A stretch of 64,000 bases of DNA, taken from positions 101,009-165,008 of the forward strand of contig CAVXTM010000005.1 in NCBI GenBank assembly GCA_963764725.1, given 5' to 3'. The position numbers and the translations under genes were made by a program. Within the stretch, counting starts at the first letter, position 1. The number at the start of each line of letters is the position of its first letter. Source of the stretch: an uncultured Gammaproteobacteria bacterium. Lineage in GTDB: Bacteria > Pseudomonadota > Gammaproteobacteria > JACCXJ01. Shown in pieces: positions 1 to 64,000 of the stretch. The notes below the pieces were generated by a model. The model was not told where the DNA came from. It worked only from the letters and a program-made list of their open reading frames with translations, and searched no databases.

Positions 1-741
1 GTCGCTGGCGGCTTTGATGATTTCAACAGAGCGCCGCGCCGATAGGCGGCAGAAGTGGGCGCGTGCGCCCGTTTGTTCGAGCAGCAGGAGATCGCGGCTG
101 AGCGCGATCGTCTCCGCGGTTTCCGGAACCGCCGGTAAACCGAGCCGCGTGCTGATCGGCCCTTCGTGCATTACCCCTTGTGAGAGCCACGGGTCCTCCG
201 GGTGCAGGAACAGGGTTAAATCACAGGTCGCGGCGTATTCCATCGCACGCCGCAGGACCTCGGTATTGGCGATGGGCGACAAGGCATTGCTCACCCCGGC
301 GCAGCCGATTCTCTTGAGCGCGTGCATCTCGGCCAATTGTTCCGCCTTGAGCCCGCGGGTGAGCGCCCCGAGGCAAACCACGCGTGCGCGGCCGCTTTGC
401 TCGGCGCGCTGGTGAATCAGCTCGGCCACCGCGGGCGTATCGATGACGGGATCGGTGTCGGGAGGACAGCAGAGGGTCGTGATACCCGCCATCGCCGCCG
501 CGCGGGTCTCCGTGGCGATCGTCGCCTTGTGTTCTTCGCCGGGCTCCCGAAGCCTGGCGCTAAGATCGACCAAACCGGGGCACACGATGAGACCGCGCAC
601 ATCGATCTCGCGCTCGACGGTAAACCCCTCGGGCAGATCGCCTATCGCGACGATCCGTCCCGCGGCGACATAGAGATCGTGGATTCCATCGAGATTCTGG
701 GCCGGGTCGAGGATGCGGCCGCCTGTAATCCGCAGCCGCAT
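1..741 (-). CDS. pyrC: Dihydroorotase-like protein, PyrC' type (probably non-catalytic ATCase partner); 3' end runs off the window
   Basis: Read by hand from ATG at 741: MRLRITGGRILDPAQNLDG...PGLVDLSARLREPGEEHKATIATET. The metal-binding HxH is replaced by SAR. Directly downstream of pyrB. Confidence 0.85.
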   Translation of the reverse strand, partial: MRLRITGGRILDPAQNLDGIHDLYVAAGRIVAIGDLPEGFTVEREIDVRGLIVCPGLVDLSARLREPGEEHKATIATETRAAAMAGITTLCCPPDTDPVIDTPAVAELIHQRAEQSGRARVVCLGALTRGLKAEQLAEMHALKRIGCAGVSNALSPIANTEVLRRAMEYAATCDLTLFLHPEDPWLSQGVMHEGPISTRLGLPAVPETAETIALSRDLLLLEQTGARAHFCRLSARRSVEIIKAASD

Positions 742-742
742 C

Positions 743-1716
<974 letters not shown>

Positions 1717-1720
<4 letters not shown>

Positions 1721-2223
1721 GCGGCTCTTTGGACTACCAGCGACAGCGGGTCCGGGCCAATGAGCTTGACGTGCTGTCCGGCGGGCAGATCCATCGTCGT
1801 GCCAGCGACATCGGGTTGCATCGGAAGCTCCCGCCCGCTGCGATCGACCAAGACAACAAGCATCACGCTCGCCGGACGGCCATAATCGAAGATCTCATTT
1901 AGCGCCGCCCGAACCGTGCGCCCGGTAAACAGCACATCATCGACGAGTACGATGTGCCGCCCGTCCACATCGAAGGGCAGGGTCGAGGGCCGTACGCTGG
2001 GATGCATTCCGATATGGCTGAAGTCATCGCGATAAAACGCGATGTTGAGCTCCCCGAGCGGATCCGGCAGGCCCAAGTGGCGGTTCAAACGTTCGGCCAC
2101 CCAGACCCCGCCTGTATGGATCCCGACCAGCGCGGCTCCGGGCCGCATCCGGGGTTTGAGGTCCACCGCTATCCGGGTGATTAGATCCAGGACTTCAGAA
2201 TGAGCAATCGCGGTTTTCAACAC
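1717..2223 (-). CDS. pyrR: Bifunctional pyrimidine regulator / uracil phosphoribosyltransferase
   Basis: [22 protein letters not shown] and RELP motifs; overlaps the pyrB start. Confidence 0.95.
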
Positions 2224-2656
2224 GTGGGCCCTTCCAGCTCTCCGAGTGCGGCGCGGGATCGGCGAACCACGTCTCCAGAATCACTTGCGCCGCGATCGCA
2301 TCCACCGGGCCGCGCTTCCTCTCCGGCTCCCGGGAACGGGCCTCGTAAGACGACAGCCGCTCGTCCACCGTATAAACCGGCAGGCCAAAACGGCCCGCGA
2401 GCTGGCCCGCGAACCGCAACGCCGCTGGCGCGAGCGTGTGCTCGCTGCCGTCCATGTTGACGGGCATACCTACCACGATCGCACCGGGCGTCCAGACGTC
2501 GATCAAAGCGTTAATCGCGGACCAATCCGGCCGGCCATCCGAGGCGCGTACCGTTGCGAGCGGATTGGCCGTGCGGGTGATGGTCTGTCCCACCGCCACA
2601 CCGATGCGCTTGGTGCCAAAATCAAAGCCGAGCACGCTGCTCGAGGCGGCATTCAT
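2195..2656 (-). CDS. yqgF: YqgF/RuvX family nuclease
   Basis: [20 protein letters not shown] and DAIAA motifs; follows yqgE. Confidence 0.93.
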
Positions 2657-3213
2657 GCGTGGCCCGCATCCGGCGCTAGCCGGTCGATATCGACACCGAT
2701 CAAGGCGGCTGCCGACTCCCAGCGCCGTTCGGGCGCTATTTCAAACAAGATCTCCTGATTGGCGGGGCCGTTCAGCCAGGCGTTTTCCGCCATCTCGCGC
2801 TCCAGTTGCCCGGCGCCCCAACCGGCATATCCGAGAGCAACCAACGCTTGCTGCGGCCCGTTGCCGTGGCAGATGGCCTCGAGGATATCCCGAGAGGTCG
2901 CGACTCCACACTCATCGCTGACCTTGATCATGGATTCCCAGTGACTCAGCGGTTGATAGATGATAAAACCGCGCTCGCGATGAACGGGTCCTCCTTGAAA
3001 CACCGGTAGATCACTGATTTTGGGGTTCGTGGGCACAAGCTCCATTTGTGTGAGCACGTCGCCCAAATTAATGTTAGTTGGGCGATTTATTATAATGCCC
3101 ATCGCGCCTTCATCGCTGTGGGCGCACACGTAGGTCACAGTTTTATGGAAGTTAGGATCCGCAAGACCGGGCATGGCGATGAGAAGTTGGTTGGTGAGAA
3201 TGAACGAGTTCAT
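2653..3213 (-). CDS. algH: YqgE/AlgH family protein
   Basis: LLIAMP, DPNF, GGPV, GYAGW and C-terminal AGHA. Confidence 0.95.
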   Translation of the reverse strand: MNSFILTNQLLIAMPGLADPNFHKTVTYVCAHSDEGAMGIIINRPTNINLGDVLTQMELVPTNPKISDLPVFQGGPVHRERGFIIYQPLSHWESMIKVSDECGVATSRDILEAICHGNGPQQALVALGYAGWGAGQLEREMAENAWLNGPANQEILFEIAPERRWESAAALIGVDIDRLAPDAGHA

Positions 3214-3350
3214 AGGTCCTAGTATCCGTGAGGGGATCGCAAAGTCAAGGGTTATCCTGAAAGCCGTTGGTATCGTCGATAAACGCGATGTAAGATGGTT
3301 ATATCGTTTACGCTATGAGCGGGCGGCCGGTGTGGCCGGCCGATGGATTC

Positions 3351-3542
3351 ATGGAACCCTGGATTCCTATTCTCTGGTTTCTCTATCACCTTGCGGTCAT
3401 CGCTTATTTTCAACTGCGCTTGCACGGCGAGGAGCGAGACCGGAAACGAAAACGGCAAGCGCGACGGGACCGGTTGCTGGCGCTCGGCTTCGGGACTCGC
3501 GAGTCCCCGAAACCGCGCGATGAGATCGTGATGCTCGCGTGA
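3351..3542 (+). CDS. Possible small membrane protein
   Basis: 63 aa; hydrophobic N-terminus followed by a basic stretch; no family recognised. Confidence 0.35.
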   Translation: MEPWIPILWFLYHLAVIAYFQLRLHGEERDRKRKRQARRDRLLALGFGTRESPKPRDEIVMLA

Positions 3543-3618
3543 CCGTGTCTCACGGCCTAGGCACTCTCGCGCCGGAACGCAATCCCGGAGCTGGGTATGC
3601 CTGATTCGAAAGACCTTT

Positions 3619-3903
3619 TTACTCTTGCGCCTTGCCGTAGGAATGATGAAGGTAGGTGACGATTCCCGGTACCTCCCCCGGGGGGATGGGCGCCCCCATC
3701 ACGTCGATCATCTTATTCACGCTCTTTTCCCAGCCCGCTGCGTCCAGGAGGCCGGCGTTCATCTCGATATAATCGAGGCTGTGACAGGTCCGGCAATGAG
3801 TCTCGATCAGATCCTTTCCCGGGGCTTCTTGGAGCTTAAGAGTATTCTCCTCGGCGAGCGCTGCCGCCGAAAATGCGCATAGGCAGATTAACCGGAGCGT
3901 CAT
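3619..3903 (-). CDS. Monoheme cytochrome c, SorB-like
   Basis: Signal peptide, CRTCH, W..SV.KM..MGA motif; downstream of a sulfite-oxidase-family gene. Confidence 0.85.
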   Translation of the reverse strand: MTLRLICLCAFSAAALAEENTLKLQEAPGKDLIETHCRTCHSLDYIEMNAGLLDAAGWEKSVNKMIDVMGAPIPPGEVPGIVTYLHHSYGKAQE

Positions 3904-3907
3904 TTTA

Positions 3908-4052
3908 GGGAAGCTCTGCAAAGGTTACTGCGCAGCCCATCTGCTTTGTCGCGTGCTCGCACGTCGCTCGCCTATCTACGTGATATGTCTCGCGACTCGC
4001 TCCGCGGCTTCGCGCATCTGGGCTTGCTCGCGACACTTTTGCAGAGCTTCCC
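3908..4052. mobile_element. 145-bp MITE-like element
   Basis: Perfect 15-bp terminal inverted repeat GGGAAGCTCTGCAAA / TTTGCAGAGCTTCCC; fills almost the whole intergenic space. Confidence 0.75.
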
Positions 4053-4055
4053 AAG

Positions 4056-5270
4056 TTACACCACGTTAAAGCGGACGCGCTGCACCAGGTTATGATGATA
4101 GCCGGCTGGATTCAAGATCAGCTGGCTTCCTTGCGTATCGCCGTTACGGTTGGTGGCCTTCGCCAGCAGCACGTGGTTGCCTTTCTCTAGCGGTGTAAAA
4201 CGGAAACTCCAAGGCCGCCAGGAATATCGGCCGTGATCGCCGTCCAGCTCCGCCGGTGTCCAGCTTCGGCCGTCGTCTTTCGATACCTCGACTTTCTGGA
4301 TCCCGTAGCCGCCGTCCCAGGCGATTCCTTTCACCTCGATCTGCTGGTGCAACAGGAATTCATCGTGGTCTTTGACGTTCGTAAGCAGCGAATTAACGAC
4401 CAATTCGGTGACGGGCGTGTTGGCCTCGCCGGTCTGGGAGCTAAACTCGCGCGTCGCAAGGAACGCTCCTTTGGGGACGCGGTAGGCCGTGCTCATCCAG
4501 AAGCCATCGTAGGGTTTTAAGCCGACTCTGATCGACACCAGATGCTTGACCCAATAAGTGGCCGTCCAACCAGGGACCACTAGGCGAGCCGGATAGCCGT
4601 TCCAATGTGGTAGAGGTTCCCCATTCATCTCGAAGGCGATGATGGTATCCTCGTCCAACGCCTTCCACAGCGGAAGGCTTTTGATAAAGTCCGGTGTCTT
4701 AGCGACGAGCGGCGCATCCGCACCATCGAAGGCGACTTCCAAGGCGCCGTTCCTGAAGCCGACGCGGCGCAGCACATCTGCGAGGCGCACGCCGCTCCAA
4801 CGCGCGTTACCCATCGCGCCGTGACCCCATTGGACGCCCGGCGTGCGCGGCTCGAATAAGCCCCGGCGGTTTCCCGCGCACTGGTTCACGGCCGCGATCT
4901 CTACCTGTTCGAAACCGCGCAGCAACGTTTCTAAACTAAACTCCGAGACGTTCTTGACTGCATCACCCTCGACACGCAACCGCCACGACTTGCCGTCGAC
5001 ACGCGGAATGTTCGCGAGGTGATAGCGGACAAAAAAAGCGTCATTCGGCGTGAAGACCTCATTGAAGTAATGGACTGGCGTCTCGAAATTCGGCGGCCGG
5101 TAGGTGCGCCGGATGAGCGGCTTTTTGCCGGGAAGAAGCTCAAGAGGTGCCGTGGCGAGCGCGTCATGTTCGCCCGCGAAAGCCCGAGCGAGCCTGGGCA
5201 TGAGCGCATCCCCCGCTAGCGCAAGACTGGCTCCGCCTAGACCTTTGAGGAAATCTCTCCGTTGCGGCAT
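4056..5270 (-). CDS. Tat-exported molybdopterin sulfite oxidase family enzyme (SorA-like)
   Basis: QRRDFLK twin-arginine signal, FFVRYH, QCAGNRR (Mo-ligand Cys), GYPARLVVPGW. Confidence 0.9.
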   Translation of the reverse strand: MPQRRDFLKGLGGASLALAGDALMPRLARAFAGEHDALATAPLELLPGKKPLIRRTYRPPNFETPVHYFNEVFTPNDAFFVRYHLANIPRVDGKSWRLRVEGDAVKNVSEFSLETLLRGFEQVEIAAVNQCAGNRRGLFEPRTPGVQWGHGAMGNARWSGVRLADVLRRVGFRNGALEVAFDGADAPLVAKTPDFIKSLPLWKALDEDTIIAFEMNGEPLPHWNGYPARLVVPGWTATYWVKHLVSIRVGLKPYDGFWMSTAYRVPKGAFLATREFSSQTGEANTPVTELVVNSLLTNVKDHDEFLLHQQIEVKGIAWDGGYGIQKVEVSKDDGRSWTPAELDGDHGRYSWRPWSFRFTPLEKGNHVLLAKATNRNGDTQGSQLILNPAGYHHNLVQRVRFNVV

Positions 5271-5841
5271 AGACGCCGCCACCCGTGTGGTTAGAAGGTA
5301 TACCCTAAAGTCTAGCAAACCACTTTCGGTAGTGCTATGGATGACGCGGGCGAGATGGAGGTTCGTTAGCGCAGTCTGGCCTTAATGACACCTTTTTTTA
5401 CCTACGCTCCGTTTTCCGGCGCAAACCCGAGCGTGTGAAGCCGCTGAAGTAATGCTTGCGGTGCTGCAGGAAATCGTGCGTATGGGTTTTAATGTCACTG
5501 AAGCGATAGGCGTGCAACTCGCTCTTCTCCGCGCCTCGTCGCATCCCTCTTCGGCCATCCCAAGACCTGCGCCTATGCCGCTTGACTCGCTTTACTTACG
5601 CAAAGCTTAGTAGCTGGGAATCTTCCCCTACCGTCCCCCTACCGTGCTGTTTTTCCGGACGAATCAGGTGCGTGTGCGTGTTCAATCACACGGGATAGTG
5701 AGTCAGTGAGTCAGAAACTGTGCGCTGAGGCATGGTCGGGGCAGTGAAATGGCCTCGGGAGGCGGTGGTTTCGGTCGAAGGGGCGAAGGGCGTGAATTGA
5801 GGCCGAACGAGAATCCGGGGCGGTGGAAGAAACGTTGTCGG

Positions 5842-6755
5842 TTAGGCGGCTTCGAAAAGATCGCGTCGGCGCGTGGGTGCGCGCGGCGGTGCCCGGGCGG
5901 ACAAGCCGAGATGCGCGAGGATCTGGGTAATCACGGTGGGGTCGAGGATGGCGGCGATGATCGTTAAGGCGCCGCCGCAGTTGGGGCAATGCTCCAGGTC
6001 GATATCGAATACGCTTGAGCAACCGAGCCCAGCTGATACGCGCCGAGGCTGAGGGCTGAGGTATCTCGGCCTGATCTGGCGTGGCCGCGTTGCCTCGGTG
6101 GAGGCGCTTGGGACAATGGCGGGACGCAGCTTGGCGTTGGGTGCAAGCACGCCATGGAACCTGATGAGATGTAAACGCGGACGGGGAACAAGGGCGGGGC
6201 GAGGCGCTGCATAAATTCCAGGGGCTCCATAACGAGCTGCGTGGTGCCATCGTGGTACGGTGTCTTTAACGTGAGCACCACCTGTCCGGTCGGATTGACT
6301 GACAAGCGCTCATTGGCAATGGCGGGCCTGGTGATGTAGCGGCATAACTGTTCGAGCTTGTGCCGCTGTTTGATGGCAAGCCGCGTCTCGGCATGCAGAC
6401 TAAAGCCCTGGGCGTTAACGCAGCGTTGCGCGGTGGCGGGCATCACGGGGAGTGGCGCCGCGGTGGACAATCTGCAAAACCGGCGTGAGCACCTCCCGAT
6501 GGGCGGCGAAGAGCACGCGCAGCGGGATGGGAAACGACAGCTAAATGTGCCGCGGTTTCTGCCATGCGCCGTGCCCCACAGCTCGGACAGAAGGACGCTT
6601 CTTACATGAGAACGCGACGAGCTTCTCATGGCCACAGTCGCCGCAGCGTAGGCGGAGAAAGCCGTGGGCCAGGATGCCGCATTCTAGAAAGGCCTCGAAC
6701 TCGGCTTTGACGAACTCGGGCAAACCGGCCCCGGTCTCGGCTTCGACTGGGGCCA
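5842..6755 (-). pseudogene. Degraded IS91-family transposase
   Basis: Fragments LECGILAHGFLRLRC..C...VAFSCK, GFSLHA..LEQLCRYITRP, CPNCGG; frameshifts and internal deletions. Confidence 0.85.
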
Positions 6756-6861
6756 GGAGAGCCAGGCCCAGGGAGGGGCCTGTAGCGCTACGAGAATTGT
6801 GCGACGACGACTAGTACAAAAATCTACAATTAGTCTAGATAATCCCTGTAACGTATTGATT

Positions 6862-6908
6862 TGGCGCGCCCGGAGGGACTCGAACCCCCGACCACCTGGT
6901 TCGAAGCC
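6862..6908 (-). other. tRNA-Arg(TCG) 3'-half, att-like core
   Basis: Reverse complement GGCTTCGAACCAGGTGGTCGGGGGTTCGAGTCCCTCCGGGCGCGCCA; 5' half absent; IHF-like TAACGTATTGATT adjacent. Confidence 0.85.
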
Positions 6909-7048
6909 GGATGTGCTAATTAGGTGTTTTATTCGAATATACAGTTAGTTACGAATGCCACTCTGTGCTATATTCGAGACTTCACCAACGAGAACTATCA
7001 ATAAGTTACGTTTTCCGATATCTATTGAATAGCACAGTTGCCCAAGCG
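6862..7048. repeat. 187-bp direct repeat, copy 1 (copy 2 at 54765-54951)
   Basis: Ungapped alignment at offset 47903 with scattered substitutions. Confidence 0.9.
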
Positions 7049-7194
7049 GGACGCGGGGAATCCGTGAAAGTAGGAACAGCGGTAGACCTTCGGGATACGC
7101 CGAATTCCGCCCACCCTAGCCGGCGCCCGTCTACGAGCTTAATTGTGTCACCGACCGAGTCTGCCAACGTTTCTGAGCCTGGGGCCTCTTCGGG

Positions 7195-7494
7195 CTACGG
7201 TGTATGCTCGCAGAGCAGCGCCAGCGCGATGCTTTCCCATTCTTGCGCGAGCGCTCCGCTGGCAGGGGGCCGTTTCGCACGCCGGTACCAATAACCGGCG
7301 TTGCCGTCGTCGCCTTCCTTGCGATGCAAGTAGGCATGTACCCAGGCGCTCGCGGCGTCGTCTTCTTGCTGCACGATGTTGTGCGCCTGGTCCCACTCGT
7401 CCTTCGCGTCATGCCATAGGGCTTTAAGCGGGGGCTGTATTCCCCGCGGCGGTGCGGATTGACCCAGGCTTTGTCTAAACTCCTTTAGGTCCAC
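7195..7494 (-). CDS. Conserved hypothetical protein (~99 aa)
   Basis: WDQAH..Q, AWVHAYLHRKEGD..NA.YWY motif; GTG start chosen by hand. Confidence 0.75.
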   Translation of the reverse strand: MDLKEFRQSLGQSAPPRGIQPPLKALWHDAKDEWDQAHNIVQQEDDAASAWVHAYLHRKEGDDGNAGYWYRRAKRPPASGALAQEWESIALALLCEHTP

Positions 7495-7498
7495 GGGA

Positions 7499-8236
7499 GT
7501 GCCCCTTATCCCCAGCGCAACACTGTATGAGATGATCGCAAGTTCTGCGTTGCCCTTCGCACAACTCCGGTCCAGAGGCCACAAGGTCCCCGCCGCGTCG
7601 GAACATGGTCGAGGGAGATTTTCCACGCAGCTCCTAGCAATCGTAGATCGATGCATCGAACTTGACAACGGGGCTCAGCCGCAGATGCTTAACGAGCTTG
7701 CGAAGCCGCTTGGATCTCCGGAGGATGAGTTCGGCGATTTCCTCGTTGGCGACATCTCATGAAAGATGCGTCGGCACTTCCTCAATTGGACGACCCCAAA
7801 GGATGGACTCTACGCAGACGAGTTCGCAGTTTTTATTCCCTACTTTCCCGTTATCGATCTTGCATGGAGGCTAGGCCAAGGGATGCCCACTAGCGATTCC
7901 GCAAATCGGATCCTATCGGTGACTGACGACACCCTCACAGGGTCCCACGAAAAGGAGATGGTTGGCGCAGGCTTCAGCGGGAGACGTGGCACGCTAACGC
8001 GAGCGCTCGTCGTTGCAACGATGGACGAATATGCTGCGGCGTACCTGCTGGATCCGCAAGAGGCGGCCTGGACCTATCAGCATATATGCCGACAGGTGGC
8101 GAGAAATTGTACTGCTCTGAAAGCCGCTGGCGATATCGATGGGTTTGCGTCGCTCCTGGAGGACGTCGTGGACCGCGCGAGAGGACGCAAAAAGAAAGCT
8201 CTCAGCAAGTTGCTTGACCCTGGGCGTGGATCATGA
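7499..8236 (+). pseudogene. Hypothetical gene, truncated or frameshifted near 7760
   Basis: Two adjacent + ORFs (87 and 156 aa) with protein-like composition. Confidence 0.45.
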
Positions 8237-8293
8237 CCGCGGACAAGTGGGCCCGAGTGCTGAAGAGCGCGTGCTGATGGTCGCCAACCGGCC

Positions 8294-9986
8294 GAGGTTG
8301 TGTAAAAACCTAGAGAAGTCCGGGGCTAGTTGGCAAAGCGCATTACGAATATAAATGAGGCGTATCTCGCCGATCGTATTGATCAGTATTTTTCGGTGAG
8401 TCAGCGAGAAATTTTGAAAGACGATCTCAGAGCAGCCGCTATGCCGCGGCCATCGCCTCGCTTTGCGAAACCAGAACCTGGCTTCGGTGTGCGTATGGCT
8501 TGGATCAGTGCTCCAGGGCCCAGAATCTTGATCACGCGTTTGATGTTGTAGGCGAGCACATGAAGACTCATTTCGGTGCTGACCCCGCCCAGCGTCTTAG
8601 TCAGGAAGTGTGTCCACCCCATCCACAGCTTGATTGTCCCGAACGGATGTTCGGCGGTTTGGCGGCGCACGCGCATCTTCTGAGAGTCTCCATCCAACCG
8701 CGCTTGCATCCCCTCGAGGACGGCTTCGTGTTCCCAGCGCCTGACCCGCCGTTCTTTTCCGGTGGTACATTGCGCCTTCATCGGGCAAGCCGGGCATACC
8801 GAGCACCAATAGCACGTGCAGAGTCATGCCGTGCTCGACCGTCGGTGAAGCGCTTGATCAACCGTTGACCCGCAGGGCAGCGGTACTCATCGTCCTGAGC
8901 GATGTAGACGAAGTCTTGCTTACCGAAGCGGCCTTCGGCCTTGCTGCCTGAGGTCAGCGGCTTGGGAACGAAGGTCGTGATCCCGTCCTCCTCGCATGCC
9001 CGGATCTCTTCCCCGTCGAAGTAACCGCGGTCGGCCACCACCGTGAGCGCCTCAATGCCCGTTGCCTCGCGTGACCGTTGAGCCATGTTCGAGAGTTGGC
9101 CCCGGTCACTCCCAACATTGGACACCTCGTGGGCGACGATCAGGTGATGCTCGGCATCGACCGCCGTTTGCACGTTGTAACCCACTATCCCACTGCCCCT
9201 CGAGTTCATCGAGCGCGCATCGGGATCGGTGAGCGAGAGCTGTTGGTCGGGCGCCTCAAGCATTCGGACTTCAAGTGCCTTGAGCTTTTGCATCTGCTCG
9301 CGTAGCGTCGCGATCTTGTCCTGCAGGCGGTCTACTTTGGCTTGCGCCACCTCCGAAGATTCCTGCCGATCCGCAGTGTCGAGTTGAGAAAGGTAGCGAT
9401 CGATGCTCTCCTCAATCTGCTGCAGGCGCCGTTTCATCTTCGCGCCGCGTGAAGTTCCTATCTCGGTTGTTCACCGCTTTGAACTTACTCCCGTCAATCG
9501 CCACCAGCGATTCGGTGAACAGGCTCAGTCCTCGACACAGCACCACAAACTCCCGACATACCCCACGCAGCGCTTTACCGTTGTTCTTGCGGAACGCTGC
9601 AATCGTCTTGTGGTCCGGCATCAACCGCCCGCGTCAGCCACATGACCTCGACGTTGCGTTGAGTCTCTCGCTCCAGACGACGGCTTGACTGAATTCGGTT
9701 GAGGTAGCCGTAGATATAGAGCTTTAGCAGTATCAAGGGATGATAGGCAGGACGACCGGTCGTACGTGGTTCGATACCCCCAAATCCAAGCGCTTTGAGA
9801 TCGAGTTCATCGACGAACGCCTCAATGACTCTGACCGGATTATCCTCGCTGATATACTCATCGAGCCGTTCGGGGAACAATGTGCTCTGGGTTCGGTCTT
9901 CACCTTCAACAAAACGCTTCATGGCTCTGCCGTATAGGTTGTACGTCCGATCAGTATACCATCATATCACGTTTTTACACAACCTC
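8294..9986 (-). mobile_element. IS1182-family element; transposase frameshifted
   Basis: 16-bp TIR GAGGTTGTGTAAAAAC, flanked by GGCC on both sides; GRPAYHP..SSRRLE, DGSK, ADRGY, EHPFG motifs across four ORF pieces. Confidence 0.92.
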
Positions 9987-10544
9987 GGCCAGGAGCCGCC
10001 ACTCGAACATCAGAGGCCAGTGTCTGCTTTGTAGCGTTTTGCTTACCGTTGTATTCGGTGCGGTACACGATCAGCTGGGGAAGCTGATGATGGACTTCAA
10101 GGCTATTAAGGTGTCCGCAAAATTCCCACATGACTTCTAACGGAATGACGACTTCCGATATGACGGTCGATTTAGAAATGGTTTCTCAGGGTTGCTTTCT
10201 TTCCAAAAGCGGTTAGACCAGTGACAGGATCTCTCTCAACGTTCGTAAACCGACCCAAATAAATCCTAGTCTGTCCCTTAGTTAGACCTGCACAAATTGA
10301 ATAATGAGATTAGCCCAGCGTTTTGCAGGTCTCCTCCTGGGTGTGAATATGTCACGGAAAAGATGTGAATATTTCACAGCTAAAACCGATTAAGATGATT
10401 ATGATTTCCACTGATGGGCAAGCATACGTGAAGCTGCATCGCTATCTAGGGCCGGTGAGCACGCCGGAAAATGGAGCTATATACATAGGTACTGTTCAAG
10501 CGAAGGAAAGCGCCGCAGATGATTTACGGGTTTGCTCGGAAATC

Positions 10545-10610
10545 GCCTAACATCGTGTTCGAAAGGGACGCCGCACACAGCGCGGTGCCGCTCAACTTAG
10601 ACGTTTAGGC
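10545..10610 (+). other. attC-like recombination site
   Basis: GCCTAAC...GTTCGA...CCGCAC/GCGG...TCAAC...GTT(T)AGGC; R'' overlaps the stop codon of ORF 10365-10550. Confidence 0.7.
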
Positions 10611-10641
10611 CATGTTGTGCGATGTCTTAAAGGAGAACGCT

Positions 10642-11079
10642 ATGAAGACGACAATTTTGATTGGTGCTATTGGTGCGGTGTTGTGTGGGAATGCGACTGC
10701 AGTAACATTGCCACCTACGACTACGATACCGGTGTGTATACGAGATTAGTACGGAAACCAGTATGATAAGCTAGTTTTTGATGTTCCGAATAGGATAATC
10801 ACAGGTATTGCGCATCAGAACCAGTGTGGTGCGGACTGGCCTATGATCGGATCATGGGATGTCGATCCTGCCGGAAAAATAATCATGGAATTGTCTGTTG
10901 CCAATACCCCCAATAGTCCATCGTGCGTGGACATGTACAAGCTGCGGGGTGTTTATCCAAAGGCCACTTGGAACTATACCAGCGGTTTTGGTAGTCAGTC
11001 ATTTAGCTATGTAGCGTGTACAGCGCGCGCGCCGTTATTTTTTGATACAGGAGTTGGCGGGGCACATGGGCCGAAATGA
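10642..11079 (+). pseudogene. Cassette-borne secreted protein with one in-frame TAG (10748-10750)
   Basis: AGGAG RBS, signal peptide MKTTILIGAIGAVLCGNATA; frame continues into ORF 10843-11079; lower GC. Confidence 0.65.
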
Positions 11080-11121
11080 ATGACTGATGGATGTTCTATA
11101 TGTGGTGGTGATGGCAGCCGC

Positions 11122-11174
11122 GCCTAACCATTGCGCGGAGTGGGACGCGCCTTGATCGGCGCGTCCCTCACGCT
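11122..11174 (+). other. Truncated attC-like site
   Basis: GCCTAAC followed by the hairpin GGGACGCGCC-TTGATC-GGCGCGTCCC; R' box missing. Confidence 0.55.
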
Positions 11175-11314
11175 ATGGGGTCGGAGTTGCGCCGAACTTG
11201 TGATAGCCGGCGCAGCGCCGGCTCATCGCTGGGTTCGAGTCGGCACCGCTCGGCTCACGACTCGGGAATTAGGGGTTGCCTCAGACCCAGTCTGTCCCCA
11301 AAGTGTCCCTGAGT

Positions 11315-11770
11315 CTAACGCACCGGCCTATAAGGTGCGTCGTAGCGCCTGATCTTGATCATGGTCGGGTCGTACTCCTTTGCCCGGAGGAATGACTCAA
11401 CCGTCTTTCGTCCGATCTTCTCGTCCTGCGCTGGACCGATCCATACCTCGCTTAGCCAGACATTACCGTTGAAGGCGATCTCGCGATATGGCACCAACGA
11501 ACCATGCGCGTCCGCTTTGAACAACGGACTGTCTTTGCCTGGAATTGGTACAAGGATCAGACGCTGCTCATTCTCCTCTCTGAAAGCAATGTGTTTGCTT
11601 CTCACTGCGTACTTCGCCGCAATCATCAGAACATAGTTGTACGCACGGTTAATGGTGGTGAGCTGATCAGATTGAGGTAGGCTGCTCCACCCCTGTTCCA
11701 GCGTAGTGCAGAGTTTATCGAGTCGTCCACAAAAGTCCTGCTCGACTTCGTTCGGACCGTACTACACTGA
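11315..11770 (-). pseudogene. DUF2971-like protein, C-terminal fragment
   Basis: KH.AF..E.E.R and IGP motifs; N-terminus lost at the IS110 remnant. Confidence 0.6.
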
Positions 11771-11772
11771 CG

Positions 11773-12665
11773 CTAACGTCGCGGTTTCGAGGCCGTCATG
11801 TGAAATGCCGAGGCAGTAGCCATGCCCGTTGTCGGGCTGTACGGACAAACCCCCACCAAGGCACTGATCTCGCGTCGTGAGAGTGTACCGATTTCCGGTA
11901 AGTCTGCCAAAAACGTAGTGGCCGTCACCCGACCGACACCGGGAATGGATTGCATGACTTCCGCCTTATGCTGCCAGAGCGGGCTGGTGCGAATCATGTT
12001 ATCCAGATCGTCATTAGACTCATCCAGGCGCTTTTCCAGCCACATGATGGTGTTGTCGTATCTGTTTGCAACCTTGGCGCTGGCGCTGCTTTCCGATTGC
12101 TTTCGGCCGTGACCATTTCCACGATCTGGCGGCGACGGGTGAGTACCGCATCAAGCGCTTGCGTCTTCAGGCCTCAAAGATCGCACCGACGGTTTGATTT
12201 CCCGCGCAAACCTTGCCAGCATGAAGGCATCAACCTGATCGGTCTGGCGAGTACCCCTAGGCTTTGGCAAAGTCACGAGCCTGCCGGGGGTTGATGACGG
12301 CCACCGCCAAGCCACCCGTTGCCTCAACCACGATCAATGGCGGAGCTAATGTCTGTAACTGTATGCAAGCGGCAAGACGGCCAGGCTCGTCGTTGGCGTA
12401 ACGCTTCGGCGCAGCATGGGTAGGTATCAATATCAAGGTGCGCCTTGCTCACATCGATTCCAACATGAATATCCTGTTGCAGTGTATGCACGATTCTCTC
12501 TCCCAGTCTTACGGATGCGGGGTGTGCCCCCTGACAACTCTTCGGGTTAAACAAGAATCAGGTACGACGCCATAGGCTGTCCCATAGGCTTAACCAACAC
12601 CTACAGACCAATCAGGCTGCCGTACCTGCGACACCGCCACTACGCTTTTTTGAAGATATAAGACC
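11773..12665 (-). mobile_element. Degraded IS110-family element including its upstream non-coding region
   Basis: VGIDVSKA, SIPGVG..TA...LA.LPEIG motifs; several frameshifts; boundaries approximate. Confidence 0.8.
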
Positions 12666-12786
12666 ACGATACTATTAAGATTGTCTCGGTATTAAGCGCT
12701 GAGAACAGGCGGGTCGGAACTCGTAATACCACTACGACTCGGTTGGAGACATTACGGATACCGTGACGTTCCCGATGTCCATCGTC

Positions 12787-14172
12787 GAGAAATAGTCAAA
12801 TGTTGTGTACGAGGCCAGGTTAGGCGGCGATTCTTTCGGGGTCTTCCCATAGGCCGTCTTTGAAAATAACTCCCTCGATGACTTGAGCTAGGCGGGAGAT
12901 TCCATACAGTTTCCGCCAATGTCGCTCGGCACTTTTTACCAACATGAATACCATCGCCAAAATGCTTTCTCGAGACACGCAGCCGCGGGTTTTGTCGGTG
13001 CGTAGCCGCACCGTGGCGAAGGTGGATTCGATCGGATTGGTGGTTCGAAGATGGATCCAGTGCTCTGCTGGAAAATCGTAGAAGAGCAATAGTGACTCGC
13101 GATCTTTTTCCAAACACTCCGCGGCTTTCGGATACTTGGGACGGTAGAGGGTCAAAAAGTGATCGAAGGCGCGCTCGGCCTCTTGCCGGGTGGCAGCCAT
13201 CCAGATCTCCTGCAGCGCCGCCTTGGCCTTGGGTTGTTGGCTTTTAGGCAGCTTGTTCAATACGTTAGCCGTCTTGTGTACCCAACAGCGTTGACCCCGG
13301 GTTTTGCCGAAGACTTGCGGTAACGCCTTCCAGAATCCTAAGGCCCCATCGCCGGTGGCAAGATGCGGATCGATGGATAAGCCGCGGGCTTTCAGATCCA
13401 ATAGCACCTCCCGCCAGGAGGCTTCACTTTCCCGATAGCCGTCGGCAAGCGCCAACAATTCTTTGTTACCCTCGGCGGTGGCGCCAATCACCACCAGAAT
13501 GCACTGGGCCGCATCCTCCAGCCGTACCCCGAAATGGATACCGTCCACCCATAGATACACATAGCGTCGGTTCGATAGATCACGCCGTGACCAGCGCGCG
13601 TGCTCCTCTTGCCATACCGCCTTGAGCCGGCTGATCGTGCTGGCCGACAAGCCCGGCGCCTCCCGTCCCAATAAGGCTATGAGTGCCTCCTGAAAATCAC
13701 CTGTCGAGATCCCCTTCAAGTATAACCAGGGCAATAGTCCCTCCAGCGTCTTGGTTCGCCGTATGTACGGTGGCAGAATCGAGGAGGTAAACCGGATCGC
13801 CTTTTCTCGATCCCGAACCCGCGGTATCTTCACCTCCACCGCCCCCACACCGGTTTGTATCGCCCGTCCTGGCAGATGGCCGTTACGCACCACACGCCGC
13901 CGCCCTTCCGCCGTTTCCTGCCCCATGAACCCTTCCAGAAAAACCGATACTTCCGCTTCAATCGCAGCCGCCAGCATCCGTTGGGCACCTACCCGCAGAA
14001 TCTCTGTGAGCGCATCCGCGACCGGAGCCGGCGTCCCTGGATTCTTCAACGCAATTACTTTATCTTCACTCATGGCGTATTCACTCCTTTCAGTAGGAAT
14101 TGATGACCTTGAAGACCATCAAGAATACGCCGCCGCCTTCACTCCTTCATCCACAACTTTCAATCATAACTC
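12787..14172 (-). mobile_element. IS256-family element, intact (transposase 12820-14073)
   Basis: 9-bp target duplication TCCATCGTC (12778-12786, 14173-14181); imperfect TIRs; RNG, WVDG, DG..GF, QRCWVH, TTNPIES. Confidence 0.95.
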
Positions 14173-14458
14173 TCCATCGTCATCTCCCAAGCTGATGTTG
14201 GACCTCACCAATACGACGGTAGGCAAAACGCCACGAAGCAGACACTGGCATCTGATCGTTGAGTGGCTCATATGGGTCAACAAGCGTCCCATAGTTGTGA
14301 TGAGCCAGCCCTTGTGTTTGGATAGACGGAAGCGCCCGAGGTAATATCTTGTTCGGGAAGAGCTTCCTGGCTACGACCAGACCTATTGCGGAAGAGATAG
14401 ACGGAATGATGTTCTGTTCACATAACAGTTAGACGGCGGCACGCACAGGAGGAATGGC

Positions 14459-15200
14459 ATGCAAAGTAAGGTAACCGAGATTGCGCAAGGCACCTTCCCG
14501 GATCTCAACGTTCCATCCAGATTACGGCATCCAGTTCAACCAATTCCTCATCAAGGATGATGAGCCATTCCTGATGCATACGGGCTTCAAGAGAATGTTT
14601 CCCGCCACGCTGGAAGGCGTTGCTTCGATCATCGATCCATCGACAGTTCGCTGGCTGGGCTTCAGCCACTTTGAGTCAGACGAATGCGGTGCGTTAAATG
14701 AATGGCTCGAGGTTGCACCACGCGCGCAGGCAGTCTGCAGCTTCGTAAGCGCGATGGTGAATGTAATTGACTTCGCCGACCGCGCCCCGCGCGCCCTCGC
14801 CGAGGGCGAAGTCCTGCAAACCGGGCGGCACCGCCTTCGGTTTCTATCTACCCCGCATGTGCCCCATGCTTGGGACGCGGGTCTGTTTTTCGACGAGATC
14901 GAGAAAACGCTTCTATGCTCAGATCTCTTCTTTCAGCCGGGCGATCCAGAGGCGGTAACAGAGTCAGATGTTGTGGGCCGTGCTAAAGACGCAATTCATG
15001 CCAGCCTTACGGGTCCGATGGCGAAGGACATGCCTTACACACCATATACGGGGAGCACTCTCCAGCGGCTTGCTGCCTTGGAGCCACGGACCCTCGCTGT
15101 CATGCATGGCTCGAGTTTCCGAGGAGACGGCCGGACCGCAATTCTCAGCCTGGCAGGAATAATCACGGAGCTTTTGAGCAAAGCGGAGGTCGGTTCTTGA
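14459..15200 (+). CDS. MBL-fold (ODP/FprA-like) protein; 1-bp frameshift near 14498
   Basis: SHFESDECG, TPHVPHAW, SDLF, MHG motifs; GGAGG RBS; flanked by GTTAGACGG (14428) and CCGTCTAAC (15231-15239). Confidence 0.85.
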
Positions 15201-15239
15201 CGCATGGAAATTGATAGCCCTCGAGATACACCGTCTAAC

Positions 15240-17053
15240 ATGAGCAAGTTGGCGCATGGCCCGTGGCGCTTGAGCAAGACCCCGGCGCTCACACTGGCTT
15301 TGCCGGCGCGGTACTTTAGTTGTTTGGGTGTAGGTCTCAAACTGATCATCAGTGTACCTTGGCGCCAGGGAATGCAATGACGTTATCCGGAGCCGCGACG
15401 TGGGCACGGTAGGTTTGTGCGAGCAGCCGCCAGCCGTGATCGAAGCGCTGGCTCTGCGCCAGCGCACGCAATGTCAAGATCGCTTGACCGCCCTCGTGTC
15501 GCCAGCGCATGCCCGAGCGTTTCATCCGCTGCGTCACCAACGTCTTGCACGCCGCTTCCACCACACCTGAGCCGATCGGCAACCCCAGCGCTTTTGCCGC
15601 CGCATAGCCCATGCGCGCTCGATTGCGGCGGAAGTAGCCGAGCTCGGTCGCTAGCACCTTGCGGCGCGGATGCCGGTCGCGCTGATAAGCGAGTGTGCGG
15701 ATCACCTTTTCGACTCCATCGTTCTCCGCGCGCAGGATGTGCCGATAGGTCTCAAACTGGGTGCGCGCCTTCGGGGTGTTTTCCCCGTAGGCCACCGCAA
15801 ACGCTGCTTTGAGATGCTCGGCGGCGTGGTAGAAGTCGATAATCTCCTCACCCGCGGGCAGTTCATCGCTGAGGAAGGTCCAGTTGTCCTTGGCCCCGTC
15901 GGCAAGCTTGACCACCCGCAACGGCGGGCGTTGTCGGAGTGCGGCCGCCACCTCCGCCGCTAGCATCGTCTTCACGGTCGCTTTCTTTGACTCCGGCATC
16001 CGCGCCATGCGCACCGTGCCCAGCCGCTCGCCTTCGACATCGTGAAAGCTCAGCGTCGCACAGCCCACTTCTTGATAGCCGGCCGGTCCTTTCGTGTGCT
16101 TACCCTCGGCAACACCCTGGTCGCGCTTAGCAGCGCGCGCCCCGTCCTTCATCGGTGTCATCACCCCATCGAGCGACACCGCCACCGTGACCGCCGCTTC
16201 GGGAATCCTCATCGCTCCGCGCAACTGCGCATCGAAGTGTTCCCGTTGCGCTTCCCACTGCGCCGAGCACTGCTTCGGCAACCAATCCAGACTGCTCTTC
16301 GAGGGGCTCATGTTGCCCACTTCCCGAAACAACCCTTCGGCCTCCTGCGGGGTCAGATGCGCCACCGCCCACAGCGCTTGGCGCGCCGCGCGCGGGGTGA
16401 ACTGACCGGCCACCATACCCGCACGCAACTCCAACGGCACCACCGTCCCATCGCGACTACGGCGGTACAGCGTGCGCCACACCTTCACCGCACCCGCCGC
16501 GCTCAGGTAGGTCTCCGAACTGCGTAGCACCCGATGGTGCAGGTGCCCGTCAATCAGCAGCTGCGGCTGGTTCACATCCAGCCGCTCCAGCTCCTCGGCG
16601 AGGATCTCGCACTCGGCGTCCATGAATACGGCGTGCAACTCCTGTTCAAAGCCTTCGAAGTTCTCCTCCGCCCCACGACGGGCGCGCAGCTCCGCAACTG
16701 CCTTGTGCAGTCGTTCGATCGCCGCGTTCTTAGCTGTGGCATCGTTCTTGGTCGTGTGAAATACTTGCATCGGGGCAGCCTCCGGATTTCGTTGAATTAA
16801 TGCACGACGAATTATCCACGAGGACCACTGCCCCTTCACCTCTCTACCGCCATGACAAATTGTCAGCTCACGCTACCCTAACATGCCACAACTTCAATAA
16901 AATCATATCAGTTACCGATCTACACCCAGTTGTTTGGGACTGCCCGAGTCTGGCAGCGAGGTAGGAATATCTTTCGTCGAACCGCCGTGTACATGATCCG
17001 TACGCCCGGTGGTGTAGGAGGGGCGGGGCCGTGAAGCCTCCCCCTATCCTGAT
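15240..17053 (+). mobile_element. Group IIC intron 3' remnant (15240-15325 + 16936-17053), split by an IS
   Basis: Rejoined sequence encodes AHGPWRLSKTPALTLALPARYFSCLGLP (IEP C-terminus); domains V/VI GAACCGCCGTGTAC...CCCCTATCCTGAT at 16979-17053. Confidence 0.85.
15326..16927 (-). mobile_element. ISKra4/UPF0236-like element with intact DDE transposase (15349-16770)
   Basis: TIR GGGTGTAGGTCTCAAACTGAT / GGGTGTAGATCGGTAACTGAT; 8-bp TSD AGTTGTTT; SLDG, ADGA, DFYHA, IGSG.VE, RMK.SGMRW. Confidence 0.9.
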
Positions 17054-17105
17054 TAGGCGTGTTGCACAGGGCTGTGGCAGGGCGAGATTAAGAGAAGATG
17101 ACAGC

Positions 17106-17309
17106 ATGAACTCACAAATTACAGGATTACGAGTGGCGAGTGTTGCGTTCGGTCTGATGGCCATCGCGCAATTGGTGCGGCTGGTGATACGCCCAGAGGT
17201 ACTGGTGGCCGGTCATCCGATGCCGTTGTGGCCAAGTGTGCTGGCCTGCATCATTTTGGGCGGCCTGAGTCTTTGGATGTGGAAACTCGCTCGCACGCCC
17301 TCCAAATGA
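17106..17309 (+). CDS. Small two-TM membrane protein (gene cassette)
   Basis: 67 aa with two hydrophobic segments; bounded by TAGGC and GCCTAAC. Confidence 0.65.
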   Translation: MNSQITGLRVASVAFGLMAIAQLVRLVIRPEVLVAGHPMPLWPSVLACIILGGLSLWMWKLARTPSK

Positions 17310-17331
17310 ACGAATCTGGACGACCCATGCG

Positions 17332-17388
17332 GCCTAACCCATAAGGATTAAGCCGACCCGAAGTGGTTGTTTCAACCCTGGGTTAGAC
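17332..17388 (+). other. attC-like site
   Basis: GCCTAACCCA...TGGGTTAGAC imperfect palindrome, 57 bp. Confidence 0.7.
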
Positions 17389-17418
17389 GGCAGCCGCGTC
17401 AGATGGAGGCGCCCATGC

Positions 17419-17680
17419 CTACTCAGCGAGGTAGTGGAGCGCTGCGCGAGCCGCAATGAACCAAACAGCCAGAGTGGAGAACAAGTAAAGATAGAACCGC
17501 AGCATTACGATATTGACCGTGCAATGGATTGCGCTGTGAAGCGCGCGAAACATAACGAAGACCCACGCGGCACTCACGTACGCGGTATCGACCTGGTTCG
17601 TGACGAAGAGATACAGCGCGAGTACGTAGAAGATCACCGGGATCTCGAAGAGGTTCTTCAGGTTGTCCGATGGATTGGAC
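17419..17680 (-). pseudogene. MAPEG-family membrane protein, N-terminally truncated
   Basis: N..NLFE.PV.FY and R..HS.IH motifs; abuts the IS6 fragment. Confidence 0.75.
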
Positions 17681-17689
17681 ACTGCGGCG

Positions 17690-18016
17690 AGGAGAGAGGT
17701 CCTGCCATCGACTGTGCACTGCCAAGATCGCTACGCCAATAACCGAGGGGAAGCCTCACACCGACATACGCGCCAACACGAGAGACAGATGAGGCGATTC
17801 AAATCACCCGGACAAGCCCAACGATTCCTGTCTGTTCACAGCCAAGTCCACAACCTGTTTCGCGTCGGCCGTCATCTTTTAAGGGCGTGTCATTACCGCC
17901 TGTTCCGTTGAGCGCTCCTTTCGACTTGGCAAGAGGTGACTTGCGCCTGCTGAATCGGGGAGCTGAACCTAAAACCGCAGCCGAAAATAGGCTACGTTCG
18001 ATAACTTGTCAAAGCC
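17690..18016 (+). mobile_element. IS6-family transposase 3' fragment with right end
   Basis: NNR.E.SH...R..ER.MRRFKS.GQAQRFL; terminus AACTTGTCAAAGCC. Confidence 0.8.
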
Positions 18017-18486
18017 GGTATCTCTCCCGCCTGCGGCTCAAGGGGCGCGCTGAAGCGGCACGGGCGAAGCTCAGCCAGCATAAGACCTGGGGGGCGCTGG
18101 CGCCGCTGGTCTTCTACGTACATTCGCACAGCCTCGGGCATGGTTATCTCTTGCTCTTGAGCAGCGTGTACTTGAGCAACCTAGCGGTGGGACTGCTCAA
18201 TCACGAGGTCGTGAAGATACGCCACAGGTGGTTCCTGACCGGCTAGATGCTCGTGCATGTCTCGTTGGCCGTCGTGCTTTTGATCCTCGTCAGCTACCAC
18301 GCCTTCATCGCGTTCTACTACCAGTAGCTGGACATGGCGCGTGCGATGTCCGACCAGCGCAAGCTTACTCCCCGGGGTACGGATAGATCTCCTCTATAAC
18401 GTTTCATCTACTCTGTTCAAGCTTCCAAGAATACGGGATGTGCAAACGTATTCTTGGGCATGTTCATCGCTGTTATCTCCGCCTAG

Positions 18487-20242
18487 CCCGCATTTCTCAC
18501 CAATGTGGGGATACATGGGCTAAAGGCTTTGATGAGGACATCAGAAAAGAAGACCGCGTGAATTAGCCGCTGCGGTCGAGACGCCAACAAGACAAATCAA
18601 GCAACTCATGGAGGTTTCTGTCGATACGTGCAGGTGCTTTGAGGCATTCTGTGATCTCAAGCCAAGTGCTCCCCTGACCTCCCTTTTGGATCCCTGACAC
18701 CAGCAGACGGAACAGGCCAATCGCTCGGGCTAACAGCGCAAGGGGATCTGCTGCACCCGGGCCAGCACCGCTTGGAAGAGGCTCGCATAGGGATAAGCTT
18801 CTGAGAAGGCGATCCAGACATTGCGCACCGTGATGCGGATCTGGGCGCCGATCTTCAAAGAGTTTCAGGCGAATGGTGTCGCATTGCGCCTGCGCCAACT
18901 CGGTCCCCCCAAGCCCCAAGGCTCGCAGGGTCTCGATGAGCACATAGGCAAACGAGGAGAAGTACAGCCGCAGTTGATTGGAGCGCAGCGCCTGAGTGCT
19001 GGTGCGATCGGCGAACAGAGCGAGTTGCTGTTCCTTGATGCGGTTTTCCATCTCCCCGCGGGCACAGTAGAGATCTTCGTAGAGGCCGCGGGCGTCCTGC
19101 TCCTGCCGGGAGAGTGAGGTGACGATAAACCGGGGATTCTCCCCTTTGAGCAAGTATTCGGCCTTGCCCACCACACGCCTCTCAGTGGACCAACTCTCCA
19201 AGGTTTGGTAACGGAAATCCCTGAACACCCGCGCCGGCCCGCCCGTCGCTCTCATAGGCGCGCTGGGCCTCTGCCAACTCCTCGGCAATGGCTTCCCTCA
19301 GACGGCTATTCTTCGCCAACCCCAGCACATAATCGACCCGCTGGGTTTCACACCAATGCATGATCTCCTCGCGGCAGAAACCGCTATCGCCTCGCAGAAT
19401 GATCCGCACCTCGGGCCACACCCCCCGGATCTGCCCCACCACCCGAGCAAGCTCCTCGATACACCCCGCGGCGGGGTCCTCATCGGCCTCCCGCAAACGG
19501 GCACAGAGCAACTTGTCCCCGCAGAAGAAATACAACGGCAGATAGCAATAGTGACCGTAATAACCATGGAAGAAACGTCCCTCCTGATGACCGTGCAGCG
19601 GATCATCGGTCGCATCCACATCGATCACCATCTCCTGCGGGGGGACTCCATAGGACTCAAGAAACAACTCCACCAGGAGCTTATCCATCGCCTCCCAATC
19701 GGCCACAATTTTCTTGTAGCGGCTCGTCTTGTCCGCCTTCTCGGAGGTCAACTCCAGCCGATTGAGCGTGCTCTTCCCCGCCAGCGCCTTGCCCCGGTCC
19801 CCCGCTTGGCGCCTCCCCGCACCGCTTGGGTCTTCCTTCTCACCGAGCACCCCCAATAACACATCGTGCCGCAAGGTGTCGTGATCGTTCAGATCCTCGT
19901 ACCCGAGCGCCATCCCAGACACCCGCTGTTTGATGAGCGACTCCACCGAGTGCTCGATCAACTCCGGATCCCGGTGATCGATGAAACACCCCGCCAGGCG
20001 CTTCAGAATACGCGTCCGCGATTCCACCTCCCGCAACAGCAAACTACCTCCATCGGAGCTGATCCTCCCCCCATCAAACCTCCCTACCACCCGCCGAGCC
20101 CCAAGACCGTGAAATTCCATCTGCCACCCGTTACACTGTGTTTCCATAAGGCCGTCCTCGTCATTGTGCATAACATGCTGATCCCACACATATTATGCCA
20201 CGAGGTACGGCCTTTTTCTTGGCTATCGGTGAGAAATCCGGG
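18487..20242 (-). mobile_element. IS1380-family element, copy 1 (two 1-bp insertions relative to copy 2)
   Basis: TIR CCCG(C/G)ATTTCTCACC, CTAG on both flanks; near-identical to 49937-51690. Confidence 0.95.
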
Positions 20243-20450
20243 CTAGAGTTGCAACCGCTGATCCGCCCACACGGTGGCTCTCAGAAATGAACCTTTTCCG
20301 GCGGCGTGGGAAATATAGATTCAAGAGGGATCGAATTCCAGAACCCACGTCCCGGGTAGTGCAGGGACGAGTCTGAGGGCGGGATGTCCTCTCGACTAAA
20401 ACAACCGCAAGGAAGCGTTGACCTTCTAATCTTAATGAGAGGAAACAGCC

Positions 20451-20957
20451 ATGAAACGTGAAAAATCCATTAAATCCGCATTAACGATGTTACCGATAGG
20501 TTTGGCGCTGGTCGCCGTCGATTTACCAGCGACGGAGGTTCAGGTCGCCGGAACTTCTACAACCACTATAGATATTATCACCTCTACGGCCGAGGACACA
20601 TTGGTGAGCAAAACCGTCTTTCTTCCGGCCACCACGGACAACACATGGGACTGTGCGGTTACAGCCAGTGCGGATACCCTCAACCCGCTCAGCGGTGACA
20701 ACAATCAATATATCTTCGGACTCGACGTTGATACCAGCACGAGCACCCGGGCTGGGAGTGATCGCGTGATTGATTATGATAGCCTTGGTCTGAATGAAGA
20801 GACCAACCGTCAACCGGTCAGTTCGACCTTTATTTTCGGACTTCTCAGCGGCAATGCTAACCACACGTTCTACTGGAGCGCGAGGAAATTTGACGTAGCC
20901 GACGCTGACATGGCCGTCGGAAGTTCGTCGATGACAATTGTGTGCAGCGACGTGTGA
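20451..20957 (+). CDS. Secreted Thr/Ser/Asp-rich hypothetical protein
   Basis: GAGAGG RBS, signal-like N-terminus, two Cys, 168 aa. Confidence 0.75.
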   Translation: MKREKSIKSALTMLPIGLALVAVDLPATEVQVAGTSTTTIDIITSTAEDTLVSKTVFLPATTDNTWDCAVTASADTLNPLSGDNNQYIFGLDVDTSTSTRAGSDRVIDYDSLGLNEETNRQPVSSTFIFGLLSGNANHTFYWSARKFDVADADMAVGSSSMTIVCSDV

Positions 20958-21014
20958 GGGTACCCGCCGCTGGCGACCCGCATTCCGCTCTTAGAATGGC
21001 CTATCGTGAGCCGG

Positions 21015-21056
21015 ATCCGACGTCCTCGGGAGGCGCCCCGGAGGACGTCGGATTTA
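21015..21056 (+). terminator. GC-rich hairpin, probable terminator
   Basis: ATCCGACGTCCTC / GAGGACGTCGGAT 13-bp stem followed by a short T run. Confidence 0.55.
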
Positions 21057-21204
21057 CATACCGATGAGTTCAAGGGCTGCTATTAAGCGCGTGTCGGGGC
21101 ACGCACGAAAAAGGTGACGGATTTATTTACGCAAGGTAGCCTGGAGGGGGGCGCAGGGGAACCAGGGGAAAGGGACTTTCTCTGCGACTTCACTTCCGTT
21201 CTAT

Positions 21205-21600
21205 TCCGGAAACTGCCCTGGACCCTTGCACCAGGCGCCTGCACCTATCGCATTGCGCTCGGGCCACGCGCGGGCCAGAAGATGCTGACGTTACAAACCG
21301 CTCCCCAGCCAAGCGGCGCCGCCTACCACTGAGCGCTGTGTTAACGCGCAGGGCTTTAATCCTCCATGCCGAGGTGCCGCTCGCCACCAATCAGCGTCAT
21401 AAACTGTAACATTTGTGCCGCTACATCACCGGGCCCGCCATTGCCAATGAACGGCTGACACTCAACCGGCCCGGGGACGTCGCCAACTCAAAAGTCCCTA
21501 CCACGGCGGCACCGGCCAATTCATGCAGCGCCTCGCCGCGCTGGTTCCCTGTCCGCGGTTGCATCTAATCCAATCCAGGGTGTGCTCGCGCTCGCACCAA
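21205..21600 (+). pseudogene. Second degraded IS91-family transposase fragment
   Basis: CTYRIALGPRAGQK.LTL and MQRLAALVP.PRLHL; homologous to 6180-6430. Confidence 0.75.
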
Positions 21601-21619
21601 GCTGCGTGCCGAGATCGCG

Positions 21620-22850
21620 TCACGGACAGCCTTGACCCGGCAGACTACACACCAGGCACCCTTTCTCACCGTCGCCCGGCTCGCAGCAGACTCGTCCGCT
21701 TTTGCAGCCGCCGAAATTATCGTAGTTAGTGATCGTGCAAGTCTTGCTGTCGCCTGGAGCGAGGGTAACGGTGCCATCCTCTGCACAGTTACCTCCAATG
21801 ACTGTATGAAATTCAAAAATATTGGTGCCCGTGCCTCCCGTCTCACCGACCGTGTGGTTGCCAGAGCCCACGAGCTGGGGCCCAGTGCTACCAGCGTTGA
21901 CATTTGCCCGCACCGTGACACCGTCAATCTGCAGATTGAACAAGCGTAGACGGTTATGGTCGGGGTGGACCAAGATCTTGTTCACGGTCAAGTGGCTAAT
22001 CGCGGACGCGGTGAAGCCGGCGTCGAGGGTCAGGGTGTTCCCCGCGGGCAGCTCGAATAGAAACGTGCCGCCGGTGATCGGGTCGGCGTCGCTGTCGAGA
22101 GTGTCGTCGCCGCCGGCGTCCCGCACGGTGTAGGTGAAGAGCACCAGTGGCCGGAACCTCAGTCGATAGAACCTGAAAGACTCGGGCGGGCCAACGAAGC
22201 GGTAAGCGCCATTGGCGTCAGTGGTTTGCACGCCCAGCGAGACGGATTGCCCGTCGGCCGGGGTAGCGCCGGTCCAGCGGAACAACTCAACGACGGCGCC
22301 AGCAATGCCCGGCTCGCCGGTGTCCTGGATGCCGTCGCCGTCGAGGTCGTGCCAGACCCGGCCGCCGATCGTCGTCTGCGTCAGCTTCGACACGAACACG
22401 TCCTCCCGGCCGGCGCTGGTAAGGTTGACGGTCCCAGCCCCCGGGTCGAAGTCCACCGTGCTCTTGAAGCGCCCCGCAGTGTAGACGTTACCCTGCCCGT
22501 CCACCGCCACGCTTCTGCCCGTGTTTAAGCTCGGGCCACTTAGTTGCCGGCCCAGACGAACTTGCCGTTGTTGTCCAGCTTCCACACGAACACATCCCTG
22601 CCGGCGCTGGTGAGGTTGAAGGTACCGGCCCCCGGGTCGAAGTCCACCGTGCTCACGAAGAAGCCGGTGGTGTAGATGTTGCCCTGCCCGTCCACCGCCA
22701 CGCCAGAGCTCTCGTCGTCACTGCTGCCACCCATCCTTCTGGCCCAGACGAACTTGCCGCTGTTGTCCAGCTTCGACACGAACACGTCCTCCCTGCCGGC
22801 GCTAACCAGATTGACGGTCCCGGGGCCGGGGTCGAAGCGGTGTTCCGGCA
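21620..22850 (-). pseudogene. Truncated surface protein: SBBP-like beta-propeller repeats, SdrD-B-like domain, Cys-rich tail
   Basis: VAVDGQGN.YT.G.F.STVDFDPG.GT.NL.SAG.EDVFVSKL repeats; GGRVWHDLDGDGIQD..EPG; frameshift near 22545; start missing. Confidence 0.75.
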
Positions 22851-22960
22851 GAGGCGACCAAGGTCCCCGCTGCTGCAAGGGCCCGATCACGCGCCGGCGG
22901 CGGCTCGCCCGGCGTGTTTGGGTTGGTGTTCGTTGAGGAGCTTTTTGCGCAGCTGGACGG

Positions 22961-24195
22961 TGTCCTCCGCATTTATTTTCCGACTAGACGGTTCCGTGGT
23001 TTTGGAAGGCTGACTAGCGAGGCACCGAGATATCAGTGTAGCCTAGACGGATGGAATGTTTGGGCCGCCTCGTTCGCCGCGTGATTGATCTCGCTGCTTT
23101 TGGGCGCATGCTTTCCATAAGCGGCTTACATTTCCTGACCCTCTGCATGAAGAGCCGTGCAGCACTAGGAGCAGAGATTCTTTTCCTGCGGAAGCAGTTG
23201 GCCTATTACCACGAGCGTAAGGTAGCGCCCCGGCGTTTCGACAATGCTTCACGCTATCTCTTGGTAGCGCTGTCGGGCTGGTTTGACTGGAAGGACGCTT
23301 TGGTTAACGTCACACCGAGAACGTTAATTGGGTGGCACCGCGCGGGCTTTCGGCTGTTCTGGCGGTGGAAATGCCGTCGTGGGCGACCGCGGATCCCTGC
23401 AGAGCTTCGCGCGCTCATTCGTCAGATGGCACGGGACAATATCAGCTGGGGCGAGGAACGGATCGCCAACGAACTCTTGCTGAAGCTCGGGATCCAGATC
23501 TCATCGCGTACGGTCCGGAAGTACATGCCCAAACGCCCGCCGGGCACACCGCGAGGTGATCAGCGTTGGTTAACGTTCATTCACAATCATGCCCAAGCGG
23601 TTGTCGCCTGCGATTTCCTGACCGTCGTCACCGCCAACTTCAAGTGTCTTTACGTCTTTGTCGCTATCGAACTCGGTACACGGAAACTGATACACATCAA
23701 CGTTACCGATCACCCTACAGCCGCTTGGACCTTGCAACAGCTACGCGAGGCAATACCCTCCAATCACACTTACCAGTATCTTCTCCACGACCGCGACCGT
23801 ATTTTCTCCGTTGGTCTCGATGCGTCGATAAAGGGGCTTGGTCTACGGGTTTTGAAGAGCCCTTATCGCAGTCCACTTGCGAATTGCTTTTGTGAACGCG
23901 TGATAGGAACTCTACGTCGCGAATGTTTGGACTTTCTTGATCCCACTCACACATCCGCACTTGCTTCGCGTTGCCAAAGAATGGGCAACATATTACAACA
24001 CGGCACGACCTCATATGTCTCTGGGTCCGGGGATCCCGATCTCACCCGAGACGTTACACGCTCCTCTGAGGTTGCGCCGGCATCAGCTTCCTGACAAGCT
24101 GGTCGTTTCCGCACGCTCGGTGCTCGACGGGTTGCACCACGACTACCGGCTGGTGGCAGTCCCAACATGAATCCGAAAAATTCTTGCGGAGGACA
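22961..24195 (+). mobile_element. IS481-like / integrase-core-domain element (transposase 23051-24170, frameshift near 23944)
   Basis: TIR TGTCCTCCGCA..; GRP, WG..RI, ACDF, HDRD, N...ER.IGTLRRECLD; no TSD, and both neighbours are truncated. Confidence 0.85.
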
Positions 24196-24197
24196 GT

Positions 24198-26863
24198 TTG
24201 CAAAAAGAGCTACAAGCCGAAGGTATTCAGGCGGGGGTGGGGCGGATCAAACGCCTTCGCAAGCAGCTTGGGATATGTTGCAAACAACGGCGTAAGTTCA
24301 AAGCCACAACCCATTCCAACCACCGGCTGGCGGTTGCAGAGAACCTCCTCGATCAGAATTTTGCAGCGACTCGGCCTAACCAGATCTGGGTCGCCGACAT
24401 CAGCTATGTGCCGACCGATGAGGGCTGGTTATACCTCGCTGCCCTCAAGGACCTCTACACCTGCGAGATCGTCGGCAGAGCGCTCTCGGAACGCATGAGC
24501 AAGGAGCTGGTGGGCCGGGCGCTGATCCAGGCGATTGCGGCCAAACGCCCAGCGGCAGGACTGATTCATCATTCTGATCGAGGCCGTCAATACTGCTCGC
24601 ATGACTACCGGAAACTCCTCGAGCAATTTGGCATGAAAGCTTCCATGAGCCGCAAAGGCAACTGCTACGACAATGCCCCGGTGGAGAGTTTCTTCGGCAC
24701 GTTAAAGACCGAGCTCGTTTATCATCGGCGCTACCAGACGCGTCGCCAGGCCGTGGCCGAGATCACGGAGTACATCGACCTCTTTTACAATCGCCAGCGG
24801 CGGCATTCGAAACTCGGTTATCTTTCGCCAATGGCTTTCATGATAAAATACTGGGAGAAACGACAGGCAGCTTAAACCGATCTTCTTTCGGAGTCTCAGC
24901 GTAATGCCATGATAATACATAGTAAATTAAAAAATCATAATTCTGCTACTGGGTACATCGTTACACTTTTACGCCCAGGAGTTTGAAGGCATGGCGTTGT
25001 AAGGTGGTGGGCCGAGTGATCTGATCGAAGGGCGCTGCGCCTTGGAGTTTGGGTTGAATACGGTTCTTGGTGATGGTGGCGAGATCGGCCAAAAGTGTTT
25101 GGAAGCTGTGCACCGGGAGACCCTCTTCGGTGCGTCGCGTGTGGGCCTTCTGTTCGGCCTTGGGGGAGACTTTCGCCGGGGCAACGATGGAGGCACGTTG
25201 TTTATCGGCGCTCGGTTTATCGTCATCGTCAAAGAGCAGTGGTGCAAGCGCCTTGCGCAGATGCCACTCCAGGTAATAGGCCAGCATGCAGAGGAAGACA
25301 TGCGCACGGACGCGATCGGCGAGGTAGTGGTAGATAGGCCGGACTTTCAGATCGACGCTTTTGTAGCTACGGAAGGCCCGTTCGACATGCGCGAGATCCT
25401 TATAGGCACGTACGGTCTGCGCGCTCTCAAGCATCTCTTTGGGCACACTCGTACGGAGGACGTAGATCCCATCGAGCGCGGCTTCCTCGTGGATGCGCTG
25501 GGTATCGCGCTCATAGGCAAAACGCTCCTCGGAGATAGCAAGCTTAAAATGCTTAGCCATCTTGAATCGGCCGATGACTTTGCCCACCCGCAGCCCGATC
25601 TGCGCTTGACCTTTCAAGGCACGTTGGGCTCTTTGGGTAGCGGCGACGATCTGATTAAGTTCGCGCTCGGTGGCCTGTAAGAGCGACTCGCGTTGTTGCG
25701 CGCGTGCTTCGGCCAAGAGGGGATTCTTACAGACGATGAGTCGTTCAGCGGGATAGGCGGAACTGGTGATCTCGGCCAAGTCCTGCGCATCGAAAATCGA
25801 GAGCTGGATATCTTTCGCCTCGACCAACGCACGGATAGCCGGTGCCCGCAACGCCGTGATCCAATCCACGCCTTCGAGGGGCTTGAGGTCCTCTCGGATC
25901 CGCGCTTCGGTCATCATCCCCCGATCACCCACCAACACGATCCGCGTCAGCCCAAAGCGCGTGCGCAGCTTCTCGATTTGGGCCCCGAGCGTCTTCGGAT
26001 CGGCGGTATTGCCCTCGAAGACCTCCACGGCGATGGGACAGCCTTCGCGATTGCATAAAAGACCAAAGACGATCTGCAGTTTATCTTGCTTCCCGTCACG
26101 GGAATAGCCCAAGCGGGCGAGTGGACAGCACTGACCTTCAAAATAGGTAGAGCTCACATCGTAGAGCACGAGCGCGCCGTCGTGGAGATGTTGCTCGGCG
26201 ATTGTCCTTTCGATCTCTCCCTGCCGTGCTTGCAGCCAATCCATCGCGGCGTACAAGTCTTCGGCTTGCGCTGATTCGACCTCGAGCGCTTCCCCCAAGC
26301 TCGTTGCGGCGCTCTCTTCCCCGAAGCCGCGCGCGGTGGCGAGCTTCGATCGGGGATCGAGCAGACGCGCGACGATCATCGCGACGACACGATCCCGTTC
26401 TGGAGATCGCTTGGGGGCGATGAGCTTCTCCAGCCCAAGCTTACGGAGCGTGCCGAGCACGGCGGCGACATGTCCATGCGGCAGTGAGCGGACGATGTCG
26501 AAGCTCTCCTCGAAGTGTTTGATGACCGTGCCTCCCTGAAGGAGGGTACGCAGGCCCTCGACGAGGTGTGCGGGCCAGTCGGTGAGGTTGGCGAGGGTAC
26601 GTTTGAGGACGCGCTTGCCCTCGCGGTAGGACTCCCGCAGGAGAATGGCCGGTGGGGAGTTACGGTTGGGGACTTTCTCCACGTACATGGCCACGCACTG
26701 TACCACGTACAACGCTGATAAACAAGCCTATATGCCAACTATACATGGGTACACAATGAGGCACAATAAAGCTTTTATATTAATCTACTCATATGGATAG
26801 AGATAAAATCATCAAGAAGATCGGCTTAAACGTCATGGCGTCCACCATTGACAACCGACCTCA
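24198..26863 (+). mobile_element. IS3-family element 3' part (orfB 24198-24875; right end 26831-26863), interrupted by IS1634
   Basis: WVADISY, HSDRG.QY, CYDNA.VESFF, YN..R.HS.LGY.SP; terminus GTCCACCATTGACAACCGACCTCA. Confidence 0.88.
24877..26824 (-). mobile_element. IS1634-family element, intact (transposase 24961-26688)
   Basis: 11-bp TIR CCGATCTTCTT; 6-bp TSD CTTAAA (24871-24876, 26825-26830); LYDVSSTYFEG, GYSRDG, GDRGM, VERAFR. Confidence 0.95.
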
Positions 26864-27241
26864 CACAGCTCAGAACACCCGAGCGTGTTGCGCTCGCTCA
26901 ACGAGTGATTCTCTTAAGGGGGAAACCCAACATCATCAATCAATCATATTTCTTCCACGCCCTCAAGTCGGAGATGGTCCAAAATCAACTGACGGAAATA
27001 TTGATAAATCCACACTCTCCATATGGACCATCTTTATTAACCCATTGCCCGCTAGGTTGTAACTCGAATTTCTGCTCGTACATATTTGTCCATATGGAGC
27101 ATGTCTTAGACTCTTGGTCTAACTGTATATCGACCATAACACGAAGATTTTTTTTGGATGGGTCATCACAGAATTTTAGCATGGCATTCATAAGCCTATT
27201 TGTCTCTTCTATCTGCTCTTTGGGTAATTTATCCTTATTAG

Positions 27242-28860
27242 TCACTTATCAATGAACTGTTAACAGAATTGGCGAAGAATTGGTCAATTCGCATGCGCCA
27301 ACGCGGGTACGATCTGAAATTGTGTCAGCGAGCATGCGGCGGGGATCGCCGCGCGTCCCAAGCGCGTGAGGTAGTAGCGGTAGGTTTGGGCGGCGCGTTT
27401 GATCACCCCGAGCACGCGAAGTCGATGCAATTGCCGCGACAGACTGGCCGCACTCAACTCAGGCAAGAATGGCTTCACATCGGCGCGGCGTATGCCGCGG
27501 ATGTTGAACTCACCTCGCTGCAGGGCGCGCAACAACGCTTGCTCGGTAGGGTTGAAGAAGTTCAGCCCCTTGAACGTGCGCTCAGCGTTCTGCTTGGACT
27601 CGCTCAATCGCGCCAAGTCACGCGCGCCGCGGGAGGTGTCCTCCAAGGCGGAGAGGAACTCCAGGTAGCGGCGGTTACACGCGGCGAGGATCTCGCGCAA
27701 GTCGATAAGACTGTAGATCGTCTTTTTCAACGGCGCGACTTCTCGGGTACTGTACCCGTTGCGATGTTCCACCCGGCGGTGGTGCTTGAAGAAGGAGACA
27801 TCATTCACTGTGGTTTCCAACCGCAGCACACGACGGAATTTGTCGTACATCTTCACGCCGACCTTGCCCAGGCGGTGTTTGATGCACGTGCCCTCGATGC
27901 GGGTGGCAAAGCGGCTGCCGAGCTCCTGGGCAAGTTGCGGGGTGATCTTCTTGCCCAGAAAGGTAGCTACCTGCTCGGCCCTGACGGCCAGCACCGCCTG
28001 GCGGGAGAGTTGTTCGTAGAGCGGCCCGAGCGTCGTCTCGGAGCGGAAGATGAGATCCGTGGAATACTCCACCTGCATCAGACTCCAGTGATAGCGCTGC
28101 CGGAACTCATCGAGCACCGGGCAGCACAGCCCCGCGTAATGATCCAGCCGCCGATGCAGCTCCTTGGGGGCCAAGCCATCGGCCAGGCGCTGCGCATGAT
28201 CGAGATCGGAGAGGCTCAGGAAGGCATTGTCGGCCACGGTGAACTCGATACCGGCCGCCGTCAGCTTTCTCGCCAGCCAACCGTGACCGTTGCAGTAGAA
28301 TTGCAGCCGAAACGGGCACCAGGTCGGCACGCGCAGGTAACAGAGCCCCAGCTTCTCGTCGATGAAATAGAAGTAGTAGTGCAGGCACTTGCCCGAGTCG
28401 GGTTTGAGAAAGGTCTTGCCCGTTGTCTTATCGTGCCAAGGCTTGTAGCTCTCGCACGCCTCCATCGCCGAGAGAATGTGCACCAGCCCCGGATGCTCAC
28501 CGCGTGCTTGGAGCACCTTGGCTACGACCGCCTCCTTGCGGATGTGGGCCTTGGCAATGTGTTCAATCTCCACCCCGGCCGCCGCCAGTTCCTGAGCCCG
28601 CGTGCGGATCCGCTCGCGCAGCGGCTCGGCAAACTTCGTGTAGTCAAAGATCCGAACCCCGCGAGCATACAAAAAGCTCGTCATCCCCTGGGCATAGCAA
28701 ACACCCGGCAGGGTACCGGTGATGACAATCCGATCATAACAAGACAACGTCCCCACCATGCGTTCTCGGTAACGCTCCGTCAGTGTCTGCGTCATCGTCG
28801 CCTCCGCTCGTGTGAACGTCGTCCCAATACTTTACCCTGTTTGGTTCCGGCTGTGCCGGC
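27242..28860 (-). mobile_element. Unclassified single-gene mobile element without TIRs
   Basis: TTAG direct repeat at 27238-27241 and 28861-28864; sharp GC shift; hairpin CCGGC-ACA-GCCGG at the 5' end. Confidence 0.85.
27284..28795 (-). CDS. 503-aa putative transposase with Rep_trans-like motifs and a probable C-terminal winged helix
   Basis: GGAGG RBS; QVEYSTD (241-247), KMYDK (Y317), LRLE (R325/E327); C-terminal LSRQLHRLRVLGVI...YYLT.LG. Confidence 0.8.
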   Translation of the reverse strand: MTQTLTERYRERMVGTLSCYDRIVITGTLPGVCYAQGMTSFLYARGVRIFDYTKFAEPLRERIRTRAQELAAAGVEIEHIAKAHIRKEAVVAKVLQARGEHPGLVHILSAMEACESYKPWHDKTTGKTFLKPDSGKCLHYYFYFIDEKLGLCYLRVPTWCPFRLQFYCNGHGWLARKLTAAGIEFTVADNAFLSLSDLDHAQRLADGLAPKELHRRLDHYAGLCCPVLDEFRQRYHWSLMQVEYSTDLIFRSETTLGPLYEQLSRQAVLAVRAEQVATFLGKKITPQLAQELGSRFATRIEGTCIKHRLGKVGVKMYDKFRRVLRLETTVNDVSFFKHHRRVEHRNGYSTREVAPLKKTIYSLIDLREILAACNRRYLEFLSALEDTSRGARDLARLSESKQNAERTFKGLNFFNPTEQALLRALQRGEFNIRGIRRADVKPFLPELSAASLSRQLHRLRVLGVIKRAAQTYRYYLTRLGRAAIPAACSLTQFQIVPALAHAN

Positions 28861-29220
28861 TTAGGAAGGTTACGCATGGACTCTTTTATTTTATTTTTAT
28901 CCTTACACATCTCGCCCTCTGCGAAACTCCTCAGATCTTTTTTCCCCTCATCAAGCCGTTTTTTCTTCTCTTCTTCTAATTTTGTCGGATCCAAACGTCT
29001 GCGAACCATGACCTGAGAAATCTGGCAGCTCATGTGAAGCTTATCTTTCTGGCAAACAGCCGAAATTGCGCTAGTTTCACCAAGATCCTGATTCGTTAAT
29101 GCGGATATTCGCACTTCCTTAGCTGCGGCTAAAGAAGTTACCAATATGATCGTAAAAAATCCGCCTCCTAAACAGCGCATTACCACCCTACTGCTCCATC
29201 TCATTCCCGGTTGACCTAAC

Positions 29221-30908
29221 GAGTCTGTCGAAAAACCCGTTTATGGGCCGGTGTTTTCACCGTTACGAATAGTGTGGGCATGAATTGCAACTCGGCATGG
29301 TAGCTTACTTGCCCTAAACACCAAGGGATCACGATCGCGCCCCATTCTGATCGCCCGATCTCCACCGTCGTTAACCTCATCGGGGTGCATAGCGATGGAT
29401 CTTCCCAAGGTTGTGCACCAGGCAGAAGAGTAGCCACTGGGTGTTGACCTTGCGTTTACCGCGCAGGGTGAAGCGATTGAGTCCGAGCATCCTGGTGATA
29501 TTGGCAAAGACCGGTTCCACTGTCCCAAGCCGCCGTCCGTAAATGCTACGCCCCAGGGCCGAGTCGATTTTGCGTTTCATTTTACTGGTGAAGGTTTCGG
29601 GCCGATTCGGGGCTTGGCCACTGAAAAAATACACCTGTCGCACCTCGCTCCGGTCGGGATGCTTCAAACACTGGGCTCTCAGGTGACAGGGACGGCAGGC
29701 CCTTTTAGGGGCGCAGAATTTCACGGCTTGATAACCATTAACGACCACATTGCTCCCGTTACGATAGAGCTTCTTGCCCGCAGGACAGATACAAAGTTGC
29801 CGCTCGGGATCGTAATGAAAATCGTGGTTGCTGAATAAGACCCCGCCGTTTTTCCTCCGCGCCTCACGCTGTTCCTGACGATGCCGCTCCTTATACCGCA
29901 AGGCACCCGCAAAGCGGGGATCGCGTCTCCGGAACAGGATATCGGCCACATACCCATCGATCCCATCCTCGAATAAGCGCTTCATATTGGCTTCGGTATG
30001 AAACCCCGCATCGGCCGTGAGCGTGGTGTCCTCGAAGATGTCTCGATCCGAGCCCATCGCTTGAAAGTTCTCCCGCGTCCCTTCGATCATCGGCACCAGC
30101 AAATCGTGCTCTTGGGCTTCCCCAAAGGCCTCGGCATGCACCACGATCTGATGCTTGCCATCCACCGTGGCCACCCCATCGTAACCCTGGATGACCCCAT
30201 GGGCGGATTTGCTCTTCTTGGGCTTCCCGCCCTTGCCGGGCTTATCCTCGTTGTGGTCCACCCAGCGTTTGATCTTCTTAACCTTCTCACGCAGCGTCTT
30301 AAGCTGCTTTTCTTCCCGCTCAACCAGCGAGACAGCCTCGTCGCTTTTATCCCGTTCCCGATGCCTCTTGAGCAAATACCGTATGGCAGCTTCCATCTTC
30401 TGTTTCTTCTTCTCAAACTCCGCCCGCGTGCCACTCCATTCCTTCGAAGCATTTGAGGGCAGCTTGCAGCCGTCAATGGCAAAGAGTTCCTTGCCGATCA
30501 AGCCCACCTCATCACAATACAAAAGCACATCCCGAAATAAGACCGAAACCTCTTCACTCATCGAGGAGATAAATCCGGCAAGGGTGCTGAAATGCGGCTG
30601 GGTATCGGCACTCAAGGCCATGAAAATAACGTTCTCCCGGCAACAGCGCTCAATCTCGCGGCTGGAAATAATTCCCCGCGCATAAGCGTACAGAATGATC
30701 TTTAACAGTATCGCCGGATCATAGGCCGGTGCCCCCGTCTCCTCGTTACGGTAACGTGTTTCGAATACCGAGAGATCCACCTCGTGGTCAATCAGGTAAT
30801 TCAACGTGTATTCGAAGGTGCCCGGGAGAATCTGCTCCCGAAAGGCAATCGGGAGGAGTTTATGCTGATCGTAGGGACAACCTACAAAAAGGGTTTTTCG
30901 ACAGCTTC
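29221..30908 (-). mobile_element. IS1182-family element (transposase ~29377-30860) inserted in an attC site
   Basis: TIR GAG(T/A)..CTGTCGAAAAACCC; AAC duplicated at 29218-29220 and 30909-30911; GAPAYDP, IDG.K, ADAGF, VEPVF. Confidence 0.9.
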
Positions 30909-30969
30909 AACGTGCCGGTTCAGGCGCGCGCCGCTTCCGGCGCGTCAACCTGGAACCGGGGGTTTAGGT
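30909..30969 (-). other. attC site, completed by 29214-29217 once the IS is removed
   Basis: Rebuilt minus strand ACCTAAAC-CCC-CCGGTTCCAGG..GCGCCG/CGGCGC..CCTGAACCGG-CAC-GTTAGGT, with one unpaired base in the L box. Confidence 0.8.
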
Positions 30970-31009
30970 GGCATCCTGAAATTGTGCAAGGCATTCATCC
31001 TTCGGGCTA

Positions 31010-31486
31010 TTAGCGATTTGCACGGACATAGTCCGCAGCAAAGCCTGTGATCAGAGCATCCAGAGATTGCTGCAGAGTGGTTCTGGAAACATCACCAAAC
31101 TGAGCCCGCAAGTCCCACCAGACCGGAGCGAATACGTCTTCACCGGAATCCCGAAGTCCGACCCATCTGTACAACGATAGTACGAGTACGGCGCCGCGGT
31201 CAGTTGTCATCACCCCCAGTTCAAGCCACGCAACGCTTGGTGAACTGGTTGAATCCGATACGCTGATCGCCGGAACATTTCGGGCCAATCCGACCCTTAC
31301 CATTTCGCCCCATTCCTTGACGGTGGCAACCTCTTTGTAAGTGTTGGGTCGTAGTACAACGGCGAGGGAGCGAAGCCCCTTCAGTGCGCTCACCCTGCTT
31401 GCGGCCAGTGCATCTTGGCCGAGGCATGGTTCGGCGCGCATGATGAATCCTGCAAGGAGAGCGATAACTAGGAACGATCTTCTCAT
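31010..31486 (-). CDS. Secreted hypothetical protein (gene cassette)
   Basis: GAGG RBS, signal peptide MRRSFLVIALLAGF; attC-like sites on both sides. Confidence 0.75.
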   Translation of the reverse strand: MRRSFLVIALLAGFIMRAEPCLGQDALAASRVSALKGLRSLAVVLRPNTYKEVATVKEWGEMVRVGLARNVPAISVSDSTSSPSVAWLELGVMTTDRGAVLVLSLYRWVGLRDSGEDVFAPVWWDLRAQFGDVSRTTLQQSLDALITGFAADYVRANR

Positions 31487-31520
31487 ATGGGTTGTCCTCT
31501 CATTCCATCCGTCCGTCCAT

Positions 31521-31603
31521 GCCAACGTTCTCGTTGAGGCGCGGAGACGAAGGTGGGAGGGGAGACCACGCTGATCGGCGTCCCCTGCATGCAGAGGTTA
31601 GCC
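31521..31603 (-). other. Degenerate or hybrid attC-like site
   Basis: Minus strand GGCTAAC 3 bp after the upstream stop ... GTTGGCA; arms pair poorly. Confidence 0.5.
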
Positions 31604-31606
31604 GCC

Positions 31607-32272
31607 TTATGACCAGCCGAACTCATGTATGTCTCTCGCACGAGACCGCTTATCGAACGGCACGAGTTCATTGAAACAGTCATCCAAGAAAGCGCCGAGG
31701 ATTCGGAGTTTGGTGAAGTAAGGCGCCTTGCTACCCCACTTGGCTTTGAGGTTCTGAGGGTCACAATCCCATCGGCCATTGCGGATTTCTGGTTTATTAG
31801 GGTCGCCGGCGGAGCCGGTGCTCCACTCACCTTGGCAAGCCTTGCAGTGATCGACCTCCTTCCCACACTCGGCCAGCCACGCTTTCGCGGAAGAGGTTGC
31901 CAGAGATTCGCGCATGAACTCTTCGGTTAAACCACAACTGCTGGATAGTCCGCTGCTAAGAAGCTTCGCCGTAACTGCCTTCAAGAAGGCAGCGTTTGCG
32001 CCCATTCCTTCCCATGGAGATCGAAAGTACGCGGCTCGATACCCGCTCGCAGAGTTGAAGAATAGGTCAAACAAGTCTTTATCGACTTGCACACAGTAGA
32101 TCACCCTAGAGAAGGACCCGGTGGCGTTCATCGAGCTGCGATGGCAACAGAGCACGATCATGCCCGCTGCAATGTCTTTCGCGATTTGTTGGAACGGTAC
32201 AGGTCGCTGAAGCTTGGGCAAGCGCATGGCTTCTTCGGACTGTAGTTCCAGCTTCCAGTTGAGAATGCTCAC
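31607..32272 (-). CDS. Hypothetical protein (gene cassette)
   Basis: 221-aa ORF followed immediately by an R''-like box; no family recognised. Confidence 0.65.
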   Translation of the reverse strand: MSILNWKLELQSEEAMRLPKLQRPVPFQQIAKDIAAGMIVLCCHRSSMNATGSFSRVIYCVQVDKDLFDLFFNSASGYRAAYFRSPWEGMGANAAFLKAVTAKLLSSGLSSSCGLTEEFMRESLATSSAKAWLAECGKEVDHCKACQGEWSTGSAGDPNKPEIRNGRWDCDPQNLKAKWGSKAPYFTKLRILGAFLDDCFNELVPFDKRSRARDIHEFGWS

Positions 32273-32289
32273 GACGACTCCAAAGGCGG

Positions 32290-32903
32290 CTATTTGATAT
32301 CAGGCTGTTGCAACCGCCCTGCATTTCCTGAAGTGGCTGTCTGAACTCCAGATCCCCCACGGGCTCTGAGCCGCACCTCTGAATCGTGCCGATAAGGCCG
32401 GGCTGGCAGGGAAGGATGGCGCGCGATCTTTAATGAAATGCCAGTAGCAAATCGGTAGCAATAGACCATATCGAATGGCGAATCGCCAGTAGCTAAACGC
32501 GGTGTCGAGCGCCTTGCGATCCACGCCATCGAACGCCACATCCCACGCCTTTCGCGTCGGGACCAGCGCCCACGAGGCCGCGTAGAATTCACGCTCGGCG
32601 ATCCGGATTGTGGAAGGTCAACCACGAGGCATCGAGCAGCTCTTCGAGCCCGGGCATGGCGTGGACACCAATGACTCCCAGCTCAGCAACCTGCAGGCTG
32701 CCAAACCGCAGGTGCGGTGCGGCGCCCACGACGATTCGCTCGCGCTCGATCCGCAGCGTCGCGAAGTAGTTGACCAGTCCTTCGTTGAGCCAAAGTGGCA
32801 GGCCGCCGAGCTGTGCGGCCAACCACCAGTGTACGGTCTCGTGCAGCAGCTGCTGGGTAGCATCATCGAGCCGCCCGGTAGCTACCACCAGCGGCTCCGG
32901 CAC
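32290..32903 (-). pseudogene. Zinc-peptidase-like (DUF1570 / peptidase MA) fragment
   Basis: HETVH and P.WLNEGL.NYF motifs; frameshifted, start missing. Confidence 0.6.
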
Positions 32904-33012
32904 CGTGTCTGGTCCCTGTGTTGGTACTCGCCGCCGCTATTCCACTGGTGACACACTGGTGACACGCATGAAAACCCACTATTAAAAATTACCAATAAGC
33001 ATTTGATTTTAT

Positions 33013-33057
33013 TGGCGCGCCCGGAGAGATTCGAACTCCCGACCCCCTGGTTCGTAG
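33013..33057 (-). other. tRNA-Arg(ACG) 3'-half, att-like core
   Basis: Reverse complement CTACGAACCAGGGGGTCGGGAGTTCGAATCTCTCCGGGCGCGCCA; IHF-like TAAGCATTTGATT adjacent. Confidence 0.85.
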
Positions 33058-33997
33058 AAAGATGCTCGTACTGTAACTGATTGTTTTTACTAATGGATGC
33101 CCTGAGCCCGCTGCACACAAAATGTAGAACAGTGTCTAACCATGTCGTACGACGTCCCGCAAAAGTCCCGCGCGCCCAATTCCAAGGACTACACCTACCC
33201 TCCAAGCTTTGTCCCACGTATGACACTTCGCTCCCGCACCCAGCGGCGATAACCATTGCCGGGTGATGGCGGTAGGGTCGAGAGCTGGACAACATAGGGC
33301 GACAAAGCGCAAACCATCCGTAACGAGCGTGCGGCACCATCCCGCGAGCTATAGCAGACAACGTACAAGGTGGCCAAGCAATTCCATTGGCTCAGCGTAC
33401 ACCGAACTCTCACGGTATCGCTAGGGCGCATTCAAGACCTAAAAAATAGGCCGCCGGAGAATTATTGCGTACCACAGGTGGTGGGCTGATGCGGTCGGCG
33501 CGCTCATGATGCTGCCCGTGATCTTCTGGCAAGGCTGGGGGACTTTCGAGGAAGCGCGTGAAGCGGGCGAAGAGCGTCAAGGCTAATCACAACGAACGCC
33601 GATCCCGCGATGATCCTCGGCTTGGTTCTGCCGTCTCTGAGATGTCGGCCTGGAGGCGGCGCCATTACCGGCGCTACAGTGCAGGGTGAACTTGGTCATG
33701 CCCTTCTCTACCCTGGGTGGCAGGATTGCCGTGGAATCAGTGGCAGCCTTCGCGTGGAATGGGTGGTAGCTTCCCTATGGAATCGGTGGCAGGTTTGGCG
33801 TGAATTCCGCGACGAGACACCAGTCGCAGCGGCCGCTACCTCGTTTTCGACCAGTGTCCGGTATCCCTTGCTCGCTTGGTTGCGTGAAAAAAAGTGGCTT
33901 ATCGTCAACGGGCTAGACGGTGTATGACTTAGAGGTTGTCTAATGAAAATCGAATATTAGACAGCGCTTTTCCAAAGGTCGCATAAGTCTTTGATAT

Positions 33998-34047
33998 TGG
34001 TGGGCCCGGTAGGACTCGAACCTACGACCAAGGGATTATGAGTCCCC
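33998..34047 (-). other. tRNA-Ile2/Met(CAT) 3'-half, att-like core
   Basis: Reverse complement GGGGACTCATAATCCCTTGGTCGTAGGTTCGAGTCCTACCGGGCCCACCA; IHF-like TAAGTCTTTGATA; ATTAGACAG repeats on both sides. Confidence 0.85.
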
Positions 34048-34267
34048 ACTACAAAATGACACAACTTACTATTTATAAAATAAAAGTAGGAGGAGAGCTG
34101 TCTAATAATAGGGCCACTTAAGGGTAGATAAGTACCAGTTTTACCGAGATACGAACTTTTTTATTAGACAGATTACATAGGTCGGCTCTTGTGATCGCTC
34201 CGCGACTTCGTGACCCAAAGCGGCAAGCGCCCCCGCATCGCTTGTTCCGGAATAGCTCTCGTTGAAT

Positions 34268-34287
34268 ATCGTACAGATAAGTACGAT
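34268..34287. promoter_or_regulatory. Probable HicB operator palindrome
   Basis: ATCGTAC-AGATAA-GTACGAT directly upstream of hicA. Confidence 0.55.
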
Positions 34288-34297
34288 AATTGTCGAT

Positions 34298-34516
34298 GTG
34301 ACAGGAGCGGAGTTTATCCGGCGGGTTCGCAAACTCGGTAAGACCCGCGGAATACCGGTCCGATTTGAGGCCCGCATCGGTAAAGGAAGTCACGGCCGTT
34401 TGTATTATGGTGATCGCTTCACGACGGTTAAGGACCGTAAGAAGGACATTGGGCCGGGATTGCTCCATGCGATGCTGGCACAACTTGGCGTGTCGGAAGA
34501 CGACATTACAGTTTGA
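34298..34516 (+). CDS. hicA: HicA-family toxin
   Basis: 72 aa, GKGSH motif; directly upstream of a HicB-like gene. Confidence 0.85.
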   Translation: MTGAEFIRRVRKLGKTRGIPVRFEARIGKGSHGRLYYGDRFTTVKDRKKDIGPGLLHAMLAQLGVSEDDITV

Positions 34517-34525
34517 GGGGGTGCG

Positions 34526-34957
34526 ATGGAGTATTGTTATCCGGCGAAATTAACACCCGACAACCGAGGGAACCTTACGGTAACCTTCCGAGACATTCCC
34601 GAGGCGTTGACCGAAGGGCGTAATGAGCGCGACGCGTTACGGGAGGGCATTGAATGTTTAGTCGCGGCATTGGGCGGTTACGTGAATGAGCGTCGCGAGA
34701 TTCCGCGGCCGTCCCGCCCGCCTCGTGGTGAGCGTTTGGTTTGCCTCCCTCCGCTCGTGGCAGCCAAGATCGCACTCTACCGCGCCATGACGGAGAGTGG
34801 TTTGACGCGCGTGGGCTTAGGAAAGAAGCTCAACCTGAGCGAAGGGGCCATTAGACGGTTGGTCGACCTCGACCATCGTTCTCATATTGGGCAAATTGAA
34901 GCCGCCCTGGCCGTACTCGGTAAACGCTTAGTTGTTGATATCCAGGACGCTGCCTAA
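34526..34957 (+). CDS. hicB: HicB-family antitoxin
   Basis: YPA, VTFRDIPEALTEG, IP.PS, C-terminal HTH. Confidence 0.9.
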   Translation: MEYCYPAKLTPDNRGNLTVTFRDIPEALTEGRNERDALREGIECLVAALGGYVNERREIPRPSRPPRGERLVCLPPLVAAKIALYRAMTESGLTRVGLGKKLNLSEGAIRRLVDLDHRSHIGQIEAALAVLGKRLVVDIQDAA

Positions 34958-35074
34958 TTCATCGAGGGAACGACGCCCAGGCTATTTTACCAGTGCCGCC
35001 TTTCGGTGCTTGTTAGGTACCAGGGCATAAGTGCACCCATGTTCCATGGGAACTCTCTTTCTCGTGCCTCACCC

Positions 35075-35640
35075 CCGTATGGTCCAAATACTGGATTGTC
35101 GGGTCAGGCCCCTTCCCGCTGGTAATAGGGCAGCATGCCACCGAGTCGTTCCCGGCGACGAACGGACCCCTGAGCAAGCCAGACGACCGCCGACGGCCTG
35201 ATCAGCCGATTGTCGAGGCCTTGGTGATTCCTCTCGGCGTGATAATGCACCATGTATTCTCTGAGGGCACGGCGTAGCGAAGCTTCGCCAAAGAGGATCA
35301 TACGGTGGATCATCTCCTCCTTTATGGAGCGCACGAAGCGCTCAGCGCAAGCATTCAAATTCGGAGACCTGGGTAGCAGTCGTATGATCTCGATACCGTC
35401 GCGTTCCAGGAACCCTCGAAACGCCCGAGAATACTTGGTATCGCGGTCGAGGATGAGATAGCGCGTATCGAGCAGAAACCCGTTGACAACATCGGTGACA
35501 TTGCGGGTCGTCTGTACCATGAATGCGTCCTTCGGAATCGGCGTAATGCCAGCGATGTGCACCGAGCGGTGTCGCGAGCTCGATGAAGAACAGCACGTAG
35601 TGTGTGACGAGTCCGTGGAACGTCCAGGTCTGTTCGTTCC
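35075..35640 (-). pseudogene. Integrase-core transposase 3' fragment
   Basis: LDRDTKY, SPNLNA.AERFVRSIKEE, YH.ERNHQG, RLGG. Confidence 0.8.
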
Positions 35641-35956
35641 ATTCGTTCTCACTGGTGGAGCACGCGGCAAAGCAACACGAGAATCAAACCTAGTCGAGGT
35701 ATCACGTTCTTCGGTTCGATGTCCCTCAGGATGTTTGCGTAAGAAAACGGTCGCAAACCAAAATGCTTCGGAGCCCTCTAATAAGCTTAGCATTCGCTAC
35801 AGACAGGTTTCTTTATCTACAGGCTCCATCCTCAAATTTTGACAGCCAAAGCTCGGCGCCACCATCAACGACGTAGCTCTGAATCGGACCCCCCCGGCGC
35901 TCTAGTACTTTTCATCGACGAAGAGATTGCTGGCAGAGTCAGGCGCATGGGGGCCG

Positions 35957-36319
35957 CTACGATGTCTTGGAGGCCGTCCCGATATACGTCAGATCTTCCG
36001 GCTCAAGGGGACAGTCGAAAATTCCGAGCGATCCTTTCACCGGGATGGGTTCGATACGCTTGATGTCCGTGAACACCCAGACATGGGCTCGGGGATAGAG
36101 TCGGCAGCATGCCGCTTTTTCATCCTCTCGGATCATCGGCCGGCAGCCCGTGAGTGTCGCCACGGCGAGGGCGAAACCTGCGGGTTCGATCCTCGGGCGC
36201 TTTGAGGACACAATCAGCAGTGGTCCACGATAGGACGTCACCCACGTTCTGGTCTCGATCGTCTTCTCGCCCGCAGCGATCAGGTTCGCCCATGGCTGTT
36301 TGAGCGAGAGGGCTTTCAC
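35957..36319 (-). CDS. ASCH domain protein
   Basis: KALSLKQPWA.LI..G.KTIETR.W...RGPLLI; P.KG.LG. Confidence 0.9.
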   Translation of the reverse strand: MKALSLKQPWANLIAAGEKTIETRTWVTSYRGPLLIVSSKRPRIEPAGFALAVATLTGCRPMIREDEKAACCRLYPRAHVWVFTDIKRIEPIPVKGSLGIFDCPLEPEDLTYIGTASKTS

Positions 36320-36421
36320 GCTAGGATTGCCCTGTGTCTCTACTCGTCGCGGGAAATCTGGTCCCCGGGCGAGATCAGCCCCAGGGCACAGGCGGGAGAG
36401 TTTTGATGATCAACGCCACTG

Positions 36422-36718
36422 CTATCCCCAACTTTGCAACTTGTTCCATACTTCGCGAAAGGGCACGACGCCCTGCGGAAAATGGGTGCGGAAGTCATCA
36501 CGAAAGTGCTGCGCATGATCCCCTAGATAACGGTCAAGGTGCACCTGGGTCAAGGCCTGGTAGCGGCTGCGAAACCGCGTTGAGGAGGCGCGCTCGAAAT
36601 GGATCTGTTGGAAGCAGCCTGTGCTGAAGATCTCCGGGATATGCTTCTGGCGCATATAGGTTTCGACGCCTTCCGCGAACCTTGGGTCTATATCAAGCGT
36701 TACTTCGTAGCTAATCAT
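36422..36718 (-). CDS. DUF4286-like protein
   Basis: MI.YEVT, YM...HIPEI..TGCF, LD.YL..HA. Confidence 0.75.
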   Translation of the reverse strand: MISYEVTLDIDPRFAEGVETYMRQKHIPEIFSTGCFQQIHFERASSTRFRSRYQALTQVHLDRYLGDHAQHFRDDFRTHFPQGVVPFREVWNKLQSWG

Positions 36719-37087
36719 GCTTTTCCTCTTCAGTTCGGTGGCAGGTAGAACGCCCATTTTATCGCTGTCAGAACCGCGAAAGCTTAGCGGATCTCCTCGG
36801 TGAGTCCGGTGCCGAGCTGAGTGACCCCGAGCTACGCGCTGCAGCACTGTGGATCGCTGGACAAGTTTCGATCTGGCTAAGCCGGACCGTGGGTGCAACG
36901 AGCCCTTGTTTCTCGTGCCTGGCGGCTATAATTTTGGCAAGCGTGTTGGAGAAAGAAGCGATCGGTGAGTGGCGCACGCCGCTCACAGGAAGCGGCGGAT
37001 CCGAGCGCGAGAACTGAGAGGAGGCGATGATCGTCCTGCCCACCGAAAAGACGCCTAGCTAGGGGCCGGAGCTCACGGAGTCATGCC

Positions 37088-37537
37088 TTGGTGCGGAGTT
37101 TCCCCCACGTCATTGGGTTCGATGATGCCCCGTTTAGCGACGCTCATCGTGGGGAGGTGCTGGTCGTGGGCGCAGTTTATGCCGGAGAAAGGCTTTCTGG
37201 AGTCTTGAGCGGCAAAGTGCGGCGTGATGGCGCCACCGCGACCCGGGTGCTCGCGGGGTTGGTGCGGGGTTCGCGCTTCTATCCTCAGCTCCATGCCGTG
37301 CTCCTACAGGGGATCGCCGTTGCCGGTTTCAACGTGATCGATCTCGACGGGCTCCATGATGCGCTGGGCATTCCGGTGCTCGTGATTGCACGCAAACGCC
37401 CTGACTTGAATGCCATCCGGCGTGCGCTCTTCGAGCGGGTTCCTGGAGGAGTGCGCAAGTGGCGTCTGATCGAGCGGGCTGGGCCGATGGAATCCCTCAG
37501 ATCGTCCGCCCCGCCGTCGCGCTCGGACGCGGCGTGA
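37088..37537 (+). pseudogene. DUF99 (endonuclease V-like) protein, C-terminally truncated
   Basis: IGFDDAPF, DG..AT, LLQGIA.AGFNVID; C-terminal PEP.R.AH region absent. Confidence 0.75.
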
Positions 37538-37686
37538 GGTAGACTCATGGGTGTTGAAACTCGATGCGACGGTGGCGTGCACATATGACCAGTGCACATT
37601 GGCGCTAAATCATACCTAGCCGTTGCTTGTCGCGGGGTCCGGCCGCATAATACTCATTCGATAAACAGCATGCGGAGGGGAACATC

Positions 37687-37995
37687 GTGGCAAAACTATC
37701 TATTCGGCTCAAGCGAAACACGGATGAGACACTGAATGCGCAAGTGTCGCGGCAAATAAACGATTCAATCAAGAGCGGCAAGCTTAAACCCGGAGCCTCG
37801 CTGCCCTCGACCCAATCACTTGGTAAACAACTCGGCATTTCCCCGGAGACCGTCAGACGGGCGTACATACAGCTTCGGGATAAGAAATTAATTACCCGTG
37901 AGGACGGGCTGGGATACCAGGTGCGGGACAGCAATGCAAAGCGGCCCCCGGTAACGAAAGCTCCTCCGGCAGGGGCTCGGGCACGCGCGGCATAA
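37687..37995 (+). CDS. Stand-alone GntR-type winged-helix protein
   Basis: GKLKPG..LPS...L..QLGIS..TVRRAY..L; GGAGG RBS. Confidence 0.85.
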   Translation: MAKLSIRLKRNTDETLNAQVSRQINDSIKSGKLKPGASLPSTQSLGKQLGISPETVRRAYIQLRDKKLITREDGLGYQVRDSNAKRPPVTKAPPAGARARAA

Positions 37996-38115
37996 TAAGC
38001 CCTGGTGCCACCATAGCCTTAGCCTCGAGCGGTTGAGGAAGGGGTGCACACGCGTTTTTTGAATAACGCGCTCTGGCCGCATTGCGCTTGCGGCTCGAGA
38101 CGTTGGCGCGGTCTA

Positions 38116-38532
38116 TCAGCACCCGCTCACTTCGCGCGCCCAATCCAGGATGGCGGTGAGCCGCGCAGACAAGAGCGCCCGGGCCTCGCCATAGCGTAGC
38201 CATCGATATTCATGGTGCTCCGGGCGGCCGAGTTCCATGCTGACCGCTAAGGTTACGGCTATCTCTTGCGTCGCAGCGAGATAGTACCGCGCCACCTTAC
38301 CGGCGCCGTAAGGCTCGGTCTCGCGAAACACTTGGCCCCACGGAAAGTCGAGGTTCCTCAGCGACATCTCCTCCTCGACCTCGCGCCGCGCCGCCTCAAA
38401 CGGGTCTTCCGTGAGCTCGACGATCCCCTTGGGGAAGTCCCAGTAGTTGTACGCGCGCAGCAACAGATAACGGCATTCGTGGTTAAACTGGTGCGTGACG
38501 ACCATCCCCGCCGAGAGTATCTTTACCTTCAT
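38116..38532 (-). CDS. NUDIX hydrolase (Ap4A hydrolase-like)
   Basis: SAG.VV, WDFPKG.VE..E....AARREVEEE, EHHEYRW. Confidence 0.88.
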   Translation of the reverse strand: MKVKILSAGMVVTHQFNHECRYLLLRAYNYWDFPKGIVELTEDPFEAARREVEEEMSLRNLDFPWGQVFRETEPYGAGKVARYYLAATQEIAVTLAVSMELGRPEHHEYRWLRYGEARALLSARLTAILDWAREVSGC

Positions 38533-38537
38533 TTGGG

Positions 38538-38644
38538 TCGAGCGCGGTCGAGACGAAGTTTTCGTCGGCCAGGTAAGGTATCTCCCCTGGCTCGCCTGGC
38601 ACCCGGCCTGGCAGCACACCTTGTGGCCAACTCTTGAGCGGGTA
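38538..38644 (+). repeat. Duplicated SDR 3'-end fragment (copy of 56646-56756)
   Basis: ~107-bp near-identical match with a 4-bp deletion. Confidence 0.85.
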
Positions 38645-39092
38645 TTGAGGCGATCCACCCGCAGAGAGGTATTGCATCAACTATTGCATCAACCCCACCC
38701 CTATAGGCGAAAGCTGTTATGAACCGCCCCGCCATGTTGGAGCTATTCATTTTGGCGTTCATGGACTACGTATGCTGGGCAAACTCTTGCGTCCGCGCGG
38801 AGTCCGTCTTGTCTTAACCGAGTCCCGGCTTCTCAAACACCAGCTTATCGTCCTCCCATCGCACGCACAAATGAGCACCGAACCTAAGTCGCTGGGACCG
38901 GCTCTTGATGGGATTCACGGTTTGAATTGTCCGCCCCAAACGATTACCTAAGACCGCCGTCAGTCCGAAACCACAGACATTGCTCCGATTCCAAAAGGTC
39001 GTAAAATCCCGTTCACGGTATTTTTTGTCTATGCGCGCAAAGAGCTGAACGACGGCGAGTGGGTAAGGGTCGGTAGCGACAGTCACGGTAGC

Positions 39093-39825
39093 GTGCGCGG
39101 TTGGATCCAGGAGGATAATTTAATCCCCTGGCATCAAGCGCTGACCGTGACCTTCAAAGCTTCTGAGGACATCGACCGCGTGCTGCTGTTCCGCGACCGG
39201 AAATCGCTAAAGCGCCTGGTTGAGAAACAGGATCTGAAGGCCTATGCCCGGCTTTACCAAGAGGCGGTGCTCGGCACCTTGTCGCCGGATTCGCCCGTCG
39301 TCGCGATTCAGCCGGAAGCGAATATTGATATCCAAGACGATTTTTACCTCGTCCCAATCAAGCGGCATGAGGACACTTACCTCGGCCGAGCTCGGGTATT
39401 TGAACGAATATGTCGAGGACCTGCCTTATGTCAGCGAAGTCACGGGTTTGTCGCTCGCGGATTGGGAAGAATGGCCCGCGGAACGGCAGGTCGATTTTGT
39501 GAGCCGCCTGGAGAGCAAGATCAGTTATTACCAGGCCTTGCACGACCATACCGATCTTTGGGTATCGCTCGACGGCGGAGCGGTGGGCGGGGAATCCGTA
39601 TTCCCGGTGCTGCTCGACATGCTGCCCTAGATGAGCGCGATTTATCACCTCAAGGCGATTGTCAAGACACGGGCGACGAACGGCACCGGCTTTCGGTTGG
39701 TTATTCCCTCGATCCGAATCGAAGACCGCGAAGCGATCGCGCTCGTCGGCTACAGCGGTTGCGGGAAGAGTACGCTCCTCGACGTGCTGGCGATGATCTT
39801 GCGGCCCGACGAGGCGGCCCTACCT
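39093..39825 (+). pseudogene. Remnant of a PpkA/vWA-like gene and the 5' end of a TagT-like ABC ATPase
   Basis: GW.....IPW.QALT..F; C-terminus VFPVLLDMLP abuts an ORF with GYSGCGKSTLLD that breaks off. Confidence 0.5.
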
Positions 39826-39989
39826 GGCCGAAGCGGCGGATGTACCAACCCTTCATGAACTGCGTCAGCGTTGGAAGCCTATGGCAACAGCGAGCTCTTT
39901 GGGCTCCATCCTAAGGCCATGTCGGGCCTTCACGAGCGGCCAAACCCGCGCCGCAAGTCTTACGGCTAACGGTGCGGGCATCCCTTGTC

Positions 39990-40955
39990 CTATCGCAGCC
40001 AGCCCTTGTGCTTTATGTATGTTAGCGGCAACAGCGCGGCGATCAAAGTCAGCGCGATCGACATGGTGAACCCGTGCTTCCAGCTCAGCTCCGGCATCAC
40101 GGCGAAATTCATGCCGTAGAAGGTCGCCACGAGGGTCGGCGGCAGGAACACGGCGGTGATGATGGTGAACACCTTGACGATTTGGTTCTGCTTGATGTTG
40201 AGGAGACCAATGACCGAGTTTTGCAGATAGCGCACCTTTTCGTGCTCGAACGCCGCGTGCGCCTTGACGCCATCGACGTCGGCGATCAGTTCCATGACCA
40301 GCGTCTGCAGATCGGGCTCAGTGCGGTTGTTGACCTCACCGTTCAGGTGGCGCACTAGGCGCGCGAGCGCGAGCTGACTCTCCAGGCATTTGGAGATCAG
40401 CTCTTCGCTGTCGTTGAGATCGAGCAGGATCTCGCTGAAGTCGCTGACGCCCAGCTCGCGCCCGGAGGTGTCTGAGAGATGCGCGATCGTCTCGGCGGCC
40501 AATTCCAGCGATTCGGCGATGGCCTCGATGACCTGATCGGTGCCATCGTTGACGCTGGCCAGGATCATGCGCAGCAGCGACTTGGCGTCGGTAGCCTGTT
40601 GCGGTCGGCGCGTCAGTCGCTGCATCACGCGGTTGAGCGGGGTGAACTCGGCGGTATCGTGCAGCGTGACCAGCAGACGTTCGCCCAGCACGATGGTGAT
40701 CTTGTGAAAGCTCGGCGCGCGTGCCTCGTCCATCGCAACGACCTCGGCGAAAAGATAAACGTACTTCTCATCCTCGTAGACACTGGTGTGCTGTAGCTGC
40801 GGTTCGACGTTGTAACGCTGGCGCAGTTCACTCATGTCATCGGCTTCGGGCTGTTGTCCGGCATCGATCCACAGGAAACCGCCTTCGGCGGGCAGCTCGG
40901 CGATGCCGGGCAGGGTGTCGATCTTGTCGTTGATGCGGTAGATAGAACGGATCAT
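39990..40955 (-). CDS. corA: CorA-family Mg2+/Co2+ transporter
   Basis: QN.IVK.FT, PPTLVA..YGMNF..MPEL.W, two C-terminal TMs. Confidence 0.95.
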   Translation of the reverse strand: MIRSIYRINDKIDTLPGIAELPAEGGFLWIDAGQQPEADDMSELRQRYNVEPQLQHTSVYEDEKYVYLFAEVVAMDEARAPSFHKITIVLGERLLVTLHDTAEFTPLNRVMQRLTRRPQQATDAKSLLRMILASVNDGTDQVIEAIAESLELAAETIAHLSDTSGRELGVSDFSEILLDLNDSEELISKCLESQLALARLVRHLNGEVNNRTEPDLQTLVMELIADVDGVKAHAAFEHEKVRYLQNSVIGLLNIKQNQIVKVFTIITAVFLPPTLVATFYGMNFAVMPELSWKHGFTMSIALTLIAALLPLTYIKHKGWLR

Positions 40956-41407
40956 GGAGATCTCCTTTGTTTCTTGGGCTCAATACGATTCGATTCGGAA
41001 GAGTAAGGCTCAGGGGGCTCTAGCATACGCTCGACGACGCCGTGGCTTACGGGATCGACTTCAACTTCCCACGCCTTGCCGCCTTTGATGGCCGTGGCGC
41101 GGTAGCGTAAGCCGTCCCGACGCAGGCCGCGAATCTCCTGGTACCCCTGACGCGCCAACAGTGCATGCACCTCGACCAGGCTTAGCTCGGTAGGGCCGGA
41201 CTGCGCTTTGGCGTCGCTCGGCTTACCGCGGAGGGCCTCATGCGAGGGCGAAGTCGAAGATGTGCGGGTCTCGGTTTCGGTCGGCTGGATGTGATGGATG
41301 GCCAGCAGGGCGGCGGACAGCAGCACGTATAGGATCACAACGGCGAGGATCACTTCGTTCTCCAGCCGCGACTTTTTAACGTTGGGTCGTTCGCGTTTGA
41401 TATTCAT
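40952..41407 (-). CDS. Membrane-anchored protein with a PepSY-like domain
   Basis: One TM; L...GY..I......Y.A.A...G...EVEVDP; overlaps the corA start. Confidence 0.7.
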   Translation of the reverse strand: MNIKRERPNVKKSRLENEVILAVVILYVLLSAALLAIHHIQPTETETRTSSTSPSHEALRGKPSDAKAQSGPTELSLVEVHALLARQGYQEIRGLRRDGLRYRATAIKGGKAWEVEVDPVSHGVVERMLEPPEPYSSESNRIEPKKQRRSP

Positions 41408-42161
41408 GGGGATGGTCTCCGGTGCGTGGCTTGGTCCTGGCAAAGTGAGGCAGAACAATGTTGAAACCCACTGTAAACCATGGGGTCTCGTCGAGACTGT
41501 CCTGCGTGCCGACGAGGAAGTCGAGACTCGAGTCTCGGCTCAAGCTGCGGCGCACCCCGACTTGGGCAATGAAGTCGCCCGCCGTGTCGCAGAGGGCTTC
41601 GCCAAGTAATACCCAGTCCTGCGCTAGCGCAATCTCCACGCCAAGACCGCCAATGACCGCGCCATTGGAACCGCGCGGGTCGTTCCACCCGAGGTTGGCG
41701 TGCAGCACCGCGCCTCGCTCGGAATCGAGCGCGAGGCTATACGGGAGGTTGAGATTCCAGCTTTCCAACCGGTTGGGGTCGGCGCTCCAGATCGCGCCGA
41801 GCGAAATGCCCAATCCCCATGGCGCGGTATCGAAATCGTGGAACAGGCGTTTCAAGCCGGGCACCGCGATCGGTCCTCTACTTGGGTTAAAGAAATCGCT
41901 GATGCCATCGCTGATGCCGAGGCTGAGTTCCGTGCCAGCGAGAGTGCACGCAGGGACGGCGGTGAGTTCTTGGCCGGGGGTATAGGCACGCGCCCAGGTC
42001 TCGACCTGACAGCGTCCAGATGGTGTGATCGTAGCGTCATCCACGAACAAGCTGCCGCCTGCGGGGGAGTCACCCGCGAGCAGGGACAGCAGGCCAACGA
42101 GTGGCGGTGCTACTTTGTCGATGAACGCCGGATGGTGCCGTTTGATGAATTGGAAACGCAT
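41376..42161 (-). CDS. Exported, possibly outer-membrane beta-barrel protein
   Basis: GGAGG RBS, signal-like segment, VDDA.IT..G.CQVETW, alternating beta pattern; 3' end uncertain. Confidence 0.7.
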   Translation of the reverse strand: MRFQFIKRHHPAFIDKVAPPLVGLLSLLAGDSPAGGSLFVDDATITPSGRCQVETWARAYTPGQELTAVPACTLAGTELSLGISDGISDFFNPSRGPIAVPGLKRLFHDFDTAPWGLGISLGAIWSADPNRLESWNLNLPYSLALDSERGAVLHANLGWNDPRGSNGAVIGGLGVEIALAQDWVLLGEALCDTAGDFIAQVGVRRSLSRDSSLDFLVGTQDSLDETPWFTVGFNIVLPHFARTKPRTGDHPHEYQTRTTQR

Positions 42162-42327
42162 GCGTCCTCCCACCGATGAGGGCGTAGTCGCGCTCAGCCG
42201 AACACCCGCCGCCAATGGCGGCACACAACAGATCAAATGGGAAGTGAGATGGAACGCCGAGAACCGGCTGTCTCAATGCCACTACCCGCCGTTGCGGCAA
42301 GGTAGCAGCGGAATATGACGCCCGCGG

Positions 42328-42378
42328 TTACCTTGCCAGTGTTGTCTCGATGCAAGATCGACTACTGGAACTGTCCAC
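42328..42378 (-). CDS. Putative leader peptide MDSSSSRSCIETTLAR (16 aa)
   Basis: GTG start, GGAG 8 nt upstream; last codons form one arm of alternative hairpins. Confidence 0.65.
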   Translation of the reverse strand: MDSSSSRSCIETTLAR

Positions 42379-42405
42379 TGAGGGAACTCCGTTTAGAAAA
42401 CCCGT

Positions 42406-42434
42406 ATTCTAGCGCAGCAAGAAAAGGCTGGCAA
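42406..42434 (-). promoter_or_regulatory. Sigma70 promoter of the corA operon
   Basis: TTGCCA-N17-TAGAAT. Confidence 0.7.
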
Positions 42435-42435
42435 C

Positions 42436-42457
42436 ATCCTCCCCAGGGGGATAGGAT
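42436..42457. promoter_or_regulatory. RcnR/CsoR-type operator
   Basis: ATCCT-CCCC-A-GGGGG-AT-AGGAT C/G-tract pseudo-palindrome, 9 bp before the repressor ATG. Confidence 0.65.
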
Positions 42458-42466
42458 ATTGCGACT

Positions 42467-42736
42467 ATGACGACACACGCGACTCACCCGGACGTAATCA
42501 AGCGACTCAAACGTGCCCTGGGGCATCTCAAGAGCATTGTTACCATGCTGGAGGAAGGGCGCGGCTGCCTGGAAATCGCTCAACAACTGCAAGCCGTCGA
42601 GAAGGCGATCGGCAACGCCAAGAAGACCTTAGTGCACGACCACATCGATCACTGCCTTGAAAACACCGTGGGAGAGAGTTCGCACGAGGCGGATCAAGCG
42701 GTTCGTGAGTTCAAGGAAATCACCAAGTACCTCTAG
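42467..42736 (+). CDS. CsoR/RcnR-family metal-sensing repressor (NreA/DmeR-like)
   Basis: H...HP....RLKRA.GHL, C.EIAQQL.AV, DHIDHCL, FKEITKYL. Confidence 0.92.
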   Translation: MTTHATHPDVIKRLKRALGHLKSIVTMLEEGRGCLEIAQQLQAVEKAIGNAKKTLVHDHIDHCLENTVGESSHEADQAVREFKEITKYL

Positions 42737-42749
42737 AGGGCAGCCAGCG

Positions 42750-43706
42750 ATGCATACTCACAATTTGTCCCCGTGGACCCACGACCACGTCTTCGACGGA
42801 GGCAACGCTGCCGCAGAACGCGGCACCCGGGCCGTCATGTGGATCACCGCCGCGATGATGATCGTGGAGATTGCCGCCGGCTGGTGGTTCAATTCCATGG
42901 CGCTGCTGGCGGATGGCTGGCACATGAGTACGCACGCCGTGGCCATCGGCCTCTCCGCCTTCGCCTATGCTGCCGCCCGCCGCTATGCCCGCGATCCTCG
43001 GTTCGCCTTTGGCACCTGGAAGATTGAGGTCCTCGGCGGTTTTGCGAGCGCCATTTTTCTGTTGGGCGTCGCGGCCGTGATGGTGGTGGGATCGGTCGAG
43101 CGGATCTTCTCGCCCCAGCCGATCCACTATCAGGAGGCGCTAGCCGTCGCCGCGGCCGGTCTGCTGGTCAACATCGTGTGCGCGATGATTCTGGGCGGCG
43201 CGCGCGATCACCATGACCATCACGGCGAACACGTACATGATGGCGACTATCAGCATCATGCCCATCATCATGACCTGAACCTCAAGTCCGCCTACCTGCA
43301 CGTCATCGCCGATGCGGTCACCTCAGTTCTGGCGATTGTCGCGCTCGCCGGCGGCTGGCTCTATGGATGGTCCTGGCTAGACCCGGCGATGGGGATCGTG
43401 GGGGCGGTGCTGGTGGCCAGGTGGGCGAAGAGCCTCATCACCGAAACCGCCAAGGTGCTGCTTGATCGGGAAATGGACCATCCGCTGGTGGAGGAAATCC
43501 GCGAAGCGCTCGAAACGGGACCGGAGGCCGGAGAGAACCGCGTCGCCGACCTGCACGTCTGGCGGGTCGGCAAGCGCTCTTATGCCTGCGCTTTGAGCGT
43601 CGTCACGCACGACAAGACGCTGACCGCGATTCGCGTTCGCGAGCAACTGGCTGTGCATGAGGAAATTACCCACGCGACGGTCGAAATCCACTTCTGCGAC
43701 AACTAA
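42750..43706 (+). CDS. dmeF: CDF-family Co/Ni efflux transporter
   Basis: SMALLADGWHM, His-rich loop, D.NL.SAYLHV.AD, DLHVW. Confidence 0.9.
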   Translation: MHTHNLSPWTHDHVFDGGNAAAERGTRAVMWITAAMMIVEIAAGWWFNSMALLADGWHMSTHAVAIGLSAFAYAAARRYARDPRFAFGTWKIEVLGGFASAIFLLGVAAVMVVGSVERIFSPQPIHYQEALAVAAAGLLVNIVCAMILGGARDHHDHHGEHVHDGDYQHHAHHHDLNLKSAYLHVIADAVTSVLAIVALAGGWLYGWSWLDPAMGIVGAVLVARWAKSLITETAKVLLDREMDHPLVEEIREALETGPEAGENRVADLHVWRVGKRSYACALSVVTHDKTLTAIRVREQLAVHEEITHATVEIHFCDN

Positions 43707-43934
43707 GCGGCCAGAGAGGTGAACGGATGTGCTTTTGATTCAAGGTACCGCCGAGCAGCGTAGCCAGTGCCGGCTTTCCTAAGATACGGCAATTTTTATT
43801 AGACAGATTTGCTGCCCCCTCTAGCGCTACCTTTGCGACTGAGAGTTCATCGGTTCTGCGTCAACGCACGGATTGATTACGGGTCACGGCAGTTTGCGTA
43901 GCAATTCGCCACAGGCAGGTGATGCGGTACCTAT

Positions 43935-44456
43935 TCAATCTTTCGAACAGCCAGGCTTCTCCATGAATTTCTTACGAGGATCGATGAGAAAATCTCCAGT
44001 CTTGAGAATGTTCCGCCCTATGAGCACGGGATAGAGAAACATGCTGCGATCGGCGAGGTTAATTCTCCCTTCAAGCCGCTTTCCGCCTAGACAGAAATCC
44101 ATTCTAACAACCGGTCGCTTGGTGTCCTTGCCCTTGATCTCCGCCCATTCCACAATTTTTCGCTCAATGGATTTTATTTTCCCCTCGTCATCCTTAATCT
44201 GAAAGACAACCTTCTCTCCCGAGCCATCAGTAGCGCGCTTGATTTCAACAATCTTCGCGTCGATCGAGGAGATTCCTGCACCGGTATCTATGCGCGCCTT
44301 AAGCCTCATTCCCAAATCTTGCATCACCACGTACTCTACTCGCCCAATGATTGTGTCGGAATTATCGCACGCGAAACGCTCCTCAGCGCTTGCACTACCC
44401 GCGAGAACAAGACTCGAAAGAAGCGCACACAAGGCCGCACGGATTATACGTCCCAT
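43935..44456 (-). CDS. RimK/LysX-associated putative ATP-dependent zinc protease family protein (aspartic-protease fold), exported
   Basis: IGRVE, A.IDTGA..SS, RPVV, L.DRS.F.YPVLIGR. Confidence 0.85.
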   Translation of the reverse strand: MGRIIRAALCALLSSLVLAGSASAEERFACDNSDTIIGRVEYVVMQDLGMRLKARIDTGAGISSIDAKIVEIKRATDGSGEKVVFQIKDDEGKIKSIERKIVEWAEIKGKDTKRPVVRMDFCLGGKRLEGRINLADRSMFLYPVLIGRNILKTGDFLIDPRKKFMEKPGCSKD

Positions 44457-44868
44457 AATAGACTGAATACGGAGTAACCGATCCCAGGGCTTCAGGTCCG
44501 GTGCACGTTCACGAAACCGGCTCATGACTAACAGCTGACGCCGCAGCGCTATCGGTTCCGCGGCATCTGCGCCGGAGCCCACCCAGCTGCATTATCCTCG
44601 CTAACGTTATCAGCAAACGCGCCAACAAAACAAAGATTGCATCCATATTAATCACAGTACCCGGAACCACGAACAGACAAGACTGCCTTTACCCCCTGCG
44701 TCTATTGCGAAGGTTTATAACTTGCACCGGACAGGCTTTGACCAACTGGTATCGGCTCCATCGCATAAGCTTCTCTGCCGCCGCCGTTGGTTTTTCCAAG
44801 AGGCAGTACATCGCCTTTCACCGGCTAAAGAAAGCGGAACGGTAGGAGTCGCCGCCGACCAAGTCACC

Positions 44869-45384
44869 TCACACGTCGCCGAAGTCGCCGGCATCCATCT
44901 CGCCGCTCGCATCGTCAGCCGCGTAGCCGCCGGCGTCTTGATTCACGTTGACGCCAGACGGGTCCCCGCTATCAACACCGTCTGCATCGAAGCCGATGTC
45001 GTTACTAAAGAATTGCTGCGCGATCATACTTCCGATGACCGTACCGGCAATGGTGCTCAAAAAGCTGCCCGCCATCAGTCCACCTAATCCCACGCCGCCG
45101 CCCATACGGCCGAACGTCCGCTCCATAGTGCCGGGCTGCCGCACTTCGGCGCGGGTTGCCATACGCGCCAGCGCCTGCGGATCGGCCCCGCCCGGAGCCA
45201 CGGCTGCTCGCTCCGCCTCCGGCACGCTTGCGCTTAATTGTTGCAGCACCATCCGGCGCTGCTCGGGCGTGAGTCGCGCAAAGGCTTCGGCGTGCGCCTG
45301 CTCGATGGTTTCCGGCGGCGCAGTCTTGAGCAGGTAGCGGTAGCGGGCGATGGCCTGATCATCGGTGGGCTGTCCGCGTTGCTG
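44869..45384 (-). CDS. Conserved hypothetical protein with a Gly/Asp-rich tail
   Basis: D.QAIARYRYLL.TAPPETIEQAHAEAF, LAR.ATRAE.R.PG. Confidence 0.75.
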   Translation of the reverse strand, partial: QQRGQPTDDQAIARYRYLLKTAPPETIEQAHAEAFARLTPEQRRMVLQQLSASVPEAERAAVAPGGADPQALARMATRAEVRQPGTMERTFGRMGGGVGLGGLMAGSFLSTIAGTVIGSMIAQQFFSNDIGFDADGVDSGDPSGVNVNQDAGGYAADDASGEMDAGDFGDV

Positions 45385-45546
45385 TGTCGCCTGTCCTTGC
45401 TTTGGCGCTTTATCGCTTCCGAATATCCGATCTAAGATGCCCATCGTTTTTAGCTCCTTCACATTTTGTCGAGGTTACAGATTACCAAGAATGTCCCAAG
45501 GACGCACCCGTCCTGGTTGTGCAAGCTTGACAGGGAAGAGCGGTCA

Positions 45547-45835
45547 TGGTGCCCTACCTTTCTCAATGCGGTGAACCCGGTGCCTGGCGTAGCATGCCAA
45601 GATGGAGGCCAGGCGGCGGGAGGGGATGGCTTTCATGGTGGCTGCCCTCGATGGCTGGTGCATCTCCCCCCTCACCGCCTTCCCTTTTCGACCGCTGATT
45701 AGGCTCCGCGAACCATCGCTATGTAGGGCGAACTCGGCGAGAAAGGGTTGCCTCGTTGGTTGCAAAGGAGAAAGCTTATGAGGACATTCGTCGGCATCGA
45801 CATAGCCAAGGAGGTACATTGGGTTTGCGCCATTG
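45547..45835 (+). mobile_element. IS110 left-end remnant: non-coding region plus the first ~19 codons
   Basis: AGGAG RBS, MRTFVGIDIAKEVHWVCAI from 45778, then unrelated sequence; left boundary approximate. Confidence 0.65.
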
Positions 45836-46199
45836 AGCTCACGAGTGCAGTAGTACTGAGTCTCTTCGTGACAAAGGGTGTTTATTTTTTCTTATACTCT
45901 TTGAGCTGGAGTCGCCAGGGCGATTTCTCTCTGCGCGGCACGCTGGCGTGGCGGCTCACCGGAGCGCCCATTTCCGACCCCGCCGATCGCAAGCGGAGGC
46001 TATATTTGCAACTCGTCGAGCACCTCTGACACTTAAATTGGCGCAACCCCGGTCATCATTGATCCGCGTCGCGTGGTTTTCGATCGCCGCGTCCATCCTA
46101 CACCGTCCATCTAGAGGACGGCTATCGCGGGCTCCTCGCCTCGGTCTTCGACCTTCCATGGCTCGTCGGCTGAGGCCGCTCGGTGAGCGGCGTGTGTCC

Positions 46200-47486
46200 T
46201 TACGATTCCAAAAACAACTCATCGGATCCGCTGTCGTAGGCGAACAACTCGGCGTGTCGGCCCCAACCGATGGCGATCTCTAGCTCCTTCTCGGCGAGGT
46301 CGCCAAAGTTGGGTCGGAGTTTATCGAGAAAATAGTCCCGATCGACGCGCCGGTCATCGTCTTGTTGCAGAGTCTCGTAGATCCAGTTGATCGCCGGCAC
46401 TCTCAGGATACGGCTCGCGATTAGTTCCTTGCGGGCGAGGATGCTTGCGGAGGCGTAGGCCTGCCCGAGCGGCGTGAGCAACAACACACCGTGGCTTAAC
46501 GTAAAAAACCCCAAAAGCTCCCCGGCTTCGACGATCGGGAGCAAGTTGTCGAGCTCTAGCATGAGCTCACGGCTCAGGTGATGGAGGTTGGCGCGGTCGC
46601 CCTCGGCGGTGAGTTTTTCGATCAGGCCGGTGAGGGCACTCAGGCTGGCCGAAGGCAGTTTTCTCCCGAGATGGCCGGGTAGTACGAAGGGCTCCACCTG
46701 TGTGCGGCCGGCGACGGCTGCGTAGACGGCGTCGACAACCGCCTGGAAGGCCGTATCCTTGCGGTGGCGTGGATAACGGATCGGTACCGGGATTTCCGAG
46801 AGAATGCGCCCAGGGTCCTTGGCCATGACCACGATTCGGTCGGCCATCAGCACGGCCTCCTCGATATTGTGTGTGACCATCAAGATCGCTTGCGTCGGGA
46901 TCGCCTTGTTGAGCCAGAGCTCTAGCAACTCCCCACGCAACGCTTCCGCCGACAGCACATCGAGCGCCGAGAACGGCTCATCGAGACACAGGAGCTCAGG
47001 CTCGATCGCCATGGCCCGAGCGAAACCGACCTTCTGGCGCATCCCTCCCGACAGCTCCCGTGGGTAGGCCAGTTCAAAACCATCGAGCCCGACCGTATCG
47101 ATTAGTTCGAGCGCACGCGCCCGGCGTTCCGCGGCGGGCACCCCGCGTGCCTTCAGGGCAATCTCCACGTTTTCCTGAACCGTCAACCAGGGGTAGAGGG
47201 CAAAGGTCTGGAATACGATGGTCGTATGCGGGTTCACGCCGCGGACCGGCTGTCCTCGATAGAGCACCTTGCCCGAAGTCGCCGCATTCAGCCCGGTGAC
47301 AATGCGCAACAAGGTGGACTTGCCACAGCCGGAAGGTCCGAGTAGACAAACGAATTCGCCCGGGCTGATCTTTAGATCCACATTACGAATAGCAATGAAT
47401 TGCCTCTCGCCCCGGCCATAGGCCTTGCACACGTTTTGAGTTTCAAGTAGCGGCGTGGCGGTCTGGGTCTTCGCAAGCAAGTTCAT
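46200..47486 (-). CDS. NitT/TauT-family ABC ATPase with a long C-terminal extension
   Basis: GPSGCGKST, LSGGM, DEPFSALD, VTHNIEEA; ~170-aa C-terminal domain ending WGR.AELF.Y. Confidence 0.92.
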   Translation of the reverse strand: MNLLAKTQTATPLLETQNVCKAYGRGERQFIAIRNVDLKISPGEFVCLLGPSGCGKSTLLRIVTGLNAATSGKVLYRGQPVRGVNPHTTIVFQTFALYPWLTVQENVEIALKARGVPAAERRARALELIDTVGLDGFELAYPRELSGGMRQKVGFARAMAIEPELLCLDEPFSALDVLSAEALRGELLELWLNKAIPTQAILMVTHNIEEAVLMADRIVVMAKDPGRILSEIPVPIRYPRHRKDTAFQAVVDAVYAAVAGRTQVEPFVLPGHLGRKLPSASLSALTGLIEKLTAEGDRANLHHLSRELMLELDNLLPIVEAGELLGFFTLSHGVLLLTPLGQAYASASILARKELIASRILRVPAINWIYETLQQDDDRRVDRDYFLDKLRPNFGDLAEKELEIAIGWGRHAELFAYDSGSDELFLES

Positions 47487-47510
47487 GTGGCTTTTTCCCG
47501 GTTGTGGTGT

Positions 47511-49244
47511 TTATTCCAGGCGGTACCGTTCTTCGGCCAAGCGGTAGAGGCGCAACCAGATGAGGCGGTTTATCAGCACGACGACCGTAACTAAGGAGAG
47601 CGTCCCTGCCAGCAACAGAGCATAATTCCCCGTCACGGTGGCTTGGGCGATTAGCGCGCCAACCCCCATCGTCGCATAGGTCTCGCCGCCAAACTCCACA
47701 TGCTCTGCGACAATGCTGGCATTCCAGGCCCCGCCACTGGCAGTGATGGCGCCGGTGATGATGTAGGGGAAGAGCGCGGGAAAAATGAGGGTGCGCCAGC
47801 GCTCCCAGGCCGAGAGACCGAGGAGCGCCGTGGTATGCTCCAGATCCTGGGGGATGGCGGCGGCCCCGGCGATGACGTTGAAGAGGAGATACCATTGTGT
47901 GCCCATCAGCATCAAGGCGATCGCGGCCAAGTTCAGGCCGCCGGGCGTATGCAGCAGCGTGAGCAGGAATACCGGGAACAAGGCCGTCGCCGGAATTGAG
48001 GCGACGAGCTGTACGATTGGCTGGAGGATCCTGGCCGCACGTTGGCGCGTACCTATGAGCACGCCGATGGGTAGGGTCCATAGCAGGGCGATCATTAAGG
48101 CGGTTGCCACCCGGGTGAATGTCGCCAGTAGCCCTTGGCCGAGTTGCAGCCAATCGGCTCGGGTGAGTGTAAGGAGTAAACCGCCAGCCCGGTAGGCTCC
48201 ATAAGAGACAAGGACCGCGAAGGCAGTGGCCATGAGCAATACGGGCCAGGTAGGGCGCATGTCAGAAGCTGCATCCTCACTTTCGGGGGCTATGACGTGG
48301 TCGAGGAGGTGGCGGTGAAAGAAATGGTCGAGCCTTTCTCCGAGTGGCCTCATGATACGGCCGCGAAATTGCCGGACCAGCCAGGCGTGGGAGAGGGTAT
48401 CGAGGAACCAGGCGCTCGGCGGCTCCTCACTTTTCACCATCTCGAGCTTGAATCGATCCGACCAGGCAATCAACGGACGCCAGACCAATTGGTCGAGCAG
48501 GACGATGACCAGCACCAGCGTCCCGATGCCCCAAAGTACGGCCTGCACATCGCCGCGATCGGCCGCGGTTTGCAAGTAGGAGCCGAGACCGGGCAGGCGA
48601 AAATCGCGGGCGCCCACATGGAAGATTTCCGCGGCCATTAAGAAAAACCAGCCGCCCGACCAGCTCATCATACTATTCCAAAGCAGCGCGATGGCCGCGA
48701 AGGGCAGCTCGAGCGCTTTGAAGCGCAGCCAGGGGTTGAAGCGAAAAATTGCCGCCGCCTCACGCAACTCATTCGGTACGGTAACCATGGATTGGTAGAA
48801 ACTGAAGGTCATGTTCCACGCTTGTGAAGTGAAGATCAGCACCACCGCGGCGAGCTCGGCCGCGATCCCCTCGGGTAAGACAGCGCTCAAGCTCAACAGG
48901 ACTACGGGCAGAAACGACAGGATGGGGACACTCTGCAGCACGTCCAGGAGGGGCATGAGCACCTTGCGTGCGCTGCGGTGGCGGGCAGCGATATACCCGT
49001 AACTCAGGCTGAATAGCAGCGATAGACAATAGGCGGCGGTCATCCGCCCGATAGAAAGAAAGGTATACCAAGGCAATGCCAGTGGGGAGAGGGAGATGTC
49101 GGGTCCCGCAACGACAGTGGGTGCATAGAACGCTAAGCGCACCCCAGCGTACAGCAGCGTCGCGAGACCCAGGAGGATGAGGGCGTCCCCGACCGTGAAG
49201 ACCGGGGTGGCAGGCAGCGCAGGACCGAAGCGAAATTGCCGCAT
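47511..49244 (-). CDS. NitT/TauT-family ABC permease with two fused membrane domains
   Basis: 577 aa; LDVLQSVPILSF and Q.VAS.PA..LFP halves; EAA loop. Confidence 0.92.
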   Translation of the reverse strand: MRQFRFGPALPATPVFTVGDALILLGLATLLYAGVRLAFYAPTVVAGPDISLSPLALPWYTFLSIGRMTAAYCLSLLFSLSYGYIAARHRSARKVLMPLLDVLQSVPILSFLPVVLLSLSAVLPEGIAAELAAVVLIFTSQAWNMTFSFYQSMVTVPNELREAAAIFRFNPWLRFKALELPFAAIALLWNSMMSWSGGWFFLMAAEIFHVGARDFRLPGLGSYLQTAADRGDVQAVLWGIGTLVLVIVLLDQLVWRPLIAWSDRFKLEMVKSEEPPSAWFLDTLSHAWLVRQFRGRIMRPLGERLDHFFHRHLLDHVIAPESEDAASDMRPTWPVLLMATAFAVLVSYGAYRAGGLLLTLTRADWLQLGQGLLATFTRVATALMIALLWTLPIGVLIGTRQRAARILQPIVQLVASIPATALFPVFLLTLLHTPGGLNLAAIALMLMGTQWYLLFNVIAGAAAIPQDLEHTTALLGLSAWERWRTLIFPALFPYIITGAITASGGAWNASIVAEHVEFGGETYATMGVGALIAQATVTGNYALLLAGTLSLVTVVVLINRLIWLRLYRLAEERYRLE

Positions 49245-49314
49245 AATGACCTCTGAATGTATCGGTATTCATCGCCTACGCGACGAATAGACCCAGAGCA
49301 AAATTACGCCGCAG

Positions 49315-49362
49315 CTAGGCAGTCCGAATGCGTGTATAAGGGTCCGGATCCTCAGGTTTCAT
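49315..49362 (-). CDS. Putative MgtL-like leader peptide MKPEDPDPYTRIRTA (15 aa)
   Basis: ATG...TAG between the promoter and the permease gene; Pro3/6/8 among acidic residues, then Arg. Confidence 0.6.
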   Translation of the reverse strand: MKPEDPDPYTRIRTA

Positions 49363-49394
49363 AAATTTACGTACGCGCAAAAATAAGCGCGCGT

Positions 49395-49423
49395 ACTATA
49401 GGTGGAGAGGGGGGAGGAATCAA
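49395..49423 (-). promoter_or_regulatory. Sigma70 promoter of the ABC operon
   Basis: TTGATT-N17-TATAGT. Confidence 0.7.
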
Positions 49424-49936
49424 CAAGTCGGTGGTGACTCCATCCTCGCCTATACCGATCCCCGGTGGAAAGGCAGGGCGGTCATCGCGAATCCCCTCTT
49501 TGGCACCTGTTGCCGCATCGTGGCGACAAGCCGGAATGGCAGCACACGCAGGACTACTGGTCGGAGAAAGACGACTTCGCGACCATCGACCTAACCGACA
49601 AGGCCGCTACGCCTGATGGCGACTGCTGGCATCAAGCCGGGAGTTACGCGCGGCTGTAGTGGCCGAACAGAACCATTCCGCTATGATGGCTTCAGTCACA
49701 TGGAGGCGCGGGTTCTTGACACGGCAGTCGATTTCTTCAACGCACCGGTTTGATCGCAAGGCCTTCGACGCGCGGCTGGTTTCGGCGAGCCCGGCGGAGC
49801 GCAAGGAGCTGTGGGCCAAGTACTGGATATGGATGGGCTGGGATGCGCGCTGGCGGTGTGTGTTGGCGGGTTCCTGTTTCACACGGCGGCGAAGCGCGAG
49901 CGCGATTGGCGGCGGAACAATCCGTTTCTGACCTAG

Positions 49937-51690
49937 CCCGGATTTCTCACCGATAGCCAAGAAAAAGGCCGTACCTCGTGGCATAATATGTGTGGGATCA
50001 GCATGTTATGCACAATGACGAGGACGGCCTTATGGAAACACAGTGTAACGGGTGGCAGATGGAATTTCACGGTCTTGGGGCTCGGCGGGTGGTAGGGAGG
50101 TTTGATGGGGGGAGGATCAGCTCCGATGGAGGTAGTTTGCTGTTGCGGGAGGTGGAATCGCGGACGCGTATTCTGAAGCGCCTGGCGGGGTGTTTCATCG
50201 ATCACCGGGATCCGGAGTTGATCGAGCACTCGGTGGAGTCGCTCATCAAACAGCGGGTGTCTGGGATGGCGCTCGGGTACGAGGATCTGAACGATCACGA
50301 CACCTTGCGGCACGATGTGTTATTGGGGGTGCTCGGTGAGAAGGAAGACCCAAGCGGTGCGGGGAGGCGCCAAGCGGGGGACCGGGGCAAGGCGCTGGCG
50401 GGGAAGAGCACGCTCAATCGGCTGGAGTTGACCTCCGAGAAGGCGGACAAGACGAGCCGCTACAAGAAAATTGTGGCCGATTGGGAGGCGATGGATAAGC
50501 TCCTGGTAGAGTTGTTTCTTGAGTCCTATGGAGTCCCCCCACAGGAGATGGTGATCGATGTGGATGCGACCGATGATCCGCTGCACGGTCATCAGGAGGG
50601 ACGTTTCTTCCATGGTTATTACGGTCACTATTGCTATCTGCCGTTGTATTTCTTCTGCGGGGACAAGTTGCTCTGTGCCCGTTTGCGGGAGGCCGATGAG
50701 GACCCCGCCGCGGGGTGTATCGAGGAGCTTGCTCGGGTGGTGGGGCAGATCCGGGGGGTGTGGCCCGAGGTGCGGATCATTCTGCGAGGCGATAGCGGTT
50801 TCTGCCGCGAGGAGATCATGCATTGGTGTGAAACCCAGCGGGTCGATTATGTGCTGGGGTTGGCGAAGAATAGCCGTCTGAGGGAAGCCATTGCCGAGGA
50901 GTTGGCAGAGGCCCAGCGCGCCTATGAGAGGACGGGCGGGCCGGCGCGGGTGTTCAGGGATTTCCGTTACCAAACCTTGGAGAGTTGGTCCACTGAGAGG
51001 CGTGTGGTGGGCAAGGCCGAATACTTGCTCAAAGGGGAGAATCCCCGGTTTATCGTCACCTCACTCTCCCGGCAGGAGCAGGACGCCCGCGGCCTCTACG
51101 AAGATCTCTACTGTGCCCGCGGGGAGATGGAAAACCGCATCAAGGAACAGCAGCTCGCTCTGTTCGCCGATCGCACCAGCACTCAGGCGCTGCGCTCCAA
51201 TCAACTGCGGCTGTACTTCTCCTCGTTTGCCTATGTGCTCATCGAGACCCTGCGAGCCTTGGGGCTTGGGGGGACCGAGTTGGCGCAGGCGCAATGCGAC
51301 ACCATTCGCCTGAAACTCTTTAAGATCGGCGCCCAGATCCGCATCACGGTGCGCAATGTCTGGATCGCCTTCTCAGAAGCTTATCCCTATGCGAGCCTCT
51401 TCCAAGCGGTGCTGGCCCGGGTGCAGCAGATCCCCTTGCGCTGTTAGCCCGAGCGATTGGCCTGTTCCGTCTGCTGGTGTCAGGGATCCAAAAGGGAGGT
51501 CAGGGGAGCACTTGGCTTGAGATCACAGAATGCCTCAAAGCACCTGCACGTATCGACAGAAACCTCCATGAGTTGCTTGATTTGTCTTGTTGGCGTCTCG
51601 ACCGCAGCGGCTAATTCACGCGGTCTTCTTTTCTGATGTCCTCATCAAAGCCTTTAGCCCATGTATCCCCACATTGGTGAGAAATGCGGG
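49937..51690 (+). mobile_element. IS1380-family element, copy 2, intact (transposase ~50032-51447)
   Basis: TIRs, CTAG flanks; SSDGG, GYEDLND, DVDATD, RGDSGF, RG.MENRIKE. Confidence 0.96.
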
Positions 51691-51706
51691 CTAGCGCTCG
51701 GGGCGC

Positions 51707-52288
51707 CTACCCAAACGCGTTGTGATCGAACAGGACCTTCACGCCAATTCCGATTAGAACAAGGCCGCCGATGATTTCGGCTTTGGCGCCGAGCGTCTTT
51801 GCGCCCATGCGGCCGATCCAGACGCCGGCGGTGGAGAGGGCGAAGGTGATGAGGCCGATGGTGGTGATGCTGAGGAGAATGGGGACGCCGAGGGTGGGGA
51901 GGGTGAGGCCGGCGGCGACGGCGTCGATGCTGGTGGCGACAGCGAGGCCGGCGAGGGTCCAGCCGCCGACGGCGCGTTCGACGCCCGGGTCGCTCTCGTC
52001 GCCCGGCGGATTGTGAGCGACGCCTTCGAGCAACATCTTCACACCGATGAAGGCGAGCAGGAGGAAGGCGATCCAGTGGTCGATGCTTTCGATCAGGCTG
52101 GCGAACAAGAGGCCGAGCGACCAGCCGATCAACGGAGCGGCGGCCTGCGCAAAGCCGAATGCCGCGCCGACCGTGAGCGCGCGGCGCCATGGGCGAGCGC
52201 GGACGGCTGCGCCTTGGCCGATGGCGACAGCGAAAGCATCGGCGGCCAGCGCGACAGCGAGCAGAAGGAGCGAAAGGGTCGTGATCAT
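51707..52288 (-). CDS. mntP: Manganese efflux pump
   Basis: ALAADAFAVA, DHWIAF.LL, ATSIDA, AEI.GG..LI.IG. Confidence 0.92.
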   Translation of the reverse strand: MITTLSLLLLAVALAADAFAVAIGQGAAVRARPWRRALTVGAAFGFAQAAAPLIGWSLGLLFASLIESIDHWIAFLLLAFIGVKMLLEGVAHNPPGDESDPGVERAVGGWTLAGLAVATSIDAVAAGLTLPTLGVPILLSITTIGLITFALSTAGVWIGRMGAKTLGAKAEIIGGLVLIGIGVKVLFDHNAFG

Positions 52289-52409
52289 TTCGACAGGCTC
52301 GCGACGATTTCGATGTGGGGCGAATAGAGAAACTGGTCGATCGGGGTGATGCGGTCGATGTAGTAGCCGCCGTCGACCAGCGTGCGCATGTTCATAAGCT
52401 CGGAGCGTG

Positions 52410-52915
52410 TCAGATTTTTTGTGTTTCGTTATTCAGATACACTCGATGTTACTACGCAACTGAGCTATGTGAAATTAAACTCGCGCTTCGAACTTACAGG
52501 ATTTCCTCCGGGCCCTTCGGAGGCACCTTTCCGGACGGGGTCCGACAAGATCTCGATGTCGAGGAGGATCGCGTACGCGGGGAATTGACGGGGCTCTATA
52601 CAGGGCTCAAACATCACTGGCTTAGAGTCGGGCTTGGCGGCGTGTTCGAGTCTACGGATACCACGCGGTCGTGAACGGTGTGCCCCTGCCGACCGGAATA
52701 GTTGCGGAGCGAGGCGGCGTAGGGGATGTCCCGATCTTCCCGGATGAGGAGCGAACGATATTCTATACCTACCTCCAGGATGAGTGGTCGTTCGCCAACG
52801 ACTGGAGCCTGACCACGGGGTTAGGCTTGACCACTACTCCGATTTTGGAACGACGGTGAATCCACGCGTGGGCCTTGTCTGGAATACGGATTACCGACTC
52901 ACCACGAAGATCCTC
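52410..52915 (+). pseudogene. TonB-dependent receptor internal fragment
   Basis: Y.QDEWSFANDWSLT.G, D.YSDFGTTVNPR; frameshifted. Confidence 0.6.
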
Positions 52916-53141
52916 CTTCGTTCTGCGTAAAAGCGTATGCTTGCTCCCACATAAAATATTATCACCGCTAAGCAAACTCTTGGGAGTAGATCGAGCACTG
53001 ATCGATGAATCAAGGAGTTAGGCGGTCACTGGGGTCTGTAATATGACACTTTTGTTTGGTGGGTGGATGAGATGAAGGGGCAGGACATCTCACAGATAAT
53101 AGGGAGTTGTCGAACAAACCAAAATCCGGAGGACTGCCCCG

Positions 53142-54172
53142 ATGAGAGTTTTACATGAACAGGCTGGGTACGCTGATGTTGAGAGCGCCTTTGATCGTCT
53201 GCAGGCATTTTTAGCACGGCGGCGCTTATCGACTGAAGCGGTCGATGAGATGGAGGGTTTTGAGCGCGAGCTGCATGAGTATTTTGTGGCGGCCGAGCGT
53301 GAGGTATTGGCCGAGGAGTTAGCACGGTTGGATGTGGATCTGCCGGCGGTAACGGTTGAGGGTGAGTTATACCGACGGGTGGTGCGCTGCGAGGAGACCT
53401 ATGTGAGTGCGGCGGGCCCAGTTCCGGTGATGCGGAGCTTATATCGGCGTGGACGAGGTGAAGAGCGCACGCTGTGTCCGCTGGAGTTGCGGGCGGGTAT
53501 TGTGGAGGGGCGCTGGACGCCGCTCGCGGCCCGGCAGGTGGCTTTTGTGGTTGCGCATCTGACGCCGCAAGAAGGCGAGGATCTGTTTCAGGAGCTAGGG
53601 AACATGACACCTTCGAAATCGAGCCTTGACCGGCTGCCCAAGCAACTGAGCGCACGCTGGGAGGCGAAGCGGAGCCATTATGAAGCTGAGCTGCGTGCAA
53701 AGGCACAGATGCCGACGGAGGCGGTCACCCTGGCCGTCTCCCTCGATGGGGTGATGGTGCCGATGAAAGACGGGGCGCGTGCACAGAAACGCGAGGAGTC
53801 CCAGGCACAAGATAAGCGCACGTGCGGCCCGGCGGGGTATTCGGAAGTGGGCTGCGGTACGTTGACCTACTATGACGCGGAAGGCAATCGACTATCCACG
53901 GTGCGGATGGCACGGATGCCTGAGCGGCACAAGGCGGGCTTGAAGACGATGCTGACCCAGGAGATAGAAGCCGCACTCGGCGACGGCCCGATCTCGGCTT
54001 GGTCAAGCTCGCCGATGGGGCGCGTGATAACTGGACCTACCTCCGCGCCACACTCCCGCCGGGGGTCGAGCTTATCGATTTCTATCATGTCTGTGAGCAT
54101 CTCAAGGAGGCTTTCGATACGGCCTACGGTGAGAACAGTTCGAAGTCGAAAGCCCAGTTCGAGAAGTACCGT
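53142..54172 (+). pseudogene. ISKra4/UPF0236-like transposase, 3'-truncated (paralog of 15349-16770)
   Basis: PLELRAG, PSKSSLD, VSLDGVM, GPAGY.EVGC, ADGA, DFYH. Confidence 0.88.
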
Positions 54173-54328
54173 ATGGTAGTGTTTGAATGGATCGAAGGCT
54201 GGTACAACCCGCATCGCCGCCATTCGTCCCTGGGATACTTGTCACCCGTAAGCTACGGAGGAGACTAATGACACCCGAGACTGAGACAGTTTCGGGAATT
54301 ACCTGTCCACGAAAGCGGGTTAAGTCCA
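54173..54328 (+). mobile_element. IS3-family 3'-terminal fragment
   Basis: FEWIEGWYNPHRRHSSLGYLSP; terminus CTGTCCACGAAAGCGGGTTAAGTCCA. Confidence 0.8.
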
Positions 54329-54329
54329 A

Positions 54330-54586
54330 TCCAGGCCGCGAAGCTCATCCTCGAACGCACCTTGCCGGCACTCAAAAGCGTGGGGGAGCCCTTGACCCTA
54401 CCGGTTCCCGACACCCCGGCGAGCCAGGGGCGAACGGTGCTCGGGGCCTGCGCCCAGGGCGACATCACCCCCGATGAGGCCGCGACTCTCATGCAGGCTA
54501 TCTCCGCGCAAGCACGGGTGGTCGAAGTGGAGGAGCTGACCCAGCGGGTTCAGACTCTGGGACATGCCTTGTCAAGACAGAGGTAA
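54330..54586 (+). pseudogene. C-terminal fragment of a phage/satellite-type small protein (DUF5681-associated type)
   Basis: QAAKLILER.LP, G.ITPDEA, E..EL..RV..L. Confidence 0.45.
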
Positions 54587-54764
54587 AACGCATGGCTCGA
54601 CTGACGGCGCGTATCTTAAAGCTGGAACATCGACTGCCTACGGGTCTTGAGGCCGAGCTTACACCTTACCGGCGCAAACCAGAACGGGTGAAACCTGCTC
54701 AATAGCACACTAGCTGTTTCATAGCACAGTGGCCAAATTTTACCCAACGTAAGTCTTTGATTTA

Positions 54765-54951
54765 TGGCGCGCCCGGAGGGACTCGAACCCCCGACCCCCT
54801 GGTTCGAAGCCGGATGTGCTAATTAGGTGTTTTATTCCAATATACAGTTAGTTACGAATATCGCTCTGCGCTATTCTCGAGACTTAACCAATGATAACTA
54901 TCAATAAGTTACGTTTTCCGATATCCGTTGAATAGCACAGTTGCCCGAGCG
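54765..54951 (-). repeat. tRNA-Arg(TCG) 3'-half (54765-54811) within the 187-bp direct repeat, copy 2
   Basis: Matches 6862-7048; IHF-like TAAGTCTTTGATT; ATAGCACA repeats at about 54702, 54721 and 54932. Confidence 0.9.
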
Positions 54952-55496
54952 TGACTCCGCGCCACCGTGCGAACGCCCCCCGGGGTCGTGCACCGGACCC
55001 GGAACCATGGGACCGGCTGTTCTTTAGTCTGTGCTCACTGTGGATTGCCCCTAGCCGTCGGAACAAGATCTCGGTCGTGTTCCGTCCTTCAACCTTCCAG
55101 CGTTTTCACGATGTACTCGTCAAGTGCAAGTATCGGCTACTATTCAATGCGAAAGGACGGGGATTCATTGATACGGGCGGCGACTGTTAGCGGATTCTGC
55201 AATGCTTTTGGTATGCGGCGATGAGAAGCAGAAAAGTGGCAAGCACTGCCACGTTCCACCCCCTTTATGGCCGCTCCAAACTTTTGTATTCGGCGAACAG
55301 GCCACCAGCAGATAAGTATCCTAACTATAGAAGTATACTTTCCTAACTTCTTCCCTTGAAGGCGTAGACAATCCCCCCGATTGTCGGGAGCCGTAGCGCC
55401 CGCCGTGACCTGTGCCTGAAAGACGCGGGAAAGTAGACTTTTAGCCTTGCCGCAAATAGTGTTGCCATGTGAATATATGCACTATGCACTGAAAGC

Positions 55497-55775
55497 ATGA
55501 TACGGAGTTTTCGACACAAGGGGCTGAAACGGCTTTTTGAGAACGACGACCGCAGCAAGGTTAGCGCTGAGGACGTGGACAAGCTGGCCCGCATCCTCGC
55601 CCGTTTGAATCGGTCCCGTGTGCCGGAGGACATGGCAGCTCCCGGCTTCCGGCTTCACCTCCTGAAAGGGGATCGAAAAGGCTTTTGGGCTGTCACCGTA
55701 AGGGCTAACTGGCGCATCGTTTTCAGGATTGAGAACGGCGACGCCTGTGACGTTGATTTAATCGACTACCACTAG
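55497..55775 (+). CDS. higB: HigB (RelE/ParE superfamily) toxin
   Basis: MIRSFRHKGLKRLF, PG.RLH.LKG, V.ANWRI.F, DYH. Confidence 0.93.
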   Translation: MIRSFRHKGLKRLFENDDRSKVSAEDVDKLARILARLNRSRVPEDMAAPGFRLHLLKGDRKGFWAVTVRANWRIVFRIENGDACDVDLIDYH

Positions 55776-55784
55776 GAGGACACC

Positions 55785-56096
55785 ATGCGTATGAAGAACC
55801 CGCCCCATCCCGGCAAGCATGTGAAGCTGGATTGCCTTGAGCCTTTGGGCCTGAGCATCACGAAGGGAGCCGAGATTTTGGGCGTTACCCGCTTGACCCT
55901 GAGCAATCTCGTGAACGGCAAGAACGGCATCAGCCCGGAAATGGCGCTGCGCCTTTCCAAGGCTTTTGGCGGCAGCCCCGAAGTATGGCTTGGGATGCAG
56001 ATGGACTATGACCTGGCACAAGCGGAGAAGAACGCCCCGAAGCTGAAAGTTACGAGGGTATGGCCGCAAGGCAAGCTGGAGCCGGTCAGCCCGTAG
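55785..56096 (+). CDS. higA: HigA antitoxin
   Basis: PPHPG, HTH, ISPEMALRL...FG.SPE.WL.MQ..YDL. Confidence 0.94.
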   Translation: MRMKNPPHPGKHVKLDCLEPLGLSITKGAEILGVTRLTLSNLVNGKNGISPEMALRLSKAFGGSPEVWLGMQMDYDLAQAEKNAPKLKVTRVWPQGKLEPVSP

Positions 56097-56409
56097 CGTT
56101 CTAAAAGCACCGTCTAAACAGGGTGCGCCCGGATCAGTTCGTGAACTGAATGTATAATCAATACCATCTGGTTCAACGCCGATGTGCATCGCTACTCAAG
56201 TTCCACCTAACAGCGCCGCGTGATCGAAGGCCGCCTCCACCGCGCTGTTGATCTCCGGAAAATGCTGAACCGTCCGCGGCGCCCACACGCCTGAAGCCGC
56301 CCTGGTTATGGGTATAGGGTATAGACTTTTAAACGCCCTTCGTCAACAAGAAAAGTACCGCTGGGCCCTGTGGGCTATCAAACACGCGAAATCTCGGTCC
56401 AGAATTGGA

Positions 56410-56749
56410 AATTTTACTGATGGTCACCTCGGGCTATGCATCGCTGCCTGCTCGTCGCGCCCCTGTCTACTCGGCCACCAAGGCCGGTCTACGCGCGTTT
56501 ACCCGCGCCCTTCGCTATCAGCTCGAGGGTAGCGGGATCCGTGTGGTTGAAACCTTACCCCCCATCGTCGATACGCCGCTGACCGCCAATATTCGCGGAC
56601 GTAAGATGAGCCCTGCAGCGGTGGTCGATGCGAAGCTACGCGCGATCGAGCGCGGTCGAGACGAGGTGTTCGTCGGCCAGGTAAGATATCTCCCCTGGCT
56701 CATGCGCCTGGCACCCGGCCTGGCAGCACACCTTGTGGCCAACTCTTGA
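56410..56749 (+). pseudogene. SDR oxidoreductase C-terminal fragment
   Basis: VTSG, YSATKA, PP.VDT; Rossmann N-terminus missing. Confidence 0.8.
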
Positions 56750-56868
56750 ACGGGTAGCGCTCCTCCTGCGGAGAGTGCCGGTCGCGATGCGCTGAACAAT
56801 GGACCGCATGAGAAGGGCCGGATTCGGATAATAGGGATTCGCCTGGACCGCTCATCATGGCTTCTAGT

Positions 56869-57705
56869 CTACGCAAGGGTGACTTCGGGCGGCGTCGGCT
56901 TTTGCATTAGCCAGTCCTTGGTAAGGCAGGCTTTAACCAGCGCAAGCAGATCCTGGAAATCGGACACGACAGCATCGGGCTTGTGTGGGTGCTCGGGCGT
57001 CACGGGAAAAATCTGCGCCAGCCACTGGGGGCTCCAGGCAGCGCCATTATAGAAAACGTTGGTGATGCCAGCGGTCTTCGCGGCCACCGTGTCCGTGGTG
57101 CTGTCTCCCACATACCAGCAATCCGGACCGGGCTTTCGCTTGAGATTCGAAAGCGCTTTGAGGATCACATCCGGTGCGGGCTTTCTCTTGCCGCAGGCAT
57201 CGCCGCCGACCACGGTAGAGAACTGCTCGCGCCAAGCGCCGGAATCCACCACATCCAGCTCGTGGTCCAGGAATTCCCGCTTGCGATTGGTACACACACC
57301 CAGTATCAAGCCCAGCCCCTTAAGCTCCTGCAGTACTTGCGCGATACTCTCCTCAAACGGGTGAACCTCACCGTAATGGGTGCGGTAGTGGCGATCGAAC
57401 TCCTCGTGCGCAGAGTGCTTGGCTTGCTCATCCCGACCGAAAAGGACCTCGAAGAGATCCGTGCGCGAGACCTTTTTCTCCGCCTCCACCTTTGGATGCA
57501 ATCGCTGGAGCTCTCGCACGTAGGCGACCAGCTTCGCATCCTCGGCATTCTTGCTCTCCCCCGGTGGGGTCAAGTGATCGATGAGCCCTAAATCGACGAT
57601 GTTAGCCAGCATATCATCGATGGCGTGATAGACGGCATCGAGGGTGTCGACCAAGGTGGCATGCCAATCAAACAGAATCACCGTTGGGGATGCAAGCGTA
57701 GGCAT
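56869..57705 (-). CDS. HAD-family hydrolase
   Basis: LFDWHATLVDT, TN, KP.PD, VGDS.TD. Confidence 0.88.
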   Translation of the reverse strand: MPTLASPTVILFDWHATLVDTLDAVYHAIDDMLANIVDLGLIDHLTPPGESKNAEDAKLVAYVRELQRLHPKVEAEKKVSRTDLFEVLFGRDEQAKHSAHEEFDRHYRTHYGEVHPFEESIAQVLQELKGLGLILGVCTNRKREFLDHELDVVDSGAWREQFSTVVGGDACGKRKPAPDVILKALSNLKRKPGPDCWYVGDSTTDTVAAKTAGITNVFYNGAAWSPQWLAQIFPVTPEHPHKPDAVVSDFQDLLALVKACLTKDWLMQKPTPPEVTLA

Positions 57706-57954
57706 AGCAAGCTAATACTACAAGAAGTTACTCCGAGAGCTACTGTTCGCCCGTTGACGATCGTGCCCCGGCAGCGGTCTCAGCCGAGCCCGGCGTCATT
57801 GCTCGTTTGCTGCGTGTTCCTCTGCCGGTCGCACTTGAACAACTGGCTCAGCATGCGTGTATTCGTCCACCCACTGGGAAGGGCGTCGGTCTCCGGCGAT
57901 GGTCGATCCTGGCTCTATGCTTTCCCCGTATTCCGCCGCCTCTCCACCAAAAAT

Positions 57955-59033
57955 CTAGTTGCGCTGGTATGTCCCGATTAGTTGCACCTGGCCGAGGATA
58001 TGATCCCGCATCGCGTATTCCAGGGCTGCCGCAGTCGGGTTGCCGAGATCGGGCAACACCACATCGAGCGCATAGAGCTTGTGGAAGTAGCGATGGCGGC
58101 CGATCGGCGGGCAGGGCCCCCCGTACCCCGTGCGCTTCCAGTCGTTTAACCCCTCGCGTGTGCCGGACGGCAGATCGCGCAGAGCGACCGCCTCCGGGAG
58201 CCCGGCGACGGTCGGCGGAAGGTTGTAGAGCACCCAGTGCACCCAGGTCATCTTCGGGGCTGCCGGATCGGGGGCGTCAGGGTCGTCGAGGATGAGGGCC
58301 AGGCTTTTCGTTTCCGAGGGAATTCCGGTCCAGGCCAATGGCGGTGAGATTGTATTGCTCCGATTTCCCCGGACACGATGTAAAGTTAGACATGAGGTTT
58401 GTGGCGTGAAGGGGAACGGCTATGGGCAAGAAATCGGAAATGAGCGTTGAACAACGTACGCAACTGGTGGTGCGGATGCTGAGCAAGGAGGAGCCGGCGG
58501 CGCAGATTGCGCGGCGGGCGGGGATTGCCGAGGCGACGCTGTACCGCTGGCGTGATGAGTTCATCAATGCTGGCAAGCGGGCGCTGAATGGAGGTGGCGG
58601 ACGCTGGCGGCCAAGGAGAGTGCACGGCTGAATGCGCAACTGGCCGAGCGTGACCAGGTGATTGGCGAGCTGACCATTGCCAATCGCATTTTAAAAAAAC
58701 TCTCGGGCGGCTCGCCCTGAGTGCCGAGTTCCGTGCCATGGTCACCCAACTGATTGAAACGGCGGAATCCCCGGTGCGGCTGAAGCGGTTGCCTGATACC
58801 GGTGAACACTCTCACAAAATCAGGTCGGACGTGTCCAGTTGATTTCGGAGCCAAGACAAGATGTCTTTGCCGTCGCAGGTGTATGCTTGGGGGATGGTGC
58901 CGTTGTGGGTGAAGGCCGACGAAGTCAGTGACAGGCTCATGGGTTTTGCCTCCTTCTCACCCGCCAGGCCATGGGCCACCAGCGCGAGCAGGCACAGCGT
59001 GACGATGATGAATCCGATCGCGGACCGATGCAT
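57955..59033 (-). pseudogene. YbhB/YbcL (Raf kinase inhibitor-like) gene split by a mini-IS
   Basis: Rejoined ...YTCDGKDI-SPPLAW...; DDPDAP, WVHWV, GP.PP.G.HRY. Confidence 0.9.
58351..58858 (+). mobile_element. 508-bp internally deleted IS3-family element (orfA only)
   Basis: TIR TGTATTGCTCCGA..GGACAC / TGTCTTGGCTCCGA..GGACAC; 4-bp TSD AGAT; HTH TLYRWR; A7 frameshift motif. Confidence 0.88.
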
Positions 59034-59603
59034 GGAACACGTTCCCTCCTTGCCTGCGGGATTTGCCGTTGCCATCATAGACAGCGTGCCGCAGTTCCTC
59101 AAGGCAGAGGTGCAGAATTGTGTTTGCCTTATGCAGCCAAGGCCAGAGTCATGGCGCTGGCGGAACGAGTGCCGCTACCGTTGGCATGCTGCACTTGCCG
59201 CGGTAGCGAGACCAACCCAGTCAGATCAGCCTCGCATGGCCATCTGTACCGCGGTGTCGGTGTTCCACCTGTGTCCTCCCACACGGTTCCACCGTTTCGC
59301 TGTATTAACGATGCACCTTGTTTACCGCATCATGTTCTGCGCAAGCAGCCGTCCAAAAATTACGGAGATAGGTGCCGCGTTTCGCAAGCTTTCAATCTTT
59401 AGACTGAGTGTGAAGCCCGACGGCACTCGCATAGAACTCTACAGCCTTATCAAGGTCGTCGACGTCAATGTTGATTAGTAGCTTCATCGTTGTCACTGGA
59501 TACACACCCGGGTCACAGTAGGGCGTCGGACTGCCTGGGCGCACGTGAAGGTTGCGGGTCGCTCCTTTGGTGTTGGACGGTCGGTCCTACACCTACCATC
59601 CTA

Positions 59604-60428
59604 TTAATGCCATGCGGCGGGATCCACCCGGTAGTAGTCCCGCAGCGCCGCGTAGAGCGCAGGGTGCTCTCTAGACAGGCGTTCCGGCTGTTCGAAGAAG
59701 GACTCTGTGGCCACGGCGAAGAACTCGCCGGCGTCCTCGGCGCCGTAGTGGGCCATGACCGTCGCCTCCCCGCGCGACGCCTTGTCGCGCAGCGTTCGGA
59801 ACTCACTGCCCAGCACTTCCGCCCACATCCGGTAACGGGCTACGCTGTCGAGCACCGGCGTCCCGTCTGCGATCCCGTCCTCCTGGTCCAGTTGGTGGGC
59901 GAACTCATGGAGGACGACGTTCTCACCCTCAAAGCGATCCCCTGCATCACCCTCCACCTCGTCCCAGGCGATGATCACCCGACCCACCTCCCAGGACTCC
60001 CCGATACGAGGCTCACGACGAGTCGTACAGACCCCCGCCTCGTCTACCAGTTCGCGGTTGACGATGAAGGCCGAAGGGTAGACCAGGATCGATTGGAGCT
60101 TTCTATAGTTATCGGTCTTGCGGTTCAGTATGAGAAGACAGGCCTGCGCAGCGATGAGCACCCGTATCGCTTCACTGATCTCCAACCCACCACAGCCGTA
60201 GAAGCGCTTCTCGGCGAGGAAGACCGGGATATGTCGCCGCAGTTCTTGTCTTAAGAGCTCAGGCATCCGCGGGTAGAAGCGCAGACGTTCGAACAGGATT
60301 CTCTCCCACTCCGCGGGAAAAGGGGTCCGTTGCAGGCGCTGGCGGCGCCGAGCCTTGAGCACCGGCGGGCCGAGCAGGAAGGTGGCCAACAGTGCGCCCA
60401 TGAGGAAAAGGGGGATCAGCGGTTCCAT
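59604..60428 (-). CDS. M90-family zinc metallopeptidase (MtfA-like)
   Basis: IAAQAC, YP..F, GESW, NVVLHEFAHQLD, EFFAVATE.FFEQP. Confidence 0.92.
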   Translation of the reverse strand: MEPLIPLFLMGALLATFLLGPPVLKARRRQRLQRTPFPAEWERILFERLRFYPRMPELLRQELRRHIPVFLAEKRFYGCGGLEISEAIRVLIAAQACLLILNRKTDNYRKLQSILVYPSAFIVNRELVDEAGVCTTRREPRIGESWEVGRVIIAWDEVEGDAGDRFEGENVVLHEFAHQLDQEDGIADGTPVLDSVARYRMWAEVLGSEFRTLRDKASRGEATVMAHYGAEDAGEFFAVATESFFEQPERLSREHPALYAALRDYYRVDPAAWH

Positions 60429-60454
60429 ACAACAGCGGCTTAGCGCTGCTCGGC

Positions 60455-61460
60455 TCAGTGCACCTCCAAGGCCTCCACGCGGCCCGAGACCGAGAGCCCG
60501 GGATGCGTGCCGCCGCCGATCACGTAGAGGACGTTACCCACGACCGCCGCGGCGAGGCCATGCCGGGCCGTCGGTAAGGGGGGCAGGCTCAGCCAGCGGT
60601 TGCTCTCTGGATCAAAGGCTTCGACCTCCGCGTGGGTCGCGCTCGGACGCTCTCCACCCACTACGACGAAAAGCCCGTCGAAGGCCGCCCCCGCCACCCC
60701 GCCGCGAGCAGTGGGCATGTTCGCTCCCACGTTCCAGGTGTCAGCCGTCGGATCGTAGACCTCGAGCGTGGCCAGGTTCTTCGAGAAGCTCTGCTCGCGC
60801 CCGCCGCCGAGGTAGAGCCGGCCGTGCAGTGCGGCGGCCGCCAGGTGGTCCCGGCGGGTCGGCGCCGGCCGCCGTTCCTCCCAGTGGTCCGCTACGGTGT
60901 CGTAGACGTAAAGCTCATTCGCGAGCCCCTCGGGCCCTACGCCGCCGACGAGATAGAGTTTGCCGCCGAGCGCGGCCGCGGCCATGGCCCCTCGCGCCGC
61001 CGGCAGCGGGGCCACTGGCCTCCAAGACGTAGTCCGTGCATCCAGCGCGTAGACCTCGGCATGGGGTTCGAAGCTCGAACCGGTGTAACCGCCCAGCGCG
61101 TAGAGGGCGTCGCCCGCTGTGACGGCCACTATGTGGTGGCGGGGCGCCGGCAGGTCGGGGCCAGCGGTCCAAAGCCCGCTGGCAGGATCGTAGATCTCGA
61201 CGGTCGCGACCGTCCGGCCGAGGCCATCGAATCCTCCAATCACATAGATCTTGCCCGCGAGCACCGCCGCGGCGATCTCCGGTGCGGGGTGTCGGCATGG
61301 CCGTGCTTACACCCCAGGTGTAGGTGCGCACCCGCCCTGCGCGTTCGATAGTCGCAGGCCGCGGGATCTGGGCCGAGACGCCAACCCCACGCACGTAGTA
61401 GAGATAGGCCGCGCCCCCTATCAAGAGCAGCAGCACCGCGATGGCCGTCAGCTTGCGCAT
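60455..61460 (-). CDS. Membrane-anchored Kelch-repeat protein; 1-bp frameshift near 61280
   Basis: Six GG..Y.P...W....P..R repeats; N-terminal TM lies in the upstream frame. Confidence 0.85.
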
Positions 61461-61533
61461 GCCATGAGTTTAGCGCAGGGCGCCGCCCCCTGACGACTCG
61501 GTGGAAGGACGGACCGCCGGTCTTCGTTGGAGG

Positions 61534-62000
61534 CTAACCGGCACTCAGATCACGCGCCATGCGGATCGCGGCTTCAATGCCCTGATAATAGCGAGGGACG
61601 TGAGCGACAGAGCGATATCCCAGCGCTTGGTAGAAGGCGCGGGCACCCGGTTACTGGCGCGCACTTCCAGATAGACAACGAAGCTACCGGCCACCGTGCA
61701 GGATTCCTCAAGCCATCGAACGAGACGTCGGCCGAGGCCTGCACGACGGTAGCTCGGGTCTACTGCTAACAGACTCAAATGCGCCTCCTCTTCAAGGAAT
61801 TCCATGATGGCAAAGCCCCGCATCCGAGGGCCATCATGTGCGCTCAAGACGACCGTATCAGGACACTGAATCGATCGTCTCACTCGATCCGGTGTCCACG
61901 ACCAACCGAGGCCCACCTCAACGAGGTCGCGTGACATGCAAGCGATTGGCTCGGCATCAGCGAGTGCCGCTAAATGCAGTGTGGGGCTCTGGCATTTCAT
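61534..62000 (-). CDS. RimI-like GNAT acetyltransferase; 1-bp frameshift near 61646
   Basis: [18 protein letters not shown]; shifted frame gives A.AFYQALGY...YY.G.E.A.RM. Confidence 0.85.
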
Positions 62001-63181
62001 TCCAATCTACCGTTGGGTATCCGGTGCGGCGGGTCATGGCTCATATCGCGGTCTCCGTCAGGGCAGACAGCGGGCGTACTGAGCTCGGCAACGTACCGCG
62101 AGGGCCTAAGCGACGCGACCCTGATCCCGAGCAAGCGTAGTTTTCGATCGAGCGCTACCCGCTGAAGACAGGTTCGCGCTGCAGCTCGGATGGTCTCCGG
62201 ATCCGCCGTCGCTTCCTCTAGCGTGACGTCGCGGGTCACGGTCCGGAAATCATCATAGCGGAGTTTGATACCGATGGTCTTCCCGAGGTAACTCTTACGG
62301 CCGAGATCGCCACTGACGCGCTGGCACAGCCCCAGCAGGATGTTGGACAGGGCCGCTCGGTCACGCTTCGGATGCAAATCGTGTTCGAAGGTGGTTTCGC
62401 AACTAATGGACTTGGGCTCTCGGCGGGTGACCACCGGGCGTTCATCGCGTCCGTGGGCGGCGTCCGTCAGCCAAGTCCCGTAGTGCAGGCCAAACCTCGC
62501 TACCAGCATTGCGGGATCCGTGTGGGCCAAGTCGCCAACGGTGTGAATACCGAGTGCAGCGAGCTTCGCATTCGCCTTCGGGCCGATGCCGCTGATGCTC
62601 CGCGCCGGCAGCGGCCAGATACGGGTGGGGAGATCCGCATAGGAAAGTACCGTCAATCCGTCCGGTTTCTGCAGCTCCGAGGCGAGCTTGGCGAGGAGCT
62701 TATTGGGTGTGATCCCGATTGAGCAAGACAAACCGGTTGCGCGTCGCACCTTGCTCTTGATGCGCTGCGCGAGTTCAACGGTGTCACCGGGAAGCTTGGT
62801 CAGATCGATATAAATCTCGTCGATGCCACGGTCTTCAATTTCCGGTGCGATTTCGGCGACGGCCGCTTTGAACAAGCGAGAGTAATGTCGATATTGTTCG
62901 AAGTCCGCCGGTAGCAAGATCGCATCCGGCGCGAGCCTGGCGGCTTTCATGATGCCCATGCCTGAGTGGACGCCGAATGCCCGCGCCTCATAGGTCGCGG
63001 TGGTGACGACACCTCGCCCAACATAATCACGAAGGCGAGGAAAGTTGTCCCCCGTCCAGAGGTGCCCGTGATGCCGACCGCCAATCACCACTGGCAAGCC
63101 TCTCAATTGTGGATACCGCAAGAGCTCCACCGATGCATAAAAGGCATCCATGTCCAGATGGGCGACTCGTCGCTGCATCAA
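61997..63181 (-). CDS. dinB: DNA polymerase IV
   Basis: HLDMDAFYASVE, TYEAR.FG, GIDE, NKLLAKLAS...KPDG, RLLGIR. Confidence 0.96.
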   Translation of the reverse strand: MMQRRVAHLDMDAFYASVELLRYPQLRGLPVVIGGRHHGHLWTGDNFPRLRDYVGRGVVTTATYEARAFGVHSGMGIMKAARLAPDAILLPADFEQYRHYSRLFKAAVAEIAPEIEDRGIDEIYIDLTKLPGDTVELAQRIKSKVRRATGLSCSIGITPNKLLAKLASELQKPDGLTVLSYADLPTRIWPLPARSISGIGPKANAKLAALGIHTVGDLAHTDPAMLVARFGLHYGTWLTDAAHGRDERPVVTRREPKSISCETTFEHDLHPKRDRAALSNILLGLCQRVSGDLGRKSYLGKTIGIKLRYDDFRTVTRDVTLEEATADPETIRAAARTCLQRVALDRKLRLLGIRVASLRPSRYVAELSTPAVCPDGDRDMSHDPPHRIPNGRLE

Positions 63182-63222
63182 ACCGCCGATGGGGTGAGGG
63201 GGGTAGCGCGGAGATCAATAGA

Positions 63223-64000
63223 CTAGCTGCTTGCGTTTATCCGCTCAATCAAGCGTGCTTGACGGCGATGGTGTTGCCGATCATCGGCTTGTACCTGCAA
63301 GAGTCGGCTGCTCCATAGCAAGGCCGTCCGAGGATCCCGGCGCACGTGTTCATAGTACTTCGCTAAGCGTTCCATCGCTAGGGCATGATCCTCATGAGCA
63401 AGTCGCGTCCAGATCTGCACGGCCTCCCGCCAAAGCCGGCGTTGCCGATGCAAATCGGCCAGCTCCATGAGCCCCGCCGCATCAAGTTCGTCGGCTCGGC
63501 CGCATAAGTCCTGATAAGCAATCGCTTCGTGACCTCGTTGGCGGAAACCGCGCGCGATGGCGTGCGGATCGGACTCCCCATATCCGGGTTCGGCGTAGAC
63601 GCGGACCAACGTGGAGAGTAAGCCCGTCAGCGTTATCAAATCCAGCAAGTTGTGATGGAGGATGCGCGGCACCTCGGTGAATGCGCCCGAGCGTACAAAC
63701 GCGGCCCATGCCTCGGGCACAAGGTGGCCCGGCAAATCATCTTCTCGTTCAAAGGCGAGCAATTCGCGTTCGGCGGTCTGCAGACGGCGATCGGGCCAAC
63801 GGCTCCCGAAGGCGCGGCGCGTGGGATGCAAGAGATCCAGGTGTTTTATTACTGAAAGGGGTTCCGCGAGGTGCGCTAGGCGGTAACGCGTGGTGAGGAG
63901 TGGTACATCGAAGGCCTTACCGTTGAAACTCACCAAATGCCGTGCCTGGCCATACCAGCTACATGCATCTTCCAGTAAAGTGGCTTCGCCCCGAAAGCCC
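63223..64000 (-). CDS. YprB/MrfB-like RNase H-fold exonuclease with a TPR tail; 5' end off the window
   Basis: SFNGKAFD.P.L, HLDLLH, HN..D, LAKYYEH. Confidence 0.88.
   Translation of the reverse strand, partial: GFRGEATLLEDACSWYGQARHLVSFNGKAFDVPLLTTRYRLAHLAEPLSVIKHLDLLHPTRRAFGSRWPDRRLQTAERELLAFEREDDLPGHLVPEAWAAFVRSGAFTEVPRILHHNLLDLITLTGLLSTLVRVYAEPGYGESDPHAIARGFRQRGHEAIAYQDLCGRADELDAAGLMELADLHRQRRLWREAVQIWTRLAHEDHALAMERLAKYYEHVRRDPRTALLWSSRLLQVQADDRQHHRRQARLIERINASS

Follow-up and report, generated by a model that had tools for sequence, protein, structure and literature searches.

The window (the whole 64,000-nt stretch of DNA analysed, from an uncultured Gammaproteobacteria bacterium) carries a three-gene operon on the minus strand, a leader with a small open reading frame (ORF) and several potential RNA hairpins ahead of it, and divergent metal-related genes on the other side of the leader promoter (Table 1). 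The first operon gene, which had no match in Pfam or NCBIfam, probably encodes a protein that is secreted or sits in the outer membrane and belongs to an uncharacterised family; its homologs in Xanthomonas (~50% identity, with signal peptides) are stand-alone genes, and synteny with them was rejected on that ground. The third gene product fell below the TIGR00383 cut-off, and the genome encodes a second CorA, on another contig, that scores better. A first-pass annotation, made from the sequence letters, had placed the leader ahead of a CorA operon, which is correct for the operon, albeit with the CorA-family gene in third rather than first position. The ~150-nt region upstream of the housekeeping corA (contig C3) does not resemble the window leader, and at L023, L024 and L026, which hold other distant homologs of the first gene beside a divergent CorA-family gene, no comparable leader was present.

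Table 1. Coordinates of the operon, leader and divergent features in the window, in order of position.
Feature	Position	Strand	Basis or detail
Third gene, accessory CorA-family divalent-cation channel, GMN motif	39990-40955	minus	PF01544, 148 bits
Second gene, membrane-anchored PepSY-domain protein	40952-41407	minus	PF13670, 24.9 bits (cut-off 24.3)
First operon gene, 261 aa, UCP029691	41376-42161	minus	protein atlas, feature score 0.98
Second initiation region, Shine-Dalgarno and ATG of first long gene	42159-42174	minus	
Conserved tail behind P5, end of homologous module	42196-42207	minus	
GC-rich hairpin P5	42208-42222	minus	
Pyrimidine-rich, G-poor tract (region 4)	42223-42255	minus	core 42247-42239 can pair with region 3 (42287-42279)
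Hairpin P4, conserved apex, lineage-specific complementary extensions	42256-42268	minus	
Alternative stem 2:3	about 42278-42310	minus	42309-42295 with 42291-42278; -20.3 kcal/mol
Stem 1:2 (P1)	42296-42337	minus	-22.2 kcal/mol including inner pairs
Small ORF, 16 codons and TAA, GTG start	42328-42378	minus	translation (M)DSSSSRSCIETTLAR
P-sORF, hairpin inside small ORF	42346-42362	minus	42362-42357 with 42351-42346
Shine-Dalgarno GGAG	42387-42390	minus	8 nt ahead of GTG
Sigma-70-type promoter TTGCCA-N17-TAGAAT	42406-42434	minus	sequence read and promoter scan
Imperfect palindrome, C-tract and G-tract	42436-42457		adjoins -35 box
CsoR/RcnR-family repressor gene (NcrB-like)	42467-42736	plus	PF02583, 76.6 bits (cut-off 22.8)
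DmeF-type CDF transporter, Co/Ni efflux	42747-43706	plus	NF033827 equivalog, 362.9 bits (cut-off 250)

The leader promoter, with its -35 box at 42434-42429, a 17-nt spacer and its -10 box at 42411-42406, was the only sigma-70-like site in the promoter scan of 41900-42800 (0.2 expected from shuffles), matching the consensus at 10/12 positions, and transcription is predicted to start at about 42403-42399. Both boxes are conserved in L020, L021, Sulfuriferula and G457. The imperfect palindrome next to the -35 box is likely, judging from its sequence, to be the operator of the divergently encoded repressor. A shared layout of C-tract, one base, G-tract and -35 box was found in Sulfuriferula, G1035, G1101 and G1056, where a repressor gene is also present, supporting the candidate operator; L020 and two further contigs part from the window in mid-palindrome, at ~42444-42445. 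The window repressor shares ~67% identity with plasmid NcrB/NirB proteins and 73.5% with the protein encoded next to the Sulfuriferula leader. The HCHH metal-ligand fingerprint of RcnR and DmeR (PMC7055735) was not found in its translation; by position assignment made by eye, its ligand residues are of a CsoR/InrS-like pattern (Cys34, His59 and Cys63), with His4 and His7 close to the N-terminus. The repressor and its candidate operator had been missed in the first-pass annotation. A DmeF-type transporter gene stands downstream of the repressor gene.

Reading the minus strand, we found the promoter, GGAG ribosome-binding site and 16-codon ORF where the first-pass annotation had placed them, the ORF opening with GTG rather than ATG. 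Its stop codon sits within the 5' arm of stem 1:2, which combines a perfect 9-bp outer pairing of GGCAAGGTA (42337-42329) with TACCTTGCC (42304-42296), likewise noted earlier, and 4-5 inner base pairs (42325-42322 with 42311-42308). Stem 2:3, which includes wobble pairs and one bulge, shares segment 42309-42296 with stem 1:2, and the two are mutually exclusive, as had been proposed. The C-rich, G-poor tract that the same annotation described is present over ~30 nt (10 C and 4 G in the 31 nt of 42256-42226), albeit not unusual for the window: equally C-rich/G-poor windows make up ~2.4% of all 31-nt windows in the 64-kb stretch, and no 80-nt stretch of the leader has a C>G bias. A scan of the leader region found no intrinsic (U-tailed) terminator, again in line with the earlier reading. 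Judged inside the window alone, these elements are only moderately unusual, with chance expectations per 243-nt leader of ~0.06 GGAG-led short ORFs, ~0.065 perfect 9-bp inverted repeats and ~0.03 competing hairpin pairs in which both members reach <=-20 kcal/mol (0.10 at -18). The z-scores of the hairpin energies are flattering because the segment limits were chosen after the stems had been seen, and the complete leader is no more stably folded than its shuffles (z = -1.22). Long-range pairing of the first-gene Shine-Dalgarno sequence with the small ORF was rejected, as each of three variants gave a different predicted partner.

The same ~210-nt leader was recovered in 15 copies from about 12 lineages, including one on a plasmid of Sulfuriferula nivalis. 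Its distribution is patchy (1/61, 2/400, 4/251, 8/151 and 1/14 genomes per survey), and a pattern scan of viral contigs gave no match. A 30-nt match in G735 (E = 5e-4) was treated as chance. The 15 copies were aligned by covariance model; the 3' half of G457 was read by eye. Leader identity is 78% between hosts whose adjacent repressor proteins share only 73.5%, and ~94% between close relatives, compared with 88-90% at third codon positions. Homology to Sulfuriferula stops at the tail behind P5, which is shared by the window type, Sulfuriferula, G815b and G1035. It is therefore on comparative evidence (15 copies), rather than on window statistics, that we regard the leader as genuine and conserved.

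Conservation of the ORF, which the first-pass annotation had named as a check on its reading, was extensive. A GGAG or GAG with 7-9 nt spacing is present in all 15 copies, the start codon is retained in 14 (GTG in 13, ATG in one), and 14 of the 15 encode an MDSxSxR N-terminus in an ORF of 16, 14 or 12 codons. Length varies in-frame only: one additional contig has a 3-nt in-frame insertion inside the ORF, and the single 1-nt deletion in the ORF stretch falls past the earlier stop codon of the copy concerned. At codons 2, 3 and 7 (Asp2, Ser3 and Arg7), all variants among the 15 copies are synonymous third-position changes. With its Shine-Dalgarno sequence, start and frame preserved, the small ORF is putatively translated. 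Several of its codons are unchanged at all three positions, variable sites among seven lineages number 4, 6 and 6 by codon position (no third-position excess), and 9/16 codons are rare, implying that it is the RNA rather than the peptide that bears much of the constraint. Two copies (G1128 and G1157) have a changed peptide while retaining the ORF-internal hairpin, and one (G1084) has lost its start codon yet still has a porin gene downstream. The peptide is Ser-rich, with the rare Ser codons AGT and TCT. Whereas the MgtL peptide of enterobacteria is proline-rich, the window ORF has no Pro codon, as the first-pass annotation observed, and the other copies carry none or a single one (codon 4 or 12).

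In structure A, to which the alignment was fitted and towards which the counts consequently lean, 90.9% of 647 cells were paired across the 15 copies, and 21/45 pairs showed both-sided changes (48 cells). None of 500 shuffles attained any of five pairing/covariation measures, counts that overstate significance because the copies are related to one another; in a partner-sliding control, both-sided changes did not exceed 12 pairs and 18 cells. Covariation of the stems had also been suggested as a check, and by sequence comparison four helices covary strongly, while no covariation was seen in stem 2:3 or in the outer pairs of stem 1:2. Both-sided changes were found at 6/6 pairs of P5 (94.9% of cells paired) and 3/6 pairs of P-sORF (96.6%), and the inner part of stem 1:2 covaries at 5/5 pairs. 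P4 (100% of cells paired) and the 3:4 core helices (95.6-97.3%) each have one covarying pair. In the outer part of stem 1:2, 94.8% of cells are paired, none of its pairs has changed on both sides, and one is broken in 6 copies; stem 2:3 is paired in 94.3% of 210 cells, with covariation not above shuffles, and the arms shared by stems 1:2 and 2:3 showed no covariation in the 15 copies. Support for the proposed switch therefore comes from conserved complementarity, a pattern that could also arise under other constraints. Stems 1:2 and 2:3 have comparable energies in most lineages, and the region-4 tract measures 30-37 nt with 3-7 G in 14/15 copies.

The genes that follow the leader, often behind a porin, differ between lineages. 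MgtA is encoded downstream in six lineages, accompanied by MgtC in one: the MgtA equivalog TIGR01524 (cut-off 610.75 bits) scored 1390 bits in Sulfuriferula, 1363 in G863 and 1142 in G815, and MgtA-like P-type ATPases were found in G1035 (with MgtC), G1128 and G1045. Overall, an MgtA, MgtC or CorA-family gene is downstream in 7/12 lineages. Two lineages have an uncharacterised ABC system in place of the Mg2+ transporter, and in two the downstream genes have no clear assignment. A Shine-Dalgarno sequence with ATG-CRY lies 21-35 nt beyond the module end in 8/14 copies, and the reading frames that start there encode unrelated proteins or are short ORFs (5-23 codons). One G815 copy has no downstream gene of its own; the others are on the same strand as the downstream ORFs. 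A divergent NcrB-like Ni/Co repressor gene is present in half of the lineages and absent from six. As far as sequence comparison can tell, the region is a conserved leader with a small ORF and competing stems, linked to Mg2+ transporter genes.

We compared the leader with catalogued and published systems. Rfam returned no match at E up to 10 for window positions 41500-43000, consistent with the earlier description of the leader as unannotated, or for the Sulfuriferula leader (L035 4950-5650), and none at gathering score for seven other leader-bearing loci; the RF01056 Mg_sensor and RF00380 M-box models had no match in the leader-bearing loci scanned. No description of the leader or of the MDSxSxR motif was found in the literature (subscription journals and supplementary files lay outside the search), and the family appears new to description. 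The first-pass annotation had chosen mgtA/MgtL as its comparison, but the closest published analog is the Salmonella corA/corL leader (PMC5314796). There, the short ORF corL overlaps the first of two mutually exclusive stem-loops, which hide or expose a Rho loading site with no intrinsic terminator, and corA output is inversely coupled to corL translation; the mgtA leader combines a leader peptide, alternative stems and Rho-dependent termination (PMC5314796). Like corA/corL as described there, the window has a small ORF over the first stem, exclusive stems, no intrinsic terminator and a long leader ahead of a CorA-family gene. However, we detected no sequence or model similarity between the two, the N-terminus MDSxSxR is conserved in the ORF of the window family, MgtA is found downstream more often than CorA, usually with a porin-like gene first, and half of the copies have a divergent Ni/Co-type repressor.

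Other systems are more distant. The family resembles mgtA/MgtL (RF01056) in standing ahead of mgtA with a peptide ORF and alternative stems, and the M-box (ykoK, RF00380) in being a cis-acting RNA ahead of Mg2+ transporter genes, although the M-box needs no leader peptide. It shares with the classical ribosome-mediated trp/his/leu attenuators a peptide that ends beside region 1 and a 1:2, 2:3, 3:4 layout, but the window leader has no U-tailed 3:4 terminator and its peptide codons are unrelated to downstream gene function. CruR, a copper-responsive upstream ORF in the betaproteobacterium Bordetella that acts via Rho, is similarly metal-linked and is followed by genes for an outer-membrane transporter and a PepSY-type protein (PMC9426467). 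CruR itself is a DUF2946 protein of 145 residues that carries CXXC and RAPP motifs, whereas the window ORF has 16 codons embedded in structured RNA.

We lean towards reading the region as a member of a conserved, uncatalogued ~210-nt cis-regulatory leader family that would act as a translation-coupled switch heading Mg2+-acquisition operons. Such operons would pair an outer-membrane or secreted protein with MgtA and sometimes MgtC or, in the window, with a PepSY protein and a CorA-family channel. In the model we infer, Mg2+ would be the signal and the ribosome would set the direction of the switch. A ribosome at the stop codon, in the 5' arm of stem 1:2, would block that stem, allowing region 2 to pair with region 3 and leaving region 4 single-stranded; region 4, as a putative Rho loading site, would on exposure bring about a premature end of transcription, probably by Rho because no intrinsic terminator is present. 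Poor or early-stalled translation of the small ORF, expected at low Mg2+, would let stem 1:2 form, so that region 3 would sequester region 4 and transcription would read through into the operon. In about half of the lineages, the window included, the promoter is also flanked by the candidate operator of the NcrB-like Ni/Co-responsive repressor, which may exert a further level of control.

The strong nucleotide-level conservation, third codon positions included, the covarying hairpin inside the ORF that is kept in the two copies with a changed peptide, and the copy without a start codon would also suit a metal-binding riboswitch for Mg2+ or another divalent cation, with the small ORF as part of the expression platform or as a passenger. 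The M-box is known to sense Mg2+ directly, and the same has been proposed for the leader RNA of enterobacterial mgtA. We consider this unlikely here, given that Shine-Dalgarno sequence, start, frame and MDSxSxR are kept in 14/15 copies, that variants at three residues are synonymous only, that indels are in-frame, and that no known riboswitch model matches. A genuine leader could alternatively answer to a different signal, such as Ni/Co stress, general cation or envelope stress, or seryl-tRNA supply read through rare Ser codons. The repressor beside the leader in half of the lineages, the ABC system in two and the Ser-rich peptide with its AGT/TCT codons point in this direction, and Ni2+ and Co2+ are also carried by CorA and MgtA. 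Set against these are the MgtA, MgtC or CorA-family genes in the majority of lineages, the six lineages that lack the repressor, and the fact that no copy has a serine-metabolism gene downstream, which together make a different signal a rather improbable choice.

The patchy distribution, the plasmid copy, the G815 copy with no downstream gene and the single point (~42444-42445) at which upstream contexts break might suggest that what is conserved is a mobile-element end or the gene of a trans-acting small RNA rather than a cis-acting leader. The first 38 bases from ~42444 presumably bear a loose resemblance to a Tn3-family terminal repeat. A transposon end, as a unit starting there, was dropped on finding no second copy or inverted partner of the leader in the window or genome; the shared strand of all copies but the one in G815 and the fixed distance to the initiation region in 8/14 copies likewise argue against either possibility, which we regard as very unlikely. 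An origin of the features by chance, in an unremarkable 5' UTR behind a divergent promoter under repressor control, would fit the window by itself, where none is more than moderately unlikely and the fold of the complete leader does not surpass that of shuffles; it is contradicted by 15 homologous copies with helix covariation and a preserved ORF ahead of different genes, and we hold it to be extremely improbable.

Almost all that is known about how leader peptides and Rho govern Mg2+ transporters comes from Salmonella and E. coli. An unrelated leader family in other proteobacterial lineages makes the generality of this regulatory logic directly testable, since it offers a defined peptide motif, four covarying helices and an explicit pair of competing stems. 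The family also ties operons for Mg2+ import to a repressor of the Ni/Co type and to outer-membrane porins, which suggests a way in which cells might safeguard their Mg2+ supply when competing metals cause stress, and makes the uncharacterised ABC system a candidate member of the same response. More tentatively, and with considerable doubt, the MDSxSxR peptide and the RNA switch might constitute a new class of cation-sensing leader that reports cytoplasmic Mg2+, with the repressor coupling Ni/Co stress to selective Mg2+ import; the porin-plus-transporter operon would then be turned on only by the combination of competing metals and Mg2+ shortage. Two further copies bear on none of these conclusions, namely a frameshifted CorA-like copy in another context (G005) and a decayed, rearranged leader copy (G154).

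The first-pass annotation had read, on the minus strand of the window, a promoter, a GGAG ribosome-binding site, a small ORF and two stems, all of which were present at their coordinates (see table). Scanning 41900-42800 for promoters yielded one sigma-70-like site alone (TTGCCA/TAGAAT, 10/12 matches; 0.2 expected from shuffles) and no intrinsic terminator, in agreement with the earlier reading that a U-tailed terminator is lacking. The hairpins at 42337-42296 (folding energy -22.2 kcal/mol) and 42310-42278 (-20.3 kcal/mol) are mutually exclusive, as had been proposed, because 42309-42296 is common to both. Judged from the window alone, the features of the leader are only moderately unusual: per 243-nt leader, ~0.065 perfect 9-bp inverted repeats and ~0.06 GGAG-led ORFs of 8-40 codons are expected, and the 15 clusters of competing hairpin pairs (both stems at or below -20 kcal/mol) in 128 kb of strand sequence predict ~0.03 in the leader. 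Folding of the whole leader was no better than that of shuffles (z = -1.22). The C-rich, G-poor tract noted earlier at 42256-42226 is present, but ~2.4% of 31-nt windows match its composition, and no 80-nt window of the leader showed a C>G bias.

Features of the leader and its neighbouring genes in the window
Feature	Position	Strand	Basis or remark
DmeF equivalog, CDF transporter for Co/Ni efflux		+	divergent from leader
CsoR/RcnR-family repressor gene	42467-42736	+	divergent from leader
Palindrome with C-tract and G-tract, putative operator	42457-42436		sequence reading; abuts -35 box
Promoter TTGCCA, 17-nt spacer, TAGAAT	42434-42429, 42411-42406	-	sequence reading
GGAG	42390-42387	-	sequence reading; 8 nt before GTG
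Small ORF, GTG start, (M)DSSSSRSCIETTLAR, TAA stop	42378-42328	-	sequence reading
First gene, 261 aa	42161-41376	-	downstream of leader; UCP029691 (uncharacterised family) by protein atlas
PepSY_2 protein gene		-	downstream of leader, among three genes
CorA-family protein gene		-	downstream of leader; PF01544, 148 bits; under corA equivalog cut-off

Homologous copies of the leader were found in distant genomes. A plasmid search recovered an unannotated stretch of Sulfuriferula nivalis plasmid SGTM_pl2, 78% identical to window 42450-42218 and flanked by mgtA and by a divergent gene for a metal-sensing repressor. The distribution is patchy: copies occurred in 2 of 400 genomes surveyed at class level (the window's own and G154), in G457 among 401 genomes at phylum level, in 4 of the 251 genomes of the order of G457 (G457, G1022, G863 and G815), in 8/151 genomes and 6/89 genera of the family of G863 (covariance model R2), and in 1/14 genomes of the family of G815. 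The copy in G154 (unpublished; loci L037 and L038) is decayed, with its -10 box interrupted at CTAG by foreign DNA with inverted ends, its 5' leader part relocated, GTA at the ORF start and a truncated first gene; all conclusions are independent of the unpublished genomes G005 and G154. Two convergent copies flank mgtA in G815 (L048, 3258-3465 (+) and 6910-7116 (-)), the second, which heads no gene, lying after a phosphocholine-specific phospholipase C gene and antisense into the mgtA 3' end, close to which the mgtA frame is apparently interrupted.

Comparison of the copies shows a conserved, structured leader with a preserved small ORF and competing complementarity between stems. In the 15 copies aligned to the covariance model, structure A (P-sORF, stem 1:2 or P1, 3:4, P4 and P5) had 90.9% of 647 cells paired over 45 pairs and both-sided changes in 21 pairs (48 cells), figures that overstate independence, given an alignment fitted to that structure and copies that share ancestry. 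None of 500 shuffles reached any of five measures, and slid partners gave a maximum of 12 pairs and 18 cells. Covariation, drawn from few lineages that are related to one another, appeared in P-sORF (3/6 pairs), inner P1 (5/5), P4 (1/4, with 100% of cells paired) and P5 (6/6), but not in stem 2:3, the alternative to 1:2, which was no better than shuffles (114/500 and 348/500) with 94.3% of 210 cells paired, nor in outer P1, which was 94.8% paired with zero both-sided changes and one pair broken in six copies. The core helices of 3:4 were 95.6%–97.3% paired with one covarying pair, and its distal helix was 70.6% paired. The energies of the competing stems were comparable in most lineages, and arms serving two helices were conserved rather than covarying, as expected of a switch, though this is no proof of one.

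The small ORF was conserved. Its start codon is kept in 14 of the 15 copies (13 GTG, one ATG; GCG stands there in G1084). Eleven copies have a 16-codon ORF, from which in-frame changes gave the 14-codon form of two copies and the 12-codon form of one. The sole 1-nt deletion in the stretch, in G1157, falls past that copy's earlier stop codon, and one further contig carries a 3-nt in-frame insertion in the ORF, compared with indels of 1–2 nt elsewhere in the leader. The N-terminus is MDSxSxR, with solely synonymous third-position changes at Asp2, Ser3 and Arg7. Such conservation might be ascribed purely to the peptide. That reading is disfavoured by the spread of variable sites over codon positions (4, 6 and 6 in seven lineages), by several codons invariant at all positions, by the 9/16 codons that are rare in the window's genome, and by G1128 and G1157, in which the peptide is altered and the hairpin inside the ORF retained.

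Gene context shows a link between the leader and predicted Mg2+ transporters, with no intrinsic terminator found in the window's leader. Among 12 lineages, MgtA lies downstream in six: it is the TIGR01524 equivalog in Sulfuriferula, G863 and G815, was identified by tblastn at 76%–77% identity in G1035 (where MgtC is also present) and G1128, and is represented in G1045 by a 921-aa P-type ATPase of the same Pfam architecture. The window-type lineage has the CorA-family operon, whose 261-aa first product had no match in Pfam or NCBIfam; this CorA-family copy is accessory, since a second, higher-scoring CorA sits on another contig of the genome. In G457 (with G1022) and G1056 there follows a fused-permease ABC system whose ATPase has an AAA_assoc_C domain, a candidate member of one shared cation-limitation response. 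This uncharacterised system (L042 5042-8165; L060 2926-7410) has a fused double permease and once stands behind an OprB porin. In G1045, G1056 and G1084 the first gene encodes an OprB-family porin and, in the last of these, stands alone before the contig end; the downstream genes of G1101 and G1157 were left out of the MgtA/CorA/ABC tallies. A conserved SD and ATG-CRY start (MRF...) lies 21–35 nt past the module in 8/14 copies (window 42159-42174), opening unrelated proteins or, where mgtA comes immediately next, ORFs of 5–23 codons. The G1056 leader has a manganese (yybP-ykoY) riboswitch ~0.8 kb away (L060 8452-8620 (+)), and a tRNA gene is immediately upstream of the leader in G863 (L049 2094-2183 (+)).

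A ribosome at the stop codon of the small ORF would block stem 1:2, allowing stem 2:3 to form and freeing the G-poor region 4, at which Rho could terminate transcription; at low Mg2+, poor translation would let 1:2 and 3:4 form, giving read-through. The NcrB-like repressor would add Ni/Co control at the promoter. A divergent repressor gene is present upstream in 6/12 lineages, with a putative operator abutting the -35 box in each. The window's repressor, ~67% identical to plasmid NcrB/NirB proteins, has putative ligands that read Cys34, His59 and Cys63, a CsoR/InrS-like pattern that contrasts with this identity and with the DmeF equivalog beside it; it is not HCHH, the fingerprint given, together with the RcnR operator form, for RcnR and DmeR in PMC7055735. 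While the regulatory logic is familiar, the RNA and its peptide appear to form a new family. The corA/corL leader, as described in PMC5314796, follows the logic proposed here, whereas CruR (PMC9426467) is a different element. Rfam, a check named in the first-pass annotation, held no family matching the leader in the window, Sulfuriferula or seven other loci, and no description of the leader or its peptide was found in the literature searched, which comprised main texts outside subscription journals.

Closer to the window, leader and operon were found in none of the 60 relatives searched, and three metagenome loci (L020, L021 and L022) carried leader and operon sequences. Among close metagenome relatives, identity to the window was 93.8%–94.2% in the leader, compared with 87.8%–89.8% at third codon positions of flanking genes. 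L020 has the full operon with other upstream DNA and without the repressor gene; at ~1098 the first gene's ATG (equivalent to window 42161-42159) reads AGG and the frame is open far upstream, so either another start codon is used or the copy is defective. In L020 and contigs from two sequencing runs, upstream homology ends at 42444-42445, the centre of the putative operator palindrome, beyond which at least two different replacement sequences occur. Repressor, DmeF and leader are all intact in L021 and L022, which at 4001-4493 hold a deletion remnant joining window 42161-41856 to 40155-39975, in which the first gene runs as far as codon 102 and continues into the C-terminal ~57 codons of the CorA-family gene. 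The genus's only other CorA-like paralog (L014, in G005) is frameshifted, beside transposase fragments and in a different context. First-gene homologs of ~30% identity lie divergently beside a CorA-family gene in L023, L024 and L026 (~2897-4500), so the pairing recurs without the leader.
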